This document shows, one piece after another, positions 1-64,000 of a DNA stretch of 64,000 nucleotides. Position 1 is the first letter of the stretch; the number at the start of each line of letters is the position of its first letter. The stretch covers positions 883,370 through 947,369 of the forward strand of contig JAPDFW010000125.1 in the NCBI GenBank assembly GCA_028826165.1, written 5' to 3'. The notes under the pieces are model-generated. The model did no database searches. It worked only from the letters and a program-made list of their open reading frames with translations, and was not told where the DNA came from. This DNA comes from Anaeramoeba ignava BMAN. Its lineage: Eukaryota > Protista > Anaeramoebae. Made by a program: the position numbers and the translations under genes.

Positions 1-767
1 CAAAAGATCAATCAATTCCAATTCAAATTAAACTTCCTAAATTAAGATTTAATGAAAATATTTCTAATTATCATCTTTCTTGTGGAGATTACAAATCATT
101 TTTTTATTATTTACCTCCTTCTTATTCCAATCTTGAAGAAGATTTGATAAAATTATTTAGAAGAAAAGAATTTTGTGATATTTCATTTAAAACAAAAAAT
201 GGAGAAATAATCAAAGCTCATAAATTAATATTAAAATATAGATTAAATCAAAATCAAAATCAAATTGAAAAACTTCAAGAAATTATTTCAAAAAAATCAA
301 TTAAAGAATCAAATCAAATATTTGAAATGATTTATTCAAATAATTCCAAAATAAATCCAAAATTATATTCTGAAATCAAAGAAATTATAAATTCAAATGA
401 AAAAATTGAAGAAACAATTAAAAGAATTTATTTAAATGAAAATGAAAATGAAAAAGATTTTATAATTGAAAGAAAAGAAAAACAATATAAATTTCCAAAA
501 TTAATATTAATAATGAGAAGTGAATTATATCGAGGAATGTTTTTATCTGTAACAGAAGATACTTCTAATAAAGTTACAGATTATAGTGAATTAAGTGATA
601 AATCATTTCAAATATTTGAATATTGGATTTATTCAAATCAAATTAAAGAAGAAATTCAAATTACACAAGAAATAATTAATGAAATTCAAATTGGAATTGA
701 TTATTTTCAATTAAATCAAACAAATCCAAATTTATTTGATTTATTAATTAATAAATTTAATAATTAA
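1..767 (+). CDS. RCC1-repeat/BTB-domain protein, 3' part (5' end outside window)
   Basis: Frame is open from position 3 (KDQSIPIQIKLPKLRFNENISNYHLSCGDYKSFF, an RCC1-like repeat end) into two BTB-like segments (FCDISFKTKNGEIIKAHKLILKYR; KDFIIERKEKQYKFPKLILIMRSELYRGMF...FEYWIYSN). Stop at 765-767. Near-identical inverted copies lie at 60600-62337 and 63120-64000. Confidence 0.8.
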   Translation, partial: KDQSIPIQIKLPKLRFNENISNYHLSCGDYKSFFYYLPPSYSNLEEDLIKLFRRKEFCDISFKTKNGEIIKAHKLILKYRLNQNQNQIEKLQEIISKKSIKESNQIFEMIYSNNSKINPKLYSEIKEIINSNEKIEETIKRIYLNENENEKDFIIERKEKQYKFPKLILIMRSELYRGMFLSVTEDTSNKVTDYSELSDKSFQIFEYWIYSNQIKEEIQITQEIINEIQIGIDYFQLNQTNPNLFDLLINKFNN

Positions 768-1002
768 AATTAAAATTAAATTTAAAATTAAAATTAAGAT
801 TAAAATCAAAATCAAAATTAAAATTAAATTTAAAATTAAAATTAAAATTAAATTTAAAATTAAAATTAAGATTAAAATCAAAATTAAAATTAAAATTAAA
901 AAATTATTCTTTTGTTTTCCATTTTTCTTTAAAAAAAACAATTTTATAAAGAAAAATGAAATTTAAATTTTTAAAAGAAAAAGAATTTTTTTAAAAAATA
1001 TC

Positions 1003-3135
1003 CTATAATAGATAATCTTTATAAACTTCTAAATATTTTTCATCTTCTTTTTCTTCATTAACATTTGCTTGATCAAATTTTTCAATTTCAGATTTAACAA
1101 TTTTTTGGAAAAGTTCTTTTTTTTGAAAATTTGAAGCAGAAGAAATAATATTATCGATATTAAAATAATAATATTTTTTATTAGAACAAGTATCTTCTAG
1201 TTTAACTGTTCTCAAAATTTTAAAATGTGCAAAAATTTGATCAACTGATAAAACTTTAGAAAGAATATTTTGTGAACGATGAAAAATTGCCAAAGTAAAA
1301 CTTAAAATCGAAATTTCCGGATCATGTTCAAAAATAAACATATCCCAAAAACGAATTCCAAACCACAAAGCAGAATTTGATAAAAATAAAGAGGGAAGCC
1401 AACTTCCCGCTATAAATTCAACTAAAAATCCAATTTCTTCAAATTTTTTATAAACTTTAGGAAGAAATGCTTGAATTAATTGATTTAAAACTGTTGTTAA
1501 TTTTCTTAGTCCATAAACATTATTTTTGTAAATTTCTATCAATCTATATTCAGACATCACATGATTTAATAACCAAAATGCATCTTCTGTTGAAAGATAC
1601 AGTAAAAATAAAGCTGCAATAAAAGCCATTCCTTGAGCATATTGAACATCATTTCGATGTGAAGAAAACGCTAATAAAACTGTTCTTAATTCTTCAATTC
1701 TTTTAATTTTGAATTTTAATTTAATTTTTAATTTTTAATTTTGAATTTTTGAATTTTAATTTAATTTTTAATTTTGAATTTTAATTTAATTTTTAATTTT
1801 TAATTTTAATTACCCTTTTTTGAATTATTTCAGGAAATGTTCTTGACCATGAAAATATTGAATTTTTCAAGGAAATGTTCTATTTAAATCTTATTTAATT
1901 GAAAATTCATGATCTGAAGGCCATTTTATATTTAATATTTAAATAATTTTAATATATAATTTTGATTTCCATATTTAAATCAAATATTTAATATTTAATT
2001 TAATATTCGATATTTAATATTTAATATATTTAATATTTAATATTTAATATATAATTCTAATATTTAATATTTAATATTTAATATCTAATATTTAATATTT
2101 AAATCAATTTATTTAATATTTAATATTTAATATTTAATATTTAATATTTAATATTTAATATTTAATATTTAGTATTTAATATTTAATATTTAATATTTAA
2201 TATTTAATATTTAAATCAATTTATTTAATATTTAATATTTATTTATTTAATATTTAATATTTAATATTTAAATCAATTTATTTAATATTTAATATATATA
2301 TTTAATTTAAATATTTAATAAATCGATTTTCACTTCAAATAATTCAGGACTTTTCTCTTTAGCAATAACAGCACCAGAAATATTCATCCAAATTTTCCCT
2401 CTTAAAGAAGAAGGAACACCTTTTCTTGCCAATACTTTCAATTTCTCTAAATTTCCTTGAATAATACTTAATGGTTGATTAACAATATTACTCCATTTTT
2501 TCATAACTTTTTTTTTCTCTTCTTCTGGTTTTACAATTCCATCGACTTCAATAAGTCTTTTTTCAACTTGAATTCTTTTAAGATGTTTTTCACGTGATTT
2601 ATCAATTGCATCAACCCAAATATTTCTTTCTTCCTCAGTTTTTTGCTTCCAATGTATAAACACGAGTTGGGATTCGAACAAAAAATCTTGTGTTTATTTC
2701 TTTATTTTGTTCAACTTCTGATTTTGTTAAATCAATTACTCCTCTTGGTGTGCAATCCTTAATATATTTTTGTTTTTCATTCCATTTGATTTTTTTTTGT
2801 TTATTTTTTTAATTTCATTTTTCAACTTGATTTTTTTTTTTAAAATTTTTTTTTTACTTCTTTTGCAACAAAATATAAAAGTACTCCATCATTTAAAACA
2901 AAAAATCGACTTTTAAAAATATTTTAAATTTAATTTTCAATTTAATTTTCAATTTAATTTTCAATTTAAATTTTAATTTAATTTTCAGTTAAATTTTTTC
3001 AATTTAATTTTTCTTTTACTTTTTCCAATTCTTTACAACTCCTCCTAATTTGGTTAAAAAACCAGTTTTTTCATTTTCTAAATCTTTTGCTTGTTTTTGA
3101 GATTGATTATTATTATTATTATTTTTTGGATTCAT
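1003..3135 (-). CDS. PH-domain + TBC (Rab-GAP) protein, multi-exon
   Basis: ATG at 3135. PH motifs: KTGFLTKLGGVVKNWK, RFFVLNDGVLLYF, PRGVIDL, EEERNIWVDAI. TBC motifs: ARKGVPSSLRGKIW, DLNRTF, YAQGMAFIAALFLLY, RFWDMFIFE. A +1 homopolymer frameshift sits at about 2639-2644, with further indels near 1830-1900. Confidence 0.85.
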
Positions 3136-3339
3136 TTATCTCATCAAAAAAAATGAAAAAATGAAAAAATGAAAAAATGAAAAAAAATTTTAATTTTGTT
3201 TTTGTTTTCTGGTAAATTTTATTAGAAAATTTAAATGAAAATTATTAAATTGAAAAAAGTAAAAGTAAAAGTAAAATAAAGAAAGAAAGAAATGATTATT
3301 ATTTTCAAAAATACAAAATTGCCAAGTCATTAAATTTTT

Positions 3340-3790
3340 TGTTGAATAAATGTTTTTTGTTTAATAAATGTTTTTGTTGAATAAATGTTTTTTTATTGCT
3401 AAATGTTTTTGTTGAATAAATGTTTTTGTTTAAATAAATGTTTGTTAAATAAATGTTTGTTTTTATTGAATGTTTTTTGTTGAATATTTGTTGAATATTT
3501 TTTGTTGAATAAATGTTTTTGTTTAATAAATGTTTTTTTTTAATAAATGTTTTTGTTGAATAAATGTTTTTGTTTAATAAATGTTTTTTTATTGCTAAAT
3601 GTTTTTGTTGAATAAATGTTTTTTGTTTAATAAATGTTTTTGTTGAATAAATGTTTTTTGTTGAATAAATGTTTTTTGTTGAATAAATGTTTTTTTAAAT
3701 AAATGTTTTTTTAAATAAATGTTTTTTAAATAAATGTTTGTTTAAATAAATGTTTGTTTTTGTAAATGTTTTTTTATTGCTAAATGTTTT
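3340..3790. repeat. Tandem repeat, unit about TTTTTGTTGAATAAATGT (17-20 bp)
   Basis: About 20 or more degenerate copies are visible directly. Confidence 0.85.
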
Positions 3791-4294
3791 CATCCATATT
3801 TTCAGTTGATGACGTTTTTATTTCATGTTTAGGAAAGAAATCAATAGGAGTTGAATGGAAATAACGAATTGCAACCAACATTAAAAAAAGAATTACACAC
3901 TTTTTTTTTGTAATTAAAATTTAATAATTTTTGTTTTATTTTATTTAATTTTTTGTTTACAATTAAAGCTGCAATAATTGAACGTTTAACACAATTTGTT
4001 CGATTTCTTCGATTTTCAAAAAAAAGCATTTTAAATTTTTAATAAAAAAGAAAAGAAATCAAAGAAAACAAATGATGTTTTTATTGTTTTAAAAAAAAAA
4101 AGGAAAAAATGAAAAACAAAATTTTTTTTAAATTAAAAATTTTTAAATAAAAAAAGGAGAAAAAATTTTTTTTCATTTTTTTTCTTCATTTCAATTTTCC
4201 TTTTTTTTTTTCAAAACAAAACCAAAAACAAAACAAAACAAAAAACAAAAACAAAATTAAATATAAAATAAATTAAACAAAAATAAAAAAGAAA

Positions 4295-6662
4295 ATGTCA
4301 ATTATAAAGTTTATTCTTTTTACAAGTTTTCTTTTTTTAACTTTTTCAATGAAATTAGATTCAGATTTTAAAAAGGATGCACATTGGACATTTTATACTA
4401 AGTTTTGTTTTGATAAAAGTTCAACACGTTAAGTTTAAAATTCTTTTATTTTTAACAAAAAAAAAATTTTAATTTTTTATTATTATTTTTATTTTTTAGA
4501 TTATGGAAATTTTACTTGGGATGTTGTTGTTAACCATGATGCTTATCAATGGGCATTTTATGATGATAATTCTAACTCTTGGCCTGCAGTAAGCTTACAA
4601 ATCCTTTTCTCCATTTTCATTTAATTTCAATTTTAATTCTCAATTTTTAATTTAAATTTTAATTTTAATTTTAATTTTAATTTTAATTTTAATTTTAAGT
4701 TTTAATTTTAATTTTAATTTTAATTTTAATTTTAATTTTAATTTTAATTTTAATTTTAATTTTAATTTTAATTTTAATTTTAATTTTAATTTTAATTTTG
4801 ATTTTATAAATGAATTTAATTTTAATTTTAATTTTAATTTTAATTTTAATTTTAATTTTAATTTTAATTATAATTTTAATTTTAATTTTAATTTAATTTC
4901 AATTTAATTTTTAATTTTAATTTTATAAATAATTTTTTTAAATGAATTTTAATTTTAATTTTAAATGAATTTTAATTTTAATTTTAATTTTATAAATGAA
5001 TTTTAATTTTAATTTTAATTTTAATTTTGATTTTAATTTTAATTTTAATTTTAATTTTAATTTTCAATTTTAATTTTAATTTTAATTTTAATTTTAATTT
5101 TAATTTTAATTTTAATTTTTATAAATTTTGAAATTTAATTTATTTATCTAGGTTTATGATTCAAATGAAAATTGTAACACTAAAGTATCTAAAGCACTTG
5201 CAACATCTTATATTGATACATTTATTCCAGGATATTATGAATTTTTTGATCAATCAAGACCAAGATTTTGGTATTTTGCACTTGCTAATTGTCAAAACGA
5301 TCAGCTCGATATGACTTATGTTGATATTCATATTTGGAATCCAGAAGCCTCAAAATGGAATAAAGAATTTTCTTGCAATGAACAAGGTTTTTATCGAATA
5401 CTAAAAACAATTTAATCAAAAATCATATAATTTGTTTTTATTTAAAATTTTTTTTTTTGATTTTAAAAGGATTGGTTGCTTTGTTTTTAGTTTTTATGAT
5501 ATTTTTCTTGATTCTATTGATCATCTATTCTATTGCAGCTATAAAAATTTATAAAAAAGATAGTTTGCATGCTGTATAATTTTATATTTATTTAAAAAAC
5601 CAATTTTTATTATTAAAATTTACTTATTTTTTTTATAAATCATTTTTTTTTAAGTTGGCTCGTTTATTTTTATTGACTATTTATCTTCAAACACTTGGTT
5701 TAATTGCTATTTTTGCTCATTTTGCTGCATATGCAAAAGATGGAAAAGGATCTTTTGGACTTAGAGTAATTTAAAATTTTTAAATTTTTAATTCTAATTT
5801 TTTAAATTTTATTTTTTAATTTTTTGATTTTTTAGGTTTTTGGAGAACGTAATTATTTCTTTATTCCAAAAAATATTTTTTATATTTTTTATATTTTTAC
5901 ATGAAAACAAAGAAAATATTTTAAAAAAAATTTTTAAAAAAAATTCTTATTTACATGAAAATAAAATTAAAACTTCATTTTAGTTCTTGAAGTTGTTTCC
6001 GCAGTTCTCCTCATGTTTTTTGTTTTATTAGTTGCTAAAGGATGGTTGATTTCAAGAAATTTCATTACACGCAAAAAAATATTATTTGGAGTTATTGTTG
6101 TTCTTTTATTACTTTACATAGCAATGCATATTGTTGGTTATGCAACAATGAATAGAGCAACAACTACTTATATTTGGGAGACTGTACCTGGAATTATTAT
6201 TCTTTGTTTCCGAGTTTTAATTATGATTTGGTTCATTTTTGAAATTATTCGAACTTTTAAATTTGAAGAAGATCCTGATAAAAAGCGTTTTTATAAATTG
6301 TTCGGCTTTATTTTTTCAGTTTGGTTTCTTTGTCTTCCTGTTATTGTTATTATTGCTTCAATAATTTCTGCAACTTATAGAGAAAAAGTAATTTAATTTA
6401 TAATTTAAAATTTATAATTTATTTATAATTTTATTTCTTTTTTCATGTTATTGGAAATTTATTTATAATTTTATTTTTTATTTTTTAAAAGACCGCAACA
6501 GCTTTAATTCTTGTTTTTGAAATGGTTTTTTATTCTATCTTGATTTATTTAATGTGGCCTTCAAGAACAGATAAATTTTTCAAAATTAGACTTTATGGAA
6601 CTGAAGAAACAATGACTCTTTCTTCAAATCAAACAGCAGAAAGAGCTTTTGATGAATTATGA
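4295..6662 (+). CDS. TMEM145/GPR180-like 7TM protein (GOST family), multi-exon
   Basis: Signal-peptide-like start MSIISLFFFTSFLFLTFS. Motifs FYTKFCF, RPRFWYFALANC, EFSCNEQ, YAKDGKG, LLVAKGWLISR and FSVWFLCLPVIVIIA. GT-AG introns, including a 13-nt exon at 5836-5848. Ends AFDEL*. Confidence 0.8.
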
Positions 6663-6900
6663 TTTAATTCTCAATTTCATTTTCTTTTATTTCCTTACAA
6701 TTTAAATTCATTCCAAATTAATTCTAAAAAGAAAGAAAAAGAAAATTTTTTTTCATTCATTTTTTTTTTTTTTTGATTTTGGTTTTAATTTACTTTTTCA
6801 AATAAAGTTTGGAACAGAAAATAAAAGTTCCATTTCTAAAAAATTTGATCAAAGAAAAATTTTTCATTTTTTTTTCATTTTTTTCATTTTTCTTTTTACT

Positions 6901-9739
6901 ATGTCAGTTAAAGAAACTGAATATTATGATATTTTAGGTGTTTTACCAAAAGCAAGTGAAGTAAGTAAACAATTTAAAAAAGAAAAAAGAAAAAAGAAAA
7001 AAAAAAAGAAAAAAATTTATTATAATTTATTTATAAAATTAAGAATTCTATTAAAAGAGCTTATAGAAAACTTGCATTAAAATATCATCCTGATAGAAAT
7101 CCAATTGGAAGTGAGATGGTAATTTTAATTTATAAAGGATATATTTTTTTTCCAATTTAAAATTCAACTTGTTAAAAAATTTATAATAAAAAATTCAAGT
7201 TTAAAAAAGTTGCAAAAGCTTATGAAATTTTAAGTAATCCAGAAACAAGAAAAAAATATGATAAATATGGAAAGAAAAAAGTTGAATTTAAAGTTGATCC
7301 TCATAGAGTTTTTTCTTCATTTTTTGGAGTTACTGGTTTTGATGGATTATGTTTGCTTTTATAATTAAATTCCAAAACCAAATTCAAATTCAAAACAAAA
7401 TCAAATTTAAAATCAAAATCAAATTCAAATTCAAATTCAAATTCAAAATTCAAAATTCAAATTCAAATTCCAAATTCAAATTCCAAATTCAAAATCAAAA
7501 CCAAATTCAAATTCAAATTCCAAATTCAAATTCAAAATCAAATTCAAAATCAAAATCAAAATCAAAATAAAAATCAAAATCAAAATCAAAATCAAAATAA
7601 AAATCAAAATCAAATTCAATATAAAAATGAAATTCAAATTTAAATTCAAAATCAAAATTCAAATTCAAATTCTAAATCAAAATCAAATTCAAATTCAAAT
7701 TCAAAATTCAAATTCAAAATCAAATTCAAAATCAAAATTCAAATTCAAATTCAAATTCAAAATCAAATTCAAATTCAAAATTCAAAATCAAATTCAAATT
7801 CAAATTTAAATTCAAATTTAAATTCAAATTTAAATTCAAATTCAAATTCAAATTCAAATTCAAATTCAAATTCAAATTCAAATTCAAAATTAAAATCAAA
7901 ATCAATATAAAAATTCAAATTCAAAATCAAAATCAAAATCAAATTCAAATTCAAATTCAAATTCAAATTCAAAACTCAAATTTAAATTCAAATTCAAATT
8001 CAAAATCAAATTCAAATTCAAATTCAAATTCAAATTCAAATTCAAATTCAAAATCAAATTCAAATTCAAAATCAAAATTCAAATTCAAAATCAAAATCAA
8101 ATTCAAATTCAAATTCAAATTCAAAATCAAATTCAAAATCAAATTCAAAATTAAAAATCAAAATCAAATTCAAATTCAAATTCAAAATCAAATTCAAATT
8201 CAAAATCAAAATCAAATTCAAAACAAAAAATCAAAATCAAAACCAAAATCAAAATTCAAATTCAAATTCAAAATCAAATTCAAATTCAAATTTAAATTCA
8301 AATTCAAAATCAAATTCAAAATCAAATTCAAATTCAAATTCAAATTCAAATTCAAAATTAAAATCAAAATCAAATTCTAAATCAAAATTCAAAATCAAAA
8401 TTCAAATTCAAAAATCAATATAAAAATCAATATAAAAATCAATATAAAAATCAATATAAAAATCAATATAAAAATTTAAAATATTTTAGCTAAAAATAAT
8501 CAACTTGAATCAAGAACAATAAGAGGAGAGGATCTTATACATTATTTTCTTGTTTCTTTAGAAGATTTATATAAAGGGAAAAGAACACAAATTTCTATTA
8601 AGCGTAAAATAATTTGTGATGTTTGTGATGGGTTAGTTTGCATTTTAAATTATTATTTAAATTAAATTAATTTTTTTATTGATTTAAAATAATATTTAAA
8701 TAATAGAAAAGGAACTGATAAAGAAAATGCTATTCAAACTTGTGAAACTTGTGCGGGAAGAGGTGTTATTTTAGTTTCAAGGCAATTTGGTCAAGGAATA
8801 GTTGAACAATTTAGTGAAAGATGTCATGCTTGTAATGGAAAAGGTACAACAGTTCTAAAAGGTTTTGAATGTGAAAAATGTAAAGGAAAAAAAGTTATTG
8901 CTCAAGAAAAAGTATTGGATGTTTTCATTGAAAGAGGAATGAAAGAAGGTGAAAAAATTATATTTCAAGGAGAAGGTGATCAATATGTAAGTTTAATTTT
9001 TCATTTTTTAAAAAAAAAAATTTTCCCTAAAAGTAAAAAATTTTTTTTCCCTCATTTTAAAAAAAAACAAAACAATAAAAAAACCGTTTTTTTTTTTTAA
9101 TTTTTTTCTTTCAAATCTTTCCTTAAAAAAGCCTGGTGTAATTCCTGGTGATATTATAGTTATTATCCAAGAAAAACCTCATCCAATTTTTAAAAGAAGT
9201 GGAACTGATCTTTTTATTAGAAAACAAATTACTTTAGTTGAAGCACTTTGTGGATTTAAAATATCAATTGATCATTTAGATCAAAGAAGATTAGTTGTTA
9301 AATCAGTAAAAGGTGATGTAATTTCACCAGGAGATATAAGAGGGGTTTTAGGACAAGGAATGCCTTTAAGGGAAAATAACTTGCAATTTGGAAGATTATT
9401 TATTCGATTTTCAGTTAAATTTCCTGAGAAAGGATGGATTGATTCAACTAAACAATCTGTAATAAATAAAAAGAATTTTTCATTTTAAAAAAAAAAAATT
9501 TAAAATTTAAAATTTTCCTTCCTTTTTTCTTTTTTCTTTTTTCTTTTTTCTTTAAGTCTTTAATTAAATTACTTCCTAAACCTCAAGAACCAAATGATTT
9601 TGAAGATCAACCATTAAGAGTTGAATTTGGAAAAGCTATTGAAATTGATGTAAATGAAAAATCTACAAATCAAAAAGATCTTGAAAAGATTTCTCAAATG
9701 AAAGAAAATGAAGAACATGGAGCTTGTGAACAATTTTAA
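6901..9739 (+). CDS. Type I (DNAJA/Ydj1-like) Hsp40 co-chaperone
   Basis: J domain (ETEYYDILGV...AYRKLALKYHPDRN...AYEILSNPETRKKYDKYG), four CxxCxGxG/K zinc-finger motifs, PGDIIVIIQEKPHPIFKRSG and ITLVEALCGF. C-terminal CaaX-like CEQF*. Confidence 0.92.
7360..8480. repeat. Intronic microsatellite (TTCAAA/ATCAAA)n in DnaJ gene
   Basis: About 1.1 kb of hexamer repeat between the GT donor near 7347 and the AG acceptor at 8488-8489. Confidence 0.85.
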
Positions 9740-9862
9740 TTTTTCAAAATGAGAACAAAAATAAATTCCACTTTTTTTTTTTTTAATCCAATTTTCCCAA
9801 AAAAAAAAAAATTCTTTTTTTTTAAAATTTAAAATGATTAAAAAAAGTGGAAAATAAATTAA

Positions 9863-12800
9863 TTAATTTTCTTTCTTTTCTTCTTGATTATTGTTATTGT
9901 TATTGTTATTGTTATTGTCTTCTTTTGGATTTAATTTCTTTAATTCTTCATTTTCTTTTGTTAATTCTTCAATTTTTAATTTTTGTTGATTTACTTTAGT
10001 TGTTAAACTTTTATTAAGTGATTTCATTAAACCAATTTCAAATATATGTTGATTTTCTGTTTTAACTGCTTCATTTTTTAAATCTTCAATTTGTTCTTGT
10101 AATTCTTTAAGTTGATCTTCTAAATTTTTGATTCTTGGATTTTCAACTTGATTTTCAACTTCAAGTTCATTTTCTTCAATTGATTTCGTTTGATTTCTTG
10201 AATTTGAAGAAAGATCAAATTTTGGAGAATTTGCAGGTGAAACAAGTGTTCTAGCTTGATTTATAATAGAACGAACATCTAAAACAGGTTTTTTATTTTC
10301 AATTCTAAAAGGGTACTTTTTAAAGAAAATCATTTTAAAAATTAAAATTAAAATTCATTTAAAAATTGAAATTAATATTAATATTATAATTAAATTCCAT
10401 TTTGAAATTATTGTTAATACTGATTTTTCTTCGCTATTTTCTTGCTTCCAAACATAATCTTTGAAAAGAGAAGTTTGACAAAAATCAAAAACAAATTCTT
10501 CTTTTTTAGAAGGAAATTTCTTTTCTTTAACACTAAATAAGAAAATTTCTGTAAATTTTCTAAATTGATTTCTAACCCATTTTTCATCAACACTTTCTTC
10601 TTCAATTTTTTGGATCATTTCTTGAATAAAAACTTTATCATCAGAATTTAATTTAATTTCTGAAAAATTATTATGAGATTGAATAACTTTTCCTTGTTTA
10701 AAAGAAACAAGAAAATCCCATAAATCTGTTTTTTCTTCCAAAATAAAATTAGAAGTTCCAGCAATAAAAGTGTTTTTTTTAATTGGAGAAATATCAGTTA
10801 AAGAAAAATAAGGAATTAAAAATTTTCTAAGTCCTTTGATTGGTAAAATTAAAGAAGGAGTAGAAATAACAGATGAACCAACAATATTTGCTTGATCTGC
10901 AACAAAAATCACACGTGATTCAAGAAGAATAGCATGCCATATTATCATCACATCTTCTTTAAAACTCTTTATAAGTCGAATAAGTGATGATCCTAAAATT
11001 TCATCATCTTGTAAAATTGGTAAACTAACTGGAAAGCTTTGTCCCCATATTTTTACACTTTGTTTCTTAAATAACATCGAATTTAATGATGAATGCAATG
11101 TTTTTAATGAATTAATGCTTTTTGTTTTCAAATAATCATCTAATCCTCCTCGTAAAAATGGTAAAAATAATGTAAAATATGGATAATAACTTAGTAATAA
11201 TATTGATATTTGTATCGCTCCTCTTGTTGTTTCTTTTGATGGAATTGATTTAAAGTAAGCTAATCCATACAGAAATGGTTCTTTTTCATTTTTGAATTCT
11301 ATTTTAAATAAATATTAAAATTAAATATTAAAATAAATATTAAAATAAATATTAAAATAAATATTGAATTAAATATTAAAATATTTAAATAAATATTAAA
11401 ATAAATATTGAATTAAATATTAAATTAAATATTAAAATAAATATTAAAATAAATATTAAAATAAATATTAAAATAAATATTAAAATAAATATTAAAATAA
11501 ATATTAAAATAAATATTAAAATAAATATTTAAATAAATATTAAAATAAATATTAAAATAAATATTGAAATAAATATTAAATTAAATATTAAATTAAATAA
11601 AAATTAAAATTAAAATAAATAAAAAAAAATAAATATTAAAATTAAATATTTAATTAAATATTAAAATAAATATTAAAAATAAATAAAAAAATAAAATTAA
11701 AATAAATATTAAAATAAAAATAATAAAAAAATAAATATTAAAAATAAATATTAAAAATAAATATTAAAAATAAATATTAAATTAAATATTAAATATTAAA
11801 ATAAATATTAAAATAAAATATAAAAACAAAATTGAAATAAAATTGAAATAAATAATATAAAAATAAATAAATTTAAATAAATAATTAACATTTAATTAAA
11901 ATTAAAATTAAATATTAAAAATAAATATAAAAAATAAAATTAAAATAAAAATATTAAATAAACATTAAATATTAAAATATTAAAATAAAATTAAAATTAA
12001 AATAAATAAAAATAAAATTAAAAAAAAATTAAAATTAAATAAAATTAAAATATTAAAAAAAATATTAAAAATAAAATATTAAAAAAAATATAAAAATAAA
12101 TATTAAAAAAAAAAACATTAAAAAAAAAATAAAATAAATATTAAAAATAAAATTAAAATAAATATTAAAATAAATATTAAAATAAATATTAAAAAAAAAA
12201 AAAATAAATAAAAATAAAATAAAAAAAATTAAAATTAAATAAATATTAAAATAAATATTAAAATAAATATTTAAAACAAATATTAAAATAAATATTAAAA
12301 TAAAATAAAACAAATATTAAAATAAATATTAAAATAAAAATATTAAAACAAATATTAAAAAAATAAATATTAAAATAAATATTAAAAATAAAATAAAATT
12401 AAATAAATAAAAAAAAATAAATATTAAAAATAAAAAAATTAAAATTAAAATTAAAAAAATTAAATATTAAAAATAAGCTTATTAAAAATAAAATTAAATT
12501 AAATTAAATATTAAAATAAAATATTAAAATTTAAATATTAAAATTGTTCAAATATTAAAAATAAATAATAAAAATAAATATAAAAATAAAAATAAATAAA
12601 AATAAAATAAAATTAAATATTAAAATAAATATTAAAATAAATATTAAAATTAAATATTAAAATAAATATTAAAATAAATATTAAAATAAATATTAAAATA
12701 AAATTTAATAAAATAAATATTAAAATATTAAAATTAAAATTAATAAAATAAATATTGAATTAAATATTAAAAATCATTTAAAATAAATATTAAATAAATA

Positions 12801-13179
12801 TTAAAATAAATATTAAAATAAATATTAAATTTAAATATTAATATAAATATTTAATTAAATATTAAATTAAATATTAAAATAAATATTTAATTAAATTTAC
12901 CTTCTTCATTTTCTAAATTTAGGATCATATAACATAAATCTTCTTCACGAGAATGACCACCATCTGGTATTGATAAACTTGCTAAATTTTTTATATCATA
13001 ATCTTTAAATGTAAATTCAGGATATCTTTGAGTTAAATTATTTCCAAGAGAAATATCAAATTCTATTTAAAAAAAAAAATTTATTTTTTATTATTTTTTA
13101 TTATTTTTTATTATTTTTTAATTTTAAAAAACAAACCAGCAATAGAAATTGAATGAACTGGTTTTTTTAAATTTTGCAT
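9863..13179 (-). CDS. Afi1/AVL9-like DENN-fold protein with C-terminal coiled coil
   Basis: ATG at 13179. Motifs AEFDISLGNNLTQRYP, SLSIPDGGHSREED, RGAIQISILLLSYYPYFTLFLPFL, IIWHAILLESRVIF and PYFSLTD...FIAGTSN resemble the Afi1/AVL9/SPA families. A 1.6-kb AT-repeat intron spans about 11300-12900. Confidence 0.7.
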
Positions 13180-13359
13180 TTTATATTCTTTTATTTTGAT
13201 TAAAATTAAGGAAAAAAAATGAAAAAAAAAAAAACTGAAAAAAAAAAAAATTTTTTTAATTAATTTTATTTATTTTTTTTTTTGATAAAGTAAACAAAAA
13301 AGAGGAAAAAAAGGAAAAAAAGGAAAAAAAAAAGTGGAAAAAAAGTGGAAAAAAAAAGA

Positions 13360-16300
13360 AAACAAAAAAATAATAAGATCACAAATTTTTGTGATTTTTT
13401 TCATTTGGAAAAGAAAAAGAAACCAATTTTTTCATTAAATCTTGAGAATTACAAGAAAGAAACCATTGATGATTTTCTTTTTCAATTACAAAAATATTTT
13501 CTTTTCCAAATTTTTCTGATTCTTCTTTTGAAAGTGGAAAAATTTTAGTTTCAAAAAGATTAAATTTTTTTTGACCTGAATCTTGTTGAGAATCTTGATA
13601 AAAATATAAACGATTATTTGTAATTGTAACAAAAACAAATTTCCAAATTTTTTCATCAGGAAAATATAATTCAAAAACACCACCAATATCTATTTTAAAT
13701 TTTTAATTGAATTTAAATTGAATTTTATTAATTAATATTTTTGTTCCACTTTTTTTTGAATTGAATTGAATTGAATTTTAATTTTGAATTGAATTGAATT
13801 GAATTTGAATTTTATTTTTAAATTTAATTTAAATTTTTAATTGAATTTAAATTGAATTGAATTGAATTTGAATTTGAATTGAATTTTAATTGATTTTTGA
13901 ATTTTGATTTGAATTTTATTTTAATTTTAATTTTGAATTGAATTTTAATTTTGATTTTAATTTTAATTTTGAATTTTAATTTTAATTTTAAATTGAATTT
14001 TGATTTTTTTGAATTGAATTTTTATTTTGAATTTATTTTTTTACCTTCATTTTGTGAAATATTCTTTTCTGTTTTCTCAAAATTCTTAAGCATCGATAAT
14101 GTCGGTTTTCGACGATAATCATATGTTCTTATAGTTTCTCTTCTTTTTTCAGGAACAGAAAATTCAAATATAGGAATTTTTTTTTTCGGATTCAAATCTT
14201 GAAAGAAAAAATAAGCATCAATTGAATTTTGTTCCCAAAAATTAATAACAGACATAATTTTTTCACTTCCATCAAATCTTCTTAAGGAATTCTTAAACTT
14301 TTCAAAAAGATAATATTGCGGTTTATTTGGGTCAAAATTTGAATTTAAAGCCAATTTTTGTTTCAAAGAAAACACACAGTCATTGCAAGTAGTTTCGTTT
14401 GTAATTTTGAGAGAAATAAATGAATAGTCTTCAAGTAAAAATCGAACTACCATACTTGTTTCTGATCTAACAAGAGTTTTGTCAGAAATTCCTGAACGAG
14501 ATTTATAAACAAGCCTGTAAAAATCACCCTTGTTTTCACCTGCCCATTTACTTTTAATAAACCAGACTTTAATATTATTATCCAAAATTCTTTCCTCTTT
14601 TCCAATTTTTTCCACTAATACAAAATCTGGTTGTATTTTGAATTCTTCTTCTAATCCATATTTCTTAATTATTCCTTTTACTAAACAACACACATCATAT
14701 ACAGTATGATCTTCTGAAATGGGAACAGTTTTGAATACTGAATCTGAGAAAAAAATTCGTACTATTTGTTTTAGTGCTTTTTTATATTGAGCTTCGTGTG
14801 TCTCCAATTTATTCATTGAAGATATTCTTCTTGATTGCATAAAAATATGATGTATTTTCTTTTTCCTAATTTCGAAATTGTCTTCTTTTGACAAGTTTAA
14901 TTGAATTTTTTGAAATGTTTCAAGTTTTTGATAATCAATTTTAACTTTTTCCAAAAAATCCTTTAATTTTTTCTTCATTTCTTGAATTGGTTTCATAATT
15001 TGGTTTTTTTGATGAATAAGGTTTACTTTCGCTTCATTCTTAATTGTCATTGTTTCTTGGTCTAAATTTTCTTCATATATTGTAAGTAATTTATTAATTT
15101 CTTCTCGAAATGTATCATTTTCTTTTAAGATTTCGAGTTTTTCCAATCTTGATCAAAAACAGTTTTATTTTTATGAAAAGTAAAATAAAACTTATTAATT
15201 TCATTGTTTGAATTAGTGATTAAATCTGATTCTTCGTCAATAATATCCACAAGAGTTAGTAAAAGAATATGAGCATCTTGAATTAGATTCAAATCGAAAT
15301 AGTTGATAATTTGATTCAAAATTGTCTCTATTGTGTCTAATTTTATAAAAAACTCTTCGTGATTTTTTGTATATTGTTGATTTGGATCTTCTTTTGAAAA
15401 TGTATATTTGATGAAATCTTCTTTTTCTAGTTGAATTAATAGATCCAAAAGTCTCAATTCTCTTAATGTGAGTGTTTGTACTAAATTTTGTCTGTTTCTT
15501 GCTACTTGGAATATGTCATAATGTTGATTGAATAGAAAAAATAAAAATGTTTGTAATTGAAGATCAGTTGCTTTTTCTTGTGGTTTATTTACTGAGATAT
15601 CTATTTTATTTTGTTTTTGTTTTTCAATTTGATTTTCAATTTTATTTTGATTTTCATTTTGATTTTCAATTTTATTTTGATTTTCATTTTGATTTTCATT
15701 TTCATTTTCATTTTGATTTTCATTTTGATTTTCATTTTCATTTTCATTTTGATTTTGATTGTTATTTTCATTTTGATTTTGAATTTGATTTTCATTTTCA
15801 ATTTTATTGTTATTTTCATTTTCATTTTCAATTTGATTTTTATTTTCATTGTTATTTTTATTTTGATTTTCATTTTCATTTTCATTGTTATTTTTATTTT
15901 CATTTTGATTTTGATTTTGATTTTGATTTTGATTTTCATTTTCATTTTGATTTTCATTTTCATTTTGATTTTGATTTTGATTTTGATTTTCATTTTCATT
16001 TTCATTTTGATTTTCAATTTGATTTTCATTTTCATTTTCATTTTGATTTTCAATTTGATTTTTATTTTCAATTTCATTTTCAATTTGATTGTTATTTTCA
16101 TTTTCATTTTCAATTAGATTGTTATTTTCAATTTGATTTTGATTTTGATTTTCATTTTGATTTTGATTTTCAATTTTATTTTCATTTTCAATTTGATTTT
16201 CATTTTCATTTTCATTTTGATTTTGATTTTGATTTTCATTATCATTTTCATTTTCATTTTCATTTTCATTTTCATTTTCATTTTCATTTTCATTTTGATT

Positions 16301-17500
16301 TTCAATTTGATTTTGATTTTCATTTTGATTTTGATTTTGATTTTCAATTTTGATTTTGATTTTGATTTTCATTTTGATTTTGATTTTGATTTTGATTTTC
16401 ATTTTGATTTTCATTTTCATTTAGATTTTTATTTTCATTTTGATTTTGATTTTGATTTTGATTTTGATTTTTATTTTGATTTTCAATTTGATTTTCAATT
16501 TGATTTTGATTTTGATTTAGATTTTCAATTTGATTTTCATTTTGATTTTGATTTTCAATTTGATTTTCATTTTCAATTTGTTTTTCAATTTGTTTTTCAA
16601 TTTGATTTTCAATTTGATTTTCAATTTGATTTTCAATTTGATTTAGATTTTCAATTTGAATTTGATTTTGATTTTCATTTTGATTTTCAATTTGATTTTC
16701 AATTTGATTTTGATTTTCAATTTGATTTTGATTTTGATTTTTGATTTTTTGATTTTAGATTTTGATTTTTTTCATTTTGATTTTCATTTTGATTTTGATT
16801 TTTGATTTTTTTTGATTTTGATTTTGATTTTTCATTTTGATTTTCATTTTGATTTTTTTCAATTTGATTTTCAATTTTTGATTTTCATTTTGATTTTCAA
16901 TTTGATTTTCAATTTGATTTTTCAATTTGATTTTTTTCAATTTGATTTTCAATTTGATTTTTTTGATTTTCAATTTTTTTCATTTTCATTTTCATTTTGA
17001 TTTTTGATTTTGATTTTCAATTTGATTTTCAATTTGATTTTCATTTTGATTTTGATTTTGATTTTGATTTTGATTTTCAATTTGATTTTCAATTTCATTT
17101 TCAATTTGATTTTCAATTTGATTTTCAATTTGATTTTCAATTTGATTTTCAATTTGATTTTCAATTTGATTTTCATTTTGATTTTGATTTTCAATTTGAT
17201 TTTCAATTTGATTTTCAATTTTATTTTCATTTTGATTTTCAATTTTATTCTTGATTTAGATTTTCATTTTGATTTTGATTTTCAATTTGATTTTCATTTT
17301 CATTTTGATTTTCATTTTCAATTTGATTTTCATTTAGATTTTCATTTTGATTTTCAATTTGATTTTCAATTTGATTTTCAATTTGATTTTCAATTTGATT
17401 TTCATTTAGATTTTCAATTTGATTTTGATTTTCATTTTCATTATCACTTTCAACTTCATCAATATCATCTAAAAATTGAAAAGTATTCTTGATTAAATTT
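13360..17500 (-). CDS. Low-complexity (E/N/Q) region + degenerate DH-like region + two RA (ubiquitin-like) domains + PH domain protein; 5' end unresolved
   Basis: RA-like segments: [26 protein letters not shown] and [26 protein letters not shown]. Donor at about 14044 and acceptor at 13690 lead to a PH-like last exon ([19 protein letters not shown]...[16 protein letters not shown]). Several homopolymer frameshifts, e.g. near 15135 and 13655. Confidence 0.6.
15610..17450. repeat. (GAAAAT/CAAAAT/CAAATT)n hexamer array, probably coding ENQI low-complexity region on - strand
   Basis: Continuous hexamer repeat, in frame with the unique coding sequence below 15600. Confidence 0.75.
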
Positions 17501-18399
17501 TTCTTTTGATTTTTATTTAGATTTTTCTTTTGATTTTTATTTAGATTTTTCTTTTGATTATTTGTTTTTGAAGAAAGTAAATTTTGATCACTCTTTGTAA
17601 AAGATTTTAAGTTATTTTCATTTAAATTTGATTTTGTTAAATTTATTTGTAAGTCATCATAATTTTTTGAGTTCTGATTTAATTCATCTTTAGGTTTTTT
17701 TTGAGATTTGAATTTAAGATTTGAGAGATTTTGATTTTAAATGAGATTTTAAATTTTTCTTATTTTGTTTAATTTTTCAAAAATATCAATGAATGATCCA
17801 TCAAAAATGATAGAAAAATGAAAAATAAAAATTAAAAATTAAAAATTTTTGTTTTTGTTTTTCATTTTTTCTTGTTTTTGATTTTTATTATTTTTTTTAT
17901 TTTTAATTGATTTGAATTTTTTTGAAATTGAATCATTAATTGAATTTTCATCCATCTTTGATAATCAATTAAAAATTTTAAGTTATTTTCATTTAATTTT
18001 TGAGTTTTTACAAAACAATCAAAAATATAAATGCAAATTTCCATTTGTTTCTGAATTAATTAAATTTTTGAGTTCTGATTTAATTCAAATCAAAAACAAT
18101 TTAGAGAGGTTTTAATTGAGATCTCAAAAAATAAAAAATCTAAATGAGATTTTGTTTTTAAAAAATGACAAAAATTTTTCTTAAATTTTTCTTTTTTTCT
18201 TTTAATTTTTCCTTTCTTTTTTATTTTATTGTAAAAAAATATAAATGATGAATGATCCATATTATTTTGTTAAAATCTGGAAAATTTTAGAAAAATTAAA
18301 AATAAAAATTAAAAATTAAAAATTTTAACAAATTTTTGTTTTTCATTTTTAATTGTTTTTCTTTAATTTTATTTTAATTTTTAATTATTTAATTTTATT

Positions 18400-20380
18400 T
18401 TTAATAATTGATTATTTTAATAATAATTTTCGATGACAAACAACAATTTTTTAATAAAATTGAATAATTAATTTAATCGTAATTTTAATCCATCATTAAT
18501 AATAATCATTTTAATAATAATTTTAATAATAAAAAATAATTTTAATAATAATTTTAATAATAATTTTTATAAATAATTCCATAAAACTTGAAATTTTTTT
18601 TAGAGTTTTTAAAAACAATCAAAAAAATTAAATAATAATTTTCCATTTTTTTTAATAATTTTAATAATAATTTTAATAATAAAATCGATTTTTTGATTTG
18701 ATTTTAATAAAATTTAAAAATAAATTTATAAAGAATTTTTTTAATTTCTTAATAATTTAATAAAATTTTAATAATAATAAATTTAATAATTTTAATAATA
18801 AATTTTATTTTTGTTTTTAAAAATTTTTTTTGACAAAATTTTTCTTTCTTTTTAATAAATTTAATTTCTTTTTCTTTTTATTCTTTTTCTTTTTTTAATT
18901 TTTTTTTTCTTTTATTTTATTTAATAAAAATTAATTTTTAAATAATAATTTTAATAATAATTTTAATAATAATTTTAATAAAAATTTATAATAATTTTGT
19001 TAAAATTTCGTTAATAATAATTTTAATAATAATTTTATTTAAAAATAATTTAACAAATTTTTTTAAAATTTTAATAATAAATTTTATAATAATTTTATAA
19101 TAATTTTTATAATAATTTTAATAATAATTTTAATAATAATTTTAATAATAATAATTTAATAATAATTTTAATAATAATTTTAATAATAATTTTAATAATA
19201 AATTTTAATAATAATTTTAATAATAAATTTAATAATAATTTTAATAATAATTTTAAATAAATTTTAATAATAAATTTTAATAATAAATTTAATAATAAAT
19301 TTTAATAATAAATTTAATAATAATAATTTAATAATAATTTTATTAATAATTTAATAATAATAATAATTTTAATTAATTTTAATAAAATAATAATTTTTAA
19401 TAATTTTTTAATTTAATAAAATTTTTAATAATAATTTTTAATAATTTAATTTTAATTAATTTTTTTAATAATAATTTAATAATAATTTTAATAATAATTT
19501 TAATAATAAATTTAATAAATTTAATAATAAATTTTAATAATTTTTTAATAATAATTTTAATAATAATTTTAATAATAAATTTAATAATAAATTTTAATAA
19601 TAATTTTAATAATAATAAATTTTAATAATAATTTTAATAATAAATTTTAATAATAAATTTAATAATAAATTTAATAATAAATTTTAATAATAATTTTAAT
19701 AATAAATTTTAATAATAAATTTAATAATAAATTTAATAATAATTTTAATAATAATTTTAATAATAATTTTAATAATAATTTTAATAATAAATTTTAATAA
19801 ATTTTAATAATAATTTTAATAATAATTTAATAATAAATTTAATAATAAATTTAATAATAAATAATAAATTTAATAATAAATTTAATAATAAATTTAATAA
19901 TAAATTTAATAATAATTTAATAATAATAATTTTAATAATAATTTTAATAATAAATTTAATAAATAATTAATAATAAATTTTAATAATAATTTTAATAATA
20001 ATTTTAATAATAAATTTAATAATAAATTTAATAATAAATTTAATAATAAATTTAATAATAAATTTAATAATAATTTTAATAATAATTTAATAATAAATTT
20101 AATAATAATTTTAATAATAATTTTAATAATAATTTTAATAATAATTTTAATAATAATTTTAATAATAATTTTAATAATAATTTTAATAATAATTTTAATT
20201 AATTTTAATAATAAATTTATTAAATAATTTATTAAATAATTTTATAAATAATTTTATAAATAATTTTATAATAATTTTATAAATAATTTTAACAATAAAT
20301 TTAATAATAAATTTAATAATAATTTTAATAATAATTTAATAATAATTTTAATAATAAATTTAATAAATAATTTAATAATA
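18400..20380. repeat. (AATAATAATTTT)n AT microsatellite, probably intron of exportin-T
   Basis: About 2 kb almost free of G and C, ending at the AAG acceptor 20381-20383. Confidence 0.8.
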
Positions 20381-20383
20381 AAG

Positions 20384-23300
20384 TTTTAAGAAATAAAGTT
20401 GCTTATTTATTTATTGCACAAGTAAAACATGAATATCTTACTGATTGGCAATCTTGTTGGGAAGAATTATTAAATATAATACAAGAATCACAAGAAAATA
20501 ACAAAATACTAATAAATATAGATTTTCTAACAAGAATAATTGAAAGTTTTGATGAACAAATGATTTCAGAAGCAAAAAAAACAAGAAATCAACAAACAAA
20601 TAAAGATAAAGATCAAATCATTCCAAAAATGATTTCAGAAAATATTGACAAAAAATTAATATATTTATTATATTCAACAATTACAACATTTAACGAAACA
20701 CAATCACCAACAATTAAACGATGTATTCAAGCAATCTCATTATTAATTAAATGGGTGGATATTTCTTTGATTTTAAATGAGGAGATTCTTGATTTACTTT
20801 TCAATTTTATTTCGTTGGAAAATTATCAAGAAGATGTTTGTGATTGTTTTTTTGAAATGTTAAATAGATCAATGAATTCAACAGAAAAAATAAATTTAAT
20901 TCGCAATTTGAATTTGCAAGAAAAATTGGCAGGAATTAATAACGAAAATAATCAATTCAATTTAAATTTCAAATGTGCACTTTCTCACGTTGTAAATGAA
21001 ATGGGAATCCAATTGTTTTTTTCAATGGAAAATTTATCAAACGTTCATACAAAAGGAAGAAAAGTTGATTTTGTTCAATTTGTTAATATTTGGCAGGAAA
21101 TTTCCATTTTTTTCCCTTTGTTGTTTGAATACTCATCCAATAGCCATTTCATGGTTGCAAATGAAATGATCCCATTTCTTGAGGAATTTGTGTGGTGTTT
21201 TGATTATATTGACACAAAAATAAAAGATTATGAAAAAAGCAAAGATAGTTGTGAATACCAAGATGAATATCAAGATGAATACCAAGATGAATATGATTAT
21301 GATGTGGATTATAATGAAGATGATGATTATAATTACAGTTTTAATTACAACGATTTTCGTTTTAATTCTGATTATGGAAATCAAAATTCAAATCAAAATT
21401 CAAATCAAAATTTAAACGAAAATTCAAACCAAGAAATTGACGTTTCTCAATTAAATCAATTCATCCAAAACCAAATGAATTACATTTCCCAAATATTAGG
21501 GATTATCATTTTCAATTCAAGATATCCAGAAGACTTTGATTTTGGAGACAATCCGCCTGAGTCAAGTGAAAAATTCAAAATATATCGGGCAAATTTATTA
21601 AGAATATTTCGATCGATACATTACTCATGGAGCGATCTTGTGCAAGAGTTCACACAAGAATCAATCACACAAGTTGTAGATGCACTAAATAGAGGAGAAA
21701 ATGTGAGTTTTTCAGACGTAGAAATTGCGCTAGAATTGGTGTATATCCTAGGAGAACGCGCATATCTAGAAGATTTCCAGAAGGTCGATGATAGGCCTTT
21801 CCTAAACAAAGTCATTACGCTTCTTCTCGAAAGCAACATTTCTGAATTTCCTCATAATATTGTTGTTTCCCGATATTTCTGGGTTCTTATCAAATATTCT
21901 CCATTTTTGGGATCCAACCCCAAATACATACCAAAGGTTCTTCAGGCTTTTCTCGACGATCGCGGTATTCGCAACGAGGATCTTCATCAACGCAAGGTAT
22001 GCTCCTCGCTTTTCTTCCGCATGGTGAAGGATCTTGGGTCGCAATTAGAACCGTTTGTCGAAAAAATTATAGAAAATATTGTGCCCTTAATACAAATACA
22101 GTCTCCGCAACTCCAGCAAATTTCACAAGTCTCCCAATCACCACAAACATCGCCTCAAAGCAAAATACACAACCTGAAAAAACAAGCATATGATATAGCT
22201 CAGTCGAATGCGTATTATTTGCCGATAACTGAATTGGGATTTTTATACGAATCTGTTGGAATCTTACTGAAAGTTCTTTACGGAAATGATGCACAACCTC
22301 AAATAGCAGTCGAGGATCAAAACCAATCACAGAAATTGCAACAGAGAGAAAAAGTACTTGCACTTCTGCAAATGGCTATTTCTCCTGTGTTTAAAATGCT
22401 GAGCGAATTTGTCGAAAATCTCGACCAAAATGAACTATCTCCTCATCCTTTTTATCTTTCCTTTATTACACAATCTCTCTCCGTTCTTAACTCATTATTC
22501 AAAGGATTATCAACCTTCAGAACACTTCTTCCTCTCGATATTTTCCACAACATCTTTGCCGATATTTCTCAGCTTTTCTTGCAAATTGTCAACAAAATCC
22601 CAAGTAGTTCAGAAATTCGCGGACTTGTTGTTGATTACTGCAACAGATTGGAAAGTGTTTTTGGGGAATCTGCCTTTAATTTCTCATCCGAAATCATTCT
22701 CGCTGTTTTTCATGCCATGAAATACTTGCCTGATTGCATTGAGATTTTGGATCTTTTTGGCGGACTTCTTTCTAGATTTGGCTGCAAAATTTACTCTTTT
22801 TTAAATTCTTTATTTGGGGAAATTTTATCCAAAATTTTCGAGATTTTTGAACAAGCAAAAGAAGAAAGAGAACGAGAATATCAAATACAACAGAAACAAC
22901 TCGAACTTCTTGGAGAAGATACTCGCGCAACACGTAATTTGGAATTGACAAGAAGCGAAATTTTGAGAGAATTTCGAGATCTTCGAGAATCTTACTTTCG
23001 ATTTTTAGTTCAAATTATTAACACTTGCGACCAACTCTTGATAAGTGAGCAAAATAAGCAAAACCTCTCAATTGTTTTAGACTCTGTTGTAGACGGATTT
23101 GCTCAAGCTGATGACGACTACCCTATTCTTAAACTTTGCTTGGAGTTTGTTCTTCTCGCTGTTGATAAATGGTCCTCCATTTACTCAGAATTCGAACCCT
23201 TTGTGGTTCAAAATATCGTTCCTTTGCTCTTTGAAATACCCATCAAAGAAGCATTCGATCTTCAGGATGCTCAAGCAAACACCGTTCTTTTTCTGATTTC

Positions 23301-23544
23301 ACGCTTGATTGCTTTTCTGTTTCAATTGCCCAGCAAAAGATTGCAAAATTTTCTTATTCAGGATTTTTTCCCTAATTTCTTTCAAAATGATCCAAATTTT
23401 TCCCAAATTTCTAATCAATTTTTTGTTTTGGTTTCTGATATTATTGATGAAAAAGATGATCAAAAACGTCGAGCATGTGAAAGGAAATTCAAATCTTTTC
23501 TTCGAGATTTATTTAAAGATTTAAGATTGAAGTTTAATAATTAA
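20384..23544 (+). CDS. XPOT: Exportin-T (tRNA exportin, Los1/XPOT), large exon; 5' exon(s) not identified
   Basis: Motifs LRNKVAYLFIAQVKHEYLTDW, WVDISLILNE, DVEIALELVYILGE and FLDDRGIRN...SSLFFRMVKDL match exportin-T. The frame is open from the acceptor at 20384. Confidence 0.85.
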
Positions 23545-23695
23545 AAATACAAAATACAAAATACAAAATAAAATACAAAATAAAATTTATTTCCGAAATT
23601 TTTATTTTTATTTTTTTAGCTTTTAACAAGAAATGTATGAAAAAATTTGGAAAAAATTTAAATCAACATGAAATTTCTTTTTCTTTTTATTTAAA

Positions 23696-24100
23696 TTAAT
23701 AAAATTCAGGAATCGAATCATAAGAATAACCTGGATAACCTTTATAAGAATAATAAGCTATCATTGATTCATAAAATCCAGGTAAAAACATAAGAGAACC
23801 AAGTATAATTAAAGGAATTCCTCGATCTTGAAATTCTTCTGAAAATTTTTCTAAATGAAATAAAACTCCAAAAACAATTAAAATAGATCCTCCAACTAAT
23901 AAAAAAATTGCAAGATAAATTGCTTTTTTAACTTAGAAAATAAAGAAAAGAAAAGAAATTTTTTTAATTTTTTATTTTGTTTTTTATTTTGTTTTTTATA
24001 TAAAACCTTGTGGAGGAATTTTTTGTTTAAAAGTTTTAGTTTTGTTTTTTTCATTTGATTTATGTTTTGGAAGTCTTTGATAAGGATTTTGAGATTTCAT
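23696..24100 (-). CDS. TMEM230: TMEM230-like small membrane protein (2 exons)
   Basis: Spliced product contains KAIYLAIFLLVGGSILIVFG...DRGIPLIILGSLMFLPGFY...AYYSYKGYPGYSYDSIPEFY*, the TMEM230 signature. Confidence 0.85.
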
Positions 24101-24255
24101 ATTTTTTTTAAAAAAAATGAAAAAAAAAAAATGAAAAAAAAATGAAACAAAATTTTTATTTTTCATTTTTTTTTTGGATCTTAATTTTTTTTCCAATTTT
24201 TTCCTTTTTTTTGTTTAAATCATTTAATTTTTAATCAATTTATTTTTCAAAAATA

Positions 24256-27200
24256 ATGGATAGCCTTTCATCACAAGAAGAATTAAAAGAAAGTGATATA
24301 GAAAAACCAAAAAAAGAAACTGAAAATTTAAACGAAAATGAAATTGAAAATGAAATTGAAAAAGAAAATTCACAAGAAAAACCAGAAAAAGAAACTGAAG
24401 AACAAAAAAAGAAAAAATATTGGGATCGAAGTAAAATTCGAAGAATGAGACAATTAATGAAAGAAAAACGATTTGAAGTAATGATTCAAGCGTTTACATC
24501 TTCATTGAAAAGAATATTAATTCCAGTTTCAATAACGATGATATTAACTGTTATTTTGATTAAAACTTTATATTCAGATCAAACAATGAATAATCAATTT
24601 CAAGATGTTTCAGTGTATAATGAAAACTCTTCTGATTCTGGTGGTAAAAAGTTCGCTGGTTCTCTTTTAAATGCTTTGATAATTGTTGGTGCTATTGTTG
24701 TTATGACTTTTCTTATTGTCCTTTGTTTCAAATTTGGTTGCATGAATTTGGTGTTTGCTTATATAATCTTTTCCACTTTTATCATGTTAGGGATTATTGG
24801 TGCTGTGACTTTTATGTAATTATAATAAAAAAAAATTTTTTTTCATTTCAACAAAAAATTTCAACAAAAAATCAAATTAAATTTTATTTAATTAAATTTC
24901 ATGTTAAAATATTATTTAATTAAATTTCATTCCAAAATATTATTTAATTAAATTTCATTCCAAAATATTATTTAATTAAATTTTATTTAATCAAATATTA
25001 TTCCAAATTTTATTTAATTAAATTTAATTCCAAAATATTATTTAATTAAATTTCATGTTAAAATATTATTTAATTAAATATTATTTAATCAAATTTCATG
25101 TTAAAATATTATTTAATCAAATATTATTTAATTAAATTTATTATTTAAAATATTATTTAATTAAATTTCATTCCAAAATATTATTTAATCAAATTTCATT
25201 CCAAAATTTTATTTAATTAAAATATTACTTAATCAAATTTCATTCCAAAATTTCATTTAAAATATTATTTAATTAAATTTCATTCCAAAATATTATTTAA
25301 TTAAATATTATTTAATCAAATTTCATTCCAAAATATTATTTAATCAAATTTCATTCCAAAATATTATTTAATAAAATATTACTTAATCAAATTTCATTCC
25401 AAAATATTATTTAATTAAATATTATTTAATTAAATTTCATTCCAAAATATTATTTAATTAAATATTATTTAATCAAATTTCATTCCAAAAATATTATTTA
25501 ATTAAATATTACTTAATCAAATTTCATTCCAAAATATTATTTAATAAAATATTATTTAATAAAATTTCATGTTAAAATATTATTTAATCAAATATTATTT
25601 AATTAAAATTCATGTTAAAATATTATTTAATAAAATTTCTGTTAAAATATTATTTAATTAAATTTCATTCCAAAAATATTATTTAATCAAATATTATTTA
25701 ATTAAATTTCATTTAAAATATTATTTAATTAAAATTTCATGTTTAAAATATTATTTAAAAATATTATTTAATTAAATTTCATTCCAAAATATTATTTAAT
25801 CAAATAATTATTTAATAAAAATATTATTTAATCAAATTTCATTCCAAAATATTATTTAATAAAATATTATTTAATTAAATTTCATTCCAAAATATTATTT
25901 AATCAAATTTCATTCCAAAATATTATTTAATCAAATATTATTTAATCAAATTTCATTCCAAAATTTTATTTAATAAAATATTATTTAATAAAATTTCATT
26001 TTAAAATATTATTTAATCAAATATTATTTAATTAAAATTTCATGTTAAAATATTATTTAATAAAATTTCATTCCAAAATATTATTTAATCAAATTTCATG
26101 TTAAAATATTATTTAATTAAATTTCATTCCAAAATATTATTTAATCAAATTTCATTCCAAAATATTATTTAATCAAAATATTATTTAATTCAATTTCATG
26201 TTAAAAATCGTTTTCTCTTTTATTAGTGAACTTCTTGTTGCTGAAAATCTTGGTATGGATTGGCTTTCTTTTGTTATTTTTATGTTGAATTTTGCAGTTG
26301 TTGGTGTTACAGTTATTTTTTGGAAAGGACCTGAAATTTTCAATAAAATGTATTTAATTGCTGTCAGTGTACTTGTTGCAAAGGTTTTTGCTTCACTTCC
26401 TGAATGGACTGCTTGGATTCTTCTTGGTGCAATTGCTATTTGGGGTTTGAATTTAATTTCCAAAAAACAAATTCTATTTTTAATAATTTTAATTTTAATT
26501 TTAATTTTAATTTTAATATTAAATTTTTCAGATATTTTTGCTGTTTTATCTGCTCGTGGTCCTTTAAAAGTTTTAATTGAAACTGCTCAACAAGAAGATA
26601 AACCTATTGCTGGACTTCTTTATAATTGTAATTTATTTTTTTCAATATTTAATATTCAATATTTAATTCAATTCAATATTCAATTCAATTCAATATTTAA
26701 TTCAATTCAATATTTAATTCAATTCAATTCAATTCAATTCAATATTCAATTCAATTCAATTCAATTTAATATTTAATTCAATTTAATATTTAATATTTAA
26801 TTCAATTCAATATTTAATTCAATTCAATTCAATATTTAATATTCAATATTCAATTCAATTTAATATTCAATATTCAATATTCAATTCAATATTTAATATT
26901 CAATTCAATATTCAATTCAATTCAATTTCAATTCAATTCAATATTTAATTCAATTATTTTATATTTATTCAATTCAATTCCAATATTTAATATTCAATAT
27001 TCAATATTCAATTTAATATTCAATTCAATTCAATTTAATATTTAATTCAATTCAATTTAATATTTTAATTCAATTCAATATTTAATATTTATTCCAATTC
27101 AATTCAATTATTCAATATTCAATTCAATTCAATATTCAATTCAATTCAATATTCAATTCCAATTCAATATTCAATTCAATTCAATATTTAATATTCAATT

Positions 27201-28695
27201 TCAATATTCAATATTCAATTTAATATTCATTTAATATTAATATTTAATATTAATATTCAATTTTATTCAATAATATATTTAATATTCAATATTCAATATT
27301 CCATTTTATTCCAATTCAATTCAATATTTAATATTCAATTCAATTCAATATTTAATATTTAATATTCAATTCAATTCAATATTTAATTCAATTCAATTCA
27401 ATATTCAATATTTAATATTCAATTCAATATTCAATTTTAATAAATTCAATATTCAATTTAATTCAATATTTAATTCAATTCAATTTAATATTCAATTCAA
27501 TTCAATATTCAATTCAATATTTAATATTCAATTCAATTCAATATTCAATTTCAATATTCAATATTCAATTCAATATTCAATTTATTCAATTCATTATTCA
27601 TATTCAATTTAATTCAATTTAATTATTTAATTCAATTTAATATTTAATATTTAAATTTAATTATATTTAAATTTAATTCAATTCAATATTTAATATTCAA
27701 TTCAATTCAATATTTAATATTCAATATTCAATTCAATATTCAATTCAATATTTAATATTTAATATTTAATTCAATTCAATTTAATATTCAATTCAATATT
27801 CAATTCAATTCAATATTTAATTCAATTCAATTTAATATTCAATTTAATTCAATATTCAATTCAATTCAATTTAATTCAATAAATTAGCAAGTCTTTATTT
27901 TGAAAATGATTATGATAATGATGATAATGATAATGATGATGAAAATTCAGATAAAAATCATGAAAGTTCATCAGATAAAGATCACAAATTTGTTGATAAT
28001 CCATATTCAACAAGTTCAGATGAAGACAATTTTGAAAATGATACAAATCAACCCAAAAAAAATGAAGAAATTGAAAATAAAACTGAAGATAATAATGAAA
28101 CAAAAAAGGAAGATCAAGATGATGATTTGATTAAAATTCCAAAAGAAGTTTTTCCAGAAAGGAAAAAAAGACCTGAAACTAAAAAACCAGGTTTTTTTCT
28201 TTATAATTTTCAAAAACAAAATCAAAAAAAATATTCAAAAACAAAAACAAAAACAAAAACAAAAACAGAAAAAGTTCAATATCAATATCAATATGAAGAT
28301 GAAGATGAAGGAGGTATTAAATTAGGTCTTGGTGATTTTATTTTTTATAGTGTTTTAATTGCAAAAGCTTCTTTAAATGATTATTCAACTGTATTTACTT
28401 GTTTTATTGCAATTTTAACTGTAAATTTTAAATTTTAAAAAAATCAAAAAATTTATTTGCTTTTTTTTATTTAAATTTTAAAAAAACAAAAAATTTATTT
28501 GCTTTTTATTATTTAAATTTTAAAAAAATCAAAAAATAGGGTTTATCTTTAACTTTATTCTTTTTAATTGTTTACCAAAAAGCTCTTCCTGCTTTACCAA
28601 TTTCTATTTCTTTTGGAATTATTTTCTATTTTCTTACAAAATTGGTTTTGGATCCTTTTATTGAACAACTTGGAAATTCAAGTGTTTTTGCTTAG
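24256..28695 (+). CDS. PSEN: Presenilin (gamma-secretase aspartyl protease)
   Basis: Motifs [35 protein letters not shown]|DIFAVL (first catalytic Asp), [26 protein letters not shown] (second Asp) and [10 protein letters not shown]. Confidence 0.95.
24850..26190. repeat. Intronic minisatellite (about AAATATTATTTAATCAAATTTCATTCCA) in presenilin
   Basis: Dozens of degenerate 14/28-bp units between the donor at 24816 and the acceptor near 26226. Confidence 0.85.
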
Positions 28696-28865
28696 TTTTT
28701 AATGGTTTAATTTCAAAAAAAATTTTTTCAATCCAAAAACAAAACTTACAAAAAACATTTTTTCCATTTTTTCTTTCATTTTTTTTCTTTCATTTTTTTT
28801 CTTTCATTTTTTTTCTTTTCGAATAAATTTTGTTTTTCATTTTTTCATTTTTTCATTTTTTCAAA

Positions 28866-30264
28866 ATGAAATCTTTAGTTCAATCTTATAAATCTGATTC
28901 TGAATCTGAAACAGATTCTAATTCAAATAATTTAAATGAAGATAATTTAAACGAAGATAATTTAAACAGAGATAATTTAAACGGAAATAATTTAAACAGA
29001 AATAATTTAAACAGAAATAATTTAAATGGAAATAATTTAAATGAAAATAATTTAAATGAAGATAATTTAAACGGAAATAATTTAAATGAAAATAATTTAA
29101 ACGGAAATAATTTAAACGAAAATAATTTAAATGAAAATAATTTAAATGAAGATAATTTAAACGGAAATAATTTAAACAGAAATAATTTAAATGAAAATAA
29201 TTTAAATGGAAATAATCAAGAAAAAATGAACAAACAATTAATTTTTGATAATCTTTTATCAACATTTCATCAGCACATTCAATCTTATACTAATAATCAA
29301 GATTTAAATAAGCAAAATGGAAATTATAATTTTCTTCAAACAAAAAGAGTTTCTCCATTAAAAGATATTGATTTAGTTTCAAATAAAATCAAGAATTTTA
29401 TCTCTAGACCTCAAGATTATAATGAAACATTGAGAAATCATAAATCATTTCGTAATCCTTCTGTTTCTGAAAAACTTGTGAAAAATTTAACAATTAATGA
29501 AAATGGAACTTTGTTTTCTTCAAATGTTCTAGATATTGATAAATTTACTAATATAAGTTACAAACAACTTAGTAAAAATTAAAATTAAAATTAAAATTAA
29601 AATTCTAAATCAAAATTAAAATTAAAATTAAAATTAAAATTAAAATTAAAATCAAAATTAAAATTAAAATTAAAATTAAAATTAAAAATTAAAATTAAAA
29701 TTAAAATTAAAATTAAAATTAAAATTAAAATTAAAATTTAAAATTAAAATTAAAATTTAAAATTAAAATTAAAATTAAAATTAAAATTAAAATTAAAAAT
29801 TAAAATTAAATTTAAAATTAAAATTAAAATTAAAATTTAAAATTAAAATTAAAATTAAAATTAAAATTAAAATTAAATTTAAAATTAAAATTAAAATTTA
29901 AAATTAAAATTAAAATTAAAATTAAAATTAAAATTAAAATTAAAATTAAAATTAAAATTAAAATCAAAATTCAAATTAAAATCAAAATTAAAATTAATAT
30001 CATTTTCGATTTATTTTTTTAGCACAAAAACAAAAAGAATTTGTTAAAGAAAAAGAACGACAAAAATTATTAAAAAGGCAAAATCCAGATTTTTCAAAAC
30101 CAATAATTGAATTTTGTAGTCCAAGAAACCAACAAAACCAACAAAATCAACAAAATCAACAAAAATCACAAAAATTAGATGCTTTATCAATATATAAACA
30201 AGCTAAAAATCGAAATAAAAGACAAAGAAATAAAAAGAAAAAATTTTATAAAAATAATAAATAA
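28866..30264 (+). CDS. SAP30BP: SAP30-binding protein / HCNGP-like (2 exons)
   Basis: Starts MKSLVQSYKSDSESE. HCNGP motif YNETLRNHKSFRNPSVSEKLVKNLTINENGT. Intron about 29572-30022; stop at 30262-30264. Confidence 0.75.
28927..29216 (+). repeat. Coding 15-bp repeat NLN(E/G/R)(D/N)
   Basis: About 19 copies of AATTTAAAYRRARAT in frame. Confidence 0.9.
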
Positions 30265-30574
30265 AATTCTTTAATTAAATAAAGATTTAGAATTTCTTTT
30301 AAATTTTTGATCAAATTTTGATTAAATTTTTAATTAAATTTCTTTTAAATTTTGACCAAATTTCTTTTAATTTGATCAAATTTAATTTGATTTAATTTAG
30401 ATCGCAGTTTATTTTCAGAATTCCTTTTTAAAATTGATGATTTGGAAAAAAATTTTGTTAAAAATTAAAAATCATTTTTTTTCTTTTTTAATTTTATTTT
30501 TTCTCATTTATTTTCTCATTTATTTTCTCAGTTATTTTAGTGAAAGTTTTTTTTTTATTGAATTGAGAATTCAA

Positions 30575-33500
30575 ATGACAAATTTAGAAAATCAAAATAA
30601 TTTTGGAAATGTTGAAAATTTTGGAAATGTTGAAAATTTTGGAAATGTTGAAAATTTTGGAAATGTTGAAAATTTTGGAAATGCTAATGATTTTGGAAAT
30701 GCTAATAATTTTGGAAATGCTAATGATTTTGGAAATGCTAATAATTTTGGATTTGGTGATACTCAATATGTTTCTGATATGCCAACTGGTAATTTGGGTG
30801 TTGATGGTGCTAATGGTGTTGATGGTGTAGATGGAATAGAAATGGGTGCTTTATCTCCTCAACCTCCTCCTCATTCAAATACTAAACCTATTAAAAATGA
30901 TGGAACTGGACAAAGTTATACTAATTCTGGAGGTTAGTCCTGCAAATTCAAATTCAAATTCTAATTATAATTCTAATTTTAATTTTAATTCTAATTCTAA
31001 TTCATAATTCTAATTTTAATTCTAATTCTAATTTTAATTCTAATTCAAATTCTAATTTTAATTCTAATTTTAATTCTAATTCTAATTCAAATTCTAATCC
31101 AAATTTAAATTCTAATTCTAATTCAAATTCTGATTTTAATTTTAATTCTAATTCAAATTCTAATCCTAATTCTAATTCTAATTCTAATTCCAATTCTAAT
31201 TCTAATTCAAATTCTAATTCTAATTCTAATTTTAATTCTAATTCTAATTTTAATTTTAATTTTAATTTTAATTCTAATTCTAATTCTAATTCTAATTCTA
31301 ATTCTAATTCTAATTTTAATTTTAATTTTAATTTTAATTCTAATTCTAATTAAAATTCTAATTCTAATTTTAATTCAAATTCAAATTCCTAATTTTAATT
31401 CTAATTCTAATTCAAATTTAAGCTTATGATGGTGGTAGTTCAACTTCAGTTTCTAATTTTAATTTTGTAATTTAAGCTTATGAGTAATTTTAATTTTGAA
31501 TCTTTAATTTTAATTTTTAATTTTGAATCTTTAATTTTAATTTTTAATTTTTAATCTTATTCCACTTTTTTTTTTACTTTTATTGATAAATTAGTGATGG
31601 ATGGTATTGATAAATAATTTAAAAAAAATATTCAATTTATTTCAAAATTTATTAATTCCTTTTTATTTATTTATATTATTTTCAAAAAATTTTTTGTGAT
31701 TATTATCAAAATTTAGTTGTGATTGTTGGTAAGTTTTTATTTTAAATATTTGGAAATTTTCATTTTATTCCACTTTTTTTTTTACTTTTATTGATAAATT
31801 AGTGATGGATGGTATTGATAAATAATTTAAAAAAAATATTCAATTTATTCAAAAATTTATTAATTCCTTTTTATTTATTTATATTATTTTCAAAAAATTT
31901 TTTGTGATTATTATCAAAATTTAGTTGTGATTGTTGGTAAGTTTTTATTTTTTATTCCACTTTTTTGGATCATATTAATAAATTAATTTAAAAAAAAATA
32001 ATCAATTTATTCCAAAAATTTATTAATTCCTTTTTATTTATTTATATTATTTGGAAAATTTTTTGTAATTGATTGTGATTATTATCAAAATTTAGTGGAG
32101 ATTGTTGGTAAGTCGTTATTTTTGAAATAATTTTATTTTATTCCACTTTTTTAATTCCACTTTTTTTTTTACTTTTATTGATAAATTAGTGACAGATGGT
32201 ATTTAGAAATAATTTAAAAAAAAATAATCAATTTATTCCAAAAATTTATTAATTCCTTTTTATTTATTTATATTATTTGGAAAATTTTTGTAATTGATTG
32301 TGATTATTATCAAAATTTAGTGGAGATTGTTGGTAAGTCGTTATTTTTGAAATAATTTTATTTTATTCCACTTTTTTAATTCCACTTTTTTTAATTTTAT
32401 TTAGTGAAGACTTTTGGTAAAATATTTTCATTCCAAAAAAAAATAATTTCAATATTAAAAATATTTATTTATTTATTGTTTTATTTTCTGATTATCTCTG
32501 AATACAACTTTTTTTTAGGAGTTGCAAGTAAGTTTTTGCTCTTTTTTTTTAAACAAAACATTTTTTTTTAATTTCTAATTACTTTTTTTTAGTTGCCTGT
32601 AAATATTCTCTTTTTAAAAAACAAAAATTGAAATTCATCTTTTCATTCCAATTTTAAAAATTTTATTTAATTAATTATTTTCATTTTATTTAGTAATTGC
32701 GAGTAATTTAATTTTAAAAAATTTGATCCAAAAATAGAATTTAAATTTTTTAATTTTAATTTTAATTTTAATTTTATTTGTTATTTAGTACTTGCGAGTA
32801 ATAATTTTATTTTAAAATTCTTCAATTTAATTAATAATTTTAATTTTTTTTATTTTCATTTTATTACTTTCTTATCAATTTAGATGTTGTGGAGGGTAAG
32901 TATTTTTAAATATTAATTAAAGAAAACTAAAACTAAAACTAATTTTGAAATTTATCTTTTATTTATTTAGATTTTGCGAGTAATTTTTTTATTTTAAAAT
33001 TTTTTTTTGAATTTTCCCTAATTCCACTTTTTTTTTCTGTTAAAATTTTTCTTTTAATGAATTTAGTTCTTGTGGAAAGTAAGTATTTTTTTAAAAATTG
33101 ATTAAAGAAAACTAAAACTAAAACTAATTTTGAAATTTATCTTTATTAATTTAGATGTTGCGAGTAATTTTTCTATTTTAAAATTCTTCAATTTAATTAA
33201 TAATTTTAATTTTTTTTATTTTCACTTTATTACTTCTTATCAATTTAGATGTTGTGGAGGGTAAGTATTTTTAAATATTAATTAAAGAAAACTAAAACTA
33301 AAGCTAATTTTGAAATTTATCTTTTATTTATTTAGTTGTTTGCAGTAATAATTTCTTTTTTAAATTTTTTTTGAATTTTCCCTAATTCCACTTTTTTTTA
33401 AAATATTAATTTAGATGTTTGGAGTAAAAATTTTCATTTTAATTAATTTTATTTTAAAGAAAACTAAAAAACCTTTATTCTTTTTATTATTCTTATTATA

Positions 33501-33727
33501 AAAAAATAAAAATTCCTTTCTTTTATTAATTTAGTGCTTGCGGGTAATTTATTAATTAATTAATTAATTTATTCAATTCATTTTTTGATAATTCATTTTT
33601 GATAATTTTTTAGAGAGTAAATTAATTTCATTTTCAATTTTCATTTTAATTTTCAATTTAATTTTTATTTTTAATTTAATTTTCATTTTAATTTTTAAAA
33701 TATAGTTGTAATTGTTCAATTTTTTAA
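30575..33727 (+). CDS. Micro-exon gene A: NFGN-repeat N-terminus + Cys-rich tail encoded by 21 symmetric micro-exons, ends in CaaX (CSIF)
   Basis: Exon 1 is 30575-30932. Then 31423-31434 (tentative) and 31477-31483, 21 AG/GT-flanked exons of 3-12 nt from 31595 to 33616, and a last exon 33706-33727. The spliced frame is open (about 200 aa, 30 Cys). Confidence 0.85.
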
Positions 33728-34247
33728 GTTTTATGATCCAAAAATAAAGGAATTTAGGATCGTATTTGGCTTCAATTCTCAAGCAAAATCAAAATCAAAA
33801 ATAAAATTAAAATCTAATTTTAATTTTAATTTTAATTTTAATTTTAATTTTAATTTTAATATTTAATTCCTTATTCAATTCTTTCATTTTAAAGAGATCA
33901 AAACAAAAAGAGTAAAAGAATAAATGGAGGGATTATCTCAATTACAATTTTTCTTCTAAAATAATTATGAAATTTATTTCTTAGATCTCTTCAAAAAAAA
34001 AGAAATAAAAAAATAATGATTCTTATTAAATTAATCCATTTAACAACTTTTTGCTTTTGTTTCGTTTGATTTCCTATTAAAAAAAAATGAGATCAAAAAT
34101 ATTTGAAAAAATGGCAAATAATTTTTTTTTTTGGCATTTTGATGAAAGGATTTTGATGAAAGAATTTTATTTGAGTTCATTTTTTTTTTTCTAAATTATT
34201 TTTGATTTATTTAGTGAAACAATTTATTTTTTTTTTCAATTAAAATT

Positions 34248-37200
34248 ATGCAAGGAAATAATAATAATATTATTCCACAAACAAACCCTGCAATCAATCA
34301 ATTTATGCCTCAACCTCAACCTCAAATTATGCCTCAAGCTCAATTTATGCCCCAAGCTCAACCCCAAATGATGCCTCAAACTTTTTCACCTCAAATTACT
34401 ACTCCAGTTGATCCAAGTATGACACCTAATCAAAACCCAAATGTTTTAGCTCAACATAATCAAGCTCATTCAAATCTAGGCAATACTGGAGGAATGGGTG
34501 GTGGTGGTACTGGACAATCTTATGTAAATTCAGGAGGTAATTAAATATTTAATATTCAAATAAATATTCAAACAAATATTTAATATTCAAATAAATATTC
34601 AATATTCAAATAAATATTCAATATTCAAATAAATATTCAATTAAATATTCAATTCAATATTCAAATAAATATTCAAATTAATATTCAAATAAATATTCAA
34701 ATAAATATTCAAATAAATATTCAAATAAATATTCAATTAAATATTCAATTAAATATTCAATTCAATAAATATTCAAATAAATATTCAAATAAATAATCAA
34801 TTCAAATAAATATTCAAATAAATAATCAATTCAAATAAATAATTAAAATAAATATTCAAATAAATATTCAATTAAATATTCAAATAAATATTCAATTCAA
34901 TATTCAATTAAATATTCAAATAAATATTCAAATAAATATTAAATATTCAAATAAATATCCAAATCAATTGAATTAAATTGTGATCATTTTTTTTGGTTTT
35001 GATTTTTCTTTTAGTTTATGATGGAGGCAATGATTGTTGTTGTTGTTATTGTTATTGTTGTGCTTGCAAGTAAGTTATTTTAAATTAAATTTTCAAATAT
35101 GTTTTTAATTTTGTTTTAATTAATTTTATTTTTATTTTTTTTAGTGGAGATCCGTAAAGAAAAAAAAAATTTTTTTTTCTCTTCTTTGAAAAATTAAAAT
35201 TAAAATTAAAATTAAAAATTAAAATAGTGTTTTTGGATGGTAAAAACAATTTTTTTTTTCCTTCTTTATTGAAAAATTTTTTTTTTGTGAAATTTCTTCA
35301 ATTTTCTACTTTTTTTTTCTTTTCTTTTATTTATTAAATATTCCTTTTTAATTTCAAAATAGTAATTGTGGATTGTAAGTTTTTGTTTTTTTTTTAAAGA
35401 ATAAAAATAATTAATTTACTGATTTATTAATTTAAATTTCTTACTTTAAAAATTTAAAATTAAAATAGATGTTCTTGTGGGTTAGTTCTTATTTTTTTTC
35501 TAAATCTTTTTTTCTATTTTCTAAAATTTAAATAATTTTATTTTAATTATTTAACAAAAAAAAATATTTAAATTTCAGCGATTGTAATTGGTAATTAGTT
35601 CATTTGATTTTTTTTTTGATTAAAAAAAAATAATTTAAAATGTTCCACTTTTTGTTCCACTTTTTTTTAAAATTATTTGCAAAAAAAAAAAATTAAATTT
35701 TAATTTAGTGATGGATGTTGGTAAGTTATATATTTAATTTATTATTTGATATATTTATAAATTTAATCATTTTTATTATTTTCTTCTTTTTTTTTTAAAT
35801 AGTCATCGATGGTAAATTTCTTTCATTTCCTTTTTCAAAAAGAAATAATAAATAAAAATCATTTTCAAATTCATTTTTCAAATTAATTTTATTATTTGGA
35901 AATTAAGTGGTATTTGGTGGTAAGTTAATAGAAAAAATACAAATCCAAATCTTTTTCTAATTAATTCCAAATTTGATTTCAAAATTAAATTAATTCAAAT
36001 TAGTGATCATTGTTTGTAAGTTAATCGAAAAAAATTAATTCTAAATCTTTTTTCTAATTAATTCCAAATTTAATTTCAAAATTAAATTCATTCAAAATTA
36101 ATTGAAATTAGTGAAAATTGTTGGTAAGTTAATTAAAAAAAAAAACTAATTTCCAAAATGAATAAAATGCAAAAAATTTTTATTCCACTTTTTTATTAAA
36201 ATCAAAATAAATTAGTTACGGATGGTAAATTTTAATTTGAATTTTTTATTTCTTATTTATTAAATTGAATTTATTTTAATTTAAATTTCTTTTTGAAATT
36301 TATTATTTGAAATTAGTAATGCTTGTGGGTAAGTTAATTCAAAATCAAAAATAAAATTTTCTAATTAATTTTTTTATTCCACTTTTTTTTTTATTTATTC
36401 CACTTTTTAAGTCAATGCTGGTAAGTTATTTATTTCTTTTTTTAATAAATATTAAATTTAATTATTTATTTATTTTAATTTTTTGAAATCAATTCAATTA
36501 GTCAAGGATGGTAAATTATAATTTTATTTTTTATTTCTGTTTTATTAAATTAAATTAATTTCTTTTTGAAATTATTTCAAATTAGTGATACTTGTTGGTA
36601 AGTTAATTTAAAATTTAATTCAAATTTGAATTTAATTATTTATTTATTTTAATTTTTTAAAATCAAATTAATTAGTCAAGGATGGTAAATTATAATTCTA
36701 TTTTTTATTTCTTATTTATTAAATTAAATTAATTTCTTTTTGAAATTATTTCGAATTAGTGATGCTTGTTGGTAAGTTAATTTAAAATTAAATTCAAATT
36801 TGAATTTAATTATTTATTTATTTTAATTTTTTAAAATCAATTCAATTAGTCAAGGATGGTAAATTATAGTTCTATTTTTTATTTCTTTTTTATTAAATTG
36901 AATTAATTTTAATTTAAATTTCTTTTTAAAATTTATTATTTGAAATTAGTGATGCTTGTGGGTAAGTTAATTTAAAATTAAAAATAAAATTTTCTAATTA
37001 ATTTTTTTGTTCCACTTTTTTTTTTATTTATTCCACTTTTTAAGTCAATGCTGGTAAGCTATTTATTTCTTTTTTTAATAAATATTAAATTTAATTAATT
37101 ATTTATTTTAATTTTTTAAAATCAATTCAATTAGTCAAGGATGGTAAATTATAATTCTATTTTTTATTTCTGTTTTATTAAATTGAATTTATTTTAATTT

Positions 37201-37757
37201 AAATCTCTTTTTGAAAATCAAAATAAATTAGTCAAGGATGGTAAGATAAAATTTTGATTTAATTTAATTTAATTTTGATTTGATTCGTTTTTATTCCTTT
37301 TTTAATTCCATTATTTTTTAGTGATTGTGGAGGATGGTAAGTTTAAATTTTAATTTAATTTTATTTCAAATTAATTTGATTTATTTTTTATTTATTTTTT
37401 TAGTAATTGTGGAGGATGGTAAGTTTAAATTTTAATTCTATTTTATCTCTCATTTCTTTTTTCTTATTTCTTTCTATTTTTTTTAAATTCCATTATTTTA
37501 GTGATTGTGGAGGATGGTAAGTTTAAATTTTAATTGAATTCTCATTTTTAATTAATTTATTTTATTTTTGATTTTATTTTTTTTAGTGATTGTGGAGGGT
37601 AATTTTTTTAGATTAATATTTTGATTTGATTTTATTTTTGGATTGAAAAATCCACAAAAAAAAAAGTGGAACAAAATCAAAAAAAATTTTTTTTAAATCA
37701 AATTTTTTTTTTCTTTTTTAAATAATAATTGATTAATTTAGATGCACAATTAATTAA
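34248..37757 (+). CDS. Micro-exon gene B: P/Q/M-rich N-terminus + Cys-rich tail encoded by 26 symmetric micro-exons, ends in CaaX-like CTIN
   Basis: Exon 1 is 34248-34536 and exon 2 is 35015-35069. Then 26 exons of 9, 12 or 15 nt from 35145 to 37598, and a last exon 37742-37757. The spliced frame is open (216 aa, 45 Cys). Confidence 0.9.
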
Positions 37758-38021
37758 GTTTGATTTATTTCCAAACAAATTTTTAGCAAAGAAATGGATA
37801 CTTTTAAACCAAAAAACAAGAATAAGAACGAAATGAATTTTTCTTTTTTTTTTTTTTTTAATTTTATTTTTCTCCTTTTAATTAAAAAATTTTTTTTAAT
37901 TATTTTTCTCCTTTTATTTTTATTTTTTTTTTAAATTAAAAAAAAAATTTTTTTTCTTTTTTTCTTTCTTTTTTTTTTTTTCATTTTTTTACACTTTCAT
38001 TTTTAGATTCATAAACTTAAC

Positions 38022-40401
38022 ATGGCTAGAGGACCAAAAAGACATTTAAAAAGATTAAACGCACCACATAAATGGATGTTGAATAAACTTGGTGGAAGAT
38101 ATGTGTGTTTTACAAATAAAAATCAATATAAATTTAAATTTTAATTTAAATATCAATATAAATTTCAATATAAATTTCAAAATCAATTTCAATATCAATT
38201 TCAAAATCAATATCAATATCAATATCAATATCAATATCAAAATATAATATTAATATCAATTTCAATATCAATTTCAAAATATAATATTAATATCAATTTC
38301 AAAATATAATATTAATATCAATTTCAAAATATAATATTAATATCAATTTCAAAATATAATATTAATATCAATTTCAAAACAAATTAATATAATTATAAAT
38401 ATAAATTTCAAAATCAATTTCAATATAAATTTCAAAATCAATTTCAATATCAATTTCAAAACAAATTAATATAATTATAAATATAAATATAAATATAAAT
38501 ATAAATATAATTATAAATATAAATCTCAAAATCAATTTCAATATCAATTTCAATATCAATTTCAATATCAATTTCAATATCAATTTCAATATCAATTTCA
38601 AAATAAATTTCAATATCAATATCAATTTCAAAATCAATTTCAATATCAATATCAATATCAATATAAATATCAATTTCAATATCAATATCAATTTCAATAT
38701 CAATATCAAAATATAATATAAATATCAATATCAATTTCAATATCAATTTCAAAATATAAAATCAATTTCAAAATCAATTTCAAAATATAATATAAATATC
38801 AATTTCAATATCAATTTCAAAATATAATATTAATATCAATTTCAAAATATAATATTAATATCAATTTCAAAACAAATTAATATAATTATAAATATAAATT
38901 TCAAAATCAATTTCAATATCAATTTCAAAATCAATTTCAAAATCAATTTCAATATCAATTTCAATATAAATTTCAATATCAATATCAATTTCAAAATCAA
39001 TTTCAATATCAATATCAATATCAATATAAATATCAATTTCAATATCAATATCAATTTCAATATCAATATCAAAATATAATATAAATATCAATATCAATTT
39101 CAATATCAATTTCAATATCAATTAATTTCAAAATAAATTTCAAAATAAATTTCAATATAAATATCAATATCAATTTCAATATCAATATCAATATCAATTT
39201 CAATATCAATTTCAATATTAATTTCAATATAAATTTCAATATCAATTTCAAAAATATAAATATAAATATAAATTTCAATATCAATTTCAAAATATAATAT
39301 TAATATCAATATCAATTTCAATATCAATATCAATTTCAATATCAATTTCAATATAAAATATAAATATTAATATAAATATAAATATAAATATAAATATAAA
39401 TATAAATATAAATATAAATATAAATATAAATATAAATATAAATATAAATATAAATATAATTATAAATATAAATATAAATATAAATATAAATCTAAAAATA
39501 AATATAAATATAAATTTAATTAAATTTAATTAATTATCTTTTTTATTAGGCTCCAAGACCTTCAACAGGTCCACATAAATTAAGAGAATCTTTACCTTTA
39601 ATTATTCTTCTTAGAAACAAACTCAAATATGCATTAACAAGTCGAGAAGTTATGCTGATTCTCAAACAAAGACTTGTCAAAGTTGATGGAAAAGTTAGAA
39701 CAGATTCAAATTATCCAGCAGGATTTATGGGTTAGTTTTGAATTTTAATTTTTTAAATTAAAAATTTATTTATTTATTCATTTTAATTTTTAAAAATATA
39801 GATGTTATTTCAATTGAAAAAACAAATGAACATTATCGTTTATTATATGATACAAAAGGACGTTTTTTCATTCATTCAATTCCACAAAAAGAAACAAAAG
39901 TAAAAAATATTTATTTTAAATATTTAAATTTATTTTATTTAATTTTAAATATTTATATTTTATTAGTTCAAACTTTGCAAAGTTAAAAAAATCCAACTTG
40001 GACAAAAAGGAATTCCATTCCTTATTACAAATGATGGAAGAACAATTAGATATCCAGATCCACTTATTAAAGCTAATGATACAATTAAACTTGACGTTAC
40101 AACAGGCAAAATTACAAATTTCTGCAAATTTGATATTGGAAATTTAGTAATGGTCACAGGAGGAAGAAACACAGGCAGAATGGGAGTAATTACAAAAAGA
40201 GAAAAACATCAAGGATCATTCGATATTGTTCATATTAAAGATGCTAAAGGTCATGACTTCGTTACTAGAGCTACTAATGTCTTTGTTATTGCTAAAGGAA
40301 AAAAACCTCTTATTTCAATCCCTAAAGATTTTGGAGTTAAATTATCCATCATAGAAGAAAGAGATAAAAGACTGGAAAAATCTCAAAAGAAGAAAAAATA
40401 A
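38022..40401 (+). CDS. RPS4: 40S ribosomal protein S4 (eS4)
   Basis: [20 protein letters not shown]...[17 protein letters not shown]...[17 protein letters not shown]...[12 protein letters not shown]; 3 introns. Confidence 0.97.
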
Positions 40402-40647
40402 TCAGTTTTTCACTTTTTAATTCAGTTTCTAATTTCATTCCTCTTTTTTTTTGCAATTTTTTTTTTTCTTCTTTTTCTTTCGTTTTTAAAATTCAAAATT
40501 CAAATTTTAAATTTCAAATTCAATTCAAAACAAAAAGAAAAACAAAAAAATTTTTTTTTCTCTTCATAAAAATAAAACAAAATCAATTTAAACTTTAATC
40601 AAAAATATTTTATAATTTTTAATTTAATTTTTAATTTTTATATTATT

Positions 40648-40748
40648 TTTCAGTTCAGATACTATGACCAATGCCTCATAGAAAAAAATTTAACACATTA
40701 AAACAAGTGTCTTCCTTTCATCAGTTTGGTCTATCATCATAACTGAAA
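40648..40748 (-). ncRNA. Candidate box C/D snoRNA
   Basis: The minus strand reads TTTCAGT-T-ATGATGA (C box) ... CTGATGA (D'/C'-like) ... CTGA (D box)-ACTGAAA. It has a 7-bp terminal stem, is about 100 nt long, and forms a GC island in an AT-only intergenic region. Confidence 0.7.
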
Positions 40749-40927
40749 TTTTTATTTTTTAAATAAAATGAAAAATGAAAAAATAAAAAAATAAAAAAAT
40801 AATTTTTTTTTCTCCTTTTATTTTTTTTCTCCTTTTTAATTTAAAAATAAAAATAAATTTTTTTTTCTCTTTTTTTTTTTCATTTTTATTTTTTTTTTTT
40901 ATTTTATTTTTATTCATTTATTGAAAA

Positions 40928-41843
40928 ATGACCACGTCAACTCATTTAAATTTTGGAAACAATCCAGAAATATCAAGTTATTTACAACAAATGATTTTTC
41001 CAACAACACCACTTAATAACAATTTATCTGATCTCAAAAACAATACAAGAAGAAACATGCCCCCAACAAAACAAGTTTCACATTCACATTCAAATTCAAA
41101 TTCAGCAATTGTCAATGCCTTATCACAAATGAAAGACACTGGCAGGTCACATAAAGTAACAAATCCACAAGTTTCATTGGCATTGACAGAACCAGTAGCA
41201 ATTCCAGTTAATATGGCAGTGACATTACCAGTACAACAAGTTTCTTCAAGATTTGGAACAGTTAATTTTCCAGTTGTTCCAAATAATGTTTCACCACAAA
41301 ATCCACAAAAAGAAAGATATAAAACGGAAATGTGTCGTTCTTGGGAAGAAACTGGTACTTGTAGATATGGTTCTAAATGTCAGTTTGCACATGGTTATCA
41401 TGAATTAAGGTAAAAAATTTTAAAAAAAAAAAAAGGAAAAAAAAAATTTAATTAAAAAAAAAGGGGATAAATAAAAAAAAAACACGAATTCTTTTGTTTT
41501 AAAAATAAATTACATTGACATTAACAATAAAAATACCTTTTTATTTTAACAACAACTTTAAACAAAAAAAACAACAATTCTCAATTTATTTTTTTATTAA
41601 TTTTTTTATTTAATTTTTTTATTTAATTTTTTTAGACCAATTCTAAGACATCCAAGATATAAAACTCAAGTCTGTAAATCTTTTCATGAAAATGGTTTTT
41701 GTCCTTATGGAAAAAGATGTAGATTTATTCACAGTTTTATTGGTTCTCTTCCTTTTTCTTCTCAACAACCTCAATTTCAAGAAATCAAAGATGATTCAAT
41801 TAAAAGATTACCAGTTTTCGAAAAACTTGCTCAATCTAATTAA
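40928..41843 (+). CDS. Tristetraprolin/ZFP36-family tandem CCCH zinc-finger protein (2 exons)
   Basis: [27 protein letters not shown]...[29 protein letters not shown]. The C-terminal [10 protein letters not shown] resembles the CNOT1-binding motif. Confidence 0.92.
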
Positions 41844-42243
41844 AAATTTCTAAATGAATTTGAAATGAATTCGAAACAAAATTCCAAAAAAATTCCTTTT
41901 ATTTTTTTCTTTTCTTTTTTTTCATTATTGTTTATATTATTTTTTTTTTCTTTTTAAATTTGTTTTTTTTGCTTTTTTTTTTGCTTTTGATTGGTTTAAT
42001 AAGAAAAGGAAAGAGTAATATTTGAAAATTTAACACAATTCCAAAAAAAACAAAACAAAACAATTTCTAATAACATCAAAAGCAAAAGAACAACAAATTT
42101 TTTTTTTTGAAACAAAAACATATTTTAAAAAAAAAAGTAATTCTAAATAAATTACCAAAAAAATTTCAAAAAAAAAATTTATTATTTAAAAAATTCAAAA
42201 TTAAAAATTCATTTTTTTTTTCTTTTAAAATTCAAAATTAAAA

Positions 42244-45200
42244 ATGGATTTAACTCAACAAATTCAAGAAGAAGCAGATAATATTACAAAATATATGGGT
42301 TATAATAATAAAAAAATTTCAAATGAACCATTATCAATAGAAAAATATATGGCTTGTTTAAAAATACAACAAGATACTGTTATTTATGATAATATATTAA
42401 CATATAATATTGCAGAAACCTCTTCACAAGCTTATGAAGAAAGTTATTCTTCACTTTTTAAATGGGTTTCTAAAGCCACTGATAAAATTAAAGTGGAGAA
42501 AATAAAAAATTTTAATTTTCAAAATGAATTTTAATTTTAATTTTCAAAATGAATTTTAATTTATTTAGGTTGAATTGGAATTATTATTATATCCCATTTT
42601 TATTCATTGTTTTCTTGATTTAATGGAGAATGAAAATTTTATAGAAGGTTTTAATTTATTTTTAATATTAATTTTTTAATCAAAACAAAATTCATTTCAA
42701 ATTTTTTATTTTAAATCTTTTTAGCTCAAAATTTCTTTACAAAACATCAAATATTTCATCAAAAAATACATGGAAAAGAATTAAAAGAAATTTATTCTAA
42801 TTCTAATTCTGATCCTTCAGAAATTCAAAAACGTTTTAGAACACAAAAATATAAAGTTTTAATATCACTTGTTTCTTTTGAACTTTTTGTATCTTTTTTA
42901 CAAAAAAAGAGATTTATGTTATTATTAAAAATTGCTAAATTATATTTAAACATTACAAGTAAATCTAAAATAATAAATTAAATATAAATAAAAATATAAA
43001 TTAAATATAAATTAAATATAAATTAAATTATAAATAAAATTATAAATAAAATTATAAATAAAATTATAAATAAAATTATAAACTAAATTATAAATTAAAT
43101 TATAAATTAAATTATAAAATAAAATATAAATTAAATTATAAATAAAATTATAAATAAAATTATAAATAAAATTATAAATTAAATTATAAATAAAATTATA
43201 AATTAAATTATAAATAAAATTATAAATAAAATTATAAAATAAATTATAAATTAAATTATAAATAAATTATAAATAAAATTATAAATATAATTATAAATTA
43301 AAATATAAATAAAATTATAAATAAAATTATAAATAAAATTATAAATAAAATTATTTTTAGTTGTTGATATTCATTGGACAGATTCTCCTCTTGAAAAATC
43401 AATAATTGATTATGAATCACCAGAATTATTTCAAAAATGGTTAACAGAGATTGAAGATCCGCCATTATTTGAATTATTAAATTTTCATGAAAGAAAATTT
43501 CCTTTAGAAAAGCTTAATGAGTAAAACAAATTCAATTCAAAAAATTTAATTCAAAAAATTTAATTCAAAAAATTTAATTCAAAAAATTTAATTCAAAAAA
43601 TTCAATTCAAAAAATTTAATTCAAACAATTTAATTCAAAAAATTTAATTCAAACAATTTAATTCAAAAATTTAATTCAAAAAATTTAATTCAAAAAATTT
43701 AATTCAAACAATTTAATTCAAACAATTTAATTCAAACAATTTAATTCAAACAATTTAATTCAAAAAATTTAATTCAAAAAATTTAATTCAAACAATTTAT
43801 TTCAAACAATTTAATTCAAACAATTTAAATCAAAAAATTTAAATCAAAAAATTTAATTCAAAAAATTTAATTCAAACAATTTAATTCAAACAACTTAATT
43901 CAAAAAATTTAAGTATTGCCCAAAAATTTGAAAAAATTTCGGAAAGAATTTCTCTTTTGAATAAAAATTTCCCATCAGTTTTCTTTTCCTCACTTCCAAA
44001 TTTTCAGAACAAAATTAGTTGTGCTCAAATGGCTCCAAATCAAACTTGTATTGTTGCTGGTTTTTCTGATTCAACTATTAAAACTTGGAAACTTTCTGAA
44101 GATCCTTATCTTTTTTATCTTAAAAAGAATAAAAATCAAAATAAAAATCAAAATCAAAATAATATTAAGAATAAAAATGAAGAAAAATCTGAAGTAAAAG
44201 AATCAATTGAAATTGAAGCAGAAGTTGAAGATGTTCCAAAAATGGAAATTGAAGAAAATAGTAATTTATTTTAATTTAAATTGATTTATATTAAAATTTA
44301 TTTTGATTGAATTTTATTTGATTTAGTATATGAAGAAACACCATCATTTACTATGGTTGGTCATCATGGTCCTGTTCATGCTATTCGTTTTAGTGAAAAT
44401 AGTGAATTAATTTTGAGTTGTTCACAAGATAAAAGCGGTAAATTAATTTAATTAAATTGAAGAAAAGGAATTAATTAAATTTAAAGAAAAGGATTTAATT
44501 AAATTAAATTGAAAGAAAAAGATTTAATTTAATTTAAAGAAAAGGATTTAATTAAATTAAATTGAAAGAAAAGGATTTAATTTAATTTAATTTAATTGAA
44601 AGAAAAAGATTTAATTTAATTTAATTGAAGAAAAGAATTTAATTTAATTTAATTAAAGAAAAGGATTTAAATTAATTTAATTTAATTTAATTTAATTGAA
44701 GAAAAAGATTTAAATTAATTTAATTTAATTTAATTGAAGAAAAGAATTTAATTTAATTTAATTAAAGAAAAGGATTTAATTTAAAGAAAAAGATTTAATT
44801 TAATTTAATTTAATTTAATTTAAATTAATTGAATTGAAGAAAAAGATTTAATTTAATTTAAATTAATTTAGAGAAAAGAATTTAATTTAAATTAATTTAA
44901 TTGAAGAAAAAGATTTAATTTAATTTAAATTAATTTAATTGAAGAAAAGGATTTAATTTAATTTGGAGAAAAGGATTTAATTTAATTTAATTGAAGAAAA
45001 GGATTTAATTTAATTGAAAGAAAAAGATTTAATTTAGTTTAATTTAAAGAAAAAGATTTAATTTAATTTAATTTAATTGAATTGAAGGAAAAAATGTTAA
45101 TTTTAATTTCAAATTTAATTATTTAGTTCGTTTATGGAAATATGGAGAAAAAACAAATCTTGCTGTTTATAAAGGACATCATTATGCAGTTTGGGATGTT

Positions 45201-46085
45201 CAATTTTCACCTTTAGGATATTATTTTGCAACAGGATCTTTTGATAAAACAGCACGATTATGGGCAACTGATAGAACTTTTCCAATTAGAGTATTTGTAG
45301 GACATTTAGCAGATGTTGATGTATGAAAATGAACTTAAAATTAAAATTAAAATTAAAATTAAAATTAAAATTAAAATTAAAATTAAAAATTAAAATTAAA
45401 ATTAAAATTAAAATTAAAATTAAAATTAAAATTAAAATTAAAATTAAAATTAAAATTAAAATTAAAATTAAAATTAAAATTAAAATTAAAATTAAAATTA
45501 TTATTAAAATTAAAATTAAAATTATTATTGAAATCAAAATTAAAATTAAAATTGAAATTAAAATTAAAATTAAATTGATTTCAAAAAAATAAAAAGTGTG
45601 TTACTTTCCATCCTAATTGCAATTACATAGCATCAGGATCGTCAGATTGTTCTATAAGAATATGGGACATTCAGAGTTCTAATTGTGTTCGTATTCTTAA
45701 CAACGAACATAAAGTAGGTGTTACATCAGTAGCATTTTCACCACAAGGAAATTTCTTAGCAAGTGGAGATGAGAATGGAGAAGTTGTAGTATGGGATATT
45801 GGTCAAGGAGAAGCAGTTTACAAATTTGGGAGCAAAAAACCAATAATTTCAAATTCGCTACAAATTGGTTCAAAAAAGCAGGCAATTTGGTCGTTACAAT
45901 TCAGTCCATTTGACGGCAATATTTTGGTTGCTGGAACTCAAGATTCTTCAATCCGTTTTTTTGATCTTTCTTCATATATTAGTGACCCTTCTCATGATTT
46001 GTCTACTCCTAATAATTCTCTTGTTCATGTTGGTTTTTCTAGTAGAGAAATACTTAGAGCTGTTGGAATAAGAAATGTTGATTAA
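42244..46085 (+). CDS. TAF5: TFIID subunit 5 (NTD2 + WD40)
   Basis: NTD2: YEESYSSLFKWV...ELELLLYPIFIHCFLDL. WD40s: GHHGPVH, YKGHHYAVWDVQFSPLGYYFATGSFDKTARLW and [28 protein letters not shown]. Confidence 0.9.
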
Positions 46086-46139
46086 TTCTAAAAAAATTGA
46101 ACAAACTTGATCAGAATTTTTTTTGACATTTTTTTTTAA

Positions 46140-46895
46140 ATAAATTTTATATCAATTTTAAATAAATTTTATATCAATTTTATATCAATTTTATATTAAT
46201 TTTATATCAATTTTAAATCAATTTTATATCAATTTTATATCAATTTTAAATCAATTTTAATTCAATTTTAAATCAATTTTATATCAATTTTAAATCAATT
46301 TTATATCAATTTTATATCAATTTTAAATCAATTTTAAATAAATTTTATATCAATTTTAAATCAATTTTATATAAATTTTAAATAAATTTTAAATCAATTT
46401 TATATCAATTTTAAATAAATTTTTAATCAATTTTTAATCAATTTTTAATCAATTTTAAATCAATTTTAAATCAATTTTAAATCAATTTTATATCAATTTT
46501 AAATCAATTTTTAAATAAATTTTAAATCAATTTTATATTAATTTTAAATCAATTTTATATTAATTTTAAATCAATTTTAAATCAATTTTAAATCAATTTC
46601 AAATCAATTTTATATCAATTTTAAATCAATTTTATATCAATTTTATATCAATTTTAAATCAATTTTAAATAAATTTTATATCAATTTTAAATCAATTTTA
46701 TATAAATTTTAAATAAATTTTAAATCAATTTTATATCAATTTTAAATAAATTTTTAATCAATTTTTAATCAATTTTAAATCAATTTTAAATCAATTTTAT
46801 ATCAATTTTAAATCAATTTTAAATAAATTTTATATCAATTTTAAATCAATTTTAAATAAATTTTAAATCAATTTTAAATTAATTTTAAATAAATT
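46140..46895. repeat. Intergenic 11-bp repeat (ATCAATTTTAA/T)n
   Basis: Directly visible tandem array. Confidence 0.85.
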
Positions 46896-46943
46896 TTTTT
46901 CATTTTTTTTTTCATTTTTTTTTTTTTGTTTGTTTATTTTTTA

Positions 46944-49446
46944 ATGGAAATTGATCCAATTAATTTAAGAAAACGTTATGAAGAAATTATTAAAAAAGGA
47001 AACGAAGATGAAAAAAATATTGAAAATTATATTTCTGAGTTAAGAAAACTTGTACTTTTACATGGTTTACCAGATGAGAATGAAGTAAACAAATTTTAAA
47101 AGGAAATTTAACGAAAATTTTAAAAACAGATGGAAAAAAACAAATTTACAATCGATTTTACAAAGATTTACAAAGAATTTTTACACAAATTTATTAACAA
47201 ATATACTAACAAATTTATTAACAAATTTATTAACAAATTTATTAACAAATATATTAACAAATATATTAACAAATATATTAACAAATATATAATTAAATAT
47301 ATTAACAAATATATTAACAAATATATTAACAAATTTATTAACAAATATATTAACAAATTTATTAACAAATATATTAACAAATATATTAACAAATATATTA
47401 ACAAATATATTAATAAATATATAATTAAATATATTAATAAATATATTAACAAATATATAATTAAATATATAATTAAATATATAATTAAATATATAATTAA
47501 ATTTATAATTAAATATATTAACAAATATATTAACAAATATATTAACAAATATATTAATAAATATATTAACAAATATATTAATAAATATATTAACAAATAT
47601 ATTAACAAATATATTAACAAATATATTAACAAATATATTAACAAATATATTAACAAATTTATAATTCAAATTATAATTAAATTTATAATTCAATTTATAA
47701 TTAAATTTATAATTAAATTTATGATTAAATTTATAATTAAATTTATGATTAAATTTATAATTAAATTTATGATTAAATTTATAATTAAATATATGATTAA
47801 ATTTATAATTAAATATATAATTAAATTTATAATTAAATATATAATTAAATTTATAATTAAATTTATAATTAAATTTATAATTAAATTTATGATTAAATTT
47901 ATAATTAAATTTATGATTAAATTTATAATTTTATTAGGAAGATGAAAATAATATGAAAGATGGAAGTGGTTGTACTTTAAGAGGTTTAATTTGGAAAATA
48001 TTTTTACAAGTTGATAATATAAATGCAAAAGAATATATATCATTAATTGAAAAAGGAAGATGTGAAAAAAGATTATTTTGGAAAATTAAAGATGATACAT
48101 GTAGAACATTTAAGAATGATGAAATATTTCATAAAAGAGTACCAGAAGAACAATTAGTGAGATTATTGAATACATTTTTAAATAAATGTGGTAAAGGAAT
48201 GAACAAAGGAATAATAATTAAAACTTTTTCTAAAATATTAATTTCAAAATATTTAATTTATTTCAATATATTTAATTTATTCCAATATATTTATTTTATT
48301 TCAATATATTTAATTAATTTCAATATATTTAATTTATTTCAAAATATTTAATTTATTCCAATATATTTATTTTATTTCAAAATATTTAATTTATTTCAAT
48401 ATATTTAATTTATTCCAATATATTTAATTAATTTCAATATATTTATTTCAATATATTTAATTTGTTTCAATTTATTTAATTTATTTCAATTTATTTAATT
48501 TATTTCAAAATATTTAATTTATTTCCAATATATTTAATTTATTTCAAAATATTTAATTTATTCCAATATATTTAATTTATTTCAATATATTTATTTCAAA
48601 ATATTTAATTTATTCCAATTTATTTAATTTATTTCAATATATTTAATTTATTCCAATATATTTAATTTATTTCAAAATATTTAATTTATTTCAATATATT
48701 TAATTTATTTCAAAATATTTGATTAATTTCAATATATTTAATTTATTTCAAAATATTTAATTCATTTCAAAATATTTATTTTATTTCAAAATATTTAATT
48801 TATTTCAAAATATTTGATTAATTTCAAAATATTTAATTTATTTCAAAACAAAGAAAATCAAAATAAAACATCGGAATTAAAGCTAACTTATGTCCAAGGA
48901 ATGAATCTTTTATGTGGAGCACTATTATACACGATGCCTGAAATAGATGCGTTTTATGCATTTGATAAATTAATCAGCGATCACTGCCCACTTTATGCAG
49001 TGAGTCAAATAAAAGGAGTTTATCAAGGAATTTATCTTTTTGATCAAATAGTAAAAATAGTTGATCCAGAACTTCATACATTTTTTCAACAAACACCAGA
49101 TTACAATAAAATCTACTTTTTTTCACCAATTATGAGCTTTAGTGCTGGAACTCCTCCTTTTACTGAACTTCTTCATCTTTGGGATTTCATGTTTGCTTTT
49201 GGTGTTCATCTTAATGTTGTTTTTGTTGTTGCTCAAGTTATTCTTTTAAGAGATGAAATATTGAAATCCAAAAATTTAAATGATATTCTTCATACACTTC
49301 CAAAATTAAATGCAAAATTAATCATTTCCATTTCAATTTATTTGATAAAACAACTTCCTGATGAATTGTATGAACAACTTGTTCAACATTCAACAACAAT
49401 ATTAGATCAACAATTATCTTTTTCAGAGACATCAAAAGAAAATTGA
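46944..49446 (+). CDS. BUB2: Bub2/Cdc16-like TBC GAP (MEN/SIN-type)
   Basis: Motifs ELRKLVLLHGLP, LRGLIWKIFL, KIKDDTCRTFKND..F..RVPEEQLVRLLN, YVQGMNLL and TPPFTELLHLWDFMFAFGVHLNV..VAQ. Two repeat-filled introns. Confidence 0.82.
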
Positions 49447-50800
49447 TTAAAATAATAATAATAAAATTAAATAAAATATTAATAATAAAATTAAATAAAA
49501 TAATAATAATAAAATTGATTAAAATAATAATAAAATTGATTAAAAAAATAATAATAAAATTGAATAAAATAATAATAATAAAATTGATTAAAATAATAAT
49601 AAAATTGATTAAAAATAATAATAAAATTAATTAAAATAATAATAATAAAATTAATTAAATAAAATAATAATAATAAAATAATAATAAAATTGATTAAAAT
49701 AATAATAATAAAATTAAATAAAATAATAATAATAAAAATTAATTAAATAAAATAATAATAAAAATTAAATAAAAATAATAATAATAAAATTGATTAAAAT
49801 AATAATAATAAAATTGATTAAAATAATAATAATAAAATTAAATAAAATAATAATAAAAATTAATTAAAATATTAATAATAAAATTAAATAAAATAATAAT
49901 AAAATTAAATAAAAATATTAATAATAAAATTGATTAAAATAATAATAATAAAATTGATTTTTTTTAAAAGAGAAAATGAATTAAAAATGATAATAAAATT
50001 AAATAAAATAATAATAATAAAATTAATTAAAATAATATTAATAAAATTGATTAAAAATAATAATAATAAAATTAAATAAAATATTAATAATAAAATTGAT
50101 TAAAAATAATAATAATGAAATTGATTAAAATAATAATAAAAATTAAATAAAATAATAATAATAAAATTAAATAAAATAATAATAATAAAATTAATTAAAA
50201 TAATAATAAAATTAATTAAAATAATATTAATAAAATTAATTAAAATAATAATAATAAAATTAAATAAAATATTAATAATAAAATTGATTAAAATAATAAT
50301 AATAAAATTAATTAAAATATTAATAACAATATTGATTAAAATAATAATAAAATTGATTAAAATAATAATAAAAATATTGATTAAAATATTAATAATAATA
50401 TTGATTAAAATAATAATAATAAAATTAAATAAAATAATAATAATAAAATTGAATAAAATAATAATAATAAAATTGATTAAAATAATAATAATAAAATTAA
50501 ATAAAATAATAATAATAAATAAAATTGATTAAAATAATAATAAAATTGATTAAAAAAATAATAAAATTAAATAAAATAATAATAATAATAAAATTGATTA
50601 AAATAATAATAACAAAATTAAATAAAATAATAATAATAAAATTAATTAAAATAATAATAATAAAATTGATTAAAATAATAATAATAAAATTAAATAAAAT
50701 AATAATAATAAAATTAAATAAAATAATAATAATAAAATTGATTAAAATAATAATAATAAGATTAATTAAAATAATAATAATAATAAAATTGATTTTTTTT
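49447..50800. repeat. Intergenic AT repeat (about AAAATTGATTAAAATAATAAT)n
   Basis: Tandem array between convergent genes. Confidence 0.85.
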
Positions 50801-51095
50801 AAAAGAGAAAATGAATTAAAATGAATTGAAATGAAAAATTGATTTTCATTGAAAAGTTTTTGTTTTGAAAAAAGAAAAAGAAAAAGAAAAAGAAAAAGAA
50901 AATCAATTTTGTTTTGAATTTTGGTTTGAATTTTGTTTGAATTTTGTTTTGAATTGTGTTTGAATTGTTTTGAATTTTGGTTTGAATTTTGGTTTGAATT
51001 GTGTTTGAATTTGGTTTGAATTGTGTTTGAATTTTGTTTTGAATTTTGTTTTGAATTTTGTTTTGAATTGTTTTGGAAATTTTAAATGGAAATTT

Positions 51096-52364
51096 TTAAT
51101 CCCAATCATCATCAGTCTCAGATTCACTTTCAGATTCAGAAAACTGAACAGCAGCTCGAATACTCATAGTTTTCATCAAGATCTCAGCAACACTCAAACT
51201 TTGAACATCTTGAACATCGAGAGCTTTTTCAGCAAGTTGACGTTTAGAAGCATCACGAAGAGTTTTACCCGCACGAATCTGCTGCATTAAATTAGATCTA
51301 CCATCATCCTTTTTCTCGACAGGTTGAACATGCCTAAGATTAGCAGAATTAAGCATACCAGAGAGATTAGGAGGGCCAGAGATAGGGGGAGGTGGACCAG
51401 AAAGAGGGGGAGGTGGCCCTAATTTTGGTGGTGGTGGTCCTCCAGTTGGCGGTGGTGGCCCTCCTGTTGGTGGTGGAGGCCCGCCTGTTGGTGGTGGTGG
51501 TCCGCCTGTTGGTGGTGGTGGTCCTCCTGTTGGCGGTGGTGGCCCGCGTGTTGGTAATGGCGGTCCGCGCTTCGGCAGATCCGGTATCTCAGGTAACCCG
51601 TCAATGACAGGCGGTGGCAGTGACGTTATTTGCATCTCCACTTGGGTCGATTTAGGGACATTTTGTTGATGTGACGTTTTTGGTGATGCTACATATGATG
51701 TGTCAAATTCTGCCCCCATTGCGTGCACGGTCTTTTTCTGGATCTTCTTGACAGACTTCTTCTGTGTGTTCCGTGATGTCCGTGTTTTGTGCTTCCGTGT
51801 TTGTCGCCGTTGTTTTTGTTCTTCAATTCGTTTCTTCTGCTTCTCAATTTGAACCGCAACCCATTTCTCAAAGAAGAAACCGGGGCTCGAATAATGTTTT
51901 AATGTCGAACCGTTTTTTAATCCGGCAAGTTGATCAATTGCGGAAAAATCTGGAACTTTTTGACATTGTTCAAATCTAACTGAAAGTGTTTGCGGAATTT
52001 CTGCATGTTTGAAAAGTTGGTAATCTTCTCCAAGATTTGCTTTGTATTCTGCCTTCGGATTGTTACAGAAACTCAATGGATCCGTTTCGTTCATTTTTTC
52101 TTCAACTCGTGGTAACCGTTCATCAAGAACTACAGTTGCTCTTGCACTTAATTTTTGGATCTTTGTTGTCATTTCTTGTGATACTGATACTAATTCGGAA
52201 AATATTGAATGTGAATATGTTGCTAGATCGCGAAGTTGTAATAGTAATCCTGTTAGAAATGATTGGGAACGATCGCGAACTACATCAATTACTGTTTCCG
52301 TTGGTGATTTAAGTGGTGGTGCTTGTTTACCATATCCTTTAATTGTGTGTTTAATTAAAACCAT
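51096..52364 (-). CDS. SCAR/WAVE Arp2/3 activator (intronless)
   Basis: N-terminal SHD (FLTGLLLQLRDLATYSHSIFSEL; LKHYSSPGFFFEKW), a basic region, GGPPPPT repeats, WH2 GRSNLMQQIRAGKTLR, central helix VAEIL and acidic tail ETDDDWD*. Confidence 0.92.
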   Translation of the reverse strand: MVLIKHTIKGYGKQAPPLKSPTETVIDVVRDRSQSFLTGLLLQLRDLATYSHSIFSELVSVSQEMTTKIQKLSARATVVLDERLPRVEEKMNETDPLSFCNNPKAEYKANLGEDYQLFKHAEIPQTLSVRFEQCQKVPDFSAIDQLAGLKNGSTLKHYSSPGFFFEKWVAVQIEKQKKRIEEQKQRRQTRKHKTRTSRNTQKKSVKKIQKKTVHAMGAEFDTSYVASPKTSHQQNVPKSTQVEMQITSLPPPVIDGLPEIPDLPKRGPPLPTRGPPPPTGGPPPPTGGPPPPTGGPPPPTGGPPPPTGGPPPPKLGPPPPLSGPPPPISGPPNLSGMLNSANLRHVQPVEKKDDGRSNLMQQIRAGKTLRDASKRQLAEKALDVQDVQSLSVAEILMKTMSIRAAVQFSESESESETDDDWD

Positions 52365-52539
52365 TTTGAAAAAGCAAAAAAAAAAACAAATTAAAACAAA
52401 TGAAAAATGAAAATGAAAAATGAAAAAAAAATTTTATTTTAATTTTTTATTCTTGCCCATTTAAAGAAAAAAAAAATTTATTAAACTCTTTTTTTTAAGT
52501 TTAAAAAAAATTTTTTCTTCTTTCTTTTTTTTAATTTTT

Positions 52540-55500
52540 CTAATTTAATTTTTCTAATTGATTTTTCGCAAATCCATTTTCTGGATCAAGTTTTAAAACA
52601 AATTCAAACATTCCTTTTGCTTCTTCTTTTTCACCTTTTAGATTCAAAATGGTTCCTTTTCTTGTATAAGATTTAACGAATTTTGGATCGATTTGAATAG
52701 ATTTATTACAATCTCTTAAACCATAATCAAAAAGAGACAATTTAGTATAAGCAGCAGCACGATTACTAAAAAGAATAGGATTTTCAGGATCCATTTTAAT
52801 AGCTTCTGTATAAAATTCAAGAGCTTTTTCGAAATTTCCATCATTGAAAAATTCGTTCCCCTTTTTTTTTGCTTCTTCACTTTTTTCTTTATCAAAATGT
52901 TTTTTTTGGAATTCCTCTAATTCTTTCAAGTTTTCTTGAAGCATTTTTGAATTTGGACTCTCTTTCAATCCTTTTGTGAATGTTTCTTCTGCTTCTTTGT
53001 ATAATCCTTGGAGATATAAACTTGTCCCTAATCTATGATATCCTTTATCCCATTCTTTTTTGATTGAAATTACTTTTTTCGCGTCTTGTTCGGATTCAAT
53101 AAGTTTGTTTAATTTCAGGAAGGTTGCGCTGCGATTGCTGTATAAAATGTGATTGTTTGGATCTAGTTCGATTCCGCGTGTGAATAATTTTATTGCTTGT
53201 TGGTAATCTCCTTTTTGGAAAAATTCATTTCCTTTTGTTTTACATTGCATTGGCTTTATAAAATTATTAATAAAATCAATTATAAAATTAAATATAAAAT
53301 TATATATAAAATTATTTATAAAATTAATTATAAAATTATATATAAAATTATTTATAAAATTATTTATAAAATTATTTATAAATTTATTTATAAATTTATT
53401 TATAAAATTAAATATTAAATTATATATAAAATTAATTATAAAATTATTTATAAAATTATTTATAAAATTATTTATAAAATTATTTATAAAATTATTTATA
53501 AAATTATTTATAAATTTATTTATAAATTTATTTATAAAATTAAATATTAAATTATATATAAAATTAATTATAAAATTATTTATAAAATTATTTATAAAAT
53601 TATTTATAAAATTATTTATAAAATTATTTATAAAATTATTTATAAAATTATTTATAAAATTATATATAAAATTATTTATAAAATTATTTATAAAATTATT
53701 TATAAAATTATTTATTAAATTATTTATAAAATTATTTATTAAATTATTTATTAAATTATTTATAAAATTATTTATTAAATTATTTATAAAATTATTTATA
53801 AAATTATTTATAAAATTATTTATTAAATTATTTATAAAATTATTTATTAAATTATTTATAAAATTATTTATAAAATTAAATATAAAATTAAATATAAAAT
53901 TATATATAAAATTATTTATTAAATTATTTATAAAATTAAATATAAAATTAAATATAAAATTAAATATAATATTAAATATAAAATTAAATATAAAATTATA
54001 TATAAAATTATTTATTAAATTTATTATAAAAATTATTTATAAAATTAAATATAAAATTATTTATAAAATTAAATATAAAATTATTTATAAAATTAAATAT
54101 AAAATTATTTATAAAATTATTTATAAAATTATATATAAAATTATTTATAAAATTATATATAAAATTATTTATAAAATTATTTATAAAATTATATATAAAA
54201 TTATTTATAAATTTATTTATAAATTTATTATAAAATTATTTATAAAATTATTTATAAAATTATTTATAAAATTATTTATAAAATTATTTATAAAATTATT
54301 TATAAAATTATTTATAAAATTATTTATAAAATTATTTATAAAATTATTTATAAAATTAAATATAAAATTAATTATAAAATTAATTATAAATTTATTTATA
54401 AAATTAAATATAAAATTATTTATAAAATTATTTATAAAATTATTTATGAAATTATTTATAAAATTATTTATAAAATTATTTATAAAATTAAATATAAAAT
54501 TAAATATAAAATTAATTATAAAATTATTTATAAAATTTATAAAATTAATTATAAAATTAAATATAAAATTATTTATAAAATTATTTATAAAATTATTTAT
54601 AAAATTATTTATAAAATTAAATATAAAATTATATAAAATTATATATAAAATTATTTATAAAATTAATTATAAAAATTATATATAAAATTATTTATAAAAT
54701 TATTTATAAATTTATTTATAAATTTATTTATAAAATTAATTATAAAATTATTTATAAAATTATTTATAAAATTATTTATAAAATTATTTATAAAATTATT
54801 TATAAAATTATTTATAAAATTATTTATAAAAATTATATATAAAATTATTTATAAAATTATTTATAAAATTATTTATAAAATTATTTATTAAATTATTTAT
54901 AAAATTATTTATTAAATTATTTATTAAATTATTTATAAAATTATTTATTAAATTATTTATAAAATTATTTATAAAATTATTTATAAAATTATTTATTAAA
55001 TTATTTATAAAATTATTTATTAAATTATTTATAAAATTATTTATAAAATTAAATATAAAATTAAATATAAAATTATATATAAAATTATTTATTAAATTAT
55101 TTATAAAATTAAATATAAAATTAAATATAAAATTAAATATAATATTAAATATAAAATTAAATATAAAATTATATATAAAATTATTTATTAAATTTATTAT
55201 AAAATTATTTATAAAATTAAATATAAAATTATTTATAAAATTAAATATAAAATTATTTATAAAATTAAATATAAAATTATTTATAAAATTATTTATAAAA
55301 TTATATATAAAATTATTTATAAAATTATATATAAAATTATTTATAAAATTATTTATAAAATTATATATAAAATTATTTATAAATTTATTTATAAATTTAT
55401 TATAAAATTATTTATAAAATTATTTATAAAATTATTTATAAAATTATTTATAAAATTATTTATAAAATTATTTATAAAATTATTTATAAAATTATTTATA

Positions 55501-56378
55501 AAATTATTTATAAAATTATTTATAAAATTATTTATAAAATTAAATATAAAATTAATTATAAAATTAATTATAAATTTATTTATAAAATTAAATATAAAAT
55601 TATTTATAAAATTATTTATAAAATTATTTATGAAATTATTTATAAAATTATTTATAAAATTATTTATAAAATTAAATATAAAATTAAATATAAAATTAAT
55701 TATAAAATTATTTATAAAATTATTTATAAAATTAATTATAAAATTAAATATAAAATTATTTATAAAATTATTTATAAAATTATTTATAAAATTATTTATA
55801 AAATTAATTATAAAATTATTAATAAAATTAAATATAAAATTATTTATAAAATTATTTATAAATTTATTAAATAATTTACATCCTAAAAAAGAAATGAAAT
55901 TAAAATTAAAATTATTTATAAAATTATTAATAAAATTATTTACATTTGGAATTGGATCAACAGCATATTTTTGAACAGCTTGAGTTAATTTATTTATATC
56001 AGCACCAGGAAATTGAAATAAAAGTTTTTTATTAAGATAAAAAGAAAAAGTTGGCATTGCTTGAATTTTATAAGTTGCAGCAAGAAAATTCTGTTCATCA
56101 ACATCAACATGTAAAAATATAACATTTGGATATTGCTGACTTAATTTTTGATAATAAGGTTCAATCATTTTACAAGGACCACCTTTTAAAAAATAAACAA
56201 AAATTTTTTTTAATTAAATTTTTTATTTAGATTTTTTTTTGAATAGTCAGTTTTTTTTTGGATTGTTTTTTTATTATTTCTTACACCAATCTGCTGTCCA
56301 TTTAATTACAATAAGTTGATCAGGGGTATTTAAAATATTATCGAATTGAGTTGAACTTGTAATATTTTCAATACTCAT
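52540..56378 (-). CDS. Thioredoxin (WCGPC)-TPR fusion protein
   Basis: Exon 1 from ATG 56378 (...KWTADWC) and exon 2 (GPCKMIEP...QAMPTFSF...VDPIPN, ends 55944). Then a 3-nt exon GAT at 55882-55880, a 2.6-kb intron and a last exon from 53253 with Sti1-like TPRs (KGNEFF...YSNRSA; KGNEFF...FSNRAAAY). Confidence 0.82.
53260..55870. repeat. Intronic 12-bp repeat (TATAAAATTATT)n
   Basis: 2.6 kb almost purely A/T, with an internal duplication of about 1.18 kb. Confidence 0.9.
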
Positions 56379-56474
56379 TTTTTTTTTAGTTTTGAAAAGA
56401 AAAAAATGATCTTTGAAAAAAAGGAAAAAATTTTGTTTTTAAATTCGGTTTTTTTTTTTTTTAATTAATTTTTT

Positions 56475-59400
56475 TTAATTCAAATTTGATTCCCTCAAAA
56501 TTAAATCAATTATGGAATTGGGATTTAATTGATAAAAATCTTTTAAATCTAAAAACTCTTCTATAATTTCTTTTTTAATTTCTTTTGAAAATTTATCGTG
56601 ATAAAGAAAATAAATTAATTCTTGAATTGTTTCAAATGATTTTCTTGAATAATCATGAACTTGATTTGATGAATCTTGAACATTTAATTGAAACATCCCT
56701 TTAAATAACTCACTTCTTAAAATTAATATTATTTTATGAACTTTGATTTCTTTTTCTTCAACAATTATTGTAAAATCTTTGGTTTCATTTCTTTCATATA
56801 ATTTCCCAAAATCTTTAATTATTCCTTTTATTCCTTTTTTTTGATTTATCCAATTTGAATCAAATCCAATTTCTTTGAAAAATTCTGGAATTGGATTGAT
56901 TTCTTCTTTTGATTTTCTTCTGTTTTATTTTTGTTTTGAAACAATCTGCTCATACATTTCTTCAAAATTGACAAATCCTGTATAAAGAAAATTTATAGCA
57001 TTCTCAACCTCTGTTTTTGATTTCTCATGGCAAATATCAACAAACTTTTGCAAAATCGATTCATCGTTGTCGAACCGTGTCAAAAGAATCAGTTTATGCA
57101 CTTTGAATCTAGAAGAATCAATTGATTGAATTTGATAATCTGAAAAACACCATTTGATTTTAATAAATTGCTTAAATCTTGATTGAATGAATAAACTTGA
57201 GAGAATAATTGAATAAATTGTTTTTGAGATTTGATCTTCTTTTCAAATTGGAAGTAGTAGCTCCACTCATCAATAGTAATCGAATTAATATCCCATTTCC
57301 GTTCCGAATCGATGATGAAAGAGGCGATGAATTTTCATGTGTTAATCCATCGACATCAGCGCCATTATCAATGAAGTATTTGATAATTTCAAGTGATGAA
57401 TTCATATAACAAGCAAAAAATAACGCTGATTGATTTTGGTTTGTTTTCGCATGAATATCAGCACCTTTTTCAATTAAATATTGTATCGTTTGAGACTGAG
57501 ATTTGCGGCAAGCAAAATGCAAAGCGGTTTCATCTCTCGTAGTTTTTGCATTGATATCAACCCCTTTTTCAACAAAATATTTAATCACATCAAACGGTAA
57601 ACCTCTTAAACAAGCAAGGTGCAAAACCGTTTCATCTTGATTTGTTTTTGCATTAACATCAGCCCCCTTTTCAATCAGATATCGAATAAATTCAGTCGAT
57701 CTTCTTTGACATGCAAAATGCAAAATAGTGGAATTGTTGTTTGTTTTTGCATTAATATCAGCTCCCTTCGCAATTAAATATTCCACAATTTTGGGTTTTC
57801 GAGAATTTTCGAAGGCAGAATGCAAAGGTGTTTGGTTGCTATTTGTTCTTGAATTGATATCAATCCCATTTTCAATAAGATACTGAATAGTTTTAAGCGA
57901 TTTATTTTGACATGCAAAATGCAAAGTTGTGTAATCGCGATTTGTTTTTGCATTAATATCAGCTCCCTTTTCAATAAGATACTTGGTAATTCTAAACGAT
58001 GCACTTTGGCATGCATAATGCAAAATTGTTTGATCATGAATTGTTTTTGCATTCACATCAGCTCCATTTTCCACCAAATATTCCACAATTTCAAATGGAG
58101 AACTATTCTGACAAACAAAATGCAAAGCTGTGTAATTTATATTAGTTTGTGCGTTAACATCAACACCACTTTCAATCAAATATTTAACAGCATCCAAAGA
58201 TGGGTAATTATCACAAGTCAAGTGTAAAACAGTTTCATTCCTAATAGTCTTTTCATGGATATCAAGTCCTTTCTCAACGAAATACTTTATAATTTCTAAT
58301 GACACATTTTCCCACGAAGCAAGATGAAGAGCGGTTTGATTTTGACTTGTTTTCGCCTGAATATCGACCCCACTTTCAACTAGATATTTGACAAATTCAA
58401 GCGAATTATTGTGAAAAGCATAATGCAAAACTGTTTCATTTCCGTGATTTTTTGCATTAATATCAAGTCCTTTTCCAATTAAATATCTCATAATTTCAAG
58501 AGACGAAATATTTTGACAAGCTGAAAATAAGGCTGTTTCATTTTCACTTGTTTTCGCCTGAATATCAACCCCACTTTCAACTAGATATTTGACAACTTCA
58601 AGCGAATTATTTCGACAAGCGCGATGCAAAAATAGTTTCATCATTAGCTGTTTTGGCATGAATATCAAGTCCCTTTTCAATAAGAAATTTTACCACTTCT
58701 AACGAGTGGTATTGACAAACAAAATGCAAAGCTGTTTCATTTGCTCTAGTTGTGGCATGAACATCAATTCCATTTTCAACTAACAACCGTATAATTTCAA
58801 ACGATGGGTTAGTTTCACAAGCAATATGCAACGCAGTTTCGCCATATGTCGATTTTGTATTGATATCAAGTTGGTTCTCAATTAAAAATTCAACAATTTC
58901 TGGTGTGGATTTACTTTCACAAGCAAAATGGAGTATTGTTTCATTGTAACTTGTTTTTTCATTAAAATCACATCCCTTTGATATTAAAAATTTTATCATA
59001 TCTAATGATGTATTTTGGGAGCCAAAATGCAAAATTGATTCATTCCAAATTGTTTTCGCATTCACATCAGCTCCCATTTCAATAAGATATCTCATAACTT
59101 CATTTGAATTATTCCCACAAGCTAAATGCAAAGCTGTTCGATTTTGGTTTGTTTTTTCATTGACATCTAATCCCTTTTTAATGAGAAATTCAATAACTTC
59201 AATAGAGTTATTTTTACAAGCAAAATGCAAAGCTGTTTGATTTTGGTTTGTTTTTTCATTGACATCTAATCCCTTTTTAATAAGAAATTCAATAACTTCA
59301 ATAGAGTTATTTTTACAAGCAAAATGTAAAGCTGTTTGATTTTGATGTGTTTTTGCTTTAAGATCAAGTCCTTTTTGAATAAGAAATTCAATAACTTCAA

Positions 59401-60148
59401 TAGAATTATTTTGACAAGCAAAATGTAAAGCTGTTTGATTTCTAAATGTTTTGGCTTTAAGATCAAGTCCTTTTTCAATAAGAAATTCAATAACTTCAAT
59501 GGAATTATTCCCACAAGCTAAATGTAAATTTGTTTGATTTCTTTCCATGACTTCATTAAGATCAAGTCCTTTTTCAATAAGAAATTCAATAACTTCAATA
59601 GAATTATTTTGACAAGCAAAATGTAAAGCTGTTTGATTTTTAATTGTTTTTGCTTTAAGATCAAGTCCTTTTTGAATAAGAAATTCAATCACTTCAAGTG
59701 AATTATTTTGACAAGCTAAATGCAAATTTGTCAATTGATTTTTCGTAAAAGTGAAGAACCAAAAAGTCTTTTCATTCAAATCAAGTCCTTTTTCAATAAG
59801 AAATTCAATCACTTCAAGCGAGCTATATTGAAAAAGCTAAATTTAAAATTCCTTTTCCTTTTTGTCTTTTGCATAAATGTTAATATTTTGGGAAATTAAA
59901 AAATTAAGTGTTTCAATCCCTAATTTATTCATAACCGCAATATGTAATGCATTCATCCCTTTTTTATCCACTTGATTTTCATTTGTTCCTTTTGAAATTA
60001 ATAATTCAATCATTTCTTTGGAAACTTTTTTTTCAATTACAAAGTTTAAAATTGGTTTTTCGTTTTTCTCTAATTCTTTTTCTGAAATGAAATCAATTTT
60101 TTTCAATAATTCAATGTTATTTTGTTCAATAATTTGCCAGATATTCAT
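56475..60148 (-). CDS. Ankyrin-repeat + BTB protein (frameshifted in this assembly)
   Basis: More than 25 ankyrin repeats (TALHFACQNNSIEVIEFLIEKG), followed by BTB segments (SDYQI...VHKLILLTR; KDFTIIVEEKEIKVHKIILILRSELFKGMF). Frame breaks near 59830, 58640, 57200 and 56920. Confidence 0.8.
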
Positions 60149-60599
60149 TTTTTTTTTTTTGGAAATTTTTTCGAATTTGGAAAAGAGAAAAATGAAAAGA
60201 AAAAAATTTTTTTTCGATTTTAGATTTTAATTTTAAATTTTGAAATGAATTTGAATTTTAATTTGAATTTTGATTTTAATTTTAATTTAAATTTTAATTT
60301 TAATTTTAATTTTAATTTTAATTTTAATTTTAATTTTAATTTTAAATTTGATTTTGAAATGAATTTGAATTTTAATTTTAATTTTGATTTTGAAATGAAT
60401 TTTTATTTTAATTTTGATTTTGATTTTGATTTTAATTTTAATTTTGATTTTAATTTTAATTTTAATTTTAAATTTTAATTTTAATTTTGAAATGAATTTT
60501 AATTTTAATTTTAATTTTGATTTTAATTTTAATTTTAATTTTAAATTTGAATTTTGAAATGAATTTTAATTTTAATTTTTATTTTGATTTTGATTTTGA

Positions 60600-62337
60600 T
60601 TATTAAATTTCTTAATTAATAAATCAAATAAATTTGGATTTGTTTGATTTAATTGAAAATAATCAATTCCAATTTGAATTTCATCAATTATTTCTTGTGT
60701 AATTTGAATTTCATCTTTATTTTATTTGAATAAATCCAATATTCAAATAATTGAAATGATTTATTACTTAATTCACTATAATCTGTAACTTTATTAGATT
60801 TATCTTCAGTTACAGATAAAAACATTCCTCGATATAATTCACTTCTCATTATTAATATTAATTTAGGAAATTTATATTGTTTTTCTTTTCTTTCAATAAT
60901 AAAATCTTTTTCATTTTCATTTAAATAAATTCTTTTCATTGTTTCTTCAATTTTTTCATTTGAATTTATAATTTCTTTAATTTCGGAATATAATTTTGAA
61001 TTTATTATTCTGTTTGAATAAATCATTTCAAATATTTGATTGGATTCTTTAATTGATTTATTTGAAATAATTTCTTGAAGTTTTTCAATTTGATTTTGAT
61101 TTTGATTTAATCTATATTTCAATATTAATTTATGAGCTTCAATTATTTCTCCATTTTTTGTTTTAAATGAAATATCACAAAATTCTTTTCTTCTAAATAA
61201 TTTTATCAAATCTTCTTCGAGATTGGAAAAAGGAGAAAGAAAAGGAGAATAATAAAGAAATGATTTGAATTCTCCACAAGAAATATGATAATTGGAAATA
61301 TCTTCATTAAATCTTAATTTAGGAAGTTCGATTTGGTGGAATTCTTTGAATTTTTGTATCACCATTTCCCTAATTGACCATAATAATTATATCCAAAACC
61401 TATTAATTTTGAATTGGAAGTTAAAATCAAAGTATGATAATTTCCAACAGAAAATTCAAGAATATTATCATCATTTTTCAAATAAAGATGATTTGATTTC
61501 AGTAAATTCATAAGTATCTTCATTTTTGCCAAGTCCATTATATCTAATTATTCCACATGAATAAAGTTTTCTTTTTGGATTTTGATTTTGATCATCTTCT
61601 TCAATCAACATTATTGAATGAGAATCTGCACATTTAATATCAATTATTTTTGCCTTTTTGGAATATTTTGGATTTTGGTTAATTTTTGGTATTTGTGAAC
61701 CAACTGATTCTCCTAATCCAAGTTGACCATAATGATTATCACCACATCCAAATAATTCTTGATTTGAATTTAAAAAGAAAACAAAATATGAAGAATTTCC
61801 TGAAAATATTTTAGAAACATTTTTCATCATTAAAATTGGTTTTTCTGTTTTTATTAAGTGTTTAGAATCAAAACCAAGTTGACCAAAATAATTTGAACCA
61901 ATTCCATAAGCATTTTGATTTGAAGTTAATAAGTAAATTAGGAACCAGATCCAGAAACAATATCTTTAATTATTCTATCATTTGTATCTTCAATTAATGA
62001 TGAAATATTGATAAATTCATTTGGATTAATTTCTATCCCTTTTAAAATACATTTCCTTCTATTGTTAAAAATAATTTCATTTCCATCACCAACAGATACT
62101 TTTGAATATTTTCTTCAATTTGGATTTTTGAATGATTTTGAAATGAGTAATTTTTATTTGAATATTCTATTGCTTTTTCATTTTCAAAAAGGAAAAGCAT
62201 TGGTGAATAATTTCTGATGAAATTTGTTTAATTTGTTTTTCATTTTCAATTTCAAATTTAAATTGGTGGTTTTGTTATTATTTCTGTTTCATTTTTGATA
62301 AGTTCTGGTTATATTGAAACCAAAAACAATCATTCAT
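60600..62337 (-). CDS. RCC1-repeat/BTB protein, multiple frameshifts (sequencing errors or pseudogene)
   Basis: RCC1 repeats (YGIGSNYFGQLG, FGCGDNHYGQLGLG, LYSCG..YNGLG). The BTB part is nearly identical to 1-767. Confidence 0.75.
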
Positions 62338-63119
62338 TTTTGTTTTTATTTTTATTTTTAGCTTTTTGAAAAGAAAAATGAAAAATAATTTTTAGAATTT
62401 TTGATTTTTAATTTTGATTTTAATTTTAATTTTAATTTTAATTTTAAATTTTAATTTTAATTTTAATTTTAATTTTAATTTTAATTTTAATTTTAATTTT
62501 AAATTTGAATTTTGAAATGAATTTTAATTTTAATTTTAATTTTAATTTTTAATTTTAATTTTAAAATTAATTTTAATTTTAATTTTTAATTTGATTTTAA
62601 TTTTAATTTTAATTTTAATTTTTAATTTTAATTTTAATTTTTAATTTTAATTTTAATTTTAATTTAATTTTAAATTTTGATTTTAATTTTAATTTTGATT
62701 TTAATTTTGATTTTAATTTTGATTTTAATTTTAAATTTTAAAAATGATTTTGATTTTATTTTAATTTTGATTTTGATTTTAATTTTAATTTTGATTTTTG
62801 ATTTTAATTTTAATTTTAATTTTAATTTTATTTTTTAATTTTAATTTTATTTTGATTTTTGATTTTAATTTTTAATTTTGATTTTAATTTTAATTTTAAT
62901 TTTAATTTTAATTTTTAATTTTAAATTTGAAATGAATTTGAATTTTAATTTTGATTTTAATTTGAAATGAATTTAATTTTGATTTAAATTTAATTTTAAT
63001 TTTGAATTTTAATTTTTGAATTTGATTTTTTTAATTTTAATTTTGAATTTTAATTTTAATTTTTGATTTTAATTTTAAAATTTTAATTTTGATTTTTGAT
63101 TTTGATTTTTGATTTTGAT

Positions 63120-64000
63120 TATTAAATTTCAGTGCAATTAATAAATCAAATAAATTTGGATTTTTGTTTGATTTAATTGAAAATAATCAATTTCAGTTTC
63201 TAATTCATCAATAATTTCTTGTGTAATTTTCAATTCCATCTTTGATTTGATTTGAATCAATATTCAAATATTTGAAATGATTTATTACTTAATTCCACTA
63301 TAATCTGTAGCTTTATTTGATTTATCTTCTGTTACGAATAAAAACATTCCTCGATATAATTCACTTCTCATTTATTAATATTAATTTTGGAAATTTATAT
63401 TGTTTTTCTTTTCTTTCAATTATAAAAATATTTTTCATTTTCATTTTCATTTAAATAAATTCTTTTTCATTGTTTCTTCAATTTTTCATTGGAATTTATA
63501 ATTTCTTTAATTTCTGAATATAATTTTGGATTTATTATTCTGTTTAAATAAATCATTTCAAAATATTTGATTCTTCTTTTAATTGATTTATTTGAAATAA
63601 TTTCTTGAAGTTTTCAATTTCATTTTCATTTGATTTAATCTATATTTCAATATTAATTTATGAGCTTCGATTATTTCTCCATTTTCTGTTTAAATGAAAT
63701 ATTACAAAAATTCTTTTCTTCTAAAATAATTTTATCAAAATCTTCTTCAAGATTGGAAAAAGAAGGAGAATAATAAATAAATGAATTGGAATATCCAATA
63801 ATGAAGATGATAATTGGAAATATTTTCATTAAATCTAGAAGTTCAGTGCTTGAATCAATTAATTACATTGTATCTCCAGTTCCTAATTCGAAGGCTTGAA
63901 TTATTTAAACCAATCCTATTAATTTTTAGGATTTACAGATATTTAAAATCCAAGTATGATCTCCAACAGAATTTCTAAAGAATATTATCATCATTTCCAT
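63120..64000 (-). pseudogene. Degenerate RCC1-BTB copy (3' part)
   Basis: Aligns by eye with 60600-61480 but has many indels and no long ORF. It could be a low-quality consensus. Confidence 0.6.

Follow-up and report, generated by a model that had tools for sequence, protein, structure and literature searches.

Gene B of the protist Anaeramoeba ignava and its neighbour, gene A, very probably encode a metallothionein-like Cys-rich tail by means of tiny exons, as read from the DNA. Gene B lies in a window of 64 kb (the whole stretch of DNA that was analysed) and consists, in order, of a conventional exon 1, a 55-nt exon 2, 26 symmetric micro-exons, each 9-15 nt long, and a short terminal exon. 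Taken whole, the observations are best explained by a real protein-coding gene with 29 exons, for which we estimate a probability of about 0.8. Joining the pieces with a local script gives a 651-nt CDS that encodes 216 aa and contains a single stop, the terminal one. Intron definition would splice the pieces into this single frame by removing 27 short GT-AG introns in phase 2, and the predicted product is a 216-aa protein in which a disordered head is followed by a 120-aa Cys/Gly-rich tail. The micro-exon layout is absent from the published description of the A. ignava genome (PMC11550330). The parts of gene B are as follows.

34248..34536, + strand: exon 1, ATG and 96 codons of a P/Q-rich low-complexity head; the next intron is in phase 1
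34537..35014, + strand: intron 1, 478 nt, GTAATT...TTTAG
35015..35069, + strand: exon 2, 55 nt, (V)YDGGND and then the Cys run CCCCYCYCCAC
35145..35153, + strand: micro-exon 1, 9 nt
35228..35239, + strand: micro-exon 2, 12 nt
35363..35374, + strand: micro-exon 3, 12 nt
35469..35480, + strand: micro-exon 4, 12 nt; first base A, donor GTTAGT
35579..35590, + strand: micro-exon 5, 12 nt; first base C
35709..35720, + strand: micro-exon 6, 12 nt
35803..35811, + strand: micro-exon 7, 9 nt
35908..35919, + strand: micro-exon 8, 12 nt
36004..36015, + strand: micro-exon 9, 12 nt
36112..36123, + strand: micro-exon 10, 12 nt
36216..36224, + strand: micro-exon 11, 9 nt
36317..36328, + strand: micro-exon 12, 12 nt
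36412..36420, + strand: micro-exon 13, 9 nt
36502..36510, + strand: micro-exon 14, 9 nt
36586..36597, + strand: micro-exon 15, 12 nt
36676..36684, + strand: micro-exon 16, 9 nt
36760..36771, + strand: micro-exon 17, 12 nt
36850..36858, + strand: micro-exon 18, 9 nt
36950..36961, + strand: micro-exon 19, 12 nt
37045..37053, + strand: micro-exon 20, 9 nt
37135..37143, + strand: micro-exon 21, 9 nt
37232..37240, + strand: micro-exon 22, 9 nt
37322..37336, + strand: micro-exon 23, 15 nt
37404..37418, + strand: micro-exon 24, 15 nt
37502..37516, + strand: micro-exon 25, 15 nt
37587..37598, + strand: micro-exon 26, 12 nt; donor GTAATT; if unspliced, the frame ends after Gly at TAA
37742..37757, + strand: terminal coding piece, (G)CTIN and TAA, after a 143-nt intron
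36225..37586, + strand: young part of the array, with exon+intron units tandemly duplicated in nested fashion

The 26 micro-exons had been proposed in an earlier note on this DNA, and every interval given there is preceded by AG and followed by GT. The tail translation in the note is identical to that of the independently joined model, and its counts of exon edges were also borne out: TG stands at the end of 19/26 micro-exons and T at the start of 24/26. Ten micro-exons are 9 nt long, 13 are 12 nt and three are 15 nt. Their donors are GTAAGT (14), GTAAAT (6), GTAATT (3) and, for the rest, other GTAAxx/GTTAGT forms, and their acceptors are ATTAG, TTTAG, AATAG, TTAAG or TTCAG. All 28 introns are GT-AG, and introns 2-28 are all in phase 2, with lengths of 67-143 nt (median 83) and 11.55% GC, against 40.9% GC in the micro-exons. 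Published A. ignava BMAN introns have a modal length of 76 nt, 8.14% GC and 99.8% GT-AG ends (PMC11550330); in GT-AG ends, length and GC the gene B introns are thus of the ordinary spliceosomal type of this species. About 34 tandem copies of a 12-nt repeat (34551-34968) fill most of intron 1. Of the exons in the model, the last one is the least certain.

The micro-exon islands are not a chance pattern. A scan for AG-(3..30)-GTWA over 35080-37760 returned the micro-exons with their nested sub-matches and nothing else, and 42 of the 47 AG..GTWA islands on the + strand of the window fall in genes A and B. There is no island in the gene B array whose length is not a multiple of three, while the intron lengths, which divide 12/7/8 by their remainder modulo 3, show no 3-periodicity. 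Outside the splice positions, G makes up 61/2381 nt of the introns and 98/291 nt of the exons; the introns contain no other G+C-rich 9-mers except TTCCAC motifs. Across the joined micro-exons, the G+C content of codon positions 1, 2 and 3 is 0.47/0.67/0.06, and this periodicity continues through every junction. The same holds for the old exons 3-13 (0.41/0.61/0.07), around which the introns are no more alike than shuffled sequence. When bases were shuffled within exons, the frame was open in 9/20,000 trials. It is worth adding that a second frame, rich in V/I/L/D, is also open along the whole chain, and openness alone is therefore weak evidence.

Long runs of short exons with similarly sized introns between them also recall a non-coding host gene for intron-derived small RNAs, like the snoRNA host genes with many tiny exons, and a conserved TTCCACTTTTT motif is present in several introns. 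Such a host gene is most improbable here: the introns, at about 88% A+T, have diverged freely, and the codon-position periodicity of the exons runs on from the ATG-initiated frame. No Rfam family reaches its gathering score within 30300-38200. The sole match, at 32678-32703 inside gene A, concerns a CRISPR direct-repeat model and scores 22.8 bits (E 0.98) where the cut-off is 45. ARAGORN likewise detected no tRNA within the region. Because the Rfam match is at chance level and there is no tRNA, the snoRNA-host idea was dropped.

Gene A, the upstream paralogue, is laid out as follows.

30575..33729, + strand: gene A, 22 micro-exons including a 7-nt exon
30575-30932, + strand: exon 1 of gene A
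31477-31483, + strand: 7-nt exon of gene A (uncertain), followed by 21 micro-exons (3-12 nt each) and a short terminal exon

Downstream of the 7-nt exon all introns of gene A are in phase 2, and the model gives 196 aa, with a 77-aa tail containing 30 Cys (39%). There is no conventional Cys exon in gene A; every Cys is in the micro-exons. Its introns cannot be aligned with those of gene B, and it has its own independent internal duplications. Exon 1 of gene B ends in a conserved GTGQSYVNSG(G), common to gene A with synonymous differences, and the hinge peptide GTGQSYxNSGG-xYDGG is kept between the two genes through GGA/GGT, AGT/TCT (Ser), TCT/TCA, GGT/GGA and GGT/GGC. The hinge of gene A is under purifying selection. 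The exon 2 region of gene A is duplicated and apparently disrupted.

The organism's own genome was searched over its 147 contigs (42,843,398 bp). The hinge motif was found at this locus alone, as were two micro-exon patterns, and a generic pattern of two consecutive 6-15/9-nt micro-exons occurs genome-wide in genes A and B only. About 190 DNA matches to the array were also found, at 65-69% identity; the loci inspected are A+T-rich low complexity, with no micro-exon islands, and were rejected. In the HSP70 family of the same genome, examined as a possible control, exon matches abut with no residues missing, so that the family provides none. An ankyrin gene in the window has a 1-nt frameshift, not micro-exons. 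The locus is adjoined by an exportin-T ORF, for which a word-index search gave no match at E <= 1e-20.

The micro-exon model is strongly, if indirectly, supported by the splice sites, intron sizes, lengths in multiples of three, phase 2, G+C periodicity and the paralogue, and these also bear on a simpler reading of the locus. If the exon 2 donor were unused, the frame would run on for one more codon and the protein would end ...CCACK at the TAA inside that donor. Gene B could then encode a short protein of about 115 aa, consisting of the P/Q head and the Cys run, with the array left over as a neutral minisatellite or 3' region that is not spliced. A P/Q-rich head with a C-terminal Cys cluster does resemble CYSTM proteins (PMC2804304). 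We consider this very unlikely. The donor of exon 2, in phase 2, is a perfect GTAAGT, and a neutral array with introns of 8-12% GC should lose its G+C islands, its multiples of three and its periodicity, whereas the oldest units keep all of them. Moreover, the Cys residues of gene A are all in micro-exons, and yet its hinge is under purifying selection.

The array of a spliced gene B grew by tandem duplication of exon+intron units, as shown by the nested repeats. In the young part the periods are about 82-98, 174 and 285 nt, and intron pairs are 79-96% identical. Each unit carries its splice sites, an exon of 3n nt and the same phase, and gain or loss of a unit is therefore frame-neutral, adding or removing one Cys module. 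Identity between young duplicates is 0.79 in exons and 0.81 in introns, so that constraint in them can be read only from frame and length, splice sites and the composition of codon positions. Repeat copy number may be off in a long-read assembly.

Could such a gene be recently dead or silent, a pseudogene before decay? The product of neither gene is found in very large protein collections, including transcript-derived proteins, and an exact-product look-up (the unspliced exon-1 product and the neighbouring ORF) returned no record, although these collections may omit records of the organism's own genome. The state of the exon 2 region of gene A points in the same direction. Gene B itself, however, has 29 exons with no stops, frameshifts or broken splice sites, and very recent duplications (96% identity) still follow the rules. 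A dead gene is accordingly a very improbable explanation, and a living, spliced gene is preferred.

The earlier note had stated that splicing itself creates the Cys codons. As a description this is correct, since the junction codons of gene B are TGT in 19/27 cases, split as TG-T. It is not a mechanism: the simplest cause is that the junction codons are the footprint of one phase-2 intron within a TGT codon, inherited by tandem copying. In gene A many junction codons are GA-T, GA-A or GG-A (Asp, Glu or Gly) and the Cys codons lie inside exons; the rule common to the two genes is therefore phase and a length of 3n, not Cys at the junction.

The note also held that most skip junctions form Cys and that skipping keeps the frame. 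All 378 forward joins of gene B were computed, of which 216 give Cys and 358 are stop-free. The frame is indeed kept, but 20/378 joins create TGA, so that not every skip is stop-free. This is relevant to the idea that the array is a combinatorial splicing device, in which regulated skipping would change both the length of the tail and the spacing of its Cys residues. In its favour, each of the 26 exons is symmetric (3n, with phase 2 on both sides), the joins have the properties just given, and schistosome micro-exon genes, the nearest analogue, are reported to vary their proteins by skipping symmetric micro-exons. The symmetry, however, is an automatic by-product of the tandem duplication of one unit, strong and uniform splice sites favour constitutive inclusion, and 20 joins create TGA; a combinatorial device is therefore improbable.

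A related and rather doubtful proposal is that the array is a length-tunable, splice-encoded Cys tail, in which skipping, intron retention or premature 3' ends would yield graded metal- or thiol-binding tails. Unspliced donors of gene B read xxG-TAA, giving one residue and then a stop. If the proposal were true, there would be 27 truncation positions and a graded series of tails from a single gene, and an exon+intron minisatellite would change tail length by unequal crossing-over with the frame never broken. This would be a new way to build and tune a repeat protein in a protist.

The tail predicted when all exons of gene B are joined has 120 aa, with 45 Cys (37.5%), 24 Gly (20%) and 12 Asp, and with CC, CxC and CxxC motifs; there are also 2 His, and the aromatics amount to 4 Tyr, 2 Phe and 1 Trp. 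Metallothioneins, which hold metal ions in thiolate clusters and are induced by metals, have approximately 15-35% Cys in CC/CxC/CxxC motifs and few aromatic residues, and the predicted product has a composition of this kind. On composition, the tail might serve for metal-thiolate binding or thiol buffering, in the manner of a metallothionein, or else as a palmitoylated cysteine string, borne on a disordered head, at odds that we put at a little under even. Pfam gave no match in exon 1 of gene B. A phmmer search with this exon against 1.84 billion representatives found no relative, the one match being spurious (E 1.6e-4), and a word-index search with exon 1 of gene A likewise found no relative.

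If confirmed, gene B would have one of the highest densities of micro-exons of any known gene (26 in a row, of 9-15 nt, with 22 of 3-12 nt in gene A), and the first such gene outside flatworms with an entire Cys-rich metallothionein-like domain. It would imply that an intron-definition spliceosome tolerates long chains of tiny exons, and that duplication of exon+intron modules is a frame-safe way for repeat proteins to grow. A. ignava is an anaerobe with sulfate-reducing symbionts, and a very Cys-rich cytosolic protein could plausibly take part in the handling of metals, sulfide or redox state in such a symbiont-housing anaerobe. Genes of this kind will probably escape standard RNA-seq aligners and annotation pipelines. 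The published A. ignava annotation used strand-specific 100-nt reads mapped with HISAT2 (PMC11550330), and one such read would span about eight micro-exons of gene B.

Three known systems come closest. CYSTM proteins are small, with an N-terminal part rich in P/Q/G/Y and then a C-terminal Cys cluster (PMC2804304). In CYSTM this cluster is part of a hydrophobic transmembrane helix placed right at the C-terminus, whereas the Cys run of gene B has about 100 polar Cys/Gly/Asp residues after it, and the supported frame contains no hydrophobic segment. Even the unspliced ...CCACK cluster is not hydrophobic, and gene B thus lacks a tail anchor of the PF12734 type.

The modular metallothioneins (family 7 of ciliates, and the multi-modular proteins of Oikopleura and molluscs) have very high Cys, CC/CxC/CxxC motifs and few aromatics, and, like gene B, are built of repeats that are gained and lost through internal tandem duplication (PMC1808422, PMC4862169, PMC8283569). 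Gene B differs in having a 96-aa P/Q-rich head ahead of the tail, and in placing each module of 3-5 residues on its own exon. The likeness is one of composition, no sequence homology being detected in searches with exon 1, and metal binding is putative.

The micro-exon layout is known mainly from the schistosome micro-exon genes (MEGs). These are reported to have consecutive symmetric 3n micro-exons after a conventional first exon, any of which can be dropped with no frameshift, and the families arose by duplication (10.1101/2023.06.21.545858, PMC4350168). In a MEG much of the CDS is in consecutive micro-exons of <=36 nt and 3n, with conventional exons on both sides; in gene B the micro-exons account for 291/651 nt of the CDS and lie between exons 1-2 and the terminal exon, so that in both most of the downstream coding region consists of consecutive symmetric 3n micro-exons. 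MEGs, however, belong to animals; their introns reach 5 kb, and their products carry signal peptides and are secreted. Exon 1 of gene B starts with MQGNNNNIIPQTNP, which on inspection is polar and has no hydrophobic core, giving a head with no signal-like start; its introns 2-28 measure 67-143 nt, and gene B belongs to a protist that is anaerobic and free-living. The two are unrelated in sequence, and the likeness is in the gene layout as read from DNA. What sets gene B apart is a product that is a Cys/Gly/Asp-rich repeat, encoded in units that are still recognisable as tandem copies.

Gene B is a real feature of this DNA: its anatomy, its statistics, its paralogue and its duplication history can all be read directly from the sequence, and we put the probability that the gene model is right at about 0.8. 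An earlier note had placed 26 micro-exons between more conventional end exons. All 26 intervals stand: every one has AG directly before it and GT directly after it, and measures 9, 12 or 15 nt. The remaining pieces are as follows.

34248-34536, plus strand: gene B exon 1, ending in phase 1
35015-35069, plus strand: gene B exon 2, ending in phase 2
37742-37757, plus strand: last piece of gene B, carrying the stop codon

When assembled by a local script directly from the window sequence, these give a coding sequence of 651 nt, translating into 216 amino acids with the sole stop at the end. The tail, from exon 2 onward, has 120 residues, including 45 Cys (41 TGT and 4 TGC), 24 Gly and 12 Asp, and is identical to the one read in the earlier note. 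The counts behind the further claim that splicing itself creates Cys codons are also borne out: 19 of 26 micro-exons end in TG, 24 of 26 start with T, and TGT is the codon at 19 of the 27 junctions. That the gene is silent or dying is improbable, since nothing is broken over 29 exons.

A scan of 35080-37760 for AG-(3..30 nt)-GT[AT]A, unfiltered for length and composition, returned only the 26 micro-exons and nested sub-matches. All 26 have lengths divisible by three, while the 27 intervening introns split 12/7/8 over the residues modulo 3. The micro-exons of gene B have a G+C content of 40.9%, compared to 11.5% for the introns, and G occupies 98 of 291 micro-exon nucleotides but 61 of 2381 intron nucleotides (outside splice-site positions); any further G+C-rich 9-mer in the introns is a copy of a TTCCAC motif. 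When the bases were shuffled within each exon, the frame was open in 9 of 20,000 trials. On the plus strand of the 64-kb window, 42 of 47 islands of the same kind fall in gene B and its upstream paralogue, gene A, and the 11 on the minus strand are scattered.

The window as a whole has 16–18% G+C, with exon-like islands at 23–31%. The A. ignava BMAN genome comprises 42,843,398 bp in 147 scaffolds (Table S1, PMC11550330) and is 80.65% A+T; its 32,108 counted introns have a modal length of 76 nt, 8.14% G+C and 99.8% GT-AG boundaries (PMC11550330). Two 2-kb stretches, at 54001-56000 and 18001-20000, have G+C contents of 1.1% and 5.0%, extreme even for A. ignava. A large ankyrin-repeat gene on the minus strand (ORFs 58607-59812 and 57172-58680) has a 1-nt frame change at a T-run within a repeat (58600-58690), explained either by a homopolymer error in the assembly or by the gene being a pseudogene; there are no micro-exons at this site.

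Once the micro-exons are joined, the G+C fractions at codon positions 1/2/3 are 0.47/0.67/0.06. G and C persist solely where a Cys, Gly or Asp codon requires them, the third position being at the genome's neutral level, and the pattern is visible only when the pieces are joined as predicted. Introns 2–9, 12, 24, 26 and 28 (numbered from the one following exon 1) resemble no other intron more closely than shuffled sequence does (baseline 0.56 ± 0.05). Exons 3–13, which lie among diverged introns, nevertheless have values of 0.41/0.61/0.07, with 12% G+C in the adjoining introns, and the codon signature is therefore not merely the legacy of a recent ancestral unit. In a genome pushed so strongly towards A+T, islands evolving neutrally would have eroded. 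It could be proposed that translation gives a short protein ending ...CCACK, at a TAA inside the first donor, and that the array downstream is neutral. This is very unlikely, because it conflicts with the 3n lengths, the G+C islands and the codon periodicity persisting in old units, and also with gene A, where the Cys residues are all in micro-exons.

A second frame, rich in V, I, L and D, is likewise open along the entire gene B chain. Its third-position G+C would be 0.47, compared to 0.10–0.27 in real genes here, and the Cys frame is fixed, too, by comparison of genes A and B. It is worth adding that a GTAAAT donor at 34524-34529, which precedes the donor of exon 1 by 13 nt, would leave exon 1 in phase 0. 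In the frame thus entered, which spans 35015-37790, exon 2 and the 26 micro-exons are open and V/I/L/D-rich, with a membrane-like character, ending about 30 codons beyond the annotated stop; gene A has no counterpart of this donor. The open V/I/L/D frame is probably a by-product of the TGT/GAT-rich composition, and not dual coding.

Gene A lies 3.7 kb upstream of gene B, and shares with it a hinge peptide, GTGQSYxNSGG-xYDGG, which a genome-wide search found in these two genes only. Its first exon is the following (slashes mark exon boundaries here and below).

30575-30932, plus strand: gene A exon 1, ending GTGQSYTNSG/G (GTGQSYVNSG/G in gene B)

The hinge codons differ synonymously between A and B (GGA for GGT, AGT for TCT in Ser, TCT for TCA), and xYDGG follows the long first intron in both, with third-position differences (GGT for GGA, GGT for GGC). 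In gene A a 7-nt exon then sets phase 2 and is followed by 21 micro-exons of 3–12 nt, all 3n and all in phase 2, giving a model of 196 residues with a tail of 77 residues and 30 Cys. The introns of the two genes are unalignable (their identity averages 0.59, where shuffled sequence gives 0.56), and gene A contains young internal duplicates of its own, with identities of up to 99%. The two arrays have thus expanded independently, and in both of them the exons have stayed 3n long and in phase 2. Over the second half of gene A, most junction codons are GA/T, GA/A or GG/A, with the Cys codons internal, and the rule common to both genes is therefore frame and phase rather than junction-made Cys.

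Simple tandem repeats, unrelated in sequence but matching in position, fill both first introns: in gene B (34551-34968) a unit of 12 nt is repeated about 34 times, and in gene A (about 30945-31400) the repeats are AATTCT-like hexamers. The start of exon 2 of gene A (aag/CTTATGA...) is present twice, at 31423-31483. The first copy reads YDGGSS... and then meets a stop or the wrong phase, and the second is the 7-nt exon leading into the Cys frame; this may reflect a local duplication with internal deletion, or alternative forms of exon 2.

Tandem Repeats Finder identified nested periods in gene B of 97 nt (1.8 copies), 174 nt (2.7–3 copies, 88–94% matches), 285 nt (2.2 copies), and 82 and 98 nt (about 2 copies each). 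Intron pairs 14/21, 15/22, 16/18 and 17/19 are 95–96% identical, with lower values for 13/20/23 (85–91%), 25/27 (86%) and 10/11 (79%). Growth of the array therefore proceeds through the duplication of blocks, each made up of one to three exon-plus-intron units. In young homologous units the exons are no better conserved than the intron interiors (identity 0.79 vs 0.81), and introns that resemble each other may follow exons of 9 or 12 nt. Where exon lengths in these units differ, the difference is always 3 nt, while the intron alignments contain many indels of any size. What is constrained is the frame, the Cys codons and the splice sites, and the residues between cysteines are free to vary. 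The earlier note had further suggested combinatorial exon skipping. The arithmetic would allow it, 358 of 378 joins being stop-free (216 give Cys, and 20 give TGA), but exon symmetry arises automatically when one unit duplicates, and we consider such skipping rather unlikely.

The pattern TG/GTAAGT...TAG/T...TG/GTAA has 6 matches, all at the A/B locus, and none in controls. A generic two-micro-exon pattern (TAG-N6-15-GTAAGT-N55-85-TAG-N9-GTAA) has 7 matches genome-wide, all in genes A and B, with none outside them on either strand, compared to 16–17 per strand for the reversed control, a hint of depletion of cryptic splice-site pairs in the genome. The array DNA has many matches elsewhere at 65–69% identity, in plain A+T-rich sequence, and micro-exon islands were absent at the loci inspected. 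Large protein collections hold no relatives of exon 1 of either gene, and look-ups for exact products gave no match in collections that may lack entries from A. ignava itself. The Anaeramoeba genome paper (PMC11550330) makes no mention of micro-exons, and a full-text literature search for Anaeramoeba together with microexon returned zero papers.

The window also contains 22 copies of TTCCACTTTTT, against 0.2 expected, at the following positions.

31560-33396, 35643-37041, 9766 and 13744, plus strand: TTCCACTTTTT copies
37661, 9842 and 13329/13340, minus strand: TTCCACTTTTT copies

Sixteen are sense-oriented within the introns of genes A and B, mostly 0–43 nt upstream of the acceptor, and further copies are found flanking the ends of two genes that converge near 9.8 kb. 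The 12-nt form, TTCCACTTTTTT, has 3035 copies genome-wide, often arranged in arrays with regular spacing, compared to 126 for the reversed control. The motif may act as a branch-site or polypyrimidine element, or else as a 3′-end signal. That gene B is a non-coding host for intronic RNAs is scarcely credible: the introns are about 88% A+T, the region has no tRNA, and no Rfam family reached its gathering score, the sole match, inside gene A, being at chance level (E 0.98).

In the protein-coding model, the introns would be removed, as their size, composition and boundaries match those of the genome's ordinary introns. Introns this short are usually recognised by intron definition, and tiny exons therefore need not hinder splicing. 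If the introns are removed, translation must run through the whole chain, since it contains no stop. With phase 2 and GTAA donors, an unspliced donor reads one further codon, in most cases TGG or GGG, before TAA, so that failed splicing at any step would yield a cleanly truncated tail. The putative function is a reasoned guess: by composition, the tail may be a metal-thiolate or thiol-buffering domain, similar to metallothionein, or a cysteine string bearing many acyl groups. The head that carries it is P/Q-rich, presumably disordered, and lacks a signal peptide.

Among known architectures, the closest is that of the schistosome micro-exon genes, which like gene B have symmetric micro-exons between conventional end exons, but differ in having long introns, secreted products, and units without a tandem-repeat relationship. 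CYSTM proteins have a similar layout of P/Q head and Cys cluster (PMC2804304), although their cluster sits in a hydrophobic tail anchor (PMC2804304), which gene B does not have. Among known product classes, the closest is the modular metallothioneins, which, like the gene B tail, grow through internal tandem duplication (PMC1808422, PMC4862169, PMC8283569).
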